Shown: one piece after another, positions 1 to 64,000 of the stretch
Numbering within the stretch: position 1 is the stretch's first letter
Layout: each line of letters opens with the position of its first letter
IMG/VR virus record: IMGVR_UViG_3300036770_003943
Location: 62,001-126,000 of that record
Strand: one strand, 5' to 3'
DNA length: 64,000 nt
The notes under the pieces: generated by a model
Databases searched by the model: none
The model's input: the letters and a program-made list of their open reading frames with translations, nothing else
Told to the model about the DNA's origin: nothing
Translations under genes and position numbers: made by a program

Positions 1-76
1 AAGACAAGACAAATGATTACATCTAGCAGAATTATCAATAAGTTTAATAATTTTTATACTTGGGTAGACAAGAAGA

Positions 77-466
77 ATGGCAGCGACGATAATACCATTT
101 CCGAAGAGCGAGTCGGCACTTAAAAAAGCTCGCAGCTTGGACCTTTATTACTGCTGGGACAGCAGGCTTAATAATCCTTTACTCAACAGCATATACCGTC
201 AAGAAACTAGTTATGTAGAAAGATGGTTTCTACAAAGTCAATACTTATTAAATCAAGAAGAACTAGACCATCCCATCATGAAACAATTATTAACCAAAGA
301 AGATAATACCCTAAGTTTACTTATTGATGTTACAGAAAAAGATTTAGCTGTTCAAAGATATTTTAGTGATGTAATTAATTATGACAGTGTTACAGTTAAT
401 GTTAATAAGCTAAACAGATGGATGGCTAAGTGGCAATGTCTACAACAATATCGTCAACGACGCTAA
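77..466 (+). CDS. hypothetical protein (129 aa)
   Basis: Intact ATG ORF; converges on and overlaps the 426-1064 gene by 41 nt; no motif recognised. Confidence 0.55.
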   Translation: MAATIIPFPKSESALKKARSLDLYYCWDSRLNNPLLNSIYRQETSYVERWFLQSQYLLNQEELDHPIMKQLLTKEDNTLSLLIDVTEKDLAVQRYFSDVINYDSVTVNVNKLNRWMAKWQCLQQYRQRR

Positions 467-1064
467 AAGCCTTAGTGCCAATGTGAAGTAATTCGGCAGT
501 TGTTTTTACGTCTAGCCAAGCTGTTATGTTTTTAGCTAACACTTTTCTAAAAAACTCTATATCTTCACCGGTATATTGCATTTGATTAGGATGAAACGCT
601 ATCTCAAACCATGGTAATTCGATTTCATCAAACACAGTAATTTTGATTAGACAAAACCCCAAGGCCATACATTCAACGGGTATATGACTTTCGGTCTGTT
701 CAGCTACATCTATATAACTTTCCCAAGCGTCAATTTTATGCCAAGCTGTAGTAATATAAGGTTCAACTCTTTTACTATAAGCAGCACCCACTAGATCTTC
801 ATCAAATTGAATAAGATTTAAAACATGTTCAGGCTCAAATTGAATGTCACTGTCAATGAATAAAACATGCGTAGCTCCCCACTCATAAGCACACATTACT
901 AGTTCATGTCTTTGATTTACGATTAATGTGCCTGGACATAAAAACAATCTATGTTCAATTTCATTTTTAGTTAAGAACTCACTGAGATTATACATGCTAT
1001 AGGCAAAGGCACTATGTACAGTATCTCTCGCTGGTACACAAACAGCAATTTTTACTTGATTCAT
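426..1064 (-). CDS. GT-A fold (GT2-like) glycosyltransferase
   Basis: N-terminal IAVCVPARD, DxD motif LFIDSDI, late GEDxxF motif (TGEDIEFF). Confidence 0.75.
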   Translation of the reverse strand: MNQVKIAVCVPARDTVHSAFAYSMYNLSEFLTKNEIEHRLFLCPGTLIVNQRHELVMCAYEWGATHVLFIDSDIQFEPEHVLNLIQFDEDLVGAAYSKRVEPYITTAWHKIDAWESYIDVAEQTESHIPVECMALGFCLIKITVFDEIELPWFEIAFHPNQMQYTGEDIEFFRKVLAKNITAWLDVKTTAELLHIGTKAFSVVDDIVVDIAT

Positions 1065-1597
1065 TTTACAGGTTTAAGAATAATACGTTGCTTGTTTAAG
1101 TTATTAGCAGTTTCGGTAGGTACTATACCAATCTCAGTTTCTGCTTTAACTGTAGCATTTTTTACTAGATTGGCCAACTTCAAACTATTCTGAATAGTTT
1201 TAATGTAACTTTCTTCGGGCAATCGAATTAACTTGGTCATAGTGTCTTCACTGAGTTTATCATTAACTAATAATTCAACAGCAGCAATTTTACCTAGTAG
1301 ATCAATCCAATAGTTTTCTTCGTAGGCCTGCCAATTTTTAACTACTCTTAGCATTTCTTGAATATTTTGTTGTTCTAAGTACTCTACTAACAAATCGTGT
1401 TCTTCTTTGAGGCATGTCTTTTCGTAGACAGGCAATTTAGAGTTAGCTAAATCACTGGTAATTTTTCTAACTCGATTAACGAGGCTAATGTAAAAACGTG
1501 CTTTACCTACTCCAGTATTTCCTCGGAAGTTTTCAAACTCGTAGCTACTTTCTACGTGATGCGGTGTTATTTCAAATAGTTCTTTTAATGATATCAT
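1061..1597 (-). CDS. hypothetical helical phage protein
   Basis: 178-aa ORF with 4-nt ATGA overlaps to both neighbours (translational coupling). Confidence 0.7.
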   Translation of the reverse strand: MISLKELFEITPHHVESSYEFENFRGNTGVGKARFYISLVNRVRKITSDLANSKLPVYEKTCLKEEHDLLVEYLEQQNIQEMLRVVKNWQAYEENYWIDLLGKIAAVELLVNDKLSEDTMTKLIRLPEESYIKTIQNSLKLANLVKNATVKAETEIGIVPTETANNLNKQRIILKPVK

Positions 1598-2190
1598 AAA
1601 TGTAAACCAGTTAGAGTTTTGTCGTCGCCAATATATCCGACAGGAAAGGTATTAAATGCTAAACTTATTCTTGTTTTTTCATTTTCCACTGGCGGCACAT
1701 GATGACCAGTAGAACTTGGAAAAACTAAACAACTATACTGAGTAACAGGATACCACCAACTCGGACTATTAAACACATTGAATTCTTTTGCTGGTATGTC
1801 TAATTGTTTCCAAGAATCTTTATGGAAGTATATACGATCTGAATCGCTGGTTTGAATATAAAATACACCACTTAGAAAACTGTTTGGATGAGCATGTTTA
1901 TGATGGAATTGACCTTTTTCACTATAATTAAACCAGGTTTGAGTCAATCGAAGACGAATATCTTTTTCTGGACAATATAGTTGTGTGAAATATGTGTCCA
2001 CACAAAACTGTACAAATTGTTTAATGTTATTGTGTTCAGGCAAATCTAAAACATAATTATTTTTGCTAGTTGTATTGCCTTCATTTGGGCTACGTTCCAT
2101 ATCAACAATACTTTTAAGTTGTTCATCAGATATGATTTCAGTATACTGAAAAATACCAATGGGGGTGGGCCAAAGACTAAGCGTTTCCAT
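1594..2190 (-). CDS. putative 2OG-Fe(II) oxygenase (TIGR02466-like)
   Basis: LWPTPI N-terminus, TQTWFN, HxHxH-PNSFLSGVFYI, distal HHV and RISLAFN motifs. Confidence 0.8.
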   Translation of the reverse strand: METLSLWPTPIGIFQYTEIISDEQLKSIVDMERSPNEGNTTSKNNYVLDLPEHNNIKQFVQFCVDTYFTQLYCPEKDIRLRLTQTWFNYSEKGQFHHKHAHPNSFLSGVFYIQTSDSDRIYFHKDSWKQLDIPAKEFNVFNSPSWWYPVTQYSCLVFPSSTGHHVPPVENEKTRISLAFNTFPVGYIGDDKTLTGLHL

Positions 2191-2239
2191 ATAAATCCTT
2201 TATATGTAATTATTCTGCTTAGTCTTAATTTAAACTAGG

Positions 2240-3634
2240 TTAACTGAAGGTAACTGTACCGCTTCCAGCTGTGACACTGTATATCTTAAAACCAGCTACA
2301 GTAAAATCATCTAAGCTACTAGTGACCCCAGAACTAAATGTTGCTGTATAAGTATCGGCAATCCTAAGAATAATTATACCATCTGCACCATTACCAGCTG
2401 ACTTATATCCAGATGTAGGCGACGTCGAGTATCCGCCAGCACCCCCGCCACCTCCTGTATTAGCAACTCCTGCTAGACCAATACCACTCGGCCTGTCTAT
2501 ATATCCGCCTGGGCTTCGTGTTGTATTTCCATCAACAGTAACATATGCTGGATTAGGTTGTGGGGTTATGTATTGTCCGGTCCCTCCACTACCACCACCT
2601 GCATACCATACATCTACGCCTGTAATGTCTATTCTTAGCCCATCTCCTCCACTTGGAACAGCCCCAGCACTACCTGCGCCACCACCGCCACCACTAGTAC
2701 CACCGAGGCCTGGAGAAAATCCTGGGTAAATGCCAAAAGGAGATGACGTATTTATTCCAGCAGAAGATGCCATTGCTCCTCCTTTATTTCCTTGTCCTCG
2801 AAATTGAGTTGATAATTGAATACTTTCTCCTGCTTCGCCTCCTTCATTTATTGTTGTTGGATTTGGACTACCGATGTACCAATGTGCGCCACCGCCTCCA
2901 GATCCTCCAGCAAGGCCGGACATTGCCCCTTTTCCAATCTCATTGGCCGAGAAGGCACCACCACCTCCGCCCCCGCCACCAAGTGCCCGGATTGAAGATA
3001 GTATACTTGCAGTGCCTGATTTACCTGTACGACGATACTGACTTCCTCGTACTAGACTATAATTGTAAGCATAATCTGCTGTAGTTAAACTTGGAGTATT
3101 GTCTTCGTAGGTGCCACCACCTTTACCTATAGATATAGGATATGATTGATTTAAAGTAAAGTAATCACTTTCGTATACTAGGCCACCAGCACCACCACCG
3201 CCCCCGTTAATTGCTCCTGCACCACCGCCCCCTACAACTAAATAGGTGACTAACAATCGATTTGAAGTCGACGAACTACTGATATTACTACTAGCACTAG
3301 TGCCCGTGTCTAAATTCCAAGTTTCTCCTGCTGCTAGAGTAATTTTATGTGTTTGTCTTTGCGTGCCACTATTATCATATTTGATTATAAAATCATGGCT
3401 TACAGTATCTAAATTGTGGATAAAGATAGATTTAACAATACGCCTTGTACCGCTGCCTGGGGCAGTAGCTAAATCAACATCCAATGTGTCATCAAATGCC
3501 CCATCTCTACTGCCTTCTGTAAAAGCACTGCCAGTATTATCTGCATAGGAAACTACAAATTCTGGCATAGAGGTTGTACTTGATTCTAGCATTGAACCAA
3601 CTATTTTTTTAACTGTACTATCTAAAATAAACAT
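2240..3634 (-). CDS. glycine-rich putative adhesin/virion protein (paralogue of 3644-5218)
   Basis: ~110-aa N-domain shared with 3644-5218 and 5221-5559, followed by YLVVGGGGAG and repeated poly-Gly motifs; C-terminus shared with 3644-5218. Confidence 0.7.
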   Translation of the reverse strand: MFILDSTVKKIVGSMLESSTTSMPEFVVSYADNTGSAFTEGSRDGAFDDTLDVDLATAPGSGTRRIVKSIFIHNLDTVSHDFIIKYDNSGTQRQTHKITLAAGETWNLDTGTSASSNISSSSTSNRLLVTYLVVGGGGAGAINGGGGGAGGLVYESDYFTLNQSYPISIGKGGGTYEDNTPSLTTADYAYNYSLVRGSQYRRTGKSGTASILSSIRALGGGGGGGGAFSANEIGKGAMSGLAGGSGGGGAHWYIGSPNPTTINEGGEAGESIQLSTQFRGQGNKGGAMASSAGINTSSPFGIYPGFSPGLGGTSGGGGGAGSAGAVPSGGDGLRIDITGVDVWYAGGGSGGTGQYITPQPNPAYVTVDGNTTRSPGGYIDRPSGIGLAGVANTGGGGGAGGYSTSPTSGYKSAGNGADGIIILRIADTYTATFSSGVTSSLDDFTVAGFKIYSVTAGSGTVTFS

Positions 3635-3643
3635 TATTATTCC

Positions 3644-5218
3644 TTAGGTAAATGTAACAGTGCCGCTACCATTTGTGACACTATATATTTTAAAACCTGC
3701 TACGCTTGTACTCAAACTGCTAGTGACCCCGGAACTAAATGTTGCTGTGAAAGTATTAGGAATCCGTATTATTATGACACCTGATCCACCGTCGCCTGCT
3801 AGGCTATAAAATGTTCCAGGAGAAGGGAAAATATTAGCGTCAGCAGATACACCACCTCCACCACCCCCTCCACCACCACCTGTATTAGCAGTTCCAGAAG
3901 TGGCATTGAAACCTGAAGTATTAGAAGGAGTAGAAGAACTACCTGGAGAAAAGGCATTTCTGTACATCAATAATCCATTTCCTCCACCCCCAGGGCCACC
4001 TGATCCTGGCCTATTAGCAGTCCATATATTTGACGGATTCCATCCTGGGCTTGATGGTACATATCCACCACCGATCGGTGAATAATCAGAATCTCCGCCC
4101 CCTCCACCACCTGCATAGGTCACTGGGGTTCCAGTAATAGTAGAATCCTTGCCCCCACCACCGTAAAGAATATTGCCTGCTGAGCCAGCACCGCCGCCCC
4201 CTCCAATTACAAAAGAATATCCTGAAGGAAATGCGTTTGCTGCTCCACTAGGAGCATAAGTCGGTGTACCTGTATTCTTTGGGCCTGCAAGATGCCCTCG
4301 ATTACCAAAACCTCCAAAAGGGCCCTGGTGCTGAATAGAATCTACCAAATACGCAAAAGCAGTTGGTTCTGTGGTTGCAGGGCTCACAATGTCTGGCAAA
4401 AAACCTGCGCCAGTGGATCCACCTTTGCTAACACTCACTTCATTATATATTAATTGCGTATCTGAAACTGAACCAGGATAGGTTGTCCGATATGAATTCC
4501 AATAACTGCCAGCGCCCCCACCACCCCCAAAAGCAATAATCGGTAAATTTCCTGTGCCTAGTACGCTATCTTCTCCGTTCTTTCCTGAAGTATTACTAGC
4601 AGTATTAATTGTATTCTGAGCTCCGCTATAATTCCACACCCCAGCTGCTCCGCCTGCTCCAACTTTGAGTGGATAAGCTCTTCCTAGTTCCAATGAGATT
4701 AGACCTTCAACAAACCCTCCGGCGCCTCCACCTCCACCAAGTAAGCCAGGCTTTAATGTGTTACTAGGTGCGTAAGTTCCGTATGGGGGGGTTCCGCTAC
4801 CGCCCCCACCACCCCCTCCTACCACTAGATATTGAACTGGTAAGTAGGTGCCTGTAGTAACTGCAGAACTAGTTGAACTAACTGTGTTTGTGTCTAAATT
4901 CCATGTTTCACCTGATCCTAATGTAAATTTATGAGTGTGTCTTTGAGTGCCGTTATTGTCATACTTTATTGTAAATGTATGGCTAACAGTATCCTTATTA
5001 TAAATGAATAAACTTTTTACCACTCTGCGTGTACTATTAGCCGGTGCAGAAACTAAGGTTACATCACTTGTGCCATTAAAGGTTCCGTCGGTGCTACCTT
5101 CAGTAAAAGCACTTCCGGTATTATCGGCATAGGCCACAGTAAATTCTGGTTGATTAGTAGTGACTGATGAAGCTAATACTGCTAATAGTGATTTAGTAGT
5201 TGTATCTAAAATAAACAT
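3644..5218 (-). CDS. glycine-rich putative adhesin/virion protein
   Basis: Same N-domain, YLVVGGGGGGG, AGGGGGG, NTGGGGGGGG, and GSGVIIIR motifs. Confidence 0.7.
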   Translation of the reverse strand: MFILDTTTKSLLAVLASSVTTNQPEFTVAYADNTGSAFTEGSTDGTFNGTSDVTLVSAPANSTRRVVKSLFIYNKDTVSHTFTIKYDNNGTQRHTHKFTLGSGETWNLDTNTVSSTSSAVTTGTYLPVQYLVVGGGGGGGSGTPPYGTYAPSNTLKPGLLGGGGGAGGFVEGLISLELGRAYPLKVGAGGAAGVWNYSGAQNTINTASNTSGKNGEDSVLGTGNLPIIAFGGGGGAGSYWNSYRTTYPGSVSDTQLIYNEVSVSKGGSTGAGFLPDIVSPATTEPTAFAYLVDSIQHQGPFGGFGNRGHLAGPKNTGTPTYAPSGAANAFPSGYSFVIGGGGGAGSAGNILYGGGGKDSTITGTPVTYAGGGGGGDSDYSPIGGGYVPSSPGWNPSNIWTANRPGSGGPGGGGNGLLMYRNAFSPGSSSTPSNTSGFNATSGTANTGGGGGGGGGGVSADANIFPSPGTFYSLAGDGGSGVIIIRIPNTFTATFSSGVTSSLSTSVAGFKIYSVTNGSGTVTFT

Positions 5219-5220
5219 TA

Positions 5221-5559
5221 TTAATCCTTAAATGTGTATGTTTCCCCGGCTGCTAGTGTTATTTTTCTAAATACTCTTTGTGTGCCATTATTATCGTATT
5301 TTAGTGTAACTGTTACACTAGCTGTATCTTTATTATATATGAAAATATTTCTAACTAATCTTCTAGTAGAACTAGCTGGAGCAGAAACTAGTGTTATATC
5401 AGTGGTGTTATTCAGCACACCATCAGTACTACCTTCGGTAAAATCGCTACCATTATTATCTGCCCAAGCTACAGCGAAATCTGGTTGTGTACTAGTAACA
5501 TTGGCAGAAAGAACTGCCTTTAAACTTTTTGTTGTACTATCTAAAATAAGTAATTTCAT
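5221..5559 (-). CDS. small beta-rich virion protein; stand-alone copy of the N-domain of the two Gly-rich proteins
   Basis: ILDSTTKSL..QPDF.V.WADN.GS.FTEGSTDG..RLVRNIFIYNKDT..KYDNNGTQR aligns by eye with both paralogues; ATGA overlap with 5556-8795. Confidence 0.75.
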   Translation of the reverse strand: MKLLILDSTTKSLKAVLSANVTSTQPDFAVAWADNNGSDFTEGSTDGVLNNTTDITLVSAPASSTRRLVRNIFIYNKDTASVTVTLKYDNNGTQRVFRKITLAAGETYTFKD

Positions 5560-8500
5560 GATAAAAACATCGAATAAGCATTGGCTGATGAACTCGATCC
5601 ACCTCCACCTGTAGCACTAATCGTCACGCTACCTGTACCAGCACTTACGCTAATTCCACTTCCTGCTGTGATGCTAGTTACACCGCTGTTAGCTATAGTT
5701 ACAGCCGTTGAACCGTTATAACTGGTTCCAGATAAACCTGTGCCTATTGTTAATGTTGCTAGATTGTTCCCAAGCGTAATACCTGAAATAGTACTGGCTG
5801 CTAACTTACTAACTGCTATGGCAGCACTGGCATTGATATCACTATTTACAATAGTTCCATCGGCTATCATAGTACTAGTAACTGTTCCAGTATCCCCGGT
5901 AGTTACTAATGTACCAGTAGTAGCAGGAATAGTTACAATTACTCCAGAGCCTGCAGTTGATGTGGCTTTAAGATTTAAACTACCGCTAGTAGAGCCACTT
6001 AGGTTTAGGCCGCCTCCGCCGATTGTTGGGGTAGTTAGGCTAGGACTATTGGCAAACACTAATGCTCCGCTGCCAGTTTCATCACTGATTACACCGGCTA
6101 ATTCAGCGCTGGTTGTAGCAGACAACGCACTTAATTTATTACTAGTATAAACAACCGTGCCGCCAGTACCAAATGCAACCGAACTGCCATCAGTGCCAGT
6201 AAATGTCAGTGTATTACTGGCCGTTAAAGTTTTTCCATCCGCTATAGTTAATGTAGATCCAGTTGCTGGTGCTGTAATTGACACTTTGTTAATGCTTGTG
6301 GCACTAGCAACACCTAATGTTGGAGTAACTAAAGTCGGACTAGTTGCTAATACTATTGCTCCTGAACCAGTGGTTCCATTACTTAAATTAGCAGCAGAAA
6401 TTTGACTACCATTAATATGTACTGCGCCTACATCAATAGTTCCTAATGTTCCTGAAACAACTTCGGAAGAAATACTAGCATCAGGAACGAAAATAAACTT
6501 ACCTGTACTGTCATCAAAACCAAAAAAACCAATCTTAGCAGTGCTACCGTTATGCCATTGGAATGAAATACCTCTATCTTTATTGTCGTCGGTTACTGGT
6601 GCTGCGCCTCCAGTAGAACCTCCTATATCAATAATAGGATCAACTATCGTACTTACTGTAGAATTGACTGTGGTAGTTGTGCCGCTAACAGTTAGATTTC
6701 CACCGACTATCACATTTCCAGAGGTGCTTATACCTGCCGCATTAACTGTGCCTGTTAAAGTAGGACTATTGGCAAACACTAATGCTCCGCTGCCAGTTTC
6801 ATCACTGATTACACTGGCTAATTCAGCACTGGTTGTAGCAGCGAAATCGCTTAGTTTATTACTTGTATATGCTACTGTGCCGCCAGTACCAAATGCAACC
6901 GAACTGCCATCAGTGCCAGTAAATGTCAGTGTATTACTGGCCGTTAAAGTTTTTCCATCCGCTATAGTTAATGTAGATCCAGTTGCTGGTTCTGTAATTG
7001 CTAATTTATTAATACTTGTAGCACTAGCAACACCTAATATTGGGGTAATTAGACTAGGACTATTGGCAAACACTAATGCTCCGCTGCCAGTTTCATCACT
7101 GATTACACTGGCTAATTCAGCACTGGTTGTAGCAGAGAAATCGCTTAATTTATTGCTAGTTAAGGCTACTGTTCCTGAACTATCTTGAATTGTTAATGTC
7201 CTAGTTGTTCCAGTTGTAATTCCTGAAAGTTGAAATTGTAATTTTTTAGTTGCGTCTCCGTCGTCGGCAAAATAGGTAGTACTATCTTGTAGTGTTTTAT
7301 TTGTTAGAGTTTGTACTCCGTCTGTAGTTACAACCGTATTATCAATAGCTATGGTTATTCCAGTACTACCATTGTAGCTAGTACCTGACAGGCCTGTACC
7401 AATGGTTAAGGCATTTAGATTATTGCCTAATGTTACACCAGAAATTGTGTTAGCCGCTAGTTTACTTACTTCAATAGCAGCAGTAGTACTAATATCAGCA
7501 TTGACTATACTACCAGTTAGGTTTAATTTGCTATAAGCAATCGCAGCACTGGCATTTACATCAGCATTGACTATACCATCAGTTAGGTTTAATTTGCTAT
7601 AAGCAATCGCAGCACTGGCATTTACATCAGCATTGACTATAGTCCCATCTTCGATCATAGTACTGGTAACTGATCCTGTATCGCCTGTAGTAACTACAGT
7701 ACCAGTTGTAGCTGGAAATGTTATTGTATTAGTACCGGCTATAGCTGCAGCTGATAATGTAATAGTTCCACTAGTACTTCCGTTTAATAATAAATTTTTA
7801 CCGGCCGCTAACGCTAAATGTTCGCTACTAGTCCAAGCATCGGTGGCATCAATCCAATTAAATGTTTTATCTGTAGCGCCTTTTAATGTAATACCACCAC
7901 CATCTGCTGTAGTATCTGTTGGTGTGGCAACATCTCCCAATACAATGTTTTTATCATCTACGCTTATAGTTGTAGAATTAATTGTAGTGGTTGTACCATT
8001 AACTGTAAGATCTCCGCTTACTGTAAGATTATTAAAGGTAACATTATCTGTTGTTGCTACTGGTTGACCGATCGCTATGCTGCCACTGGTGATTGTCACA
8101 CCAGTGCCTGCTGTAAAATGAGCACGAACTTCGCTGGCACTTGGGCCAGTGTAGGTAATTACACCAGTCGAGCTATCATATGATAACGATCCATCTCCAC
8201 CGGCATCAGTTACACTGATTGCTGCTCTAGCATCACTGTCGGTATATTGTGTTATTGAACTAGCAAAAGAAATACTTTTCGGAGAAGCACTGGCGTTAGT
8301 AGTAATTGTCATTCCACTGCCAGCTACAAACTCAACTGTGTCCAATCCTGATGCTACTAAACTAGTTTGACCAGCAACTTGCCATGTTTTAAATGTGCTG
8401 TTCATTAAAATTTTCACAGCGCCACTACCTAAATCAACTACATCAAAACCCGAATCAGTGTCAAATCTAATAGCATTAACGCCAGAAATTTCCCCCGATA

Positions 8501-8795
8501 ACGTGCCAGCGGTGTCTATTTTACCAATGGTCAATGATGTTCCAGCTGTTGGCCCCGTGTAACTAATTACTCCAGTTGAATTATCATAAGAAATATCTCC
8601 TTCTCCGCTAACTTTTGTTACACTAATGGCTGCTCGGGCCCGATCATCTCTATAACTTAGTTCGACAACCGTACCATCTCCCTTTTCAGCAAAGAGCTTG
8701 CCATCAGCAGTGTTTATGGCTAATTCTCCAAGTTCTAGTTGAGCTGCGGTTGGGACTACCCCGGATGTCGAAGAATTTTTAATAATAATGGCCAT
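5556..8795 (-). CDS. tail fibre-like protein (1079 aa)
   Basis: N-terminal LELGELAINTADGKLF anchor motif, Thr/Ser/Gly-rich, NLTVSGTTTTVNS fibre motifs, internal duplications. Confidence 0.8.
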   Translation of the reverse strand: MAIIIKNSSTSGVVPTAAQLELGELAINTADGKLFAEKGDGTVVELSYRDDRARAAISVTKVSGEGDISYDNSTGVISYTGPTAGTSLTIGKIDTAGTLSGEISGVNAIRFDTDSGFDVVDLGSGAVKILMNSTFKTWQVAGQTSLVASGLDTVEFVAGSGMTITTNASASPKSISFASSITQYTDSDARAAISVTDAGGDGSLSYDSSTGVITYTGPSASEVRAHFTAGTGVTITSGSIAIGQPVATTDNVTFNNLTVSGDLTVNGTTTTINSTTISVDDKNIVLGDVATPTDTTADGGGITLKGATDKTFNWIDATDAWTSSEHLALAAGKNLLLNGSTSGTITLSAAAIAGTNTITFPATTGTVVTTGDTGSVTSTMIEDGTIVNADVNASAAIAYSKLNLTDGIVNADVNASAAIAYSKLNLTGSIVNADISTTAAIEVSKLAANTISGVTLGNNLNALTIGTGLSGTSYNGSTGITIAIDNTVVTTDGVQTLTNKTLQDSTTYFADDGDATKKLQFQLSGITTGTTRTLTIQDSSGTVALTSNKLSDFSATTSAELASVISDETGSGALVFANSPSLITPILGVASATSINKLAITEPATGSTLTIADGKTLTASNTLTFTGTDGSSVAFGTGGTVAYTSNKLSDFAATTSAELASVISDETGSGALVFANSPTLTGTVNAAGISTSGNVIVGGNLTVSGTTTTVNSTVSTIVDPIIDIGGSTGGAAPVTDDNKDRGISFQWHNGSTAKIGFFGFDDSTGKFIFVPDASISSEVVSGTLGTIDVGAVHINGSQISAANLSNGTTGSGAIVLATSPTLVTPTLGVASATSINKVSITAPATGSTLTIADGKTLTASNTLTFTGTDGSSVAFGTGGTVVYTSNKLSALSATTSAELAGVISDETGSGALVFANSPSLTTPTIGGGGLNLSGSTSGSLNLKATSTAGSGVIVTIPATTGTLVTTGDTGTVTSTMIADGTIVNSDINASAAIAVSKLAASTISGITLGNNLATLTIGTGLSGTSYNGSTAVTIANSGVTSITAGSGISVSAGTGSVTISATGGGGSSSSANAYSMFLS
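6157..6990. repeat. internal 114-bp identical direct repeat (6157-6270 and 6877-6990; offset 720)
   Basis: Direct comparison of the two segments. Confidence 0.85.
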
Positions 8796-8813
8796 GTTTA
8801 TATTCCTTTATCA

Positions 8814-8820
8814 TATTTAT
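8814..8820 (-). promoter_or_regulatory. T4-type late promoter ATAAATA
   Basis: Motif 19 nt upstream of the 8795 ATG. Confidence 0.65.
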
Positions 8821-8832
8821 CATTGAATTAAT

Positions 8833-10431
8833 TTAGATAATTTTTTTGATTCTATTTCTCGGATAGACCGATCCCGAGCTAGGACGAACCCAATAATTTC
8901 TTTTAGGAAACACGCTACCTGTTTCCACTCTTTCTTTGTAGTAGTACAAATAACGATTAACTGACCCTTGTAAACTGGTAAAATCAGCGCCACCACCTCC
9001 AGTATCAGTAATTTGATTAGTTTTAGCATAATCAATTATATAAGATCTTGCCTGTGCTTGTGTCATACTAGGATATATTTCTAAAGCACAAGCTAAAACT
9101 CCGCAAACTTGTGGACTTGCCATACTTGTTCCAGAGTATCGATCTATGTTATAGCTAGCGTTCCTAGAATCTGTAGTTCCTCCACTATTCACACTGCTCA
9201 TTATGCCTGATCCTGGAGCATATACATCAACTCTAGGACCACACATACTAAATGAAGATTTTGTTTCAGCACTGGTTGTGCCAATTGAACCGACACACAG
9301 CATATTAGGAGTAGCACTAGGAGCACCTCCTTGATGATAGGGTACTGCATAACCTGACCATACATAAAAATTGTTATAGTCTTGACCAGCTGGTACATCA
9401 ATTTTACCATAAAAATTACTAGCAGCTCCTACCATTAAAATACCATCATTCATGGCATCTGTGATATCTGCTTCTAAAGCACTGTATCTAGCCAAGGTAT
9501 AAGCATTTACTCCGTTATTAAAAATTCCATAATTTAACAAAGTAGCTTGATCATAAGGAGCTCCTCCAACATATGCTCCTCGATAAAATATATTAGTGAT
9601 ATCATTGATTGACAAAGTATACGTGTAACCCCAGCTATTATTACAAATAGTTGGGTTTCGTCGACCAGTTACTGGATTAGTACTCTTATTGGCATGAAAA
9701 GCTCTAATATAATCAAAAATCAATAAATCGCTTAGAGCATTTACATCAGTTCCATAAGGAGTAATATTATATATGTTTGCTTTCCTAGCCCAGCCTTGAC
9801 TATTACCTGCTACGGTACCGGCAACATGTGCTCCGTGATTATTATCTCCTATAGCATCTGCTGAACTATAAGGTCCGTAAAGATAGGTTCCGGTTCCTGA
9901 TCCTAAATTATGTTGAAACCAGTTATACTGAATTACTCTTGATCCCCCCGAACCATCATTATTTACTGCGAACTCAGGATGATTTGGATTAACAATTCCG
10001 TCGACAATGACCACATCAACATTTCTGCCTTCACTGGTAACGGTTACTGTTCCTGATTGATTCGCTGTTCCGTCTGTGCCCCAACTGCTACGTTGTTGAC
10101 CTTCAGTACAACGTAATAGTGCCCAATTTTTATCTGTACTATTTAGGCCGCTTTTGCTCCAACTGTTACTTGAATCCGTCCACATTGGGCGTGCTACAAT
10201 ACCTAACTCAGCTGGAGTAAGTTCAACTGCTGCTACCCGGGAATCATTTTTTAGTTGAACAGCTTCCTCTTCAGACAGCATGTAGTGTGTATTTCTGCTG
10301 ATTGGTCTACGTAGTGCCAGATCTACCTTACGATTTGGAATATACAAAGAACCCCCAGGTGATTCCATGTCGTCATAGAAATTATCTAAATCTTCAAATT
10401 GATGTAAAGTGATTACGTATTCTTTTAACAT
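8833..10431 (-). CDS. subtilisin-like serine protease (peptidase S8) with N-terminal prodomain
   Basis: Catalytic triad motifs VDVVIVDG, NHGAHVAGT, SGTSMASPQV; VDVYAPG. Confidence 0.92.
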   Translation of the reverse strand: MLKEYVITLHQFEDLDNFYDDMESPGGSLYIPNRKVDLALRRPISRNTHYMLSEEEAVQLKNDSRVAAVELTPAELGIVARPMWTDSSNSWSKSGLNSTDKNWALLRCTEGQQRSSWGTDGTANQSGTVTVTSEGRNVDVVIVDGIVNPNHPEFAVNNDGSGGSRVIQYNWFQHNLGSGTGTYLYGPYSSADAIGDNNHGAHVAGTVAGNSQGWARKANIYNITPYGTDVNALSDLLIFDYIRAFHANKSTNPVTGRRNPTICNNSWGYTYTLSINDITNIFYRGAYVGGAPYDQATLLNYGIFNNGVNAYTLARYSALEADITDAMNDGILMVGAASNFYGKIDVPAGQDYNNFYVWSGYAVPYHQGGAPSATPNMLCVGSIGTTSAETKSSFSMCGPRVDVYAPGSGIMSSVNSGGTTDSRNASYNIDRYSGTSMASPQVCGVLACALEIYPSMTQAQARSYIIDYAKTNQITDTGGGGADFTSLQGSVNRYLYYYKERVETGSVFPKRNYWVRPSSGSVYPRNRIKKII

Positions 10432-10432
10432 T

Positions 10433-10951
10433 TTAATTTTCTAACTGTAACAATGTTAAAGTTACTGTAATACTTGTTGAACTACCACTTTTGTTTTTTA
10501 CTGCTATAGGTATAGCTGTAGTTGCTGGGCTTTCATTATTAAATCCTAGGGCAGCAGGAGTTATTAATAAAGTTTGAGCACCCGATGTAATTACTTCTGC
10601 TATTACTCCAGAATTGACGCCAGGGTCTTCTGTTTCAGTTCTAGTAGCGTCAGCTGTTCTACTAGCACTATCAGCATAAATTCTTACCCATGCTGCTGCG
10701 CTGGTTTGAACTTTATATAATATATAGGATTTAAAACCAGTAATGTTTATATTTTCACTATCATTATTGGCAATATTAGATGTGCTTTGACTGGCAGTGA
10801 TTCTAGCAGGAGCATAAACCGGAACTCCTCCAGCTGTAGATCCATCGCCTACGTAGACTAATTTTGTGTCTGTTGTATATATAAGCTCGCCTTCAGCAGG
10901 TGTTATTCCTGTTCTAGCTGTGCTCAATCCTCTTTTAATTACAATAGCCAT
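10433..10951 (-). CDS. small virion protein with Mtd_N-like N-terminal fibre anchor
   Basis: MAIVIKRG..PAEGELIYTTDTKLVYVGDGST motif. Confidence 0.7.
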   Translation of the reverse strand: MAIVIKRGLSTARTGITPAEGELIYTTDTKLVYVGDGSTAGGVPVYAPARITASQSTSNIANNDSENINITGFKSYILYKVQTSAAAWVRIYADSASRTADATRTETEDPGVNSGVIAEVITSGAQTLLITPAALGFNNESPATTAIPIAVKNKSGSSTSITVTLTLLQLEN

Positions 10952-10969
10952 ATGTTATCCCCATTCTTA

Positions 10970-10976
10970 TACTTAT
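10970..10976 (-). promoter_or_regulatory. variant late promoter ATAAGTA
   Basis: Occupies the same position as the TAAATA motifs (19 nt upstream of ATG 10951). Confidence 0.45.
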
Positions 10977-11015
10977 CAAAAAATGACATAGAACAGCAGC
11001 CTTATTAGCTGCTTT

Positions 11016-11654
11016 TTACATGGTGTTGAGGAAAATCAGCTGTGTAAGCCTAGAATCAAATACATTTGTCCCGAAGTGGCCGGCTATGCCGTGCCAGAGC
11101 CATGGTCGAAAAAATACTGCCCTATTAAATTTTATTGGAACATTCAACTCAACGTCCCATAGGGACTCATCAAGACCTTGAGTCTCAAAAAACACTTTCA
11201 TATCGTCAAATGTTGTTACACCAATTTTCGCTGCTTCTATAGAATTTATAGGTGCAGTTGACATACCGCTTTCTTTATGTAGATACATTTTAGTGCCTAC
11301 ATCTAATACTTTTCCGTCTTTAATGTAATGCTCCGGTAAACTAAGATATATAACACCAGCCCATGTTTGTTCAGGCTTTGGGTCAAAATGAATAATTTGT
11401 TTTGCTTTGTCTTCTTCGCGAATATATCTGAAATATCCGCAACTTGAAGTTGGAGTTGGATAGACTGGTTCGTTTACGGCTTTAGTGATCAAAGCCTGTA
11501 TTTCGCTACTCCAATATGATTGGAGAGTATTAACGCCTGGGTAATTTTTATCTAAGTCCCATGTCTCATATTCAGCTTCAAGTGCTAATTTTCTTATTAA
11601 TATCGGATCTGGATAAAAATCATCAACTACAATAACTTTTTTATCAAATTTCAT
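11016..11654 (-). CDS. putative 2OG-Fe(II) oxygenase (DUF6445-like)
   Basis: VIVVDDFYPDP..IR..AL, YPG, HFD (HxD), WAGVIYLS, FNRAVFF..WHG. Confidence 0.7.
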   Translation of the reverse strand: MKFDKKVIVVDDFYPDPILIRKLALEAEYETWDLDKNYPGVNTLQSYWSSEIQALITKAVNEPVYPTPTSSCGYFRYIREEDKAKQIIHFDPKPEQTWAGVIYLSLPEHYIKDGKVLDVGTKMYLHKESGMSTAPINSIEAAKIGVTTFDDMKVFFETQGLDESLWDVELNVPIKFNRAVFFRPWLWHGIAGHFGTNVFDSRLTQLIFLNTM

Positions 11655-12484
11655 TCCAACCCCATTTCTCTCCTTATATTAGTGGCGCTTATGCTAGTTA
11701 TACTGTCATCAAAAGTTTCTTCGCCACTGGTATACCCAACACCCCTACCCCAACCAATATGTACAATATTCGGTACTAACATAATTTCATATTGACCTTG
11801 GTATAAGGGATCCAAATCGCGCTTAATATAGTTTTTAACTTCATCTACGCTGAAAGGATTACTATTTTGCCAGCCTTGAACATCACGTATTTGAATAATG
11901 ACTTGTCCTGTTTTTTCAAGCAGTCTTTCAAATAACGCTCGATGGCCCGGGTGCCATGGTTGCCAACGACCTAGCATTTGTACAGTTTCTTTACGCCAAT
12001 CAAATCTTGGTCTACGACGACCTTCGAGAATATGTGATCCAACAAAAGGTACCCAATGTTCTGCGTTTTGCTCAGTTATCCTAAAATCATATAAGTCAGG
12101 AGAAATAAAAGCACGATTAGTATCTTCATATCGACCAGCATCAATGGTATCCATCCATATTGTCCAATCTGCTTTAAAATTATGGCGCATTTCCGGTAAT
12201 GGAGCTACAAAATCACAAATAACATAATCACTTACAGATTTTATAGCAAACTCGAACATACGTATACTTTGACGAATGCGACCTTCTTTGCTAAAATCCC
12301 AGTCATTATATCTTTTACGAACATCGTCAGCATTAAACCACTCTACTTTGGCATTTATTCGAGGATGTGCTGTATCAGGCACAATGTCATGAGTCATACC
12401 GTGAAATTCTAGATATCGTTTTAGTCGTTCGGCGAAGTAGGTTTTACCTGCTCCAGGCAAGCCCATAATTAATATTTTTTCCAT
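11651..12484 (-). CDS. APS-kinase (CysC)-like P-loop kinase fused to an HxGH nucleotidyltransferase domain
   Basis: GLPGAGKT P-loop, NADDVR, FSKEGRIRQ, ICDFVAP; C-terminal GRWQPWHPGH motif. Confidence 0.8.
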   Translation of the reverse strand: MEKILIMGLPGAGKTYFAERLKRYLEFHGMTHDIVPDTAHPRINAKVEWFNADDVRKRYNDWDFSKEGRIRQSIRMFEFAIKSVSDYVICDFVAPLPEMRHNFKADWTIWMDTIDAGRYEDTNRAFISPDLYDFRITEQNAEHWVPFVGSHILEGRRRPRFDWRKETVQMLGRWQPWHPGHRALFERLLEKTGQVIIQIRDVQGWQNSNPFSVDEVKNYIKRDLDPLYQGQYEIMLVPNIVHIGWGRGVGYTSGEETFDDSITSISATNIRREMGLE

Positions 12485-12488
12485 GAAC

Positions 12489-13112
12489 TTATTTTTTAGT
12501 TGATTTAGTATTTTTTGCTAGAAAATCTACTTGTCGACCGGGCTTATGAACTCTAATAAAAATCTTTACAAGCTCTGCAACATTGCTCATAGTATTCATA
12601 TTGATGTTTAATTGTGCTGGACCAAGTAATCCTATTTCTTGCTGTTCACGCCAGTAAGGAATAATATCATATGTTTCATCATATACTTCAAGATCTACAC
12701 CATGATAAAGTCCGAACGTGCTTTCCCCTAGATTTTTTTCTATAGTAAGTACATTATTATTTTGATCGAACATTTTAAATGTCTTCGAAGTTAATACTCG
12801 CACATGAGTATAGTCATCCCACATAAGATCGCAACGATGATGCGGGACGCAGATGAACCATTCTGCTTGATCGGCACTTACTCGATACATTTCCTGTATT
12901 ACTCGAGTAAACACCTTAGGATCTTGTCCCACATGTTCTAATACATTATCTGCGTGAATATGTGTAAAGAAATTATCTTCATAGGGCCACGGAAACTGTT
13001 CAATATCTAAAACTTGATCAGGATTACATATCGGAGATATATCTATATTCCAATGATCATTTAACTTTCTAAAACCGCAACCAATATTTAATTTATTATG
13101 CTCTGGTGTCAT
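12489..13112 (-). CDS. class I SAM-dependent methyltransferase
   Basis: LNIGCG motif I, NIDIS, NVLEHV, EMYRV. Confidence 0.8.
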   Translation of the reverse strand: MTPEHNKLNIGCGFRKLNDHWNIDISPICNPDQVLDIEQFPWPYEDNFFTHIHADNVLEHVGQDPKVFTRVIQEMYRVSADQAEWFICVPHHRCDLMWDDYTHVRVLTSKTFKMFDQNNNVLTIEKNLGESTFGLYHGVDLEVYDETYDIIPYWREQQEIGLLGPAQLNINMNTMSNVAELVKIFIRVHKPGRQVDFLAKNTKSTKK

Positions 13113-13124
13113 GTTGTCCTCTTC

Positions 13125-13919
13125 TTAAATCCAAGCGTTCCAAAAAACTTCTCGGTTATACTGCTCGTATAACTCTAGCCCAATATACTGTACACAATTA
13201 ACTGTGGTTTTTTGAATACTTGATTTGATTTTGTGTAAATCTTTATAGCCGATTGCAACATCAACATAATGCTCTGTTTGTTCAATACGATTAAAATCAT
13301 GCTCAAAATTAGGTAACTCAAAAAAGTCATAGATACGTTTGGTTTGACTCTTGGGACTATTACAAAATCTAGCGTAATCTACAAAAAGTAATCTATCTAA
13401 ATAACCCATTGTAATAGCATCCTTAATGGATCTGTGACTCATACCTAACGGGCCTTCAGGACCTGCTACATAATATGCTCTAGTAGCAATATTACTTTGA
13501 TCTTTAAGATACTGATCGCTTCGAGCATAATACAAAGGATTCTGATTACGTAGACGTTCAAAACTTGTTACAATTTCTGCTGGATTACGCACACAAACAA
13601 GCATTTTTACTTCACGATCAAGTACTGCTTCTAACTGAGCAATTTGACTTACCCAACCTCTGTCTTTATCAAAAATAACTGGCTTATCAATGTGATTGTA
13701 ATAACCATCTAAGGTTCCTTTGAGTACACCTTTTAGTGCTTGATCATTTTGATATTCTCTATTCTGTTCAAAATTACCCCAATTGGCTTGTAAACTACCA
13801 AATACCCCTGACAAACTGCTAACTCCTTCTCCATGAATTTCAGGATTCTGTTTTAGAATATTTGCCAATAGAGTCGAGCCTGATCTTGGTAAACCGGTAA
13901 TAAAATGTAATGTTTTCAT
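13125..13919 (-). CDS. sulfotransferase family protein
   Basis: 5'-PSB motif FITGLPRSGSTLL; 3'-PB-like CVRNPAEIVTS. Confidence 0.85.
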   Translation of the reverse strand: MKTLHFITGLPRSGSTLLANILKQNPEIHGEGVSSLSGVFGSLQANWGNFEQNREYQNDQALKGVLKGTLDGYYNHIDKPVIFDKDRGWVSQIAQLEAVLDREVKMLVCVRNPAEIVTSFERLRNQNPLYYARSDQYLKDQSNIATRAYYVAGPEGPLGMSHRSIKDAITMGYLDRLLFVDYARFCNSPKSQTKRIYDFFELPNFEHDFNRIEQTEHYVDVAIGYKDLHKIKSSIQKTTVNCVQYIGLELYEQYNREVFWNAWI

Positions 13920-13946
13920 AAATCCTCATTAAAGTAGTATATAACT

Positions 13947-13953
13947 TACTTAT
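13947..13953 (-). promoter_or_regulatory. variant late promoter ATAAGTA
   Basis: Upstream of the sulfotransferase RBS (GAGGA). Confidence 0.4.
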
Positions 13954-15062
13954 TAGTGTAAATCAGTTAGTTTTACGTCGCTGCTTACAACTATTCCTGT
14001 ACTGTCTACGAGTTCGGCTTCCATATTTTTAGAATTTGTTTTAGGAAATTTTAATTGTAATTCTTCCGCAACTCTCTGAAATGTATCTTCCCACTGACCA
14101 AATTTGGTTTGTCTAAAAACTCTAGTTGTTTCCTCATACCACGGACTGTGCTCACCGCCGTAAGCCCAGACATGGTAGGGTAATATAGGCACAACAACCC
14201 AAGTCGGTTTACCCATGGCTGCTGCTGCGTGAGCTATGCTAGTACAACTAGTAATAATAAGATCCATGTTTTCAATTGCTGCTAAAGTATCTTCCCAACT
14301 GATAAGAAGATGCTGTAGATCAATAATTTCTTCAGGTAATTCTCTTACATCATTATCTCTTTGTAAGCTGTAAAATTGTAAATGATCATTATCTTTGTAA
14401 AGGTTAATTAATAATTCGCTAGGAAAAATTCTAAATTGTTGATGTTCAAATTTGGGATTACCGCTCCAGCGAATACCAATTTTTTTCTTAGATGTATTCA
14501 TAAAATTTTGCCATACTTTAACACTATCGTGGCTGGCAAAAAGATAAGGTTCACGTGGCAATGTATCAAAAGTATGACCGAACAACCAACTACAACTAAA
14601 GCTAGGAATCCAAAAATCATGTTGCGTAGTAGAAAATTCATCTAAGGTGATACATTTTTGAACACCTGGTACTCTACTAAACATACTATGCATGGGCTTT
14701 TCGCAGCAAAGAATAGCTTTGCCGCCTCTGCGCCAAATTTCAGTAGCGAACCGAGCATAGATAATTTGATCACCAATACCTGCTTCTAGATTAATTATAA
14801 CAGTTTTACCTGTTAAGTCAGTCTGATCCCAAACTGGCTTAGTAGTATTAGGCTTTTGACTGCCATATACGTTTAAATGTCTGCCTGATTCGAGCAATTT
14901 AAACCCAGCCTGTAAGTCTCCTTTATAGAGTAAAAACCATCCTCTATTAAATCTTGCTCGTAAATCATCGGGCATTTGTTGATGTAGTTCTTCAGCAATT
15001 TTCCAGCCTTCTTCAAACCTACCCCTAATCATTAAATTCAATTGTTGATCAATTAAGTGCAT
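13953..15062 (-). CDS. TPR-like + GT-B (GT9-like) glycosyltransferase
   Basis: EAGIGDQIIYARF, KIGIRWSGNP, FYSLQR, DLIITSCTSIAHAAAAMGKPTWV, SPWY. Confidence 0.8.
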   Translation of the reverse strand: MHLIDQQLNLMIRGRFEEGWKIAEELHQQMPDDLRARFNRGWFLLYKGDLQAGFKLLESGRHLNVYGSQKPNTTKPVWDQTDLTGKTVIINLEAGIGDQIIYARFATEIWRRGGKAILCCEKPMHSMFSRVPGVQKCITLDEFSTTQHDFWIPSFSCSWLFGHTFDTLPREPYLFASHDSVKVWQNFMNTSKKKIGIRWSGNPKFEHQQFRIFPSELLINLYKDNDHLQFYSLQRDNDVRELPEEIIDLQHLLISWEDTLAAIENMDLIITSCTSIAHAAAAMGKPTWVVVPILPYHVWAYGGEHSPWYEETTRVFRQTKFGQWEDTFQRVAEELQLKFPKTNSKNMEAELVDSTGIVVSSDVKLTDLH

Positions 15063-15078
15063 AAATTATTCCTATAAC

Positions 15079-15119
15079 AAAAAAATCAGCTAGTACATTG
15101 TTTATTATACTAGCTGATT
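15079..15119 (-). terminator. Rho-independent terminator after RCC1 gene A
   Basis: 12-bp perfect stem AATCAGCTAGTA/TACTAGCTGATT (15084-15095/15108-15119) followed by a U-run on the minus strand (A7 at 15079-15085). Confidence 0.75.
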
Positions 15120-15143
15120 ATTTAGTTTAATGAAATGAAATTA

Positions 15144-18100
15144 CTAAATTGTTTTTAGTGTTACTGTTTGAGCACCACCTGCACTGGCTGTTAAGTGGTC
15201 GGTGTCGCTGCCAACTTGTACCGGACTACTACGAGTTGTAATTGTTCCATCACCTAGTTGCCCATTGGCGTTGTAACCCCAAGCATATAAATCTCCTGTG
15301 CTTCTAACACCCACTGTGTGCCAAGTACCAGCATCGACTGCGGTCCATGATCCAGAACCAACTTGTGTTGGGGCATCAGCATTTGTTGTAGTACCAAGTC
15401 CTAATTGTCCGTAGTTGTTTCTGCCCCAGGTATATAAACCACTATTAGTTTTAATACCTGCTGTGTGTTGATTGCCTGCGGTGATTGCGGTCCAACTTCC
15501 ACCGCCAGCTACTGCCACCGGACTACTGTAACTAGCTGGCTGCGGTCCAGTAATAGTTGTATTTTCAGCCGGGGTACCAGAACTTGCTAGATTACCGTCC
15601 ATTGGAAGATTGTTGTAATTACTCCAAGCATAAAGTTTACCAGTACTAGTAATGGCCCCATTCACTCCAAAGTGGGTAAAGGCGTTATGGCCTTTTGGTA
15701 CAGCAGTAAATGATACCCCCACAGCAAGCTGTACAGGACTATTTGAGCTGGAAGTATTGTTACCTATCGAACCAAACTGAGTTCTACCCCAAGCATACAA
15801 GGCACCGTCTGGTTGTATGCCTAATAATAATCTGCCTACATAACCAATTGCTGTCCAGCTATCTGTGCCTAACTTAGATAGTGTGTACTGAAAATTGACA
15901 TTATTTATAGTTTGAGTAAATCCTGAGTAATAAAGTTCGCCTGTCGAAGCTAATGCGGCCATACAGCCTATTGCACCTCCGCAGACTGCTGTAAAACTTT
16001 TACCTAAAGATGATCCAATTTGAACAGGACTTGATCTGTTAGTTGATGTGCTAGAAATTCCAATTCCTAAGGCAACACCGTAACCCATTCCCCATAATGT
16101 TCCGTCTGATTTGATAGCCATATTCGCAGCGTCTGAAGATCCAACTTGAATCCAATCGGTGTCTGTGCCTACCTGTACCGGAGTTAGACGGTCTGTGGTA
16201 TCATTATGACCTAATTGCCCTTTATGGTTTTTCCCCCATGTCCAAAGTGTTCCATCAGATTTAATTCCTATAGCACTTCCAGTACTAGCACCTTCACTGA
16301 TGCTTACAATCGACCAGCTTCCAGGCACTTGTGTTGGAGTCGAAACCGATAAGGTGTCACCAAGACCTAATTGTCCTGCGGCATTATTACCCCAGCCCCA
16401 TAAGGTTCCATTTGTTTTTATTGCAAATGCCTGATATTGACCTGAAATTATCTTACTCCAATCACTATCAGTTCCTATTAAGTTTGGCGAGTATCTATCA
16501 GTGGTAGTAATAGGAAGACCTAAATTGTTATAGCTGTTAAACATCGACCATCCCCATAGTCTGCCGCTAGTGGTTATTACGTGAATAGTATCATATTGTA
16601 CTCCAATTGCAGCAAAACTAGCTATGTCAGCTGGTCCAGCAACCTGTGTTGAATCATTTTTACCCCAAGCAAACAGTGTGCCATCTGACTTAATTGCTGC
16701 TGTATGACTACTACCGGCTGCTACTGCTGTCCAACTGCTAGTACCTACCTGTACTGGACTGCTTAAGTTTGTAGTATTTGCTTGTCCTAGTTGTCCAATG
16801 TTATTCAATCCCCAAGCAAACAGGCCGCCGTCCTTGCGTACTGCTACACTATGACTGCCACCAGCTGCTACAGCAGTCCAACTACTAGTGCCTATTTGTA
16901 CTGGGCTACTACGGCTAGTTGTTGTTCCATCACCTAGTCTACCTGTGCCGTTATTACCCCACACAAAAAGTCCGCCATCACTGCGAATGGCCATGCTGTG
17001 AGCATCACCTGCCGATACTGCTGTCCAACTGCTAGTGCCTACCTGTACTGGACTACTTTTTACTGCGCTGGTTCCATCTCCTAGCTGGCCCGAACTGTTA
17101 ACTCCCCAAGCATACAATGTTCCGTCACTGCGAATTGCCAATGTATGATTAGCACCAGTGCTAGCTGATTGCCAAGTTTCAGTGCCGAGTTTAACAGGAC
17201 TTGTTTGAGTTGAAGTTAAATTACCTCCCACTAGGTTTGGTAGCCAGTAGGCATTACCGGAAATTAGTTGGCCTGTATCGTTTATATTGCCGCTTAATCC
17301 ATATGATTCTAACCAACCCCATCCATATAATAAGCCGTCTGATTTAATACCAAAGGTATGTTTAGCATTTATATCAAGGGCATTTTGTCGAATAATAGTC
17401 CAACTACCTGAAATTTGAGTTGGATTACTATTCGCTGTAGTATTGCCTTGGGCTCCTTGACCGTATGAGCCTGCACCCATGTGATAGGCTGTACTGTTAG
17501 TTTTGATTAGATAATTTGCGTGTCTACCTGCTGATACTTTTTGCCAATCTGTATCTGTGCCCACTTGTGTTACTGTGGATCTTGCTGTGGTATCATTTAA
17601 TCCTAACTTCCCGTTAGTATTGTCTCCCCAGGACCATAATGTTCCGTCTGTTCTTACACCAATAGTATGATTAAAGCCTGATGCTATAGCTGACCAGCTT
17701 GCTGTACCTAACTGTACTGGACTAGATACTGATGTTGGTACTGTGCCTACTAGGCCAGTGGCGGTAGCAGTTGACCCGGAAGAGGTACCATCACCAAAAC
17801 TACCACTTATATTATATCCCCAATAATAACCAATTTTATCAGAACCTACAGCCCATCTTGGATTAGCAACATCAGTAAACCTGGTGCTTACTATCGTCCA
17901 GCTAGATGCACCAATCTGTATAGGACTAGTTATATTTTGACCGTAACTACCTGAGTCATCTCCGGTGTAATATGGAGTATAAAAATATCCCCATTTCCAC
18001 AATTTTCCATCAGTAGTGAGGCCGTTTACAGCAGTATAGATACTATTAACATCAGTAGTCGATCTGGCGGTGAATGCACCCACCATTGACCAACTTTTAG

Positions 18101-21100
18101 TATCATCGAGCAGTTGTGGGACAAACCTTCGCGTACGAGCATTTCTAAGCAGTTGACCGTACTCAGACTGACCCCAACCCCATAAACTTCCTACGCTATC
18201 AATAGCAAACGATTGCCATTTTGATGTGTAAGCACGAGTAAAAGTAGGTACACTATCTAATCGTGGACCATCGAGCCAATTAGATGAATTCGCTGAAGAA
18301 TTGTCATTTTTGCCAATATAAGCTCTTGTGGGTGTTGGAACATAATTTCCTTCTGGCCTTGATTGAGCAGGGAACGCACCAAAAATTACAGGATTTGAAA
18401 TATCTGGTTCAGTTGCGGTCAAAGCCCACTCAATCTCTCTACCAGTTGCTCTTGCTTGTGTGGTAAACCATAACACACCAGACTCTGACAGATATAATCC
18501 CATAGAAGGACGACCATATGTTGAATGTGTTCTTGTCGCACTAGCAAATTTCATAGTTGGCTGTGTTCCAATAGCAGCGAATGATGTAATTTGTACTGGG
18601 GTTGTACTACTAACAGGAAAATGTGGAACTACCGATCTTCCGCCCCAAGCCCACATTGTGCCATCTGTTTTAGTACCAATGGTGTGGGTTTCAAAATCAA
18701 CAAGACTATATCTGGGATTTGACTGACCAAGACTTACATGTTTCCAAGTATGTCCTCCCGAAACTAGTACAGGGCTATTCAGAGGAGTAGATGGGTAAGG
18801 ATAAGCATTACCATCACCTAGGCCGCCGCCTTTTCCGCAGCCCCACATATATAAGGAACCATCAGTTCTAATAGCTGCTGAGTGCGCTGCCCCTATGTAC
18901 ACTGCAGTCCAACTGTCTGTACCTACCTGTACTGGACTGCTACGAGCTGTAGTAGTTCCATCGGCTAATCTATTTCCGTATGTGGTACTAGTACCTGTTC
19001 CAGGTTTGCCCCAAGTAAATAGTCCGCCGTCACTACGAACAGCAGCACTAATGCCCATAGTACCGACCGAAATCCAGCTATCCGTGCCGATTTGTGTTGG
19101 ACTTGAACGGTTGGTTGTATCTCCTAATCCTAATTGTCCGACAACATTATTTCCCCACCCAAACAGTGCTCCGTCTGCTCTAATAGCTAAAACTGCGCCG
19201 AAACCAGTACCACTTGTATAACGATTATTACTAGTATGTTCTGTACCACCTATACTAAAGTCACGCCATTTGTCTGCGCCAATACGAGTTGGGGTAGTTG
19301 GGGTAGAAGCATCGTTTAGGCCTAGTTGTCCAAAGTTGTTCGTGCCCCAGCTGTACAGGGCTCCTTCCTCAGTAATACCGATATAGGCCGCATTGTGCTG
19401 CATTACTTTCTTGAAATTCAATGGTCCAGTATCAAATTTTATCAATACTGGACTATCTTTGTTCGAATACCAAACAGTTCCGTCATTTTTAACACCAAGA
19501 AATTGTAGATCACCAGCATCAACATGTTTCCAATAGTCGATAGTTCCTCCCACAGATGGCTGGTTTCTGTTTAATTCTGAAGTACCCCAGGTGTAAAGAT
19601 TTCCTCCTCGAATTCCTACGCTATGACTTGTTGCTGTGCTTATAGCCGTCCAGCTTTCATTGTAGGTGTTGATATTTGGTGTTGGTGTAGTATACACACG
19701 ATCCTCAGTATAAGCCCTGGCGACACCACCTCCCATGGCCCATAGTCTATTATATTCATCTATTAGGCAATTATAGTAGTCTCCAGGAACGAAGGGAGCT
19801 TTGGCGAATTTATATTTTCTAGTACCAATTTGTACAGGACTACTTCTCGAAACTGTATCTCCTAGCCCTAGTTCTCCTATACTGTTTTTACCCCAAGCCC
19901 ACGCATAGCCCGAGGAGTCAATGCCTAGAGCAGTGACAACACTAGGGTTACCACCGCCTATGCTAATCTGTACCCAACTGCCTGTACCTACCTGTACAGG
20001 ACTGCTTCGATCAGTGGTTGTTCCGTCACCTAAAATTCCGTCACTATTTTTACCCCAAGTAAATAAACCACCGTCAGCTCTAATAGCAGCTGAAGTTAAA
20101 TTTACTGTTGCTACTGACAGCCATTTATCAGATCCTACCTGTACAGGACTGCTTATGCTGGTAGTGTTTGCCAGACCTAATTGTCCTGAACTATTATTAC
20201 CCCAAGCCCATAATGCCCCAGCACTATCAATTGCCAATGTACTATCTGATATAGAAATAGCTGCCCAACTTCTTGTTCCTAATTGTACAGGGCTACTACG
20301 ATTTGTTTTGTCGTTCAAACCCAATGGGCCGTATGTAGTATTTCTACCCCAAACAAATAATGCGCCATCTGATCTAATAGCAGCAGAATTTAGATTTCCT
20401 GCAGAAACGCTTACCCAACTATTTCCTGTACCAATTTGAATAGGACTACTTTTTCCTGTGCCGACTGTAGTGCCATCACCAAGTTGGCCATCACTATTTT
20501 GTAAGTTTAATGACCAAGCCCATAGTGTTCCATCGTTTTTGATTCCTAGTGTGTGATTTCTGCCTGCTGATATTTGTTTAAAATTTGAAGCAAATAAGGC
20601 TGGACTAACATTTTTCAGTGTCCAAACTTCGCCATTTTCTTTTAGAATCATTGAATACACGTTCTGACCTTCTACAGTGGCATGAATAATGCCGCTTTCT
20701 TGAACCATAACCGGACTAGACGTGCTATCTCCAGCTAGTCCATTGGCTCTATTGGTACCTGAACCTGTTACAAAAAGTCTATTAGGTTTGCCCCCACTGC
20801 CACCGGCGTTAATATTTGGTGACGCCGATAATAAGAATGTGAATCCGTTACCGGCTGCTACTCCGTTGCTTAACCATTCACCTACGCTGCCGAACGCAGT
20901 TGGTACACTACGATTTGTTGTGTCTCCTAGTCCTAACTGCCCTGAACTGTTTAGTCCCCAAACATAAAATTGTGCGTTCATAGGATAATAAGCAAACACA
21001 TGTTTATTACCAACACTTAATGTTGAATAAAAATCACTGCCAACTTGAACAGGACTTGATCGGTTCGTTGTGTCTCCTAACCCAAGTTGTCCTTGATCAT

Positions 21101-21878
21101 TTAATCCCCAAGCATAGAGATATCCAAGTGTACTAGTAACACTAGTGATACCAAACGTACTACCGTAGGCTGACTCTAAAGCACGCCATTTGAGTGTAGC
21201 TGTAGCAGGCTGAGCTAATTGACTGCTGCCATTACTTCCCCAAACAAATAATTTTCCATCACTTCTGATACCTGTAGTATGACTTGCTCCTACGCTGACT
21301 GTAGTCCAACTACCTGTGATTGCTACTGGACTGCTACGATTGGTTGTATCAGTTAAACCTAAATTATATGTACTATTATTTCCCCAGAGAAATAATCTGC
21401 CTGCTGTGTCAATAGCAGCACTGGTAAAAAGATTAGCATGGACCATAGTCCAGCTGCTGGTCCCTACTTGTACTGGACTTGAGTAAGTAATAGTGTCATT
21501 AAGACCTAGCTGTCCTGAGCCATTAGCTCCCCAAGCAAACAGACCCCCGTCACTGCGTATGGCTACTGTATGGCTGTCACCTGTTGCTACTGAGGTCCAA
21601 CTATCAGAACCTATTTGTACTGGACTAAAATAATTTGTTGTTGTGTTTAATCCTAGCAAACCTAGGTTTCTGTGATATCCCCAAGTCCACAAGGTTCCAT
21701 CGTTACGAATGGCCGTAGCGTGCCATCTACCTGATGATATTGAAGACCAACTTTGTGCTGTATTAACTAATGAAGGATCCCCAAGTTCGCCGCTATTATT
21801 GTTACCCCATACATAGAGGAATTTTTCAATCGTAGTGGTTGCTGATGGTGCTGGGAATGATAATACAATATCTAACAT
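15144..21878 (-). CDS. giant RCC1/BLIP-II repeat beta-propeller protein A (2244 aa)
   Basis: Dozens of WGxNxxGQLGLGDTTxRSSPVQVG..W..V.AG..H repeats. Confidence 0.9.
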   Translation of the reverse strand: MLDIVLSFPAPSATTTIEKFLYVWGNNNSGELGDPSLVNTAQSWSSISSGRWHATAIRNDGTLWTWGYHRNLGLLGLNTTTNYFSPVQIGSDSWTSVATGDSHTVAIRSDGGLFAWGANGSGQLGLNDTITYSSPVQVGTSSWTMVHANLFTSAAIDTAGRLFLWGNNSTYNLGLTDTTNRSSPVAITGSWTTVSVGASHTTGIRSDGKLFVWGSNGSSQLAQPATATLKWRALESAYGSTFGITSVTSTLGYLYAWGLNDQGQLGLGDTTNRSSPVQVGSDFYSTLSVGNKHVFAYYPMNAQFYVWGLNSSGQLGLGDTTNRSVPTAFGSVGEWLSNGVAAGNGFTFLLSASPNINAGGSGGKPNRLFVTGSGTNRANGLAGDSTSSPVMVQESGIIHATVEGQNVYSMILKENGEVWTLKNVSPALFASNFKQISAGRNHTLGIKNDGTLWAWSLNLQNSDGQLGDGTTVGTGKSSPIQIGTGNSWVSVSAGNLNSAAIRSDGALFVWGRNTTYGPLGLNDKTNRSSPVQLGTRSWAAISISDSTLAIDSAGALWAWGNNSSGQLGLANTTSISSPVQVGSDKWLSVATVNLTSAAIRADGGLFTWGKNSDGILGDGTTTDRSSPVQVGTGSWVQISIGGGNPSVVTALGIDSSGYAWAWGKNSIGELGLGDTVSRSSPVQIGTRKYKFAKAPFVPGDYYNCLIDEYNRLWAMGGGVARAYTEDRVYTTPTPNINTYNESWTAISTATSHSVGIRGGNLYTWGTSELNRNQPSVGGTIDYWKHVDAGDLQFLGVKNDGTVWYSNKDSPVLIKFDTGPLNFKKVMQHNAAYIGITEEGALYSWGTNNFGQLGLNDASTPTTPTRIGADKWRDFSIGGTEHTSNNRYTSGTGFGAVLAIRADGALFGWGNNVVGQLGLGDTTNRSSPTQIGTDSWISVGTMGISAAVRSDGGLFTWGKPGTGTSTTYGNRLADGTTTARSSPVQVGTDSWTAVYIGAAHSAAIRTDGSLYMWGCGKGGGLGDGNAYPYPSTPLNSPVLVSGGHTWKHVSLGQSNPRYSLVDFETHTIGTKTDGTMWAWGGRSVVPHFPVSSTTPVQITSFAAIGTQPTMKFASATRTHSTYGRPSMGLYLSESGVLWFTTQARATGREIEWALTATEPDISNPVIFGAFPAQSRPEGNYVPTPTRAYIGKNDNSSANSSNWLDGPRLDSVPTFTRAYTSKWQSFAIDSVGSLWGWGQSEYGQLLRNARTRRFVPQLLDDTKSWSMVGAFTARSTTDVNSIYTAVNGLTTDGKLWKWGYFYTPYYTGDDSGSYGQNITSPIQIGASSWTIVSTRFTDVANPRWAVGSDKIGYYWGYNISGSFGDGTSSGSTATATGLVGTVPTSVSSPVQLGTASWSAIASGFNHTIGVRTDGTLWSWGDNTNGKLGLNDTTARSTVTQVGTDTDWQKVSAGRHANYLIKTNSTAYHMGAGSYGQGAQGNTTANSNPTQISGSWTIIRQNALDINAKHTFGIKSDGLLYGWGWLESYGLSGNINDTGQLISGNAYWLPNLVGGNLTSTQTSPVKLGTETWQSASTGANHTLAIRSDGTLYAWGVNSSGQLGDGTSAVKSSPVQVGTSSWTAVSAGDAHSMAIRSDGGLFVWGNNGTGRLGDGTTTSRSSPVQIGTSSWTAVAAGGSHSVAVRKDGGLFAWGLNNIGQLGQANTTNLSSPVQVGTSSWTAVAAGSSHTAAIKSDGTLFAWGKNDSTQVAGPADIASFAAIGVQYDTIHVITTSGRLWGWSMFNSYNNLGLPITTTDRYSPNLIGTDSDWSKIISGQYQAFAIKTNGTLWGWGNNAAGQLGLGDTLSVSTPTQVPGSWSIVSISEGASTGSAIGIKSDGTLWTWGKNHKGQLGHNDTTDRLTPVQVGTDTDWIQVGSSDAANMAIKSDGTLWGMGYGVALGIGISSTSTNRSSPVQIGSSLGKSFTAVCGGAIGCMAALASTGELYYSGFTQTINNVNFQYTLSKLGTDSWTAIGYVGRLLLGIQPDGALYAWGRTQFGSIGNNTSSSNSPVQLAVGVSFTAVPKGHNAFTHFGVNGAITSTGKLYAWSNYNNLPMDGNLASSGTPAENTTITGPQPASYSSPVAVAGGGSWTAITAGNQHTAGIKTNSGLYTWGRNNYGQLGLGTTTNADAPTQVGSGSWTAVDAGTWHTVGVRSTGDLYAWGYNANGQLGDGTITTRSSPVQVGSDTDHLTASAGGAQTVTLKTI

Positions 21879-21965
21879 AATTTGGCTCCGATTTAGATTA
21901 ATAGTATTTAGCTAAATCGAAGCCATGTCAATTAAATTAAACTGTTTTTAGTGTAATTGTATGAG
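21846..21965. repeat. 120-bp identical block spanning gene B end, intergenic region and gene A start (copy 1; copy 2 at 27493-27612)
   Basis: Direct comparison, offset 5647. Confidence 0.9.
21884..21924 (-). promoter_or_regulatory. RBS-occluding hairpin with late promoter (CTAAATA, 21905-21911) in the loop
   Basis: Minus strand GGCTTCGATTTAG-15 nt-CTAAATCGGAGCC: 13-bp stem with one G-U; GGAG RBS is in the 3' arm. Confidence 0.75.
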
Positions 21966-24900
21966 TACCGCCAGCGCTGGCTGTCAAGTGGTCAATATCA
22001 CTACCTATCTGTACTGGACTGCTGCGAGTAGTAGTTGTTCCATCACCTAGTTGCCCATTGGCGTTGTAACCCCACGCATATAAACGGTTCGTACTTCTAA
22101 CTCCCACAGTATGCCAGTTACCAGCTTCAACAACAGTCCATGAACCAGTGCCAACTTGTACTGGACTACTAGTATCAACTAAATCATTGAGTCCTAGTTG
22201 TCCGTAGTTGTTTCGTCCCCAAGCATACAATAATTTATTTGTACGAATACCAGCTGTGTGCTGATTGCCTGCGGTGACTAAGGTCCAACTATCTGCTCCC
22301 ACTTGTACTGGGCTACTTAGGTTTGTTGTATTCGATAAGCCTAACTGTCCAACATTGTTTAATCCCCAAGCAAACAGGCCGCCATCACTGCGTACAGACA
22401 CAGTATGTGATGCACCGGCTGCTACTGAGGTCCAACTGTCTGCTCCCACTTGTACTGGGCTACTTAGGTTTGTTGTATTCGATAAGCCTAACTGTCCAAC
22501 ATTGTTTAATCCCCAAGCAAACAGGCCGCCGTCCTTGCGTACTGCTACACTATGACTGCCACCAGCTGCTACAGCAGTCCAACTATCTGCTCCCACTTGT
22601 ACTGGGCTACTACGAGATGTAGCTGTTCCGTCACCTAGTCTACCTGTGCCGTTATTACCCCACACAAAAAGACCGCCATCACTACGAATGGCTACAGTAT
22701 GAGCATCACCTGCTGATACTGCTGTCCAACTACTAGTGCCTATTTGTACTGGGCTACTACGAATAGTAGTATCACCAAGACCTAATTGACCGGAACTGTT
22801 TAATCCCCAAGCATACAATGTTCCATTTGTTCTGATAGCGACAGTATGATTAGCTCCAGCACTAGCTGCTTTCCAAACATCAGTTCCTAGCTTACTAGTC
22901 GACGAAGATGTAGTAGCAAGGGCTCCACCTACTTTGTTTGGTGTCGTATAAGCACTACCTGAGCTTAAAGTACCCACATCTGCAGGTTCTCCGCTTACAC
23001 CACCAGCACCAGTGCCTAGCCACCCCCAAGCATACATTAAATTATCAGACTGGATACCAAATGTGTATTCTCGAATAGGGGAATATCCTGCATCTTGACC
23101 TTTTACTAAAATCCAACTAGCAGAACCTAATTGTACTGGGCTGCTACGATTAGTTGTATCGCCCAATCCCAATTGGGCTTGATTGTTTGATCCCCATACA
23201 TATAAAGCTCCATCGGTGTTGATTGCCATAGTACCATATCCATTTGCGCTTAATTTTTGCCAATTTGTTAGGCCGCCCACCTGTGTTGGAGTTGAAACTG
23301 CTGTAGTATTACCCAATCCTAGTTGACCAGAACTGTTTGATCCCCAGGTATATAGTGTGCCATTAGATTTAATACCAACACTATGCGACATACCTGCTGC
23401 TACAGCAGTCCAGCTGTCTGTGCCAAATTGTACTGGACTAAGTTCACTAGTAGAAGCCACCCCAATTAAAGGAGATCTAGCACCAACGCTTGCTGTAACA
23501 TTTATACCTAATTCTCCAGAACCATTAGTTCCAAAGCCTTCAGCTACACCAGTTGTACCCAATAAAAATACAGTGCCCGTGTGGGACGAAGAAATCATAG
23601 TATAGCTGGATCCTGTTCCTAGTTGTATAGGACTAGTAGTGCCTCCGGCGTATTCTGTGGCAATGCCCATCATGCCATAACCCCTAGCTCCCCAAGCAAA
23701 TGCCTGGCCATCTGTTGTGATTCCAATGGCTGTGGGATGAGTATAAGGACTAGAAGATCTAGATCTTATATTAATTTTGCTAAATGTTTTATCTGCTTGC
23801 GTTATTTGAAAATGTGGGTAAGCATAATAAAAACTATTTCCCAGAACACCATAATTACCAGCCCGTCCTGTAATATAGGCTTTACCAGTCGAACTTAATG
23901 CCAATAAATTTTGTTTAGCAGCACTTACCATAGTAAAGCTAGTAGTATCATTAGGATCGAATATTAAATTAGTTCCGCCGAAAACACTTTGATCTTGAGT
24001 AGTTGCCATTGGATACATTCGTCTTGGACTAATGTTTTGCGTTCTAAAACCACCTAAAATTGTTGGACTTGATACTTCACTTTGCCTACTTTCATATGTA
24101 ATAATTCCAGCACGACCCATCCAATACGCATAACCGTTTGGCTCATGAAACACCACTTGTTCAACTTGGCCTTGTCCAGAAATGCTTCTAATTTGTGCTA
24201 GTACTGGGCTACCTACTATGTTAATTTGAACCGGTGTAGCACCATACGGACTACTACTTTGTAACCTAGACCCCCATGCCCATAGTGTATTATCGCTTTT
24301 TACAGCATAAGTCATATGGCCGTTACTGGTCCAGCCTGTTCTTGTTGCCTTGACCGCTACCCAACTATCGGAGCCTATTTGTACCGGGCTCGATCTAGCA
24401 GCACCTCCATCACCTAAAGCACTATCTCCCCACGTAAACAATGCTCCGTCTGATCTAATGGCTGCTGCGTGTCTTTCCATGATAGAAACCGCAGTCCATG
24501 TACTTGCTCCAACTTGAACTGGACTTGACCGAGTTGTTGTATCATTTATACCTAGTTGACCATGTCGATTATCACCCCAGGCCCATAATGTACCATTAGA
24601 TTGTAGAGCCATAGTCCCGAGAGCCATAGAAATCATAGTATAGCTGGCTGTACCTACTTGTACAGGACTACTTACTGACGAAGTATCTCCTAACCCTAAC
24701 TGTCCTTGACTGTTAGCTCCCCAAGTAAATAATGCTCCGTCTTTTCTGATCGCTGCTGATTGTTTTACCGGGGGGTAAGGATATCCTGTATCAAATGTAT
24801 TCCCCCCAGTATAAACTTTTTCCCAGTTGTCATTTCCTACTTGAACCATGGTAGCTTGAGAAGTTGTATTTCCTAAGCCTAATTGTCCTTGATCATTGTT

Positions 24901-27525
24901 TCCCCATGCCCACAGTTTATCATATTGATCGATGGCAAAATAATAATCGAACCAACCAGCTGCTATATATTTGAATGTTTTTCCTGGTGTTGATTTTTGT
25001 GTTAAAGGTTTATTACTATATGAAGCTTCCCATATAGTTCCATCACTTTTCAAACCCATAAAATACCAATAGGCGCCATTTATTCTACCAGTAAATTCAA
25101 TCTGTTTCCATCTTTCTAAACCGTCAGAAAATACTTCATAATTTTCGCCAGTAACTTTACTATTGCCCCATGCGTATAGTTTTGAGTCATATAAAGCTAA
25201 AGTTTTGTCGTTGGCAGCAGATATAGCTGTCCAAGATTTAGTGGCAATAGGCATAGGAAATCTACCATAAGTTGCCACAGTTGGGCTTGTCCATGTTCCT
25301 AATCGATAACTTCCTGTTATGTGCCCAGCTGTTCCCCAAGCATGTAAAACCCCGGTATGATCAATGGCATATCCACCGCACCTTGTAGCATCTTCAACAA
25401 ACACTGATTTGGCTGCTTTTTTCCAAGTTTTTGTACCGGCACTGCCAACTAATCTAGGACTACTACTAAAATCTACACTTTCGTCCCATCCTAAATTTTG
25501 TGCTGTAGAATCATTTAATCCCCATGCCCATAACTGTCCAGATGTATCTATAGCAAATCCTCCATATGGATTCGAACCTATAGACACCCAACTTCCACCT
25601 CCGCTGATAGATGTTGGACTACTAGTATTGGACGTACCGCCGTTGCCCAATCTTCTAAAAGATCCAGTACCCCACGACCATGCTGTCCAATCATTTCTTA
25701 GTGCTATTGTGTGTTGGGGGCCGCCCACAAACTCAAGCCATTTATCCGATCCTAGCTGTACTGGGCTACTCAGGTCGGTGGTGTTACCTAATCCTAATTG
25801 TCCGTAATTATTTCTACCCCAAGCAAATGTAGCACCATCATTTTTTAAAGCAAATACAATACTGCGATTTGCGTCAGCAACTATATTAGCATATATTTTA
25901 TTCCAATCCGTCCCTGCTCCTATTTGTACTGGGCTTGAAGCATTTGTAGCTGAATTGTTACCAATATCAGTACCTAATCCCCAACCCCATAATGTTCCAT
26001 TAGTCCTAACTCCCCAGGTATTACTGTCTCCTGCTGTAAAATCTCGCCACGAGCCTGCGAGTTGTGTAGGTGTGCTTACGTTACTACCTCCTAAGCCCAG
26101 TCTGCCTGTTGTGTTATCTCCCCAAACCCAAGCTGTTTCATCGTGCTTCAGTGCTGTGGCATGTAATTTCCCTAGTGATATTTTTTTCACATTTGTAAAG
26201 GCCGGAATTTGTGTTGGTACACTTCTATCAGTGGTATCACCTAAACCCAATTTACCATTTGTATTTTTACCCCATGCCCATACCGTCCCATCGCTGTGAA
26301 GAGCCATAGTATAATCTGTACTACCTTCTATGCTAACAAATCCTGGTTCACCTACTATGCTTGCCTTACTCATTGTTGATCCGCCAAGACCACTGGCCAT
26401 ACTGGTACCTGCTCCAAATGCCAACAACTGACCTAGACTATTTTTGGCTATAGTATAATTTTCGCCGCAGGTTACATCAGCAATTGTTTGTGTTATCGAA
26501 GCTACACTGGCCAAAGCAACCGGACTGCTACGATTGGTTGTGTCGGATAATCCTAACTGACCGCTGGAATTCAATCCCCAAGTATACAAAACGTTTCCGG
26601 CTAGCGCAGCCATAAATTGATTACCTACACGTACTTTTGTCCAGTTTGTATTTGATCCTACCTGCTGAGGTGTGCTATAAGAAGTAGTATTTCCTAACCC
26701 TAATTGTCCTGCGGCATTATTACCCCAAGTGTACAATTTTCCGTCATTGGTAATACCTATTGAACTTGCATAATTTGTAGATATTTCTGTCCAACTTAAT
26801 GTTGGGGGAGCAGGATACGCTGCTTGACCTCCTGCGTTGCTACCCCATGTAAATAGTGCGCCATCGCTGCGAATAGCCAAAGTATGATTAAATCCTGATG
26901 CTATAGCTGTCCAACTAGCAGTACCAACTTGTACTGGACTACTACGATTAGTTGTGTCTCCCAAACCAAGTTGCCCTTGATCATTTAATCCCCAAGTAAA
27001 CAGGCCGCCGTCGGCTCTAATAGCCATAACTGAATTTTTTCTACCATTGGATGCCACTGCTGTCCAACTACTAGTGCCAATCTGTACTGGGCTACTAAAA
27101 CTTGAAGAGCCGGATGTACCTTGTCCCAATTGACCATGAAGGTTATTTCCGCCCCAAGCCCATAATGTACCATCATTTCTAATAGCAATGAACCATGTCC
27201 CTGATGCTGACCCTGTGCCTGAGCCTACACCGCCTCCTGTTATAGCAGTCCAACTACTAGTGCCTATTTGTACTGGACTGTTACGACTAGTAGTAGTTCC
27301 ATCACCTAGGCCACCGTTGCTACCATTTCCCCAGGTCCATAATGTACCGTCTGTTTTAATTGCTGCTGCTACTTGGTTTCCTAGTGCTACAGCAGTCCAG
27401 CTTTGTGCTGTATTAATTATACTAGGATCACCTAACTGACCATAGCGATTAGATCCCCATACATACATGAACTTTTCTATAGTTGTAGCCGCTGGTGCTG
27501 GGAATGATAATACAATATCTAACAT
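21937..27525 (-). CDS. giant RCC1/BLIP-II repeat beta-propeller protein B (1862 aa)
   Basis: Same repeats; same MLDIVLSFPAP N-terminus. Confidence 0.9.
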   Translation of the reverse strand: MLDIVLSFPAPAATTIEKFMYVWGSNRYGQLGDPSIINTAQSWTAVALGNQVAAAIKTDGTLWTWGNGSNGGLGDGTTTSRNSPVQIGTSSWTAITGGGVGSGTGSASGTWFIAIRNDGTLWAWGGNNLHGQLGQGTSGSSSFSSPVQIGTSSWTAVASNGRKNSVMAIRADGGLFTWGLNDQGQLGLGDTTNRSSPVQVGTASWTAIASGFNHTLAIRSDGALFTWGSNAGGQAAYPAPPTLSWTEISTNYASSIGITNDGKLYTWGNNAAGQLGLGNTTSYSTPQQVGSNTNWTKVRVGNQFMAALAGNVLYTWGLNSSGQLGLSDTTNRSSPVALASVASITQTIADVTCGENYTIAKNSLGQLLAFGAGTSMASGLGGSTMSKASIVGEPGFVSIEGSTDYTMALHSDGTVWAWGKNTNGKLGLGDTTDRSVPTQIPAFTNVKKISLGKLHATALKHDETAWVWGDNTTGRLGLGGSNVSTPTQLAGSWRDFTAGDSNTWGVRTNGTLWGWGLGTDIGNNSATNASSPVQIGAGTDWNKIYANIVADANRSIVFALKNDGATFAWGRNNYGQLGLGNTTDLSSPVQLGSDKWLEFVGGPQHTIALRNDWTAWSWGTGSFRRLGNGGTSNTSSPTSISGGGSWVSIGSNPYGGFAIDTSGQLWAWGLNDSTAQNLGWDESVDFSSSPRLVGSAGTKTWKKAAKSVFVEDATRCGGYAIDHTGVLHAWGTAGHITGSYRLGTWTSPTVATYGRFPMPIATKSWTAISAANDKTLALYDSKLYAWGNSKVTGENYEVFSDGLERWKQIEFTGRINGAYWYFMGLKSDGTIWEASYSNKPLTQKSTPGKTFKYIAAGWFDYYFAIDQYDKLWAWGNNDQGQLGLGNTTSQATMVQVGNDNWEKVYTGGNTFDTGYPYPPVKQSAAIRKDGALFTWGANSQGQLGLGDTSSVSSPVQVGTASYTMISMALGTMALQSNGTLWAWGDNRHGQLGINDTTTRSSPVQVGASTWTAVSIMERHAAAIRSDGALFTWGDSALGDGGAARSSPVQIGSDSWVAVKATRTGWTSNGHMTYAVKSDNTLWAWGSRLQSSSPYGATPVQINIVGSPVLAQIRSISGQGQVEQVVFHEPNGYAYWMGRAGIITYESRQSEVSSPTILGGFRTQNISPRRMYPMATTQDQSVFGGTNLIFDPNDTTSFTMVSAAKQNLLALSSTGKAYITGRAGNYGVLGNSFYYAYPHFQITQADKTFSKINIRSRSSSPYTHPTAIGITTDGQAFAWGARGYGMMGIATEYAGGTTSPIQLGTGSSYTMISSSHTGTVFLLGTTGVAEGFGTNGSGELGINVTASVGARSPLIGVASTSELSPVQFGTDSWTAVAAGMSHSVGIKSNGTLYTWGSNSSGQLGLGNTTAVSTPTQVGGLTNWQKLSANGYGTMAINTDGALYVWGSNNQAQLGLGDTTNRSSPVQLGSASWILVKGQDAGYSPIREYTFGIQSDNLMYAWGWLGTGAGGVSGEPADVGTLSSGSAYTTPNKVGGALATTSSSTSKLGTDVWKAASAGANHTVAIRTNGTLYAWGLNSSGQLGLGDTTIRSSPVQIGTSSWTAVSAGDAHTVAIRSDGGLFVWGNNGTGRLGDGTATSRSSPVQVGADSWTAVAAGGSHSVAVRKDGGLFAWGLNNVGQLGLSNTTNLSSPVQVGADSWTSVAAGASHTVSVRSDGGLFAWGLNNVGQLGLSNTTNLSSPVQVGADSWTLVTAGNQHTAGIRTNKLLYAWGRNNYGQLGLNDLVDTSSPVQVGTGSWTVVEAGNWHTVGVRSTNRLYAWGYNANGQLGDGTTTTRSSPVQIGSDIDHLTASAGGTHTITLKTV
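22292..22530. repeat. tandem duplication of one RCC1 blade: 92-bp identical copies at 22292-22383 and 22439-22530 (period 147 nt = 49 aa)
   Basis: Direct comparison. Confidence 0.85.
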
Positions 27526-27612
27526 AATTTGGCTCCGATTTAGATTAATAGTATTTAGCTAAATCGAAGCCATGTCAATTAAATTAAACTGTTTTTAGTG
27601 TAATTGTATGAG
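27493..27612. repeat. 120-bp identical block (copy 2 of 21846-21965)
   Basis: Direct comparison. Confidence 0.9.
27531..27571 (-). promoter_or_regulatory. RBS-occluding hairpin with late promoter in the loop (identical to 21884-21924)
   Basis: Identical sequence; TAAATA at 27552-27557. Confidence 0.75.
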
Positions 27613-30600
27613 CACCGCCAGCACTAGCTGTCAAGTGGTCAATATCACTACCTATCTGTACTGGACTGCTGCGAGTATCCACTGTTCCATCACCAAGCTG
27701 GCCGTCATAGTTATATCCCCAAGCATAGAGTGCTCCTGTACTTCTAACTCCCACAGTATGCCAAGTACCAGCTTCGACAGCAGTCCATGAACCAGTGCCA
27801 ACTTGTGCTGGACTACTAGTATCAACTAAATCATTGAGTCCTAGTTGTCCGTAGTTGTTTCGTCCCCAAGCATATAAAATACTGTTTTTGGTAATGCCGG
27901 CTGTGTGCTGATTGCCTGCGGTGACTAAGGTCCAACTATCTGCTCCCACTTGTACTGGACTACTACGAGATGTAGTTGTTCCATCACCTAGTCTACCTGT
28001 GCCGTTATTACCCCATGCAAATAGTGCGCCATCACTACGAATAGCTACATTATGAGATCCACCAGCCGCAATTGCTGTCCAACTATCTGTACCTATTTGT
28101 ACTGGACTTGAACGAACAGTTGTATTACCTTGCCCTAGTTGTCCTGAAGTGTTTATACCCCAAGCAAAAAGACTGCCGTCACTACGTAAAGCTAAACTAT
28201 GGGTTCCGCCTGCCGAAATTGCTGTCCAACTACTAGTGCCTATTTGTACTGGGCTACTACGAGATGTAGCTGTTCCGTCACCTAGTCTACCTGAGCCGTT
28301 ATTACCCCAAGTAAACAGTCCGCCATCACTACGAATAGCCATGCTGTGAGCATCACCTGCTGATACTGCTGTCCAACTACTAGTGCCTACTTGTACTGGA
28401 CTTGAAAGATATGTTGTATTACCTTGTCCTAATTGTCCTGAACTATTATTACCCCAAGTAAACAGTGTGCCATCACTGCGAATGGCTAGGGTATGACTAG
28501 CACCAGCACTAGCTGCTATCCACGTGTCTGATCCTAATTTTATCGGGGTTTTTATAACAGACAGAGAATTTCCAACTAAGTTAGGTAATGTGTAAACAGC
28601 ACCACCTTGTAATTGTCCTAGGTCAGATGTGTTTCCGCTTAATCCATATGATTCTAACCAACCCCATCCATATAATAGGCCGTCTGATTTAATACCAAAA
28701 ACATTTTTAACGTTAGTCCGTAGTGGGTTTACTTTCATCATCGTCCAACTACCTGGAATTTGAGTAGGAGTGCTATTACTACTTTCATTTCCTATCCCCG
28801 ATTGGCCGTAAGTGCCTTGCCCTACATGATAGGCTGTGCCATTAGTTTTGATTAGATAATTTGCGTTTCTACCTGCTGATACTTTTTGCCAATCTGTATC
28901 TGTACCTATTTGTGTTATTAGGGATCTTGCTGTGGTATCACCTAATCCTAACTTCCCGTTAGTATTGTCTCCCCAACCCCACAATGTGCCATTAGTTTTG
29001 ATGCCTAATGTATGATTAACACCTGCCGAAACTGTGGTCCAACTAGCTGTACCCAACTGTTCTGGAGTTGTAGCTCGTGAAAGAGATAATGCTGTAATAG
29101 TTCCGATTCCGCTTGTAGATGTGCTGTTGTTAGTGCCCAATTGTCCGTAATTGTTGTATCCCCAATAATGACCAATTTTGTCTGTAGATATGGCCCACCT
29201 ACTGGCATAGTTTGAAAAATTAAATCTAGTACCAACTGCTAGCCAACTTTGACTTGAGCCGATTTGAACAGGACTCGAACTAGGATGCAGGGGTGCTGAT
29301 GTGCCATCACCTGTAAAATTATTCGCGCGGAGCCACCCCCATCTCCACAATTTTCCATCTGTAGTTATTCCATTTACACCAACGGCTCGACCATAACCAG
29401 CGGTATTGGAAGACGTAAATCCACCTATCATAGACCAGCTCTTAGTTGTATCAATTTGTTGAGGGATAAAGTAACGATAATACTCGTATGCAGGTTTAAA
29501 TAATTCACTTCCGTAACTACTGCCCCACCCCCATAGACTTCCTGCGTTATCAATAGCAAAACATTGCCATAATGATGCGTAAGCACGAGTAAAAGTAGGT
29601 ACACTATCCAATCGCGGGCCATCGGGCCAATTCCAAACGAAACTGGCACTATTGTCATTTTTGCCAATATAAGCTCTGGTGGGTGTTGGAACATAATTTC
29701 CGTCTGGCCTTGATTGAGCAGGGAACGCACCAAAAATTACAGGATTTGAAATAACATTATTGCCACCGGTGTCCCATTCAGTCTCTCTGCCAGTTGCTCT
29801 TTGTTGACTGTTAAACCATAACACACCAGACTCTGACAGATATAAACCCATAGCCTCGGCATCATAACCGCTATTTGTCCTTGATATACTAGCAAATTTC
29901 ATAGTTGGTTGTGTTCCAATAGCAGCAAATGATGTAATTTGTACTGGGGTTGTACTAGCTCCACTAGGAAACCATGATTGTTCTCCTCTCGCGCCCCATA
30001 TCCAAATTGTACCATCTGTTTTAGTACCAACAGTTCGTGTTCCAAAACTAGTATTGCTATATCTCCAATTCGACTGACCAAGACTTACATGTTTCCAAGT
30101 ATGTCCCCCAGCAACTAAAACTGGACTGCTAGTATTAGTCGTTGTTCCGTCACCCAAACCTCCAAGACGATTTAAGCCCCACATATATAAGGAACCATCA
30201 GTTCTAATAGCTGCCGAATGTGCTGCCCCTATGTACACTGCAGTCCAACTGTCTGTACCTACCTGTACTGGACTGCTACGAGCTGTAGTAGTTCCGTCAC
30301 CTAATTGATTGCCAGTACTGGCAGTAACTTTAGGTTTACCCCAAGTAAATAGTCCGCCGTCACTACGAACAGCAGCACTAATGCCCATAGTACCTACCGA
30401 AATCCAGCTATCCGTGCCGATTTGTGTTGGACTTGAGCGATTAGTTGTATCTCCTAATCCTAATTGTCCGACAACATTATTTCCCCACCCAAACAGTGCT
30501 CCGTCTGCTCTAATAGCTAAAACTGCGCCGTAACCAGTACCCGAAACATGAAAACTAACATCATTATGTTCTGTACCACCTATACTAAAGTCACGCCATT

Positions 30601-33223
30601 TGTCTGCGCCAATACGAGTTGGGGTAGTTGGGGTAGAAGCATCGTTTAGGCCTAGTTGTCCAAAGTTGTTCGTGCCCCAACCATATAGTTGCCCATCTTC
30701 TGTTAGACCTATATAGGCCGCATTGTGCTGCATTACTTTCTTGAAATTCAATGGTCCAGTATCAAATTTTATCAATACTGGACTTCTATAACGTGAATAC
30801 CAAACACTTCCGTCATTTTTAACACCAAGAAATTGTAGATCACTAGCATCAACGTGTTTCCAATAGTCGATAGTTCCTCCCACACATGGCTGTTCTCTGG
30901 CTAATTCTGAAGTACCCCAGGTGTAAAGATTTCCTTGATATATTCCAACAGTATGGCTACCGGCAGTACTTACTGTGGTCCAGCCGCTTACTTGTGTTAC
31001 GAAATTTCTAGCTGGGCTAGTATCAACTGCTGATCCGCTTCGGCCAAAGGCCGCATTGCTCCCATTTCCCAAACACCAGGGTCTGTTAAATTCATCTATT
31101 AGCGCAGCATAAGTGCCACCCTGTGCATTAACTTGTCTAGCTAATTTATATTTTCTAGTACCTATCTGTACAGGACTGCTACGATCCGTAGTGTCAGCTA
31201 GACCTAATTGACCTACATCATTTCGTCCCCACCCAAACGCATAGCCATTGATGTCAATTCCTAGGGCACTTACTGGTGTAAAGTTGCTGCCGCCACCTAT
31301 AGAGACCTGAATCCAGCTTCCTGTGCCCACTTGTACTGGACTACTACGATTGGTCGTATCTCCAACACCTAAAATACCAAAAGTATTAGCACCCCAAGTC
31401 CATAAAGTATTATCTGCCCTAATTGCAGCAGTTGTTTGATTCATAGTTATCACACTTAGCCATTTATTAGAGCCGACTTGTACAGGACTACTTAAACTTG
31501 TAGTATTTCCTAGGCCTAATTGGCCTACATCATTTTTTCCCCAAGTCCATAGTGCTCCAGCACTGTCAATGGCAGCTGAATTGTCCGACATATGAACTGC
31601 TGACCAACTTCTTGTTCCTAATTGTACAGGACTGCTACGACTTGTCATATTACCTAAACCTAGCTGTCCCTGTGTATCATTCCTTCCCCATACAAACAAC
31701 GCTCCATCTGCTCTTATAGCTGCGCTAGTGTTATTACCTGCTGATACCAATACCCAACTATTTCCTGTACCAATTTGAATAGGACTACTTTTGCCTGTAC
31801 CCACACTAGTACCATCACCTAGTTGACCGCCAGTATTATCTGCGGTCAATGACCAAGCCCAAAGAGTACCATCATTTTTAAGACCCAAATGATGACTTCG
31901 GCCCGCAGACAATTGCTTAAACCCAGACGCAAAAAGTGTAGGACTAGCTGCTGTAGTCCAAATTTCACCATTCTCTTTTAATACCTGTGTTTTGGTATTT
32001 AGACCGTTCATTCCAATATCAATTATACCGCCTTCTTGTATCATAACCGGACTGCTAACATTATCTCCATTTAGGCCGCTTGCTTTATTTGTGCCCGAAC
32101 CAGTAGCGTATAAACGATTAGAAATTCCGTCAGTACCGCCGAGGTTGGATTGGCCTGTACCACTAATGAGCAAAGAAAATCCATTACCAGCTACTACTCC
32201 GTTGCTTAACCATTCATTTGCGCCGCCTAACGCAGTTGGTACACTACGATTTGTTGTGTCTCCTAGTCCTAACTGCCCTGAACTGTTTAGTCCCCAAACA
32301 TAAAGTTGTGCGCCTACAGCAGAATAAGCAAACACATGTTTATTACCAATACTTAATGTTGAATAAAAATCACTACTACTACCGACTTGAACAGGACTTG
32401 ATCGGTTCGTTGTGTCTCCTAACCCAAGTTGTCCTTGATCATTTAATCCCCAAGCATAGAGATATCCAATATTACCATATCCTATATCAGTAATACCAAA
32501 AGTGCTTCCATATGCTGATTCTAAGACTGACCAGCTACGAACTTGGCCTAACGGATAACTCAATTGATTTTCTGCGTTTAATCCCCAACCCATTAGTTTT
32601 CCATCTGATTTTATACCAACAGTATGACTATGTCCCATACTCACAGTGGTCCAACTGCCTGCAATTGCTACTGGACTGCTACGATTGGTCGTATCTCCGA
32701 GCCCTAGATTGTTTACGGCATTGCCGCCCCAAGTAAACAATCGACCAGCTACGTCAATGGCAGCAGTTGATAAATTGTTGGCATTGACCATAGTCCAGCT
32801 GCTGGTCCCTACTTGTACTGGACTTGAACGATTGATAGTATCATCAAGCCCTAACTGCCCTGAACTGTTTAGTCCCCAGGCAAATAAGGCACTATCGCTA
32901 CGTATAGCTACTGTGTGGCTACCACCGGCCGCTACCGAAGTCCAACTATCAGTACCAACTTGTACAGGGCTGTAGTAGTTTAATGCGATATTCAAACCTA
33001 ACAAACCAACGTTTGCATGATTACCCCAGGTCCATAACGTTCCATCGCTGCGTATAGCTGCAGCATGTGAATGTCCTGATGATATAGACGTCCAACTTTG
33101 TGCTACGTCAATAGAAGACGGATCACCAAGTTCACCGCTGTTATTACTTCCCCATACATATAAAAATTTTTCAACAGTAGTAGCTGTTGCTGGTGCAGGA
33201 AATGACAATACAATATCTAACAT
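27584..33223 (-). CDS. giant RCC1/BLIP-II repeat beta-propeller protein C (1879 aa)
   Basis: Same repeats; long near-identical stretches shared with A, C-terminus shared with B. Confidence 0.9.
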   Translation of the reverse strand: MLDIVLSFPAPATATTVEKFLYVWGSNNSGELGDPSSIDVAQSWTSISSGHSHAAAIRSDGTLWTWGNHANVGLLGLNIALNYYSPVQVGTDSWTSVAAGGSHTVAIRSDSALFAWGLNSSGQLGLDDTINRSSPVQVGTSSWTMVNANNLSTAAIDVAGRLFTWGGNAVNNLGLGDTTNRSSPVAIAGSWTTVSMGHSHTVGIKSDGKLMGWGLNAENQLSYPLGQVRSWSVLESAYGSTFGITDIGYGNIGYLYAWGLNDQGQLGLGDTTNRSSPVQVGSSSDFYSTLSIGNKHVFAYSAVGAQLYVWGLNSSGQLGLGDTTNRSVPTALGGANEWLSNGVVAGNGFSLLISGTGQSNLGGTDGISNRLYATGSGTNKASGLNGDNVSSPVMIQEGGIIDIGMNGLNTKTQVLKENGEIWTTAASPTLFASGFKQLSAGRSHHLGLKNDGTLWAWSLTADNTGGQLGDGTSVGTGKSSPIQIGTGNSWVLVSAGNNTSAAIRADGALFVWGRNDTQGQLGLGNMTSRSSPVQLGTRSWSAVHMSDNSAAIDSAGALWTWGKNDVGQLGLGNTTSLSSPVQVGSNKWLSVITMNQTTAAIRADNTLWTWGANTFGILGVGDTTNRSSPVQVGTGSWIQVSIGGGSNFTPVSALGIDINGYAFGWGRNDVGQLGLADTTDRSSPVQIGTRKYKLARQVNAQGGTYAALIDEFNRPWCLGNGSNAAFGRSGSAVDTSPARNFVTQVSGWTTVSTAGSHTVGIYQGNLYTWGTSELAREQPCVGGTIDYWKHVDASDLQFLGVKNDGSVWYSRYRSPVLIKFDTGPLNFKKVMQHNAAYIGLTEDGQLYGWGTNNFGQLGLNDASTPTTPTRIGADKWRDFSIGGTEHNDVSFHVSGTGYGAVLAIRADGALFGWGNNVVGQLGLGDTTNRSSPTQIGTDSWISVGTMGISAAVRSDGGLFTWGKPKVTASTGNQLGDGTTTARSSPVQVGTDSWTAVYIGAAHSAAIRTDGSLYMWGLNRLGGLGDGTTTNTSSPVLVAGGHTWKHVSLGQSNWRYSNTSFGTRTVGTKTDGTIWIWGARGEQSWFPSGASTTPVQITSFAAIGTQPTMKFASISRTNSGYDAEAMGLYLSESGVLWFNSQQRATGRETEWDTGGNNVISNPVIFGAFPAQSRPDGNYVPTPTRAYIGKNDNSASFVWNWPDGPRLDSVPTFTRAYASLWQCFAIDNAGSLWGWGSSYGSELFKPAYEYYRYFIPQQIDTTKSWSMIGGFTSSNTAGYGRAVGVNGITTDGKLWRWGWLRANNFTGDGTSAPLHPSSSPVQIGSSQSWLAVGTRFNFSNYASRWAISTDKIGHYWGYNNYGQLGTNNSTSTSGIGTITALSLSRATTPEQLGTASWTTVSAGVNHTLGIKTNGTLWGWGDNTNGKLGLGDTTARSLITQIGTDTDWQKVSAGRNANYLIKTNGTAYHVGQGTYGQSGIGNESSNSTPTQIPGSWTMMKVNPLRTNVKNVFGIKSDGLLYGWGWLESYGLSGNTSDLGQLQGGAVYTLPNLVGNSLSVIKTPIKLGSDTWIAASAGASHTLAIRSDGTLFTWGNNSSGQLGQGNTTYLSSPVQVGTSSWTAVSAGDAHSMAIRSDGGLFTWGNNGSGRLGDGTATSRSSPVQIGTSSWTAISAGGTHSLALRSDGSLFAWGINTSGQLGQGNTTVRSSPVQIGTDSWTAIAAGGSHNVAIRSDGALFAWGNNGTGRLGDGTTTSRSSPVQVGADSWTLVTAGNQHTAGITKNSILYAWGRNNYGQLGLNDLVDTSSPAQVGTGSWTAVEAGTWHTVGVRSTGALYAWGYNYDGQLGDGTVDTRSSPVQIGSDIDHLTASAGGAHTITLKTV

Positions 33224-33251
33224 AATTTGGCTCCATAAATCACTTTACTAA

Positions 33252-33259
33252 TATTTATA
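33252..33259 (-). promoter_or_regulatory. T4 late promoter TATAAATA (perfect consensus)
   Basis: Exact consensus upstream of RBS GGAG and ATG 33223. Confidence 0.8.
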
Positions 33260-33261
33260 AA

Positions 33262-33289
33262 AATTAAAACCCCTTAAAGGGGTTTTTTT
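33262..33289 (-). terminator. Rho-independent terminator (possibly bidirectional)
   Basis: AAAACCCCT-TAA-AGGGGTTTT 9-bp inverted repeat at 33266-33286. Confidence 0.75.
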
Positions 33290-33319
33290 AATCTTTAAGT
33301 TGTTTATCATTCAGCTTCT

Positions 33320-33913
33320 TCATGAAGAAGCTGCTTCGGCTGCTTCAGCTGCTAACCGTTGTCTTTGTTGTTCGGCTGCTTCAGCTAAGGCTTGATCCAT
33401 AATTTGTTGCTGTTCTTGCCTGTGTTCTTCTATCATTCTTTCTATTTCACGTTCACGTAATTGTTTTTCTTCTTCTTCTGCTGCGAGCTTTTCTAGCTCT
33501 TGACGATGATATGTTGCAATTTGGTCATCTAACACTTTCTGATTATATAAAGCACGTAGTTTATCTACTGGACGATCACCAAATAATTCTCGTAACATAT
33601 CCACGGTTGGGATAATTGTCCCATCATTTAAAATACGAGAAGTATTTAAACTTGGACTAGGTAAAGATTTGTTTTCAATTACAGCAGTTTCTAAAACATC
33701 ATCAGATCTTACTGTATAATCATATCTTGAAATATAATGTGTATCACTATTATAACTGGGTACATTTTTTGTAACCGGTAACCATCCTTGTGACTTTAAA
33801 AAAGTTAGATCGTTTATAGACTTATCTAAGCCTGATATGTTTTTCCAATTTTTTGGCAACATATCATAATAGCTGTCGATTGTGTTGTTAGTAACATGTA
33901 CCCATTCTGCCAT
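33320..33913 (-). CDS. hypothetical protein, possible fibre assembly chaperone, with charged coiled-coil C-terminus
   Basis: Directly downstream of fibre 33923-35332; E/Q/A-rich tail. Confidence 0.6.
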   Translation of the reverse strand: MAEWVHVTNNTIDSYYDMLPKNWKNISGLDKSINDLTFLKSQGWLPVTKNVPSYNSDTHYISRYDYTVRSDDVLETAVIENKSLPSPSLNTSRILNDGTIIPTVDMLRELFGDRPVDKLRALYNQKVLDDQIATYHRQELEKLAAEEEEKQLREREIERMIEEHRQEQQQIMDQALAEAAEQQRQRLAAEAAEAASS

Positions 33914-33922
33914 AATTATACC

Positions 33923-35332
33923 TTATTTGCTGTCAATCATGCTAGCAACACCTCTCCATGTGGTGCCATTGTCATCTGTAATAAATGCTAAAACATCAGT
34001 TCCGCTAGCTGTTAGCGTTGGCGCGGTTCCGCCTGGCCATTTAATACCACTCATCCAGTTTTGTGTGTAGGCACCACCATCGGTTAGCTCAAGAATAAAA
34101 TAGTTCATATAACTACTTCCGCCACTTAGACCTGACACTGTCCAAGTTGTTGTTCCAGTCGATGTCGCGCTAATATAATTTCCTGAAGCTAGGTTAATTT
34201 CGGTTGATCCAGTTACACTGCCTAGGGCATTATGCTTAGGCATAGCATTGTGAATCTGCGTTGTTCCACTAAATGTACTTGTTCCAGAACTTGTTACATT
34301 ACCAGTTACATTACCAGTTACATTACCAGTTACGCTGCCTGTAAATGTTGCGTCTGTTCCGTCTGTGCCACTTTCTAAAATTTTACTGGTTCCATTACTT
34401 GCGTAAACATCTCCAGTTACATTTCCGGTTACTGGACCACTAAATGCTGTAGCTGTAGCTGTGCCAGTTACATTGACTGGTTTGTTGAAATCCCAACTTG
34501 TTGTAGCATGTGTATACAAAATTGTTGCCGATGCGCCGTCGACTGTTAATCCTGCCCCATTCGCTGCTGCGCTATCTGCTGCTCCTTTGGCTACTGTAAT
34601 ATTTAAATCTGTTACATCTAGAGTTGTACTATTAACAGTAGTTGTTGTTCCACTAACTGTTAAATTTCCACCAACTGTTACATTCCCAGTTGTAGTAATA
34701 CCAGCAAAAGTTACGCTGTCTGTTGTAGCCACTGCTTGACCAATAGCTATACTGCCATCGGTTATGGTAACGCCAGTTCCTCCGCTGAAATGAGCACGAA
34801 CATCGCTTGCGCTTGGACCGGTATAAGTAAACACACCATCCGAATAAGATAATGAACCATCACCGCCTGAATCTGTTACACTAAAATGAGCACGAACTTC
34901 TGCGGCGCTTGGACCAGTATAGGTAATTACTCCAGTTGAGCTATTATATGATAAAGATCCGTCACCTCCTGAATCTGTTACGCTGATTGCTCCTCTAGCC
35001 AATGAATCAGTATACTGAGTTACTGTTGTTGCTATAACACCATCAGTAATTGTAATTCCAGTTCCTCCGCTAAAATGGGCACGAACATCGCTTGCGCTTG
35101 GACCAGTGTAGGTAATTACGCCAGTTGTACTGTTATATGATAAACTACCGTCGCCCCCTGAATCTGTTACGCTAATAGCAGCTCTAATAGTAGCGTTATT
35201 AGAGCCGACTTCATTAGCAGTACCGCTATAACCAACGTATAGTTTCTGTGTATCATAAGCGTAAAGTAATTCACCGTCTGCTGGACTAGCAGGAAGATTT
35301 GCTTGTAAGCCTCTTCTAATTTGTAACGCCAT
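33923..35332 (-). CDS. short fibre protein: Mtd_N-like N-terminus, repeat modules, C-terminal adaptor-like domain
   Basis: MALQIRRG..DGELLYAYDT; GDGSLSY..YTGP repeats; C-terminal IKWPGGTAPTLTASGTDVLAF. Confidence 0.75.
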   Translation of the reverse strand: MALQIRRGLQANLPASPADGELLYAYDTQKLYVGYSGTANEVGSNNATIRAAISVTDSGGDGSLSYNSTTGVITYTGPSASDVRAHFSGGTGITITDGVIATTVTQYTDSLARGAISVTDSGGDGSLSYNSSTGVITYTGPSAAEVRAHFSVTDSGGDGSLSYSDGVFTYTGPSASDVRAHFSGGTGVTITDGSIAIGQAVATTDSVTFAGITTTGNVTVGGNLTVSGTTTTVNSTTLDVTDLNITVAKGAADSAAANGAGLTVDGASATILYTHATTSWDFNKPVNVTGTATATAFSGPVTGNVTGDVYASNGTSKILESGTDGTDATFTGSVTGNVTGNVTGNVTSSGTSTFSGTTQIHNAMPKHNALGSVTGSTEINLASGNYISATSTGTTTWTVSGLSGGSSYMNYFILELTDGGAYTQNWMSGIKWPGGTAPTLTASGTDVLAFITDDNGTTWRGVASMIDSK

Positions 35333-35388
35333 TATTATCTCCTAAACTTTTTTGAAAAAAACTCTAAGTTCTTATCATTTCTTAACTT

Positions 35389-35395
35389 TATTTAT
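35389..35395 (-). promoter_or_regulatory. late promoter ATAAATA
   Basis: Motif upstream of RBS AGGAGA and ATG 35332. Confidence 0.6.
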
Positions 35396-35403
35396 CATTT
35401 AAA

Positions 35404-37344
35404 TTAAACTGTTATTACTTTCCAACCAAATTCTGTATTAGAATAAACAAACGATAAAGTACTTTGATTTGTACTTACAACGTAATTACTAGCAGCCCCG
35501 TTTATCAAGTGTCCATTACGTGCTACAGTTAAATTATTAACCGCAAAAGTACCTGCCAAATCATTTAATTTTATTGTATCCCCGATAGTTGCCGAACTAG
35601 GCAACGTAATAGTAACCGCCCCGCCTACCGTGTTTACAAAATAATTTTTATTAGCTGTTGCAGTATCACTGGAAGTAACTACTTCCCAGCGGCTGTTTAC
35701 TTTAATGCTGTCACCCAGGCTCACTGCTTGCCCGTCTATTGTTACACTGCTAAATTCTAAAGCACTGTTAGGAAATCCTGTTACGTTTGATAATCGGAAG
35801 ATAGGATTGTCTAATGCTCCAGCATCCATAGCTGTATCTGTAGGAGTATCAAAAGAACCAAAATTTGGACCAAATCTATGAATTATCGAATTTAACGGTG
35901 TAGCTACTGCCGTTGAAAATTCTCCGTAATCAAAGGTATTATCAGCTATTTCAAATAATTCTATGTTACGACTACTGTTTCCGCCTACAGTTACTTCCCC
36001 TGTCGAATCACTAGCAATCGTTCCTCCACTCGGAGCTCGAAATGTTCCTAAATCGGTTAATTGTTTAAATGAATATTCCGCATTAGTTGTATAGTCATTG
36101 CTAGAAAATGATCCATAATCGTAACTATTTTCTAAACTAAACTCACCAGAAGTACTGTTGTAATCTAATCCAGCACCGGCGCTTAAATCTGTTTTACTTA
36201 TACCACCTTCATCAGCAGCGTTTACCCACTGACTAGTAACACTATTATATTTTAAAACTTGTCCATTACTAGGACTAGTAAGCGTAACATCTGTTAGGCC
36301 ATCTAATGTAGTAGCGAAGTTAGATACAGCCGTATCAACATAAAGTTTAGTAGCTGCTTGGCTATTACTTGATATTTCTCCGCTAAGTGTTACTGTGCTA
36401 AATGTCACAGTACTATTTGTATTAACTTCTTGACCAATAGCTATACTGCCATCGGTTATGGTAACGCCAGTTCCTCCGCTGAAATGAGCACGTACTTCTG
36501 CGGCGCTTGGACCAGTATAGGTAATTACACCAGTCGAGCTGCTATAAGTCAATGAACCATCACCACTGGCATCATTAACGCTAATAGCTGATCGAGCTAA
36601 ACTATTAGCAAAGTATTTGTTAGTTGTTCCTTCTGCTAGATTATCTGTTGTATGATTGCTTAGGCTGCTAACGGTACCAGTTACAGTTCCTGTGAATGTT
36701 GCATTTGTTCCATCTGTTCCTGAATCCAACACTGTTGTTCCATTGCTAGATTTTACATCACCTATTAAATTTCCTTCAAAAGATCCTGCCACAAAAGTAT
36801 CTGAACCTACTGTCCATTTATCGTCAGTTTCGTTCCAAAGTAGAGTCTTATTTGTGCTATCGCCTCTGTTAATCTCTATTCCGGCGTTTTCAGTTGGAGA
36901 GCCGGTATGATTACTGTTAAGAATAATCGTATTATCAGCCAGATTAATTGTTTCTGTATTGATAGTAGTTGTTGTTCCATTTACTGTAAGGTTACCACTT
37001 ACTGTTAAATTGGCAAACTGAACATCACTAGTTGTTCCAACTGCTTGACCAATAGCTATACTGCCATCGGTTATGGTAACGCCAGTTCCTCCGCTGAAAT
37101 GAGCACGTACTTCTGCGGCGCTTGGACCAGTATAGGTAATTACTCCAGTTGAGCTATTATATGATAAAGATCCATCGCCGCTCGCGTTAGTAACACTGAA
37201 ATGAGCACGAACTTCTGCGGCGCTTGGACCAGTATAAGTGAATGTGCCAGTAGCACTATTATAGCTAAAACTACCGTCGCCGCCAGCATCAGTGACGGTG
37301 AAGGTTGATTCTAGTGTATCTGCTGTTAATCTAACTAATGCCAT
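35404..37344 (-). CDS. tail fibre-like protein with C-terminal T4 gp34-like beta domain
   Basis: Three repeat modules; C-terminal YFVNT.GGAVTITLPSSA..GD.I.L.D..G.F..NNLTV.RNG. Confidence 0.75.
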   Translation of the reverse strand: MALVRLTADTLESTFTVTDAGGDGSFSYNSATGTFTYTGPSAAEVRAHFSVTNASGDGSLSYNSSTGVITYTGPSAAEVRAHFSGGTGVTITDGSIAIGQAVGTTSDVQFANLTVSGNLTVNGTTTTINTETINLADNTIILNSNHTGSPTENAGIEINRGDSTNKTLLWNETDDKWTVGSDTFVAGSFEGNLIGDVKSSNGTTVLDSGTDGTNATFTGTVTGTVSSLSNHTTDNLAEGTTNKYFANSLARSAISVNDASGDGSLTYSSSTGVITYTGPSAAEVRAHFSGGTGVTITDGSIAIGQEVNTNSTVTFSTVTLSGEISSNSQAATKLYVDTAVSNFATTLDGLTDVTLTSPSNGQVLKYNSVTSQWVNAADEGGISKTDLSAGAGLDYNSTSGEFSLENSYDYGSFSSNDYTTNAEYSFKQLTDLGTFRAPSGGTIASDSTGEVTVGGNSSRNIELFEIADNTFDYGEFSTAVATPLNSIIHRFGPNFGSFDTPTDTAMDAGALDNPIFRLSNVTGFPNSALEFSSVTIDGQAVSLGDSIKVNSRWEVVTSSDTATANKNYFVNTVGGAVTITLPSSATIGDTIKLNDLAGTFAVNNLTVARNGHLINGAASNYVVSTNQSTLSFVYSNTEFGWKVITV

Positions 37345-37364
37345 GTGTTTAGTTCCATTTCAAG

Positions 37365-37371
37365 TATTTAT
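37365..37371 (-). promoter_or_regulatory. late promoter ATAAATA
   Basis: 21 nt upstream of ATG 37344. Confidence 0.65.
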
Positions 37372-37419
37372 CTTTATTCCAAAATTCAAACTTTTAGAAC
37401 AAAAAAACCAGTCTATCCT

Positions 37420-40400
37420 CTATAGACTTTTAAAAGCACTTAATTGAGCTTCTAGAGTTTCTACTTTGTCATTTAATTCCTTTACTGCTTCTACTAGTAA
37501 GGCAACCAATTTTTCGTACTTGATTGTCATATAATCTTCTCCAGATTTACTAGTTTCTTTACCGTCTACTACTTTTATATCAAAAGGCGCACGAACTACC
37601 ACTTCGGGTAGTACAGTTTTAACATCTTGAGCTAGAAGGCCAACCTGTTTCTTTTTATCTTTATAGCCAAAACTTTCAGCTATATCATTAGCAGTATAAG
37701 TTACTCCGTGTAATTGTAAAACTCTGTGTAAGGCGTCTTCAATTGGTTGTATATTTTCTTTAAGTCGTTTATCTGAATAGTAAGCTGTAATTTCATTCGT
37801 GGCACGAATTTCCCCGCTTGTACCGCTAGCACCTGTGCCTACACCTAATGAACCAAATTGAACCGATGAGCCTGTAGCAATACTTTGAGGTAAACTAAGG
37901 GTAACTGATCCAGTTGAACCGCTTACATTTACTTGATTTGAAGTACCCGATAATCCAGTTACTCCTGAGTTCGATACTGTTATTGAACCTGTGCCAGCAC
38001 TGACACTAACTCCAGTTCCAGCTGTTAATCCAGTTACTCCTGTATTTGTAATGGTAGTTCCTGAAAGACTAATACCTGTTCCATTACTAACATTTCCCGA
38101 ATTCCAAACTGTATTTCCATTCATTAGCAGCCCGTTATTACTAGGAGCTACAAAATTAAACATGTCATCGGCATCGTTTCCGACCGTAAAAGTCATTCTT
38201 TGGGCTTCGCCGCTTGCTGCTGTTAAAGTGATTGTAGCAGTATCTCCACTGCCACCAAACGCATCTGTAGGAAACGCTATTCCTGCTGTGCCGACATTAA
38301 CTTTATTAAATGTAACATTGCTAGTTGTACCGACTGCTTGGCCTATGCTAATTTGACCACTACTAATTGATACACCGGTACCAGCTGTAAAATGAGCACG
38401 CACTTCGCTGGCGTTTGGACCAGTATAAGTGATAATACCAGTAGTATTATCGTAACTTAAACTACCGTCGCCTCCTGCGTCACTAACACTAATATGAGCA
38501 CGTACTTCTGCGGCGCTTGGACCAGTGTAGGTAATTACACCAGTTGAGCTATTATATGATAACGATCCATCTCCTCCTGCGTCACTAACACTAATATGAG
38601 CACGTACTTCTGCGGCGCTTGGACCAGTGTAGGTAATTACACCAGTTGAGCTATTATAACTGAGACTGCCATCTCCACCTGCGTCACTAACACTAATATG
38701 AGCACGTACTTCTGTGGCGCTTGGACCAGTATAGGTAATAACACCAGTTGAGCTATTATAACTGAGACTGCCATCTCCACCTGAATCTGTTACACTAATA
38801 CTATTTCTTGCTCTAGCATTAGTGTAATACATTGTACCTGATGTAACTGTAGCAGCTGGATCTTCGGCTAGTTCACTAGTATTAATTGGTAAAACAACAA
38901 AGTTGGTTCCGTCTCTTGTAGCTTCCCATTTATCTGTGGTTTCATTCCAACGCAATTGAACATTAGAATCTGCTCCTCTGTTAATTTCAATTCCAGCATT
39001 TTCACTAGGAGTACCAGTGGCATTACTGTTTAATAGTATAATATTGTCAGCTAAATTAATGGTTTCTGTGTTTATAGTGGTAGTCGTTCCGCTTACAGTA
39101 AGATTTCCACTAACTGCTAAATTATTAGCCACTGTGGTAGTTCCTGAACTGGCACCTAATATCAAACTGGTAGCAGCACCGAAAGCTGTAACTGCTGTTG
39201 CGTTGGAATTTAAAAGATTAAATGAACTAGCAGTGGTAGTAATATCTCCTCCATTGACTGCTAGATCGCCGCTCAAAGTTAAATTATCTGTAATAGCAGC
39301 AGTACTGGCAAAAGAAATAGTGCCATCAACTTGTAAATTATTACGTATTCTTGTTGTTCCTGTAGTAGCTCCCATTGTAATAGTAGTTCCAGCTTGAGCA
39401 AAATTAACAGTAGTTGCGTTGGCATTAACTAAATTAATACTACTGGCTGCTGTAGTAATGCTGCTAATGGCTGATTTCAAATCCAAACTAGTTTCAGTAA
39501 CATTTAAGGTATTAACGCCATTATTGTAAAAGAATAAAGTATTTTCATTTGACCCTGCGCTTAATTCAGGAATAATATAAGTGTTTCCGTCAACATCTCG
39601 GACACCGCCTAGTGAACCCCATGAGCTTCCTGGACCGTATCCTTCAAAAGAACTAGTAGTTGTGTTATATCTAATTTGACCAACCGCAGGGGTCGAATCT
39701 CTCTGCGCTGTTGTGCCTACAGGAATCTGTATAGAATCTGTACTGTTAAAAATAATTTGATTATTATTAAATGTAGTGGTGCCAGTAGCTGCTCCTAAAT
39801 TTATAGCGGTGGCTGCACCAAAAGCATTTATAGTTGTCGCAGAGGTGTTGGCAAGATTAAATGTTGATGTACTTACAGTTAAGTCGCCGCCATCTATATT
39901 GACATCACCGTCGACATCAAGATTGTTATTAATATTAGTTGTACCGGTAGCAGCACCAATTTCAATTGTCGTTGCGGCCCCAAAGGCGTTTACTGTAGTT
40001 GAGTTAGAATTTAAAAGATTAAATGAACTAGCAGTTGTAGTTAGGTCCCCGCCATTAACTGCTAAATCTCCTGTCATTGTAGTATTACCGGTCACAGCCA
40101 AAGTACCACTTAGTGTTTGATTACCAGTAATTGCTAATGTTGTACCATTCCATCCTAGATTACTATTGGATTCTAAACCATAAGATCCGTTAACATAGGC
40201 AATGGCATTAGTTGTGGTATAATTAAGATTAACACCATTTATCGCATTAAAATATCTAGCTTCAACGTTACCGTTTACATTAACACTAAAACCATCCCAA
40301 GTTAAATTACCGCTATCAACTAAAGAACCTGCTGTCCCAACAAATACTATACGACCTGAAGTTAAATCACTTACTGTAGCACTAGCTAAAGTAGTTTCTC

Positions 40401-42453
40401 CAGTTACTCCCAGAGTTCCGACTACACTGGCATTTCCATCTACAGTGAGGCTATTGTTAATACTAGTAGTTCCAGTAGCAGCTCCAATATCTATCGAAGT
40501 GGCTGCACCAAATGCGTTAACAGTTATAGCATTTGCGTTGAGTAGATTAAAAGCTGAAGCACTAGTTGTTAGATCGCCGCCATTGACTGCTAAATTTCCG
40601 GTGATAGTGGTATTCCCAGTAAAAGTGCTGGTTCCTGAAACGGCCACAGTGCCGTCAATTACAAGATTATTTCTTACAGTTGTGGTTCCAGTTGTCGCTG
40701 CCAATGTTAAGTTTGTAGCTGCACCAAAAGCATTTAATGTAGTAGCAGCGGTATTCAATAAATTAAATGAGCTAGCAGTAGTAGTAATATCTCCGCCATT
40801 AACTGCTAAATCGCCGCTTAACGTAGTTGAATTAACAGTGACATCTAAGGTATTACCTTTTATATCAACATCCCCTCCGGTATCTCCTATTGTTACTCCA
40901 GTTATTGCACTACCTAATAATACTCTACCAACACCACTGCTTCGACCTATCTCAATTTGACCATTTCCGTTACTGTCTATAACCACATAGTTATTAGCGG
41001 TAATAGTTAAATTACCGCTATCCTTCGAATTATCATCATTAGTTATTGCTTGAACATGTATAGTTCCATCTACTGTCAAGTCTCCATTTACCAAAGCATT
41101 ACCGTCTACATCTAAATTGTTATTGATATTTGTTGTACCAGTAGCAGCACCAACCTCAAGAGTAGTTGCACTAGTGGCGAAATTAACTGTTGTAGCGTTA
41201 TTTGGCAACAAATTGAATGTAGCTGAAGTTGTTGTTATATCTCCGCCATCGACTGCTAGGTCGCCGCTTAAGGTTAAATTGTCACTAAGTGAACCTACAC
41301 TACCGAAACTTACTGTTCCATCTACTACCAGGTTATTTCTAATAGTAGTAGTACCTGACGTTGCTGCTACTGTTAAATTTGTTGCTGCGTTAAAGACATT
41401 AACTACAGTAGGAGAATTAAGAAGATTAAAGCTGCTACTAGTTGTTGTTAGGTCACCACCATTAACTGCTAGGTCACTGCTAAATCTACCAGATCCTGTA
41501 ACATCCAATTCTACAGCAGGCGATGTATTCATTATACCCACTCTACCATTTACTGAATCAATATATAATTTATCTTGAAACGTGGTCCTTGCTACACCAC
41601 TTCGAAATACCTCTGTGCTGGAAACTAAGTTATTAGTGCTTATTAAACCAACTAGTTCATGGGCATTAGTAGTTCCATAATATCTTGCTCCAATCTGAGC
41701 ATATCCAGTTACATTACCAGTAGCTCCGTAACTGCGTCCAAATGCCAGTGCTACTCCACCATCATCGGTGGCGTGAGTAGTAGCATCTGTAATACGTTTT
41801 TCTATAATTAGACCAGCTCGAATATCGCTTACCCCTTCTTGAGACTGCGTACGCTCTCTTGCAAACGTAAAAATATCAGTGGCGTCAGTTACTCCTAAAT
41901 ACTTAGAGTTAACAAATTGACCGCTAGCAACATCATATTTTACTAGTTGTCCATAGTCTAAGCCACTGATAGTCACATCAGTTAGGTCAGTGAAATTAAT
42001 CGGAAGAACATAATTAGTCCCATCGCCGTTATCAAATACCCAACGATCATCGCTGTTCCGCCAAGTTATTGTTTTATCTGTAGAACCTTTAAGTGAAATT
42101 CCTCCGCCATCAGCAGTAGTATCAGTTGGAGTAGCTGTTGCTCCTAGTTCGATTAATTTATCATCAATGGTTACCACAGTTGAGTTGACTGTGGTTGTGG
42201 TTCCGTTCACAGTAAGATTTCCACCAAGTGTTATATTACCAGAAGTATTAATGTCTCCAGTGAATCCACCACCGCCTAAATAATCGGCTACTCTGATATC
42301 TCTATAAGAAACTTCATAAACACTGCCATCATTCTTTTTCATAAAAACTTTACCGTCAGCAGTATTAAGGGCGATTTCGCCCAAGTTCATCTGCGTAGTC
42401 AATGGGGTATTCCCAGCTACACTACTTCTTTTATGTAAAATCGTATTAGACAT
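37420..42453 (-). CDS. long tail fibre with C-terminal intramolecular chaperone (peptidase S74)
   Basis: N-terminal GEIALNTADGKVF anchor; repeated GDLAVNGGDLTTT units; C-terminal SDKRLKENI..L..V..L.GV.Y and YEKLVALLVEAVKEL coiled coil. Confidence 0.88.
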   Translation of the reverse strand: MSNTILHKRSSVAGNTPLTTQMNLGEIALNTADGKVFMKKNDGSVYEVSYRDIRVADYLGGGGFTGDINTSGNITLGGNLTVNGTTTTVNSTVVTIDDKLIELGATATPTDTTADGGGISLKGSTDKTITWRNSDDRWVFDNGDGTNYVLPINFTDLTDVTISGLDYGQLVKYDVASGQFVNSKYLGVTDATDIFTFARERTQSQEGVSDIRAGLIIEKRITDATTHATDDGGVALAFGRSYGATGNVTGYAQIGARYYGTTNAHELVGLISTNNLVSSTEVFRSGVARTTFQDKLYIDSVNGRVGIMNTSPAVELDVTGSGRFSSDLAVNGGDLTTTSSSFNLLNSPTVVNVFNAATNLTVAATSGTTTIRNNLVVDGTVSFGSVGSLSDNLTLSGDLAVDGGDITTTSATFNLLPNNATTVNFATSATTLEVGAATGTTNINNNLDVDGNALVNGDLTVDGTIHVQAITNDDNSKDSGNLTITANNYVVIDSNGNGQIEIGRSSGVGRVLLGSAITGVTIGDTGGDVDIKGNTLDVTVNSTTLSGDLAVNGGDITTTASSFNLLNTAATTLNAFGAATNLTLAATTGTTTVRNNLVIDGTVAVSGTSTFTGNTTITGNLAVNGGDLTTSASAFNLLNANAITVNAFGAATSIDIGAATGTTSINNSLTVDGNASVVGTLGVTGETTLASATVSDLTSGRIVFVGTAGSLVDSGNLTWDGFSVNVNGNVEARYFNAINGVNLNYTTTNAIAYVNGSYGLESNSNLGWNGTTLAITGNQTLSGTLAVTGNTTMTGDLAVNGGDLTTTASSFNLLNSNSTTVNAFGAATTIEIGAATGTTNINNNLDVDGDVNIDGGDLTVSTSTFNLANTSATTINAFGAATAINLGAATGTTTFNNNQIIFNSTDSIQIPVGTTAQRDSTPAVGQIRYNTTTSSFEGYGPGSSWGSLGGVRDVDGNTYIIPELSAGSNENTLFFYNNGVNTLNVTETSLDLKSAISSITTAASSINLVNANATTVNFAQAGTTITMGATTGTTRIRNNLQVDGTISFASTAAITDNLTLSGDLAVNGGDITTTASSFNLLNSNATAVTAFGAATSLILGASSGTTTVANNLAVSGNLTVSGTTTTINTETINLADNIILLNSNATGTPSENAGIEINRGADSNVQLRWNETTDKWEATRDGTNFVVLPINTSELAEDPAATVTSGTMYYTNARARNSISVTDSGGDGSLSYNSSTGVITYTGPSATEVRAHISVSDAGGDGSLSYNSSTGVITYTGPSAAEVRAHISVSDAGGDGSLSYNSSTGVITYTGPSAAEVRAHISVSDAGGDGSLSYDNTTGIITYTGPNASEVRAHFTAGTGVSISSGQISIGQAVGTTSNVTFNKVNVGTAGIAFPTDAFGGSGDTATITLTAASGEAQRMTFTVGNDADDMFNFVAPSNNGLLMNGNTVWNSGNVSNGTGISLSGTTITNTGVTGLTAGTGVSVSAGTGSITVSNSGVTGLSGTSNQVNVSGSTGSVTLSLPQSIATGSSVQFGSLGVGTGASGTSGEIRATNEITAYYSDKRLKENIQPIEDALHRVLQLHGVTYTANDIAESFGYKDKKKQVGLLAQDVKTVLPEVVVRAPFDIKVVDGKETSKSGEDYMTIKYEKLVALLVEAVKELNDKVETLEAQLSAFKSL
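38392..38799. repeat. four tandem 102-bp (34-aa) fibre modules
   Basis: gtcactaacact recurs at 38479, 38581 and 38683. Confidence 0.9.
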
Positions 42454-42555
42454 CGTTTTTCCTTGAGTGGGTCAGGACATAAAGTCGCCCAACGGGTCAA
42501 ATTAACTCAGTTAATGCCCAACGGGTCAGGTTGGGAGGAAAATCCCAACGCCCAA
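42454..42555 (-). promoter_or_regulatory. GC-rich structured/repeated intergenic leader of the longest fibre gene
   Basis: 13-bp direct repeat GCCCAACGGGTCA (42487, 42516), hairpins at 42501-42515 and 42530-42549; ~51% GC by hand count; no TAAATA. Confidence 0.5.
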
Positions 42556-45261
42556 TTAAAATGTTCCACCGTCTATATTGCTTGTGCTGCTTATATTAGC
42601 TTCTAGCGTATATAGATCACCTGCAGAATTTTTAAAACTTACTTTACTACTCTCTTGTTTGATAAGAGCAGAACCAATATAAATTGTATTTCCGCCTAAA
42701 TATAAATCGCGCCATTTATAAGTGCTGCTACCTAAATCGTAGGTATTATCCGCAGAAGGAATAATACTAGCATCAAGATTGCCTAATAAACTCTTTACTT
42801 TAGAATTTGTATAATACAAATTTACAGAACCTTCTGGTACCACATCAGTGTCTGTGATTTGCTGAGCTACACCAGTGGTGAAGTCAATAACCTCTACAAT
42901 TTCGCCAGAATTTGGTGTACCACCCAGGGTTAAAGTAGTTCCTGAAACTGTATAGGTAGTAGATCTTTGTGGAATACCTGAAACTGTAACAAATAAATAT
43001 TCTCTGCTAGCAGGAGCATCATTGAGAGTAAAAACATTTGATGATCCAGTGGCGGTAAATTGTTGGCGTCTCATCGTAAATGACATCATGTCGGCCATGA
43101 TCCATTTTGATGTTGCTGAATCGTATCTTAAAATTTTATCGTTGGCTATGCCTGTTGTATTAACATCACTAATAGAACCCAAAGTGTGATTACTCAAACT
43201 ACTTACTGTTCCTGTAACTGCTCCAGTGAAAGTGGCATTAGTTCCATCAGTACCATTTTCTAAGATTTTACTAATTCCATCCGACGCATAAACATCACCG
43301 AGTAAATTAGTAGTAACTGTGGCAAATGTTACGTTATCTGTTGTCGCTACGGCTTGACCTATGCTAATTTGACCACTACTGATCGATACACCAGTGCCTG
43401 CTGTAAAATGAGCACGCACTTCGCTGGCACTTGGGCCAGTGTAGGTAATTACACCAGTCGAACTATCATATGATAACGATCCATCTCCACTTACATCAGT
43501 TACACTAATATGAGTACGCACTTCGCTGGCACTTGGGCCAGTGTAGGTAATTACACCAGTCGAACTATCATATGATAACGATCCATCTCCACTTACATCA
43601 GTTACACTTATAGCACCACGTGCTAGTGTGTTTGAAAAATATTTGTTTGTAGTTCCTTCAGTAACATCAGAAGTGGACAATAAACTTATAGGCTTTTGTA
43701 TAACAATATTACCAACCATAGAAGAATGGTTGGTACATTGATAAACATATGTGTTACCAGCTAGACTATAAGGTATTTTCCAAAATAATTTTCCTGAAAC
43801 TTTACCTTGAGCAGATGAACCTGTAGAAGTTGTTCCGTCTGTTGCTATATGAGTAAGACCAGTATTGTAATTAGAACCACCGTTAGAAACCCTTATAGCA
43901 AATGGATGTGATGCACCTTGATTTAAGTCAAAAGATATAGTTTCTCCAGCATTAACATATATTGTCGGATTATCTCCAGAATATTGATCTATATTATAAT
44001 TGAATACGGGTGTAGTAACTACTAATTGAGTAACGGCTGGAATGGCTGCTAATATGGCACGAGCATTGGTATAGTAAAGATTTGTACTGCCTTCTGTCAA
44101 GTTGTCTGTAGTATGATTACTAATATCACTCACTGTACCGGTTACATTTGCTGTAATGCCTTTATTAAAGTCAAATGTATCTGTGGCCGATACATATGTA
44201 ATTGTAGCACCAGCACCATCAATGGTAATTCCTGCTCCATTTGCTGCTGCGCTATCTAGAGCTCCTTTAGCCAATGTAATATTTAGATCTGCTATATCTA
44301 CAGTTGTACTGTTAACTGATGTAGTAGTGCCATTGACTGTAAGATTTCCGCCAATAGTTACATTTCCTGTTGTTGTGACAGCAGCAAAAGTCACGCTATC
44401 TGTTGTCGCTACGGCTTGACCTATGCTAATTTGACCACTACTGATCGATACACCAGTGCCTGCTGTAAAATGAGCACGAACTTCGCTGGCACTTGGGCCA
44501 GTGTAGGTAATTACACCAGTCGAACTATCATATGATAACGATCCATCTCCACTTACATCAGTTACACTAATATGAGCACGAACTTCTGTGGCGCTTGGAC
44601 CAGTATAGGTAATTACACCAGTCGAACTATCATATGATAACGATCCATCTCCACCGGCATCAGTTACACTTATAGCACCACGTGCTAGTGTGTTTGAAAA
44701 ATATTTGTTTGTAGTTCCTTCTGATAAATTATCAGTGGTGTGATTACTAATATCACTTACTGTTCCTGTAACATTACCAGTGACATTTCCTGTTAGATTT
44801 CCGCTAAATCCCGAGGATGCTGTAATAGTAGTTCCGGTTACTGCTGCTGCGCTTGCAGCCCCAATAATTGTGCCGTCAATGTTTCCGCCATTTATATCTA
44901 CACTAGCAAAAGTACTTGTACCTGCACTGCTAATATCGGCATTAATTGTACTTGGTAAGCCTATAGTAATAACTTGTCCGGAGACACTGGTTTCAATTTC
45001 ACTAGCTGTGCCTGAAATTTGTAATGATTGAGTTTTCAGATTTACTGTACTGGCAGTTCCTGTATCAGCTTGAATACCTAACGTGGTACTATAATTTGCC
45101 AATGAAGTATCAACGTATTCTTTGGTCGATGGGTGACTGTTTTGAGTTGGAGCAGCTACCGAAACTGTCCTTGCTGTTAGATCGAAAGTGTCTGCTATTT
45201 GACTGCCGGTTATACGAAAACTCGGATCAATCGAAATATTCTTAATCTTTGTTAATGCCAT
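42556..45261 (-). CDS. fibre-like virion protein with an inserted cupredoxin-like domain
   Basis: Four repeat modules; HPF..YQCTNHSSMVG motif; QQFTATGSSNVFTL..FVTVSGIPQ domain. Confidence 0.75.
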   Translation of the reverse strand: MALTKIKNISIDPSFRITGSQIADTFDLTARTVSVAAPTQNSHPSTKEYVDTSLANYSTTLGIQADTGTASTVNLKTQSLQISGTASEIETSVSGQVITIGLPSTINADISSAGTSTFASVDINGGNIDGTIIGAASAAAVTGTTITASSGFSGNLTGNVTGNVTGTVSDISNHTTDNLSEGTTNKYFSNTLARGAISVTDAGGDGSLSYDSSTGVITYTGPSATEVRAHISVTDVSGDGSLSYDSSTGVITYTGPSASEVRAHFTAGTGVSISSGQISIGQAVATTDSVTFAAVTTTGNVTIGGNLTVNGTTTSVNSTTVDIADLNITLAKGALDSAAANGAGITIDGAGATITYVSATDTFDFNKGITANVTGTVSDISNHTTDNLTEGSTNLYYTNARAILAAIPAVTQLVVTTPVFNYNIDQYSGDNPTIYVNAGETISFDLNQGASHPFAIRVSNGGSNYNTGLTHIATDGTTSTGSSAQGKVSGKLFWKIPYSLAGNTYVYQCTNHSSMVGNIVIQKPISLLSTSDVTEGTTNKYFSNTLARGAISVTDVSGDGSLSYDSSTGVITYTGPSASEVRTHISVTDVSGDGSLSYDSSTGVITYTGPSASEVRAHFTAGTGVSISSGQISIGQAVATTDNVTFATVTTNLLGDVYASDGISKILENGTDGTNATFTGAVTGTVSSLSNHTLGSISDVNTTGIANDKILRYDSATSKWIMADMMSFTMRRQQFTATGSSNVFTLNDAPASREYLFVTVSGIPQRSTTYTVSGTTLTLGGTPNSGEIVEVIDFTTGVAQQITDTDVVPEGSVNLYYTNSKVKSLLGNLDASIIPSADNTYDLGSSTYKWRDLYLGGNTIYIGSALIKQESSKVSFKNSAGDLYTLEANISSTSNIDGGTF

Positions 45262-45266
45262 TGAAG

Positions 45267-45313
45267 ACTCTCCTAGGGATTTAGCTTGTACTATTTACCT
45301 AAATTCTAAGAGT
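45267..45313 (-). promoter_or_regulatory. late promoter GTAAATA (45292-45298) inside an RBS-occluding irregular hairpin
   Basis: Minus strand ACTCTT AG A ATTTAG [GTAAATAGTACAAG] CTAAAT CC CT AG GAGAGT. Confidence 0.6.
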
Positions 45314-45329
45314 ACAGGCTGTTAAGAAC

Positions 45330-45734
45330 TTAGATTTTAATAAAGTCTACCCGAGCAGTCCAATTAAGTGTAGCACTGGATATTCCTGAAACTCCTATGC
45401 TCATGAGACCTGATGTATTGAAACTAATCGTCGGAGCAGGGATGGTAGATGTATTAACAAATGTGTTAGTAACTGCCCCGCTAACACCACTTACACCTGA
45501 CAAATAACAACCTTTTATTTCAAATGCTCCAGTTTGGCCGCCGCTGGCTTGACAAACAATATAAGCAGTAAAAAACACAGTACCTGATGCAGTGTACTGA
45601 TTACCTTCTCTATCTACTAAAGTTGTAGACCCTGTGTTTACAGTAGTACCACTGTGAGTAATAGATTCTGTTTTTGATCCAATTGAGAATGTATCAACTG
45701 TTGTGCCGTGTAGTTTTAGAAAAGTATTTGCCAT
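45330..45734 (-). CDS. hypothetical beta-rich structural protein
   Basis: 134-aa ORF with its own late promoter (ATAAATA at 45740-45746). Confidence 0.7.
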   Translation of the reverse strand: MANTFLKLHGTTVDTFSIGSKTESITHSGTTVNTGSTTLVDREGNQYTASGTVFFTAYIVCQASGGQTGAFEIKGCYLSGVSGVSGAVTNTFVNTSTIPAPTISFNTSGLMSIGVSGISSATLNWTARVDFIKI

Positions 45735-45739
45735 AATAT

Positions 45740-45746
45740 TATTTAT
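45740..45746 (-). promoter_or_regulatory. late promoter ATAAATA
   Basis: Motif immediately upstream of ATG 45734 (possibly a leaderless transcript). Confidence 0.5.
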
Positions 45747-45780
45747 CCTTTAATCTTTATAGCACATATTTTGGTATGAA

Positions 45781-46497
45781 TTACAGTCCGTAAGTGGTCT
45801 TAGTAGCATTGTAATTTTGTAAAATTTCCGAAGAACTCAATGTTCTATCATAAACAAAGCATTCTCCTAGGTCTCCTGTATACTGATAACTTCCAGCAGG
45901 ACGCACACCACCACCCGTAAATGCACTCTTACCAAACCATACTTCCTGAGCGTTAACGATAGTTCCCGATAGGGTATCTGATGCAGTGGCGATCTGAACA
46001 CCATTTACATATAGCCATAATGAAGTATCGTTTCTAACGAACATCACATAATACCAGTTGCCATTATTATATGTAGTTAAAGGACTGGATATGCTGGTAG
46101 TAGTGCCGCCGCTGAGTGCTATATCACCTAAGATTCGTCCGCCATCCATCCATATACGATAATTCCAAGGGTATCCAGCAGTTTCTTCTTTGCTCAAGAT
46201 CATCTTGATACCAGCAGCAGAGGTGCGGAACCAAGATCCAACCGAAAATTCTTCAGAAGACAAACTTTGATTAGTATCGAAATACTGCGTTGTACCGTTA
46301 AAAGTAAAATAAGTAGTATTGTAACTAGGAGCACCGACAAGATTAGTTGTAAAAGCATTACTACTAGAATCTGTCCAGCTAGTTCCTGATCCAGTGTACT
46401 GAGTAGGTTGTAAATAAAGTTGAAGACCGTTAGTGACTATGCCAGTGATATTTTTCCTTTTACCAAAAGCAAATGATCCTGTAAATGAACTTAACAT
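45781..46497 (-). CDS. LamG/concanavalin A-like lectin domain protein
   Basis: GLQLYL, FSVGSWFR, WYYVMFVR...LYVNG, YTGDLGECFVYDRTLSSSEILQNYNA. Confidence 0.85.
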   Translation of the reverse strand: MLSSFTGSFAFGKRKNITGIVTNGLQLYLQPTQYTGSGTSWTDSSSNAFTTNLVGAPSYNTTYFTFNGTTQYFDTNQSLSSEEFSVGSWFRTSAAGIKMILSKEETAGYPWNYRIWMDGGRILGDIALSGGTTTSISSPLTTYNNGNWYYVMFVRNDTSLWLYVNGVQIATASDTLSGTIVNAQEVWFGKSAFTGGGVRPAGSYQYTGDLGECFVYDRTLSSSEILQNYNATKTTYGL

Positions 46498-46502
46498 CTA
46501 TT

Positions 46503-47573
46503 TTAACCAAAAGATGTTAGTTGGCCTAATACTGTGTACGTTCCGCTATTATTAAGAATACTAAAGTTAACAATATCTGTTTTATTAGCATTACCTGAAG
46601 GAGCACTCGACGATCCTTGCCAATTTACAGTAACCGATGCTCCACCAATTTGTACTGCATTTGGTACATAAGCAGTAGCTCCTTGAACTAAAACCATTGT
46701 AATGGCTGTTGCGTATCCTGAAGTTAAACTCAAATTAGTAAAATTGGGTGTGAAATTATTACTAAGCGATGAGTGATAGAAAATATGTCCAGTTGAACAA
46801 TCATGTTCAACTACACCTGTAGCTGACGTTTTAGCAGCAAATTTTTCATTAAATCCAATATCGGCAGTAACTAAGCCGTTAGTTACTGTAAGACCTGTCG
46901 ACCATGTTAGGCCGCCCGAAGAATTATAAGTAAGTACTTTACCAGTGCTTGGGCTGTTATCTACAATAAACTTAGCAGGTGTAATTGTACCGTCGGCTGG
47001 AGTTCCGATAGCTACAGTACCTATATCAATAGCATAAAAATCACTGATTGCAGCCGGAGCTTCCGTAAATGTAATTGCATCTCCGCTTAGTGTATAAGCA
47101 ACACCAGGTTCTTGAATAACTCCATCGATGCTAACAATTAAAACATTTGACCCTAATAAATTAGCAGCAACACCACCGGCTTGTAAAGTAAAAACTGTAG
47201 TTGCTCCGTCAAATCCTGCACTAATGTCATCTAACTTACGAATAGTCGATTGAGCTTCATTTCTAGGAAATAACAAATGATGAACACTAATAGTATGTCC
47301 GTTAGCTGGCGCTGTTGTAAACTGTAAATTTCCCTGTCCTGTTAGTGTGTAATCTGTGGTTGGGATCGTTAAAACTCCATTCACGCTAACTAATAAAGAT
47401 CTTACGCTAGGTGGTTTAGGACTACTTAAAGTAAAAACAGTTTGAACGCCTGTTCCTGTGAAAGTGTCAACAACAAAACTACTTTCAGGTGGAGTAGTTA
47501 CCGGCTGTAATCCAATATAATTTGGACTTAGCTGAGTACTATCCGTCGATGTTGTGTAACCTATATAAGCCAT
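46503..47573 (-). CDS. virion structural protein (MAYIG-type) with C-terminal adaptor-like domain
   Basis: MAYIG start, FTGTGVQTVFTL/FDGATTVFTL beta domains, C-terminal VNWQGSSSAPSGNANKTDIVNF. Confidence 0.7.
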   Translation of the reverse strand: MAYIGYTTSTDSTQLSPNYIGLQPVTTPPESSFVVDTFTGTGVQTVFTLSSPKPPSVRSLLVSVNGVLTIPTTDYTLTGQGNLQFTTAPANGHTISVHHLLFPRNEAQSTIRKLDDISAGFDGATTVFTLQAGGVAANLLGSNVLIVSIDGVIQEPGVAYTLSGDAITFTEAPAAISDFYAIDIGTVAIGTPADGTITPAKFIVDNSPSTGKVLTYNSSGGLTWSTGLTVTNGLVTADIGFNEKFAAKTSATGVVEHDCSTGHIFYHSSLSNNFTPNFTNLSLTSGYATAITMVLVQGATAYVPNAVQIGGASVTVNWQGSSSAPSGNANKTDIVNFSILNNSGTYTVLGQLTSFG

Positions 47574-47574
47574 A

Positions 47575-47808
47575 TTAGTTTCTATTCCATGAATCTAGAA
47601 TTAATTCTTCTAGTTTGTTTATTAAACTAGTTCCTGCTGTACTTTTTTCCCATTTCATTTCTGGACAATGTGATTCAGCAAAAGTTACTTTAGCAGGAAC
47701 ATAACAACCGCATTTACTACAAATTTTAATTTTAGTTACAAAATTTTCGCAACTTTTACAAATCTTTAATCGAGACTGCCTTAATTCTTCGTTAACGGTC
47801 TTAATCAT
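47575..47808 (-). CDS. small Cys-rich metal-binding protein (DUF6171-like)
   Basis: RLKICKSC..CSKCGC..K......CP..KW. Confidence 0.7.
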   Translation of the reverse strand: MIKTVNEELRQSRLKICKSCENFVTKIKICSKCGCYVPAKVTFAESHCPEMKWEKSTAGTSLINKLEELILDSWNRN

Positions 47809-48128
47809 TAAACTTCCATAACGCTGGCAAACGCTGTAATTGGTGTGCCAGTATTACTTTTGATTCTTAGGATATCCGAAGTTTCTAAATTAATAGGTTT
47901 TTCTAAAACTAATGTTGTGTTAGCCCTTAACGGCACTTTGTCTAGCACCGGAATATTTGTAGTAGCACTAGAGTCTACTACTTCTAACACTACATCTGCG
48001 TTTGATCCAACACTATTATTACTAATATATACAGCATGAATTACGGTTGTTCCGGTAGCTGTAAAAATATTAGCGTAATTAGTATCAGTGTTAGGAATAC
48101 TTGCTGATGCGTTCTTAAAGGTTGCCAT
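47808..48128 (-). CDS. small beta-sandwich virion protein (likely start MATFKN at 48128)
   Basis: RBS GGAGGA inside the last codons of the upstream gene, immediately before ATG 48128. Confidence 0.7.
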   Translation of the reverse strand: MATFKNASASIPNTDTNYANIFTATGTTVIHAVYISNNSVGSNADVVLEVVDSSATTNIPVLDKVPLRANTTLVLEKPINLETSDILRIKSNTGTPITAFASVMEV

Positions 48129-48129
48129 G

Positions 48130-50673
48130 TTATCCTCCAAATACTATAGCGTATGCTATGGCGTCATCTGTTGTTGCCACTTCTTTATTATTTATTTTGA
48201 CCTTTCCTGTGCCATTCGCGGCAAGATTTAGATCGCCATCTGAATTACTAGCAGATACTGTATTTGATGTAATATTAATATTACCTGCCGTAACGTTTGA
48301 ACTAGCAAACGCTGTTAAATTTGAGCCTAAACGGCTTTCCCAACGACTAGTAGATTCATTCCATTTGAACGTAGCTAAGTCTTGACCAGTTCCTCTGTCA
48401 ATCTCAATACCAGCTGTTCCGGCTGTCACTCCGGGGCCTGTTTCGCCTTTATTTAAAGTAATTATATTGTCTTGTAAATTTGTATTTGTACTATTAATTG
48501 TTGTCGTTGTGCCACTTACGGTTAGATTCCCACCGACTGTTACATTACCAGTAGTACTTAAACCAGCGAAAGACACTGTGTCTGTTGTACCCACTTCTTG
48601 ACCAATAGCTATACTGCCAGCAGTTATTGTAACGCCAGTTCCTCCACTAAATGCTGCTCTGTAGTCACTTACGCCAGGACCAGTATAAGTGAATTGACCA
48701 TTTGAATTATCGTACGATAATGATCCATCTCCAGTTGAAGAAGTTACGCTTAAACTACTCAATGACAAGCCAGTGCCGTTGACCCAACTAACACCATCAT
48801 ACGTTAGTATTTGACCAGCACTCGGTGTTCCAATAATTACGTCATTGAGATCATCAATGCTAGCAGCAGAAATTCTAGCATCTGCGTCTGTATCTGTGTA
48901 TTGAGTAATTGTACTGCTAATTTCCCCAGATACACTAATATTGATTCCGCTACCAGCACTAAATGCTGCTCTGTAGTCACTTACGCCAGGACCAGTATAA
49001 GTGAATTGACCATTTGAGCTATTATATGATAAAGATCCATCTCCAGTTGAAGAAGTTACGCTAATCGCTCCTTGAGCATCCGAATCTGTATATTGAGTAA
49101 TTGTACTGCTAATTTCCCCAGATACACTAATATTGATTCCGCTACCAGCACTAAATGCTGCTCTATAGTCACTTGCGCCAGGACCAGTATAAGTGAATTG
49201 ACCATTTGAATTATCATACGCTAATGATCCATCTCCAGTTGAAGAAGTTACGCTTAAACTCGATAGTGTTATACCATTGTCAGTATCGTTAACCCAAAAA
49301 GTACCGTTATACTTAAGAACTTGACCGTTGCTTAGAGATGTAATGCTTACGTTACTCAGCGAATTCAAATCTGTTACTAGTGTAGGCTTGTTAATTAAAT
49401 CATCATAATCACCTGTTGTGGCAACTGTTGCTAGTGAAGGAATATCGGTTGTGAGCGCCAGAGTCCCTGTACTTGCTGGTAAAGTTAAAGTACCACTAGC
49501 TATTGCTGCTGCTTGTATTGTTGTTTGCCCACTAGTGCTTCCAGTTACTATAAAAGAAGAGCTAGATACGGCACCTGTTACATTAAGAGGCTTATTAATG
49601 TCAAAACTAGTAGTACCATGAACATAGGTAATTGTAGCGTTCGCTCCATCTATAGTAATACCAGCACCATTGGCAGCGGCACTATCTAAAGCACCTTTAG
49701 CAAGAGTTAAATTTTTATCTGCTATATCTACTGTTGTTGAATTTACTGACGTTGTTGTTCCGTTTACAGTAAGATTACCGCTTACTGTGAGATCATTGAA
49801 AGTAACATTATCTGTTATTTCTACTCCTTGCCCAATAGCTATACTACCACCGGTTATTGTAACTCCAGTTCCAGCACTAAATGCTGCTCTATAGTCACTT
49901 GCGCCAGGACCAGTATAAGTGAATTGACCATTTGAATTATCATACGCTAATGATCCATCTCCAGTTGAAGAAGTTACGCTAATCGCTCCTCGAGCATCTG
50001 TATTTGTATATTGAGTAATTGTTGAGCTAATCTGACCTGTGACAATATTGATTCCAGTGCCCGCAGTTAATTTGTTTGATAAATCATCATAGTCGCCTGA
50101 TGTAGCTACTGTAGCAAAATAATTATTACCTAAGCTATTCTTAAATAGTCCATTAGCAGGCAAAGTTACATCACCGTTGGAGTCAAATTGCCATGTTTGT
50201 TGAGTTCCTAACGCTGTTTTAGCATTAATATTAACATAGCTACCGCCAACTTGAACACTGTTTGTGTCAGTACCTAAAAACAGATCATTACTTGTTGATC
50301 CTGCTTTTAAATGTATATGATTAGGAGCAGTAGGATCTACTATAATATATTGTCCAGAACTATACAAAGCGTTATCTGGAACAAGTTCAATGGTTCCATC
50401 GCCAAATTCGCCTGCTGTTCCAGCTCCAATAATTTTAATTCCGTCAAATGTGATAAGACCTGTGTCTCCTACACCGGACACAGCATCGTCAACATACTGT
50501 TTAGTTACTAAGTCTGATGTGCCAGTTGGCGTTGCTGACATAGTAAGTTTACCAGTAATACTAACTACGCCGCTACTAGGAACGAAGGTAATATTTTGTC
50601 CGGAATCCGAACTGAAGGTAAGAGCATCAGTGCTCGCGATAGTGTTGGTAGGGTGGTTGATATTAATTGCCAT
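48130..50673 (-). CDS. fibre-like virion protein ending in hydrophobic AIAYAIVFGG
   Basis: Four variant repeat modules (GDGSL.Y..SNGQFTYTGPG.SDYRAAF); first gene after the capsid terminator. Confidence 0.75.
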   Translation of the reverse strand: MAININHPTNTIASTDALTFSSDSGQNITFVPSSGVVSITGKLTMSATPTGTSDLVTKQYVDDAVSGVGDTGLITFDGIKIIGAGTAGEFGDGTIELVPDNALYSSGQYIIVDPTAPNHIHLKAGSTSNDLFLGTDTNSVQVGGSYVNINAKTALGTQQTWQFDSNGDVTLPANGLFKNSLGNNYFATVATSGDYDDLSNKLTAGTGINIVTGQISSTITQYTNTDARGAISVTSSTGDGSLAYDNSNGQFTYTGPGASDYRAAFSAGTGVTITGGSIAIGQGVEITDNVTFNDLTVSGNLTVNGTTTSVNSTTVDIADKNLTLAKGALDSAAANGAGITIDGANATITYVHGTTSFDINKPLNVTGAVSSSSFIVTGSTSGQTTIQAAAIASGTLTLPASTGTLALTTDIPSLATVATTGDYDDLINKPTLVTDLNSLSNVSITSLSNGQVLKYNGTFWVNDTDNGITLSSLSVTSSTGDGSLAYDNSNGQFTYTGPGASDYRAAFSAGSGINISVSGEISSTITQYTDSDAQGAISVTSSTGDGSLSYNSSNGQFTYTGPGVSDYRAAFSAGSGINISVSGEISSTITQYTDTDADARISAASIDDLNDVIIGTPSAGQILTYDGVSWVNGTGLSLSSLSVTSSTGDGSLSYDNSNGQFTYTGPGVSDYRAAFSGGTGVTITAGSIAIGQEVGTTDTVSFAGLSTTGNVTVGGNLTVSGTTTTINSTNTNLQDNIITLNKGETGPGVTAGTAGIEIDRGTGQDLATFKWNESTSRWESRLGSNLTAFASSNVTAGNINITSNTVSASNSDGDLNLAANGTGKVKINNKEVATTDDAIAYAIVFGG

Positions 50674-50678
50674 AATCT

Positions 50679-50685
50679 TATTTAT
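50679..50685 (-). promoter_or_regulatory. late promoter ATAAATA
   Basis: Directly after the capsid terminator, immediately upstream of ATG 50673. Confidence 0.6.
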
Positions 50686-50690
50686 GCCGA

Positions 50691-50719
50691 AATAAAAAAG
50701 GGCTCCGAAGAGCCCTTTT
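50691..50719 (-). terminator. Rho-independent terminator after major capsid gene
   Basis: Minus strand AAAAGGGCTC-TTCG-GAGCCCTTTTTT; UUCG tetraloop and U-tract. Confidence 0.9.
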
Positions 50720-50745
50720 AATAACTAAGTTCTTTATCTCTTAGA

Positions 50746-51927
50746 TTAGAAGAACTTGCTGGTTCCCATAGCAATCTTGCCTAGGTAATCTGCTGCGTTA
50801 CCTAGCGAGCTTGCTGTATTTGTTAGCTCTACATAACCATAACGTGTCATAAAGCTAACTACTGGTTCCATTGTGCTTGGATCTAGAACAACACCGCTGC
50901 TCATCAATGGGATGTATGGGCAGTAGAATGCTGCTGCGTCCATTTCGTTAGGACCTTTGTAACCAACTAGAATTGGTGTTGTTGCGTCAGCATAGCTGTC
51001 AACATAAACACGAACGCTGCTGTTTAGTGTACCAGCAAATTTTGTGTTTGTTGGAGCTTCAAATGTACCTTCTGTTGTACGAGCAAATGCTGATGTTGTC
51101 GCACTTTGTAGCACTGTTAGTGCTGTTGGGCTTACAACAACAAAATTACCTGCACCACGACGTGTACGCTGAGCAATTCTGTTAGCAACATCATTGATCA
51201 TGATTGCTAGAGCAGCGTGTTGGTCACCAACGAATGTTGGAGTACCTGTGAAGCTTGTACCGCCAGAACCTTGGTCAAAAGTATGAACTGCTGTACCGCT
51301 TAGACTGCGTAGGCTATTTAATAGCTCTTGATCAATCTCAGCTGTAATTTCTTGTGCTAGAGCAGCCATGATTTCTGCCTCAACGTCCAAACCATGCATG
51401 GCTTGTGCGTCTTGAGCAGCTTCAAAAGTCCAGCGAGCAGACATTTTACGTGTCTTAGCTTCAACTGTTTGCTTTAGAATCTGGATGCTTAATTTCTTAC
51501 CTGGTACACCTTCTAATGTTGCTGTAGCATCGGCAGCTGGTGAGCTTGCGTTAGCGTTACCGCTATATGCTTTAGCAATGTTAAAAGGACTTAGAGCTTC
51601 TGTACCTGCTGTAACGCCTGCTGCTGTTTCAGCATAACGTACACGCAATGTGTGAATTTGACCAACTGGACCAGTCATTGGCTGAACACCAACGATTTCG
51701 TTAGCAATAACGGTTGGCATTACACGACGAATTACTGGAAGAATCACTTTGTTTAGAACTGCTACGTTACCGCTTTGTGTAGCACCTGCAGTTGCAGCTT
51801 CCATCAAGTTTTTCTTGGTATTTTCTAATACTGATTCCATGACAGCCTTACGGTTGCCATTGAGCCCTTCTAGTAGAACTTCCTTAGTTGCAGTCCAATT
51901 TTGGGCCTCGAAAAGTTTTTCAGACAT
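50746..51927 (-). CDS. gp23: major capsid protein (T4 gp23-like)
   Basis: LPVIRRVMP..IANEIVGVQPMTGPVGQI, TVEAKTRKM.A.WT.EAAQD, AAAFYCPYIPL, FMTRYG. Confidence 0.95.
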   Translation of the reverse strand: MSEKLFEAQNWTATKEVLLEGLNGNRKAVMESVLENTKKNLMEAATAGATQSGNVAVLNKVILPVIRRVMPTVIANEIVGVQPMTGPVGQIHTLRVRYAETAAGVTAGTEALSPFNIAKAYSGNANASSPAADATATLEGVPGKKLSIQILKQTVEAKTRKMSARWTFEAAQDAQAMHGLDVEAEIMAALAQEITAEIDQELLNSLRSLSGTAVHTFDQGSGGTSFTGTPTFVGDQHAALAIMINDVANRIAQRTRRGAGNFVVVSPTALTVLQSATTSAFARTTEGTFEAPTNTKFAGTLNSSVRVYVDSYADATTPILVGYKGPNEMDAAAFYCPYIPLMSSGVVLDPSTMEPVVSFMTRYGYVELTNTASSLGNAADYLGKIAMGTSKFF

Positions 51928-51943
51928 TTTTGTCTCCTTTGGT

Positions 51944-53050
51944 TTACTTTCCTATTCCGGCTAATTTTCTTAGTGATACAATTTCTGCCTCAGGAGCAGC
52001 GTTCTCACTAGAAGTTTTGTCGCCTGTGATCGCAGTCTTCTGCGATGTTGCGCTTTCAGAAATCATAGTCTTGCCGGTGGGTTTGACTGTTGTTTCATTT
52101 AACACAGCTGGTAGATACTTGTTGTATGCTTCACGTAGATTTTCTGTCTTAGTTGTCTTTAACAGGTCTTCCATGATATCACGCTTTTCTTTACCAAGTG
52201 GAGCTACCAACTCTTGCATAATTGTTTGACGCTTTACAGCATCTTCAGCTATGCGAATTTTAGCCTGCGCTTTGGCAATTTCAGCATCTTTAGCTTCCAC
52301 TAACTTAGTTGATTCGGTTAGTTTTTGTTCTATAGATACTAATTTATCACTTAGTTTTTTCACTTGTGTGCCGTCAGCAAAGCCGCTAACCATAAACTCA
52401 GCAGCAAATGCTTCCATGATCTTACGACCAAAGGCATTTTCGCGGCTGATTTGAATATCTTCACGTAATTGTGTTAGTTCATTGCGTAATGATTCTGTCA
52501 ATAGTTTTTCCGCTTTTACAGAAGCTTCTTTGATAAACTTAGATTTGGCTTCAGCTATTACTCGACGACCTTCTGTAACTAGGTCTACACGAGCTTTAAC
52601 TAGCTTGTCCTCGTCTTCTTTCAGTTCACGTAATTCAGAACTCAACTTCTTCAGAGCAAATTCTTCAAGTTTTTCAAAGTTTGCTTTTTGAGCAGTGCGA
52701 TCTTCTCTAAGTTCATTGATTTCTTTTACTAGTTGTTCCATAACAAACTTGTTAAGAATTTTAGCGTGTTCTTTCATTTGCTTTTTATAATTGACTTTGG
52801 CTTCTACTACGCCACGTTTGTCAATTGAAAATTCTTCTAGTTCTTTACGGATAGCTTCGGAAATCATCTTGTCAGCAGCTTCTACAATCAAACCTTTGTC
52901 ATGCTCATAACGCTGGCTAAACTCTTCACGAAGATTTGCTTCTACTTCTTCGTGTAATTGTTTAACTTTTGTATCCCATGCTTCTTGTAGAGTTGTCTGA
53001 ACTTCCTCAGATAAAACCCCAGTGCCGAATAGTTCTTTTAGTCCGCTCAT
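51944..53050 (-). CDS. gp22: prohead scaffold/core protein (gp22-like)
   Basis: Long E/K-rich coiled coil located between protease and capsid genes. Confidence 0.8.
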   Translation of the reverse strand: MSGLKELFGTGVLSEEVQTTLQEAWDTKVKQLHEEVEANLREEFSQRYEHDKGLIVEAADKMISEAIRKELEEFSIDKRGVVEAKVNYKKQMKEHAKILNKFVMEQLVKEINELREDRTAQKANFEKLEEFALKKLSSELRELKEDEDKLVKARVDLVTEGRRVIAEAKSKFIKEASVKAEKLLTESLRNELTQLREDIQISRENAFGRKIMEAFAAEFMVSGFADGTQVKKLSDKLVSIEQKLTESTKLVEAKDAEIAKAQAKIRIAEDAVKRQTIMQELVAPLGKEKRDIMEDLLKTTKTENLREAYNKYLPAVLNETTVKPTGKTMISESATSQKTAITGDKTSSENAAPEAEIVSLRKLAGIGK

Positions 53051-53060
53051 CTATTTCCCC

Positions 53061-53693
53061 TTATTTTTTTAGGTTATTGATGAACCTGAGAACCTCTTCC
53101 TTGAGGTATTTTTGTGCTCTATCATCATGTCTTACTGCTGTGGCAACGTCCATTAAAGCACCACGTCTACGATCCGTCATTACACGCTCATAGATTGCTT
53201 TGGGATATGCGTTAGGAGCACTAGGTTGAGCCACGATGTCCACCGTGACAATTTCAAAATCAGAAACGCCACCAGATTCATTGACGTTTCCAGATCCCCT
53301 ACTTGACACACCTAGTTTAACACCACTCTCTAATAGAGTTCGTACAATGTTACCCATTGGTGTGGGTAGGATTTTTAGCTTACCGATACCGTTGTTATCA
53401 TTCATATACATATTAGTAATCATGTGGCTAACACGGTCTAGGTTTACTTGTAGGTCATCTGGGTGATCTGCTTCACCTAATACAGAATAACCATTTTTAA
53501 TTTTTTCTGCGATTACATTACAGGCTTTAGCAATTTCGTTAACAGGATAGACACGTTTGTTTTCGTTTTGTATTCCACCCTGAATGAAAATACCTTCCAT
53601 GTAGAGATCCTTGCCGCCATTGGCATTCTCGACAAGCTGGGTTTTTAAACCAGCTTGGTCGTAGGTTAGACTTTCTACTAGTGGTAGTGCCAT
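53061..53693 (-). CDS. gp21: prohead maturation protease (gp21-like)
   Basis: YMEGIFIQG..N.NKRVYP, LGEADHP, VSH, LGVSSRGSG, DIVAQPSAPNA. Confidence 0.95.
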   Translation of the reverse strand: MALPLVESLTYDQAGLKTQLVENANGGKDLYMEGIFIQGGIQNENKRVYPVNEIAKACNVIAEKIKNGYSVLGEADHPDDLQVNLDRVSHMITNMYMNDNNGIGKLKILPTPMGNIVRTLLESGVKLGVSSRGSGNVNESGGVSDFEIVTVDIVAQPSAPNAYPKAIYERVMTDRRRGALMDVATAVRHDDRAQKYLKEEVLRFINNLKK

Positions 53694-53697
53694 AAAA

Positions 53698-54507
53698 TTA
53701 ACTCTTTGCTACTGGGCTAGTTTTGTTGCTAGCAGTATCACTGTTCATCTTAGGAACGCTTACACTTTTTGGAGCAGGAGCTTTAGCGTTACCGACTTTA
53801 TTTACATTACCCATATTGTCTTCTTTAACGCTAGGGTTAGACATGCCTTTATCAGCTTCGCCGGTAAAATCAACAGCTTTGGCACCGTTACCATCTACAC
53901 GCTTGCTGCTAGCAACTGGACTCTTTGTATTTTGTGCATTGTCGCCGTGTGTTGGCTTACTGACAGCTTTTAGACTGGCACTTTCGCCAAATGCTGCGAT
54001 GCTTTCTTCTGCTGGCATTTCTTCGCTAGCGGCTTCATAGTCACCGCCTAATTCAGCAAATAATTCTTTTAGATCTTCTAGTGCTTGCGTAGCAACGTCA
54101 ATTTTTTCGCCTGCTTGAGCAGCAGCATCACCTGCAGGTGCTGCGTCATCTGCGGACATTTCATCGCCCATGGCTAAATCTGCTGTAGCTTCATCTTCGC
54201 CTGGCTCATCTGCTGCCATTGCGTCGTCATCTTCAGCTTCGCCGAATAGTTGCTCATTTTCTAAATCTAGTTCATCATCGATGATTTCATCTTGGAAATC
54301 ACTGTCTGGACTAGCTCCGAAACTTTCTTCAACTTCTTCGTCTTCTGACTCATCAAGTTCTTCTTCGGCTGTTTCATCGAACTGACTTAGCTCTTCGTAA
54401 ATGCTTTTGCCTTTGCTGACAAAATAGTGATGTAGTAAATCACTGGCACGATCTTCTTCTTTGTTGATCAATGCTTCTAATACTTGCTCTAGTGTATGTT
54501 TAGACAT
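53698..54507 (-). CDS. acidic prohead core-like protein (likely start MSKHTLEQ at 54507)
   Basis: Very D/E-rich; RBS AGGAG at 54515-54519; located between portal and protease. Confidence 0.7.
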   Translation of the reverse strand: MSKHTLEQVLEALINKEEDRASDLLHHYFVSKGKSIYEELSQFDETAEEELDESEDEEVEESFGASPDSDFQDEIIDDELDLENEQLFGEAEDDDAMAADEPGEDEATADLAMGDEMSADDAAPAGDAAAQAGEKIDVATQALEDLKELFAELGGDYEAASEEMPAEESIAAFGESASLKAVSKPTHGDNAQNTKSPVASSKRVDGNGAKAVDFTGEADKGMSNPSVKEDNMGNVNKVGNAKAPAPKSVSVPKMNSDTASNKTSPVAKS

Positions 54508-54510
54508 TAA

Positions 54511-54583
54511 ATTTCTCCTTTTGGCCAAAAGTGGTCTTGTCTGTAATTATATTTACAGTATTGACTAATTATCTAGGAGAAAT
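54511..54583 (-). promoter_or_regulatory. late promoter GTAAATA (54550-54556) between an anti-RBS and the RBS
   Basis: 9-bp perfect inverted repeat ATTTCTCCT (54511-54519) / AGGAGAAAT (54575-54583). Confidence 0.55.
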
Positions 54584-54634
54584 ATAGTTAAAAACGCAGT
54601 TTTTGATCAGAAACTTCGAGTAAGTATCAACTTT

Positions 54635-54853
54635 TTACATTGCGGCTACTGGCCGTTGATAAATCTTTTTGTAAAGTTCTTTGCGTTCTTCAACTTCTAG
54701 TTTACGAACTTCTCGCATTTTACGTAACTTGTTTAAATGTAAAAGACTGAGCCGTGGACGACGTGTGTCCATTTTTTCACTTTGTTGAAATTCATTATCC
54801 GCAGGATCGGCATAGCCAAGTTTTTCCATGTCTTTAACTTCTTTAAGTCGCAC
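54635..54853 (-). CDS. small basic head-module protein
   Basis: 72-aa ORF overlapping the portal stop; DTRRPRLSLLHLNKLRK. Confidence 0.7.
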   Translation of the reverse strand: MRLKEVKDMEKLGYADPADNEFQQSEKMDTRRPRLSLLHLNKLRKMREVRKLEVEERKELYKKIYQRPVAAM

Positions 54854-56558
54854 TGGGTGGTCCTCCTGTTGGTGCTGGCGCAGCCGCAGCTGGTGCTCCG
54901 CCTAGCGGGCTTACTCCTGGTTGTTCGACCGGAGCTGCCTGAGCTTGTGCTAGTTGATCAAGCTGAGTCATATCATTTTCACTAGGTCGTTGAATCCCTA
55001 GGGTGGTTAAATCGCTAGGTGCCAAAGCAGCATCCGCAGCCGTACTAGTAAGTGCCCCTTCGGGGTTTTCTTCAGCCCACATACCTTCATTCTCTACAAT
55101 CTCATCATCAGTTAAGCCGAGATATTTCTTAAGAACAAAGCGTCTAGCTAGATATGGAACCTCAGCCAGCTGACTGAATACAGAAGCTCTAGCATTGTTT
55201 ACTTCGATTTCTCTGTACTCACTAAAACTCTGTGGTGGCAAGAAAGTTAATTTAAATGTGCTTGAATCTAATTCAATGCCTTTCTTCTTCAAAAACATTT
55301 TAAACTCTTTGTCCAATGGATCTGTCATTAAATTTTGTAGTCTCTGACAGTACTTGTTAAATCTATATTCTTGAATAAATGCTGTACCTACTCTACCATC
55401 GTTAAAAACCGCAGTGCCATCATCTGGCCCAGTGGGCATATAACTACTAGGTATACGCAGTGCTCGATTTAGTTTATTGGTAAAATATCTCAAATCATCA
55501 ATCTGTCCTAGATTGTCTCCACCAGGCAACACTTCAACTTTTGATCCTCGACCTTCAGCCGTTTGAGCAAAAAAGTAGTCTTCTAACATACTTAAAGGGT
55601 TATAGCTAGCGTCCATAATACTAGTGCCACCACCAGTTCTACTGGGAATACGTCTTTGATGTATTTCATTTTTAACACGCTCAACAAAGCTCATAGCCAT
55701 ATTAGCTGGCATGTTACCAACATCAATATAAAATACACGGCGCTCAGGAGCACGTTGTACACGGTAGATAATAATCGAATCTTCTAATAAACTTTTCTGT
55801 TGGTAAACTTTGTAAACAGCTTCTAATACGCTAGTACCAAAAGGATAGTTTATATCCATACCTTCACTTAAACTCATATGTACTACATGACTGGCCTTAA
55901 CTGCTGTCTCTACATTTTGAGCATTCTGACCGCTGGGATTTGGACTGGCATACTGCGTAAATGCTGTTTTGTTAAATTGCGTTGGTCCATAATTACTGTC
56001 AGTGATTAAAGGTTCGCTGGCCACCTTGCTAACAATGTCCAGGCTCATGTTCTTAATCAAATATTGCTCTATTTCTTTGCCTTTAGCTTGATTAATAATA
56101 ATCTTACTAATGTCTGCAGCGCTCACGTAATAAAGTACATAGGTTTCCGGATCTCTAATAAAGAACTGATCACCAAACTTTAGTGTATTACGAACCATGC
56201 GCCATAAACGTTTGTTCCATTCATTTATTAGACACCATTGACGAAGGCTAGCTGTTAAAACTTTTACTTCAGCTTCAGTAGGGTCATTGAAATATTCTAT
56301 AGTAAACGGTAAGTTACTTTCGTAATCAAATTGAGTACAAAATTCACTTATAGTATCTAAAGCAGCATTGACTTCGCTGTCACTGTCCATTATTTCATAT
56401 TGCATATATCTGTCTACACGATTCGGTGCACCGGTATAAACATCTTTTAGCCAACTACTAAATTTACTAGATGAACCCGTGTGGTTACCTTGTTTATTTT
56501 TAGTAGCAGCTATCTCATTTGCAGTTTGGGGTATTTGAAAGTACTTGCGCCAGCTCAT
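54843..56558 (-). CDS. gp20: portal vertex protein (T4 gp20-like)
   Basis: LEDSIIIYRVQRAPERRVFYIDVGNMP, MLEDYFF, GRGSKVEVLPGG, YF..KL.RALRIP. Confidence 0.95.
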   Translation of the reverse strand: MSWRKYFQIPQTANEIAATKNKQGNHTGSSSKFSSWLKDVYTGAPNRVDRYMQYEIMDSDSEVNAALDTISEFCTQFDYESNLPFTIEYFNDPTEAEVKVLTASLRQWCLINEWNKRLWRMVRNTLKFGDQFFIRDPETYVLYYVSAADISKIIINQAKGKEIEQYLIKNMSLDIVSKVASEPLITDSNYGPTQFNKTAFTQYASPNPSGQNAQNVETAVKASHVVHMSLSEGMDINYPFGTSVLEAVYKVYQQKSLLEDSIIIYRVQRAPERRVFYIDVGNMPANMAMSFVERVKNEIHQRRIPSRTGGGTSIMDASYNPLSMLEDYFFAQTAEGRGSKVEVLPGGDNLGQIDDLRYFTNKLNRALRIPSSYMPTGPDDGTAVFNDGRVGTAFIQEYRFNKYCQRLQNLMTDPLDKEFKMFLKKKGIELDSSTFKLTFLPPQSFSEYREIEVNNARASVFSQLAEVPYLARRFVLKKYLGLTDDEIVENEGMWAEENPEGALTSTAADAALAPSDLTTLGIQRPSENDMTQLDQLAQAQAAPVEQPGVSPLGGAPAAAAPAPTGGPPSAT

Positions 56559-56574
56559 ATTTTATCCTATAGTA

Positions 56575-56581
56575 TATTTAT
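56575..56581 (-). promoter_or_regulatory. late promoter ATAAATA
   Basis: Upstream of the portal ATG. Confidence 0.65.
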
Positions 56582-56589
56582 TGCCTAGT

Positions 56590-58815
56590 TCAAGCTGAGC
56601 CTCTAATAGCAAGGTCTCTCATGTAACGATTATTATCAGATTGTATAGCAGTATTTCTTGCACCTATCATATTCCCATAACTCGACTCATCAGTTAAGTG
56701 GCTTAGGCCTTCATTCATTTTTTTCATTTCCTGTAGCATGGCTATCTGTGTGCTATTGCTAGAGTCCATGGCACTAGCCTGTTCTGTTTGTATTTCTTTA
56801 GCAGCTTCTCCTGGAAATAAAGTATCTTTGTTTTCATATAGTCCTTTCATTAAGCCTATTGCACCACCAATCGCTGCTCCGGCCGCAGTGCCAATACCAG
56901 GAATTATACTACCAATAGCAGCAAAATTAGCTGCGTAACTGGCTGTGGTTCCCAATGTACCTAATAAAGCACCGCCGGTGGTTTCTCGGCCCACGGCATT
57001 GGCACCCATATCTAAGCCCATACCTGCTACTGTACCTATTCCTGCCATAGCGCCTGCTCGAGCAGCACGCTGTCCTGCAGTCATTGGCGCTGGTGGACCC
57101 ATGCCTGGATTACGGGGAGGCTGATTGGCCATTCTATTAAGCGATGCTGCTGTATTCCAAACTGCTCTTTCTAATTCTGTGAATGAACCTTTTAGCTTGG
57201 TTGACGTGAATACTAAAAGATTCCAAATTCCTATACCGCCCGCAATTACAGCACCTATACCTAATAGGCCTCCAATTATTTTTCCGCCAGCACCTCTTAT
57301 TTCTTCAGCAAATGGTATGAGATTTAAAAAGCTGTCAATGCCTTGACCTATATAGTCAAACAGTGTATTGAAAGCATCAATCACTGTACTAATAACAGTA
57401 ATAAAAGTACCCCAATTAACCTGATTCAACAAGCGTAGAATAGGAATCGCAAGTGCTTGGACATTGGCCTGTAATTCTCTCACTGCTGCGTTAAACTGTT
57501 GAGCTGTTTTATCCTGTTCTCTACGTCGAGCTCCTTCTTCTGTATTGTAAAATTCTGCTTCATTGGCTAATTCTAATATCTGCTTGGCACTGTCTCCAAC
57601 TGCGCCCCCTAACAGAGCAAAGGCATTGAGTTCCTGGCTACGTGATTTGGCTTCTTTGATAATTAAATTTCTAAGTCTTTCTCTGTCTGCTTCTGTGGCT
57701 GTTTCTCCTCTAGCAGCATTTTGTGCTTGACGTTCTAATTCACTGTAGATACTACTACTAGCCAAAGCAAGATTTTTTCCCGTCTGTGATATCACCATGG
57801 GAAGGCCACTCAAAGCAGACTGTAAAGCATCTTTAGCTAGCTGATCTCCTCTTTCGCCAAATATGCCTCGCAGATTAGCGGCAAATACCTGTACTGATTT
57901 GCTAATTTCTTCGCCACCCTGTCGAGCTGATCGAACAAAGTTAGCTACTATAGGATCTTGTGCTAGTTTAGCCGCTGCTTCAGTTAGTTCTAGGACGCTT
58001 TTACCAGTACGATTGGCAAGATTATCAATTTCTTCTGCTAGAACTCTTGTATTTCTTATAACCAAATCCTGCGCTTGTCTTCCCTTGAATCCTTGTGTTA
58101 CTGCTACCTTAACCTGCTGTGCGGTTAAACTAGCCAACTGCTCGTTGTTCAAACCTAGGTTTCCAAATTCAGCTGTACTAGTGCGAACATTTCTAATCAA
58201 ATTAGCAAACTGTTTGGCACCATCTGTAGCACCCATGCCCAACGAAGCAAAGCCGCCAGCTGAATCTTTCAGTGCTGAAGAAAAGTCTTTGATACTAAGA
58301 CCTGCTGTTTTAGCAGCGATAGCGAAATCAAAGATATTACCACTTATACCACGCTGTAGTCCTGATGTAAGAGTATCTGCATAGCCGATCAAACCACCAA
58401 TAACAGCACCAACACCAATAGCTAGTCTAGTGCTAAGGCCTTCTACGCTGTACAGGGCTTGACCAAAATTACCGCGTATTAAAGGTTGAAATACTGCGTT
58501 TAATTTATATAAGTTTTTGCTAAAATCTCTGTTTTGATCATTAAGTTCACGCTGCTGCTCCAACGCTGTTCTTAGTTCATCGGTATTTTCTTCAACAACT
58601 TTTTGCTGCTCTTCCTGTACCCGTTTGAATTCTTTAGCTCTACGTAAGGCCGAACTACCTGATTCTCCTGGAGCCTGTATCCCGGCTCGGCCAAGGCTAG
58701 CACTAATTGAACTTATCAATCGATCCATTTGACGGCTAGTAGCTAGTCCATCGAATGTGATTTCAAATAAGGATCCGTCAGGTAAGGTTCCGTAACCTTT
58801 TGATATCTCAGCCAT
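56590..58815 (-). CDS. tape-measure-like protein (741 aa)
   Basis: Ala/Gly/Gln/Leu-rich helical sequence with hydrophobic Gly-rich stretches; adjacent to baseplate hub genes. Confidence 0.65.
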   Translation of the reverse strand: MAEISKGYGTLPDGSLFEITFDGLATSRQMDRLISSISASLGRAGIQAPGESGSSALRRAKEFKRVQEEQQKVVEENTDELRTALEQQRELNDQNRDFSKNLYKLNAVFQPLIRGNFGQALYSVEGLSTRLAIGVGAVIGGLIGYADTLTSGLQRGISGNIFDFAIAAKTAGLSIKDFSSALKDSAGGFASLGMGATDGAKQFANLIRNVRTSTAEFGNLGLNNEQLASLTAQQVKVAVTQGFKGRQAQDLVIRNTRVLAEEIDNLANRTGKSVLELTEAAAKLAQDPIVANFVRSARQGGEEISKSVQVFAANLRGIFGERGDQLAKDALQSALSGLPMVISQTGKNLALASSSIYSELERQAQNAARGETATEADRERLRNLIIKEAKSRSQELNAFALLGGAVGDSAKQILELANEAEFYNTEEGARRREQDKTAQQFNAAVRELQANVQALAIPILRLLNQVNWGTFITVISTVIDAFNTLFDYIGQGIDSFLNLIPFAEEIRGAGGKIIGGLLGIGAVIAGGIGIWNLLVFTSTKLKGSFTELERAVWNTAASLNRMANQPPRNPGMGPPAPMTAGQRAARAGAMAGIGTVAGMGLDMGANAVGRETTGGALLGTLGTTASYAANFAAIGSIIPGIGTAAGAAIGGAIGLMKGLYENKDTLFPGEAAKEIQTEQASAMDSSNSTQIAMLQEMKKMNEGLSHLTDESSYGNMIGARNTAIQSDNNRYMRDLAIRGSA

Positions 58816-58825
58816 TATATACGCA

Positions 58826-58833
58826 TATAAATA
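58826..58833 (+). promoter_or_regulatory. late promoter TATAAATA for hub genes
   Basis: Perfect T4 consensus upstream of RBS GGAG and ATG 58872. Confidence 0.75.
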
Positions 58834-58846
58834 TAAGAGTAGTCTC

Positions 58847-58859
58847 TATTTAATATTTA
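58847..58859 (-). promoter_or_regulatory. two tandem TAAATA late-promoter cores for the tape-measure-like gene
   Basis: tattta at 58847-58852 and 58854-58859. Confidence 0.55.
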
Positions 58860-58871
58860 GTTGGAGAAAAA

Positions 58872-59714
58872 ATGGAAAATCAAAGCAACCCGTTAAAAAA
58901 TTATTTTAGAAAACCGGGTATATGGATCAAGTTACCTAGTCTAGGAAAGTTTTATAAAGACAAGCCGTTGGAGTTAAATGAAATGGGGGAAGTACCTGTC
59001 TACCCAATGACAGCAAAAGATGAACTCTTAATGAAAAATGCCGATGCTCTATTAAATGGCACAGCAGTAACACAGCTTATTCGAAGTTGCGTTCCTTGTA
59101 TACAAGACCCAGAAAGTATGCCCAGTATTGATCTTGATGCTCTGTTATTAGCCATACGTAGATCTACTTACGGAGAAAACATGGATGTTAGCACCCAACA
59201 TGACTGTCAAGCTAATGCTACCACTGATTCAACACTTAATTTAAATGCTTTTATCAGCACAATCAAAACCATAGACAGTTTCGATCCAGTAGAATTAGAA
59301 AACAAAATTAAAGTATTCGTAAAACCTGTCAGTGTAAAACAATTATTACAGTTGAATTGGATTCAGTACGAACAGATTAGAAATCTACAAATAGCTGAAC
59401 AACAGAATCTCGACGAAAAATCAAAAGTGAATATTTTACAAAACAGTTATATTTTGCTGACACAGACTAATTTGGAAATCATAAGCCAGTGTATCGAAAC
59501 TGTACTACTTCCAGACAGTATCACAGTAACTGATCCAGGATCGATACTTGAATGGGTTCAAGATCTTGATAGCCCTACATTTAAATTAATTGAAAACGCA
59601 GTAATGTCTTTGGGCAGCAAAGGAGTTGAAAAGAAGTTCCAAGTAACCTGTAGTAAGTGTAACAAAAACTATGAAACCGAACTGAATTTAAACCCAACAA
59701 CTTTTTTCGGATAA
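58872..59714 (+). CDS. gp26: baseplate hub subunit/assembly protein (gp26-like)
   Basis: NPLKNYFRKP.I.IKLPS.G.FY, PMTAKDELL, ID.DALLLAIRR.TYG, CxxC near C-terminus, NPTTFFG. Confidence 0.75.
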   Translation: MENQSNPLKNYFRKPGIWIKLPSLGKFYKDKPLELNEMGEVPVYPMTAKDELLMKNADALLNGTAVTQLIRSCVPCIQDPESMPSIDLDALLLAIRRSTYGENMDVSTQHDCQANATTDSTLNLNAFISTIKTIDSFDPVELENKIKVFVKPVSVKQLLQLNWIQYEQIRNLQIAEQQNLDEKSKVNILQNSYILLTQTNLEIISQCIETVLLPDSITVTDPGSILEWVQDLDSPTFKLIENAVMSLGSKGVEKKFQVTCSKCNKNYETELNLNPTTFFG

Positions 59715-59719
59715 GGCTT

Positions 59720-59953
59720 TTGTCCCTACGTTCGGGGCCTGAAATTCTAAAGTTACTAGATAATTTAGAAAAAGAGACAAAAGCCATCATTGAAGATATA
59801 GCTACTATGGCCGTATACAGTGGACAAAGTTATCATGAATTATGGCACTTAACCAACGACGAACGCAGAATATTCCTTAAGATATTACAGAGCAAAATTA
59901 GTCTAGAAAGAGGCATAAAACCCAAAGACGTTATTACCCAGGAATTACGTTAA
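59720..59953 (+). CDS. small baseplate-hub-associated protein (gp51-like by position; TTG start)
   Basis: 77-aa ORF coupled to the gp26-like gene; YHELWHL...ER.IFL. Confidence 0.55.
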   Translation: MSLRSGPEILKLLDNLEKETKAIIEDIATMAVYSGQSYHELWHLTNDERRIFLKILQSKISLERGIKPKDVITQELR

Positions 59954-59960
59954 AGTTTTA

Positions 59961-60034
59961 AGTTGTTCATAGAACAACTAAGAATCGTGTTTTATTCACT
60001 TCGGCTCTAAAACACGATTCTTTTTATTCTTTCT
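59961..60034 (+). terminator. tandem hairpins/terminator for the plus-strand hub operon
   Basis: AGTTGTTC-ATA-GAACAACT (59961-59979); perfect 15-bp stem AAGAATCGTGTTTTA/TAAAACACGATTCTT (59980-60022) followed by a T-rich run. Confidence 0.75.
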
Positions 60035-60060
60035 TTACTGTCGAACACTTTAGTTTAGAG

Positions 60061-60465
60061 GTATAGCTTGCCAAGGTTTTGAAGTCGTACTTTGCCCTGT
60101 TAGGGGCAAAAGTAAAAAAATAACTTGCCGGAGGCCCATTATCGTAATCTATCGCTGCAACTTTTAAAGTAAGGGCGGTTACGCTGTACCCTTTTACGCA
60201 GTCCTTATAATAACGCAGAATCAAACCAGCTGATAGATGAACCAGTTTGCTCATGTGGGTTAGAATGACTCACTAGTGCCCACTCTTTTTTGACTATACA
60301 TACACTTGCCAGCGTCTTTCAAGTCTAACGCTTCGTCCCGTCATCAACGGGATAGTGGCAATCATGTCTCCGCTACCGCTCGGAATTTCCTACCCTGCGA
60401 CATCACCAGGGATTCGGGCACCTTAATCAACTTGCCGGTGCGGGCATTATCGGTAGTGCTTGGAC
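60061..60465 (-). ncRNA. candidate large structured non-coding RNA (or origin-like DNA element); family unassigned, strand inferred
   Basis: No credible ORF; 54% GC by hand count over 60301-60460; at least 6 hairpins; bipartite direct repeat near both ends. Confidence 0.5.
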
Positions 60466-60894
60466 CTAGATTTTGCCAATAATATGGGAGCCGTGAACTC
60501 TTAGATTAATAATGTTGTTATAGTAGTCGGGAGATTCTAATACACGTCTGTTGAATTGTTCTTTTGCTTCGAGATATGAGCAGACTGCTTTGCTAGAGCC
60601 ATAATAGAGTATTTCGCGGATAAATTTGTCGGGACCTAGGGCAGCAACGTCCTTTTTTAGTTCTTCGCTGCTGCCCCAATATTCTTGCCAATCGCTGTCT
60701 ATTTTAGATTTTATACGTTTGCGTTTTTTAGTGCCGTTTTTGAGTTTTATAGTTTTGTAAGTTGTTTTAGAGAATTTTGCCAGTTTTTTGCCAATATACA
60801 TACGGCCTGTGATCGTATTGGTAATACAATAAACATATCCAACACAGTCGTTGGGAAGTTGTTCTACTAGTTTACCTTCAAATACCCATGTCAT
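60466..60894 (-). CDS. short single-domain GIY-YIG family endonuclease
   Basis: GYVYCITN..TGRMYIGKK, YWGSS, F.REIL, YLE, YYN. Confidence 0.85.
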   Translation of the reverse strand: MTWVFEGKLVEQLPNDCVGYVYCITNTITGRMYIGKKLAKFSKTTYKTIKLKNGTKKRKRIKSKIDSDWQEYWGSSEELKKDVAALGPDKFIREILYYGSSKAVCSYLEAKEQFNRRVLESPDYYNNIINLRVHGSHIIGKI

Positions 60895-61094
60895 TTAACT
60901 GACATAGCTGCCTTTTCCTCAGTAATCTCTTTACGTCGAGCCTTAACTAATTTGGCAACTTCCTGTAATGCTTTACGAGCTCTACCCGCAGCCGCCTTTA
61001 CTTTTTTATCAGTAAATTTTTGATTTTCTTCAATGTATACTTGAAATTGTCGTACTAATTCTTCTTGAGTGTTTACTGGTGTTTGTTCTGTCAT
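60891..61094 (-). CDS. histone H1-like (Hc1-like) small basic DNA-binding protein
   Basis: KF.DKKVKAAAGRARKALQEVAKLVKARRKEI. Confidence 0.7.
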   Translation of the reverse strand: MTEQTPVNTQEELVRQFQVYIEENQKFTDKKVKAAAGRARKALQEVAKLVKARRKEITEEKAAMSVK

Positions 61095-61095
61095 A

Positions 61096-62871
61096 TTATG
61101 CCTCTATCATTTCAATATCAGTATTATAGGTAGTAAATCCATTTTCTTTTACTACCTGTAGTATGCTATTTACTCGTCCTATCAGTTCATCTCGGTGACT
61201 AATTAAGAAAATATTCTTTCTACTTTCCCGACTCATTTTCTTTAGCAAGCCCAGAGCATTCTCTACTCCAGAAGAATCCAACCCGCTGTCAATCATCTCA
61301 TCAATGAACAGCAGGTTAATAGGATGGTTTAGACTTTCATATACATCTCTAAATGCCCAGCTTAGGCCTAGAATAAGTCGATTACGTTCGCCCCTGCTAA
61401 GATTGTCGAAATCAAACTCTTGTCCTAGCTGAGTAATATCTACTTCTAGATCACTACGAAATTTAACCTCGTGCGGTAATGCTAGTTTCTCTAAGTAGTA
61501 GGCTAGTCTGTGGTTAAGGTAACTAAGATTTTGTTCAATGATACGTTTTCGAATAAAACTGTCTTTGTTGGTTAAGAGTTTTAATAGAAACTCTTGGTGC
61601 TCATTTAGCTTAGTTAACGCATTAATGCTCTCGAAATTAATTTCTTCAAGGGCCGTTGTTTGAAGGCTTTCAATTTGTTCTATATAAGGATCCAAGTCTA
61701 GCATTCTACGTTCGAACTGATCCTGTGCTGTTTCTAAAGTACTTTTATGGTTGACTGCGTCATCGATGTTTGGATATTTGACCTTAGGACCAGAACCTAA
61801 TTTGCCTATCTCTTTGATGCGGTCATCTAATTGTAGCAGCAGTCGTTCTTCGGTGCCTAATTCTTTTTCTAAATCATGTATGGCAGATTTTATTTCATAG
61901 GTCATTTCTTGCTGTTGACTATCATGTAGTTCATGACCACAAGCATGACATTTGTGATCCTCAGCCTTGGATAATGCTCGTTGTAAGTCTGCGATATTTT
62001 GATTTAGCTTCCTACAATTGCTAGTATGCTGCGCTAGATCCTTATTATACTGCTTTAGTTCTTTTTCAGTTTGTTGCCATTTAGTTAATAGCTTATGATT
62101 TTCAAGTTCTTGTTGAATGTCGATGTTTAATAGTTCGTTTATAGTAGCTTCAAGTTTTTCAATATCTTCTTCCTGTTTGGCCTGCCAAAGACGACTACGA
62201 CGTTCGAGATCCTCAATAGATTTTTTAACTTTATTGTTTGCATCTGTTACTGCCTTTATTCGATATTCTTCTTCTTTAATTTGATCTTTGGTATTTTTGA
62301 TTAGTTCTTTCAATAGGTCAGCCTTTTGACTTAACTGTGTTATACCTAAGAGTTGTTCAATAATGCTACGTTGATCATTTGTTTTTAGACTTAAAAAAGG
62401 TTCAGTGTAGGTATTAAGAGCACAGATGTGCTTGAACATGTCATGACCTACTCCTAGTAAACGCTCAATTTCAGCCTGAGTTTCTCTATTTTCTCCCTGC
62501 TGTTCCTCGGTTTCTTCTTTATTGTATTCTTTATTATCCATAATAAAACGTAATACATTAGGTTTGCGTCCACGTTCTATTTTGTAGCTATGACCATTTG
62601 ATTCTAGTTCACAGGTAACTAACATGTTTTTATTATTGGTCTTATTAATGAGATTATCTTTTTTAATGTTAGTCAAGGCGTTGCCATATAGTACATAGCT
62701 AAGAGCATTTACTATAGTAGTTTTGCCTGTGCCATTGCGACTACCATCTCCACCTAGGTCGAGATTATTGCCTAACACCAATGTTAGGCCGCTTTGATCA
62801 AACTTCAAAGCCTGGGTTACATTGCCCACAGAAAGAAAGTTACGTACTGTTAAGTTTTTTATACGGATCAT
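61096..62871 (-). CDS. gp46: recombination endonuclease ATPase subunit (gp46/SbcC/Rad50-like; likely start MIRIKNL at 62871)
   Basis: Walker A NGTGKTT, zinc hook CHAC, signature LSRGERNR, Walker B LFIDE, H-loop ISH. Confidence 0.93.
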   Translation of the reverse strand: MIRIKNLTVRNFLSVGNVTQALKFDQSGLTLVLGNNLDLGGDGSRNGTGKTTIVNALSYVLYGNALTNIKKDNLINKTNNKNMLVTCELESNGHSYKIERGRKPNVLRFIMDNKEYNKEETEEQQGENRETQAEIERLLGVGHDMFKHICALNTYTEPFLSLKTNDQRSIIEQLLGITQLSQKADLLKELIKNTKDQIKEEEYRIKAVTDANNKVKKSIEDLERRSRLWQAKQEEDIEKLEATINELLNIDIQQELENHKLLTKWQQTEKELKQYNKDLAQHTSNCRKLNQNIADLQRALSKAEDHKCHACGHELHDSQQQEMTYEIKSAIHDLEKELGTEERLLLQLDDRIKEIGKLGSGPKVKYPNIDDAVNHKSTLETAQDQFERRMLDLDPYIEQIESLQTTALEEINFESINALTKLNEHQEFLLKLLTNKDSFIRKRIIEQNLSYLNHRLAYYLEKLALPHEVKFRSDLEVDITQLGQEFDFDNLSRGERNRLILGLSWAFRDVYESLNHPINLLFIDEMIDSGLDSSGVENALGLLKKMSRESRKNIFLISHRDELIGRVNSILQVVKENGFTTYNTDIEMIEA

Positions 62872-62878
62872 AATTTTA

Positions 62879-63898
62879 TTATACAGTAAGACTGTTGTAA
62901 ATGTCAACGAGAATTTGACGATCGACTACATCGCTTTCGATAGAACTTAGTTGTTTTATGACTATTTGATCTACACTTTCAAAATGTATATCACCGCTCC
63001 AATCTTGTGCGTGTTCTTCTTGTTTGGATGGGATCAAACTGAGTTCTCGGAGATTAAATGTTTCCTGCCAAGTTTCTTTTAAAAAGTTAGCTTCTTCAAA
63101 ACTAATATCAGCGTCACAGGTTACACGAAGAAAAGTATTTTTATTCATATAACGATCAGGGTCTTCGATCAATTTTGTTAGATTAATTGTTTTAAAACTA
63201 GGAGCATCAGGCCATGCTATGTATTCGGGTTCTTTATCCCATTCAAATATCATCATACCACGATTGTCATCCCACGCATCGGCATAATTATGGGGGAAAG
63301 CATTGCCTATATAGTGAACATTGCCTCTCTGCTGCCTTAGGTGAAAGTGTCCACTGAATACATATTCTTGATTAGGAAAATGATTAGAATTTAGGCCACC
63401 ATGATCAGGCATTTCTACCATGGCATTCATTTTAAAACTAGGTAGTTCAAAGTGTCCAAAAACATAACGACTGTCTAGTCGAGACATTTTAGTCCATTCA
63501 TCGCTTACAAGCCAAGGAACAAGACTAACCCCACCTTCAGAGTAGATTTCGTTTACCAAAACTACGTTATTTAAATGTCTAATAAACGGTAAACTATTTA
63601 AATCACGACGTTCTCGATAGTATAAGTCATGGTTACCAGGAATGAAAAAGAAACGCTCGAAGTGTTGACTAATATACTCTATGGCGTTAACAGTGTAATT
63701 CAGTGTACTGACGTTGACAGTGGCACGATGGTGATGCCAATCCCCTTGAAATATAGCAGTGTCGCAATCATGTTTATTAGCAGTTTCACAGAACCATTTA
63801 ACGAACTCCATACAGTCGTCGTTATGTGCTTTACTGTTTTGACGCATGCCAAAATGTATATCTGTAAATACTGCAGCTCGTTTAAACAATTGACTCAT
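62879..63898 (-). CDS. gp47: recombination endonuclease nuclease subunit (gp47/SbcD/Mre11-like)
   Basis: Phosphoesterase motifs TDIHFG, GDWHH, GNHD, SGHFH. Confidence 0.93.
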   Translation of the reverse strand: MSQLFKRAAVFTDIHFGMRQNSKAHNDDCMEFVKWFCETANKHDCDTAIFQGDWHHHRATVNVSTLNYTVNAIEYISQHFERFFFIPGNHDLYYRERRDLNSLPFIRHLNNVVLVNEIYSEGGVSLVPWLVSDEWTKMSRLDSRYVFGHFELPSFKMNAMVEMPDHGGLNSNHFPNQEYVFSGHFHLRQQRGNVHYIGNAFPHNYADAWDDNRGMMIFEWDKEPEYIAWPDAPSFKTINLTKLIEDPDRYMNKNTFLRVTCDADISFEEANFLKETWQETFNLRELSLIPSKQEEHAQDWSGDIHFESVDQIVIKQLSSIESDVVDRQILVDIYNSLTV

Positions 63899-64000
63899 CA
63901 ATAATCCTCTGTCTTTAGATTGGCTATACGTTCTCTTTCGTCACGCATCATGGCTTCGTGTTCGAATTGACGAGTAAAGCTGGGGTTGCTTCCTAGTTCA
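63898..64000 (-). CDS. partial CDS (C-terminus), probably the late-transcription sigma factor (gp55-like)
   Basis: Frame reads ELGSNPSFTRQFEHEAMMRDERERIANLKTEDY*; TGA overlaps the gp47 ATG; 55-47-46 order is typical of T4-like phages. Confidence 0.4.
   Translation of the reverse strand, partial: ELGSNPSFTRQFEHEAMMRDERERIANLKTEDY

Follow-up and report, generated by a model that had tools for sequence, protein, structure and literature searches.

An intergenic tract of a T4-like phage encodes a structured RNA of about 500 nt from the Polynucleobacter-1 family, with two co-varying sites

What occupies the one large tract of this T4-like phage DNA from which no credible protein can be read? The whole stretch analyzed (the window; 64,000 nt) carries at 60061-60465 what an earlier note, made from the letters alone, had described as an unexplained, highly structured element of about 400 nt bracketed by a bipartite direct repeat. 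The note had read it as either an undescribed large phage non-coding RNA at the 3' end of an operon or a structured replication origin with iterons. The tract is the largest ORF-poor region of the window, as claimed: with ORFs of at least 60 aa, the sole gap of at least 150 nt was 60255-60465, and with a cut-off of at least 80 aa the gap ran from 59715 to 60465. It is set between convergent genes ending at 59953 (plus strand) and 60466 (minus strand), and its GC content is raised (53.7% at 60301-60460 compared to 40.2% for the whole window). No credible ORF lies inside. We rejected as spurious a 76-aa ORF within the RNA described below (60024..60254, minus strand), which had no family match, was matched in tblastn by its own subclade only and overlapped conserved helices; a 58-aa ORF within the tract showed neither a family match nor conservation. 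ARAGORN found no tRNA or tmRNA in the window, in agreement with the first reading of the sequence. Two other stretches of the window are without an ORF of at least 80 aa (54529-54842, 314 nt; 47574-47807, 234 nt), and neither gave an Rfam match at the gathering threshold.

A search of the whole window against Rfam 15 gave a single above-threshold match, to RF01718 (Polynucleobacter-1), at 60446-60302 on the minus strand. The match spans model positions 1-141 of 141 and scores 55 bits (gathering score 37; E 6e-11), and relatives in the same alignment scored 69-119 bits. A permissive scan of the tract (E up to 10) yielded nothing further credible, so that the absence of a ribozyme or intron core stated by the earlier note holds for the Rfam 15 models. 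Polynucleobacter-1, a candidate RNA, was described from estuarine and freshwater samples as well as from Polynucleobacter sp. QLW-P1DMWA-1; its copies mostly lay downstream of GOS11034 genes, with possible homology to PSSM2_218 of cyanophage P-SSM2, no copy was detected in a sequenced purified phage, and the motif's 3' half was not always found (Weinberg et al. 2010, PMC2864571). Our literature search found no later work on the family. The window RNA shares with the published motif the full 141-position model and its helices (hairpins H1-H3 and the three-way junction H4-H6, kept by compensatory changes), a position downstream of a small GIY-YIG gene family (the GOS11034 of Weinberg et al.) that also occurs in cyanophages, a freshwater setting (sequencing runs holding the tract sequence were mostly freshwater metagenomes) and bacterial copies in Polynucleobacter and Limnohabitans. 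The tract almost certainly encodes a structured non-coding RNA that belongs to the Polynucleobacter-1 family. The idea of a large structured minus-strand RNA was thus correct, but the RNA is not wholly undescribed, since the complete RF01718 model matches its 5' part, and the Rfam search that the note had proposed removes part of the novelty.

The known family accounts for the front of the tract only. In 53 distinct phage sequences, invariant blocks and variable stretches alternated between about 60457 and about 60065, and in the raw published Polynucleobacter-1 alignment flanking sequence is visibly conserved far 3' of the motif. Because the order of modules is the same in a second phage subclade, in divergent phages and in bacteria, a single RNA gene of about 500 nt takes up nearly the whole intergenic gap 59954-60465 (Table 1). 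The element is therefore real but longer than the 400 nt first proposed, extending at least from 60457 to about 59956 on the minus strand. We set its 5' end at the first conserved paired bases and its approximate 3' end just past the last hairpin, which is the probable end of the RNA. Compared to this gene, Polynucleobacter-1 as published is roughly the first third; missing from it are the 5' strand of the pseudoknot, the central domain, the module with the twin sites and both terminal hairpins. The folding energy of the whole tract was moderately better than that of shuffled sequences (z = -2.46).

Table 1 Features of the RNA locus in window coordinates
Feature	Position	Strand	Basis or remark
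GIY-YIG nuclease gene, 142 aa	60466..60894	-	PF19835, E 6e-30; stop codon 8 nt ahead of RNA
Whole RNA gene, ~500 nt	59956..60457	-	Conservation over 53 phage sequences, module order, fold
RF01718 match	60302..60446	-	Covariance model, 55 bits
5' domain	60294..60458	-	RNAalifold pair counts; model R2 in 69 loci
Pseudoknot PK1, 5' strand CUACCG	60451..60456	-	Pairs with CGGUAG 60378-60373, the H3 loop; outside the Rfam model
H1	60441-37/60422-18	-	5' domain
H2	60411-07/60397-93	-	5' domain
H3	60385-81/60372-68	-	5' domain
H4, three-way junction	60367-64 plus 60360-57 with 60310-07 plus 60305-02	-	5' domain
H5	60351-47/60341-37	-	Three-way junction of 5' domain
H6	60332-28/60315-11	-	Three-way junction of 5' domain
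Central domain	60146..60297	-	Model R1
H7	60283-79/60259-55	-	Central domain
H8	60253-46/60225-17	-	Central domain
H10, three-way junction	60201-197/60159-155	-	Central domain
H11	60192-88/60176-72	-	Central junction; loop ACAGCGUAACC invariant in the window's phage group
H12	60170-67/60163-60	-	Three-way junction of central domain
Twin site A, GGCAAG	60124..60129	-	Direct-repeat co-variation with site B
Hairpin H13: UUUUGCCC, loop CUAACA, GGGCAAAG	60090..60111	-	Between the twin sites
Twin site B, GGCAAG	60067..60072	-	Co-varies with site A
15-bp hairpin, loop GAGCCGAAGUGAA	59980..60022	-	100% complementary inverted repeat; fold; relatives
Last hairpin: AGUUGUUC, loop UAU, GAACAACU	59961..59979	-	Same position as terminal hairpin of bacterial and divergent phage RNAs

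Beyond twin site B, and separated from it by a spacer, the 15-bp hairpin matches by position and loop motif the penultimate hairpin of the relatives, bacterial RNAs included, which has a GAGCGA..AGCGAA loop. The same hairpin is common to both directions of transcription, and on the plus strand, where a T-run follows, it would act as a terminator for the genes on the baseplate side. The RNA is not of one form throughout. In three viral contigs (L129, L131 and L120) the 5' domain follows directly after the GIY-YIG gene with a strong Rfam match (90-119 bits), and twin sites lie downstream, with no match to the central-domain model at E < 0.01; this fits the remark of Weinberg et al. on the 3' half, and the family thus includes subtypes with a different middle part. 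In five loci of the second phage subclade (L002, L008, L031, L034 and L061), the 77-146-nt spacer between the GIY-YIG stop codon and the RNA carries an additional conserved CUGCGUAAACCGC. This is similar to the invariant H11 loop (ACAGCGUAACCGCC), so that in that subclade the start of the RNA may lie further upstream.

Support for the fold came from substitutions among relatives. All helices listed in the earlier note were recovered (CACC/GGTG, CCCTG/CAGGG, TCCG/CGGA, the three-way junction, GTGGG/CCCAC, AAGGG/CCCTT and TTTGCCC/GGGCAAA), and each of them holds its pairing via compensatory changes in a comparison of more than 100 related sequences. The note had proposed looking for covariation among homologous spacers downstream of this GIY-YIG family, and it was found both by RNAalifold and by helix-wise counts. 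RNAalifold predicted 65 pairs over 25 phage representatives, 37 of them with compensatory changes. As an all-against-all covariation scan was swamped by the split between two clades, we counted helix by helix instead, with slid controls. The covariance model R1 (central part; 60297-60146), built from phage sequences only, found the central domain in 35 bacterial loci, directly 3' of their 5' domain, at 30-55 bits. In the joint phage and bacterial alignment of this domain 94.2% of cells were paired, compared to 33-46% when the 3' partners were shifted by 1-3 columns; 21 of 29 pairs changed on both sides, and the covariation score was 0.62 compared to 0.05-0.14 in the slid controls. For the 5' domain, model R2, which located it in 69 loci, was built on the RNAalifold structure with the pseudoknot strands replacing H1-H3 and served for searching only. 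Paired cells amounted to 96% in H3, 95% in H4b, 95% in H5 and 89% in H6, against 11-68% with the partner column slid. H1 and H2 were misplaced in the R2 alignment (76% and 65% of cells paired) and are supported in the phage-only alignment. The eight pairs of H13 likewise show compensatory changes and G-U alternatives in relatives.

The same comparison shows a new pseudoknot, PK1, which locks the 5' domain and in which the invariant 5' end CUACYG (60456-60451) pairs with CRGUAG (60378-60373). Over 69 phage and bacterial sequences 99.5% of PK1 cells were paired. One of its pairs occurs as UA in 41 sequences, CG in 13, GC in 7, AU in 5 and UG in 2, and the window itself has a compensatory C-G in place of the U-A of most relatives. 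The RF01718 model begins 3' of the 5' strand of PK1. Across the supported helices the minus strand has 230 G-U cells compared to 43 A-C cells, and it is therefore minus-strand pairing that is under selection.

Uncultured T4-like phages of freshwater, a large lineage, carry the RNA. Its exact motif-core pattern occurred in 71 viral contigs of IMG/VR, one of which (IMGVR_UViG_3300036770_003943, 231,776 bp) is identical to the window over the 640 nt compared. The window RNA thus sits in a 232-kb T4-like viral contig, whereas Weinberg et al. had detected Polynucleobacter-1 in no sequenced purified phage. The 53 phage loci share one gene order: gp47-like, gp46-like, Hc1-like, 142-aa GIY-YIG, RNA and convergent baseplate genes. 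This conserved order bears out the placement of the tract at the 3' end of a 47-46-Hc1-GIY-YIG gene string. The Hc1-type histone H1-like protein (67 aa, PF07432; 60891-61094, minus strand), encoded between the gp46-like and GIY-YIG genes, has the same position in all related phage loci, and its stop codon overlaps the GIY-YIG start (ATGA). Of the 52 phage loci whose upstream flank is long enough to show it, 51 have the GIY-YIG gene. Its protein has a nuclease domain at residues 3-129 of 142 and no DNA-binding domain, keeps invariant GIY-YIG-type residues and is 64-80% identical across phage loci, compared to 54-86% for gp46. We rejected a Seg-like free-standing homing endonuclease cassette on account of this near-constant presence, the gp46-like divergence rate and the lack of a fused DNA-binding domain. 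In one locus (L067:11415-11927, plus strand; IMGVR_UViG_3300009422_000007), a 170-aa PD-(D/E)XK endonuclease (PF24608) takes the place of GIY-YIG while Hc1, the RNA and the baseplate genes stay put; one nuclease type has taken over the spot of another.

A profile of the GIY-YIG protein matched at least 590 viral loci. Among the best 80 of these, the central domain lay 160-330 nt past the GIY-YIG stop codon in 31, a twin-site pair with identical 7-mers was found downstream in 51, and the Rfam domain began within about 30 nt of the stop codon in 8 of 11 tested; most of the 80 thus have the RNA behind the gene. The family is encoded in 414 deposited phage genomes, mainly cyanophages; other carriers are Methylophilales phage Melnitz, Acidovorax phage ACP17, a Variovorax phage, the Sinorhizobium phiM12 group and Stenotrophomonas phages. 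Three cultured phages that we inspected (ACP17, Variovorax V45v66 and Melnitz) have neither a gap nor the RNA after the gene. Blastn of the tract and of a divergent relative against GenBank phages, and of a bacterial copy against PLSDB plasmids, returned no match, and these deposited phages and plasmids thus hold no detectable copy. In many deposited phages (e.g. NC_041997.1 9483-9905) and in PHROG 447 the small GIY-YIG family is labelled "NAD synthetase", which looks like a propagated mis-annotation, since Pfam assigns the family to the SegE GIY-YIG domain.

A pattern search also located the RNA in genomes of freshwater Burkholderiales, at 41 loci in all; the carriers are Polynucleobacter, Limnohabitans (among them the complete NZ_CP171842) and others, and a few of the loci are on MAG contigs that are phage fragments. 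No genuine bacterial locus has the GIY-YIG gene, its sole carrier (L077) being such a fragment. Instead, a DUF6641 gene diverges from the RNA in nearly all bacterial loci, and about half have a catalytic-domain-only tyrosine recombinase of 188-195 aa on the same strand, 750-1430 nt downstream. Full-length integrases and an AAA ATPase are encoded nearby, and the bacterial copies look like parts of integrating islands of roughly 6 kb (for example L110:2287-4299, L106:3309-7212 and L096:1571-7756 in Polynucleobacter and Limnohabitans). This neighbourhood of DUF6641, small recombinase and integrase is absent from the published description of Polynucleobacter-1. The small recombinase is missing at L079, L091 and L109 despite ample flank, and housekeeping genes follow the RNA there. 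Only one bacterial locus has a tRNA gene next to the RNA. Polynucleobacter sp. MWH-HuK1 carries the RNA twice on one contig (L078 and L110). For DUF6641 we found no literature, no lead in the protein atlas beyond the family itself and, using its AlphaFold model (pLDDT 79), no match among solved structures; neither a DUF6641 nor a small recombinase gene occurs in the 64-kb window.

The bipartite direct repeat of the tract exists, with AACTTGCCGG at 60122 and 60429 and CATTATCG at 60137 and 60445, each at only these positions within the 64 kb. Its conservation is limited to the subclade of the window, and it does not bracket the element: its 5' copy falls within the 5' domain and its 3' copy about 170 nt ahead of the 3' end. 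The four CTTGCC copies (GGCAAG on the minus strand) start where the note had placed them (60067, 60124, 60305 and 60431) and are not equivalent. One lies in the H1 loop and another is the 3' strand of H4, and neither co-varies with the remaining two. The conserved repeat proper is this short remaining pair, site A (60129-60124) and site B (60072-60067). Between lineages the sites take more than 20 variants, almost always identical within one RNA. In the first phage set, where the variants at both sites include GGCAAG, GACA.., GUCAAG, UGUCAAG, AGUCAAG and AGACAAG, the variable core position (GGC/GAC/GUC) agreed between A and B in 49 of 50 sequences. The 7-mers of A and B were identical in 65 of 73 further, pattern-scored loci, which hold about 17 different 7-mers. 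Divergent phages have GGAUAAU, AGAUAAU, GAAUAAU, GGAUGAU, GGAUGAA, AGAUGAA, GGAUGAG, ACAUGAA, GCAUAAU and others at both sites, and bacteria have AGCGAAA, AUCGAAA, AGAGAAA, AGCAAA., ACCAAAA and GGAGAAA.

As read from the sequences, the bacterial twin sites sit in hairpin loops starting with CUCA or CUAG. C-U-N-R precedes the sites in divergent phages and bacteria; in the window this holds for site B (CUUG) and not for site A (CUCC), and a loop at site A of the window's subclade would be an extrapolation from the bacterial and divergent phage versions. One half of the bipartite repeat, CGAUAAUG (60144-60137), looks like a remnant of an ancestral site A, which reads ..CUCGGAUAAUG.. in divergent phages. 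No complement of the sites was found inside the RNAs, the 3-kb flanks gave nothing consistent, and the RNA 5' end showed no co-variation with them. We rejected a U/G-rich stretch near the domain junction as a partner, as it pairs with any purine-rich site and does not co-vary. An identical, lineage-specific pair of sites on a conserved core suggests recognition of a partner that is present in two copies.

Three metatranscriptomes hold contigs covering relatives of the RNA, and the window's own sequence occurred in no RNA run. In one metatranscriptome, depth was 37-43 at 60293-60414 compared to 0-12 over the flanking minus-strand genes and 0 over the plus-strand genes. Depth over the RNA was thus 3-4 times that of its flanking genes, with the proviso that the contigs are unstranded, may derive from DNA, and that a conserved sequence attracts relatives; this is weak support for transcription. 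A scan for promoter and terminator consensus sequences within the tract gave no excess over shuffled sequence, and the 8 nt that follow the GIY-YIG stop codon show no evident promoter. With just these 8 nt between the stop codon and the first paired base, co-transcription with the nuclease gene is the reading we adopt.

The explanation that we favor combines these elements. The RNA would be transcribed as the tail of the gp47-gp46-Hc1-GIY-YIG operon, possibly be cut out of that transcript, and work in trans as a stable scaffold. Its conserved core would bind, or do, something common to all carriers, and the twin sites would recognise a lineage-specific two-copy partner, which might be a protein dimer or a 6-8-nt nucleic-acid sequence occurring twice. 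Taken as a blended whole, a Polynucleobacter-1 RNA of about 500 nt acting in trans as a twin-site scaffold seems to us somewhat the more probable account; the trans-acting twin-loop mechanism as such is put forward tentatively, as somewhat less likely than not.

Among the alternatives, the RNA could be a cofactor of the adjacent DNA-cutting or DNA-joining enzyme, supplying target recognition with the twin sites as short guides. In phages the candidate would be the GIY-YIG or PD-(D/E)XK nuclease, and in the islands the tyrosine recombinase of 188-195 aa. The 142-aa GIY-YIG protein has no DNA-binding domain of its own, a PD-(D/E)XK nuclease substitutes at the same spot in L067, and a catalytic-domain-only recombinase comes after many of the bacterial copies, on the same strand. 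The RNA moreover begins at the nuclease stop codon, which recalls the layout of TnpB and its omega RNA, and a conserved scaffold with short lineage-specific segments is a guide-like layout. However, the single gene order of all phage cases may count as one ancestral event, and enzyme and RNA come apart in both directions: the three checked members of the 414-genome GIY-YIG family lack the RNA, the RNA persists in L067 where the GIY-YIG gene is swapped out, and the small recombinase is missing at three bacterial loci. The lack of a twin-site complement within 3 kb also speaks against guides, and we regard a cofactor role as unlikely. In its most specific form, a programmable module whose pseudoknotted core would dock on a DNA enzyme without a DNA-binding domain, and whose identical 6-8-nt sites would pair with a repeated or symmetric target to set the site of cutting or recombination, the idea is more doubtful still. 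We hold an RNA-guided enzyme low because the phage arrangement is one ancestral event and both the protein family without RNA and the RNA without protein exist. If true, it would be the first case of a GIY-YIG nuclease or tyrosine recombinase guided by RNA, and the module might serve in conflicts of T4-like phages with integrating islands in the same hosts.

A ribozyme or self-processing RNA, with a catalytic pseudoknotted core and the twin sites as two processing sites for one recognition element, is about as improbable as the cofactor. Long invariant unpaired runs between covarying helices, together with the pseudoknot, would suit catalysis, and identical flanking sites suggest two equivalent recognition events; against this, no Rfam 15 ribozyme or intron was matched (E up to 10), no internal guide complements the twin sites and we recognised no motif of a known catalytic core. 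A group I or II intron was rejected, as there is no core match and the flanking genes are intact and uninterrupted. The tract might also be a cis-acting 3' untranslated region that stabilises or terminates the gp47-gp46-Hc1-GIY-YIG messenger and has no role of its own, as its place directly after the last gene of the operon and its strong hairpins at the end facing the convergent gene would allow. We think this very unlikely: termination or protection would need far less than some 500 nt that include a pseudoknot, invariant loops and two three-way junctions, and the bacterial copies have an upstream region of their own, diverge from DUF6641 and have no nuclease gene ahead. Least likely is an element acting at the DNA level, a replication origin or recombination site with iteron-like or arm-type repeats whose transcript might prime, for although two repeats that co-vary within each genome resemble iterons or sites of a cognate protein, flank the inverted repeat H13 and in bacteria have recombinase and integrase genes nearby, the helices, H13 included, pass through G-U, which would be A-C on the other strand (230 compared to 43 cells), the co-varying repeats number just two among four non-equivalent GGCAAG copies, and no replication-initiator gene was seen adjoining. 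The structured origin with iterons suggested by the earlier note is thus disfavoured by selection for pairing on one strand, less so for the twin-site module than for the rest.

Other known RNAs offer partial parallels to the window RNA. The omega RNAs of TnpB and IscB (HEARO) and the IS110 bridge RNAs are likewise structured, lie beside a small gene for a DNA enzyme in mobile DNA and combine a scaffold with short lineage-specific segments; the two specificity loops of bridge RNAs recall the twin sites. The two variable segments of the window RNA are identical, whereas those of a bridge RNA read two different DNAs. We rejected membership in these groups: no TnpB, IscB or IS110-type/DEDD gene, HEARO match, transposon ends or target was found, and the neighbours of the window RNA are GIY-YIG, Hc1 and gp46/gp47-like genes. 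GOLLD, ROOL and OLE resemble it in being several hundred nt long with an intricate conserved fold, in having phage or prophage-like carriers and in that their function was unknown at discovery. They have no sequence or model similarity to it and are usually found near tRNA genes, whereas the window RNA follows a nuclease gene, and twin co-varying sites are no described feature of them. The YUNR U-turn loops of CopA, Sok and RNA I provide a further likeness, in that the bacterial and divergent-phage twin sites after C-U-N-R would present 6-8 bases for pairing. Those RNAs are short and lie opposite their target, whereas the window RNA is ten times larger and has a conserved core, with no target found nearby.

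Large RNAs with an intricate fold and unknown function are few, and several have opened up new biology, as HEARO did when it proved to be the IscB guide. What was catalogued in 2010 as an orphan motif is just the front part of an RNA of about 500 bases, and Polynucleobacter-1 is now firmly placed in genomes of T4-like phages, whose likely host bacteria carry the same RNA on what look like small integrating islands. The co-changing pair of sites, with its more than 20 variants, would mark where the RNA recognises its partner and gives an experimental handle on an abundant RNA of freshwater phages.
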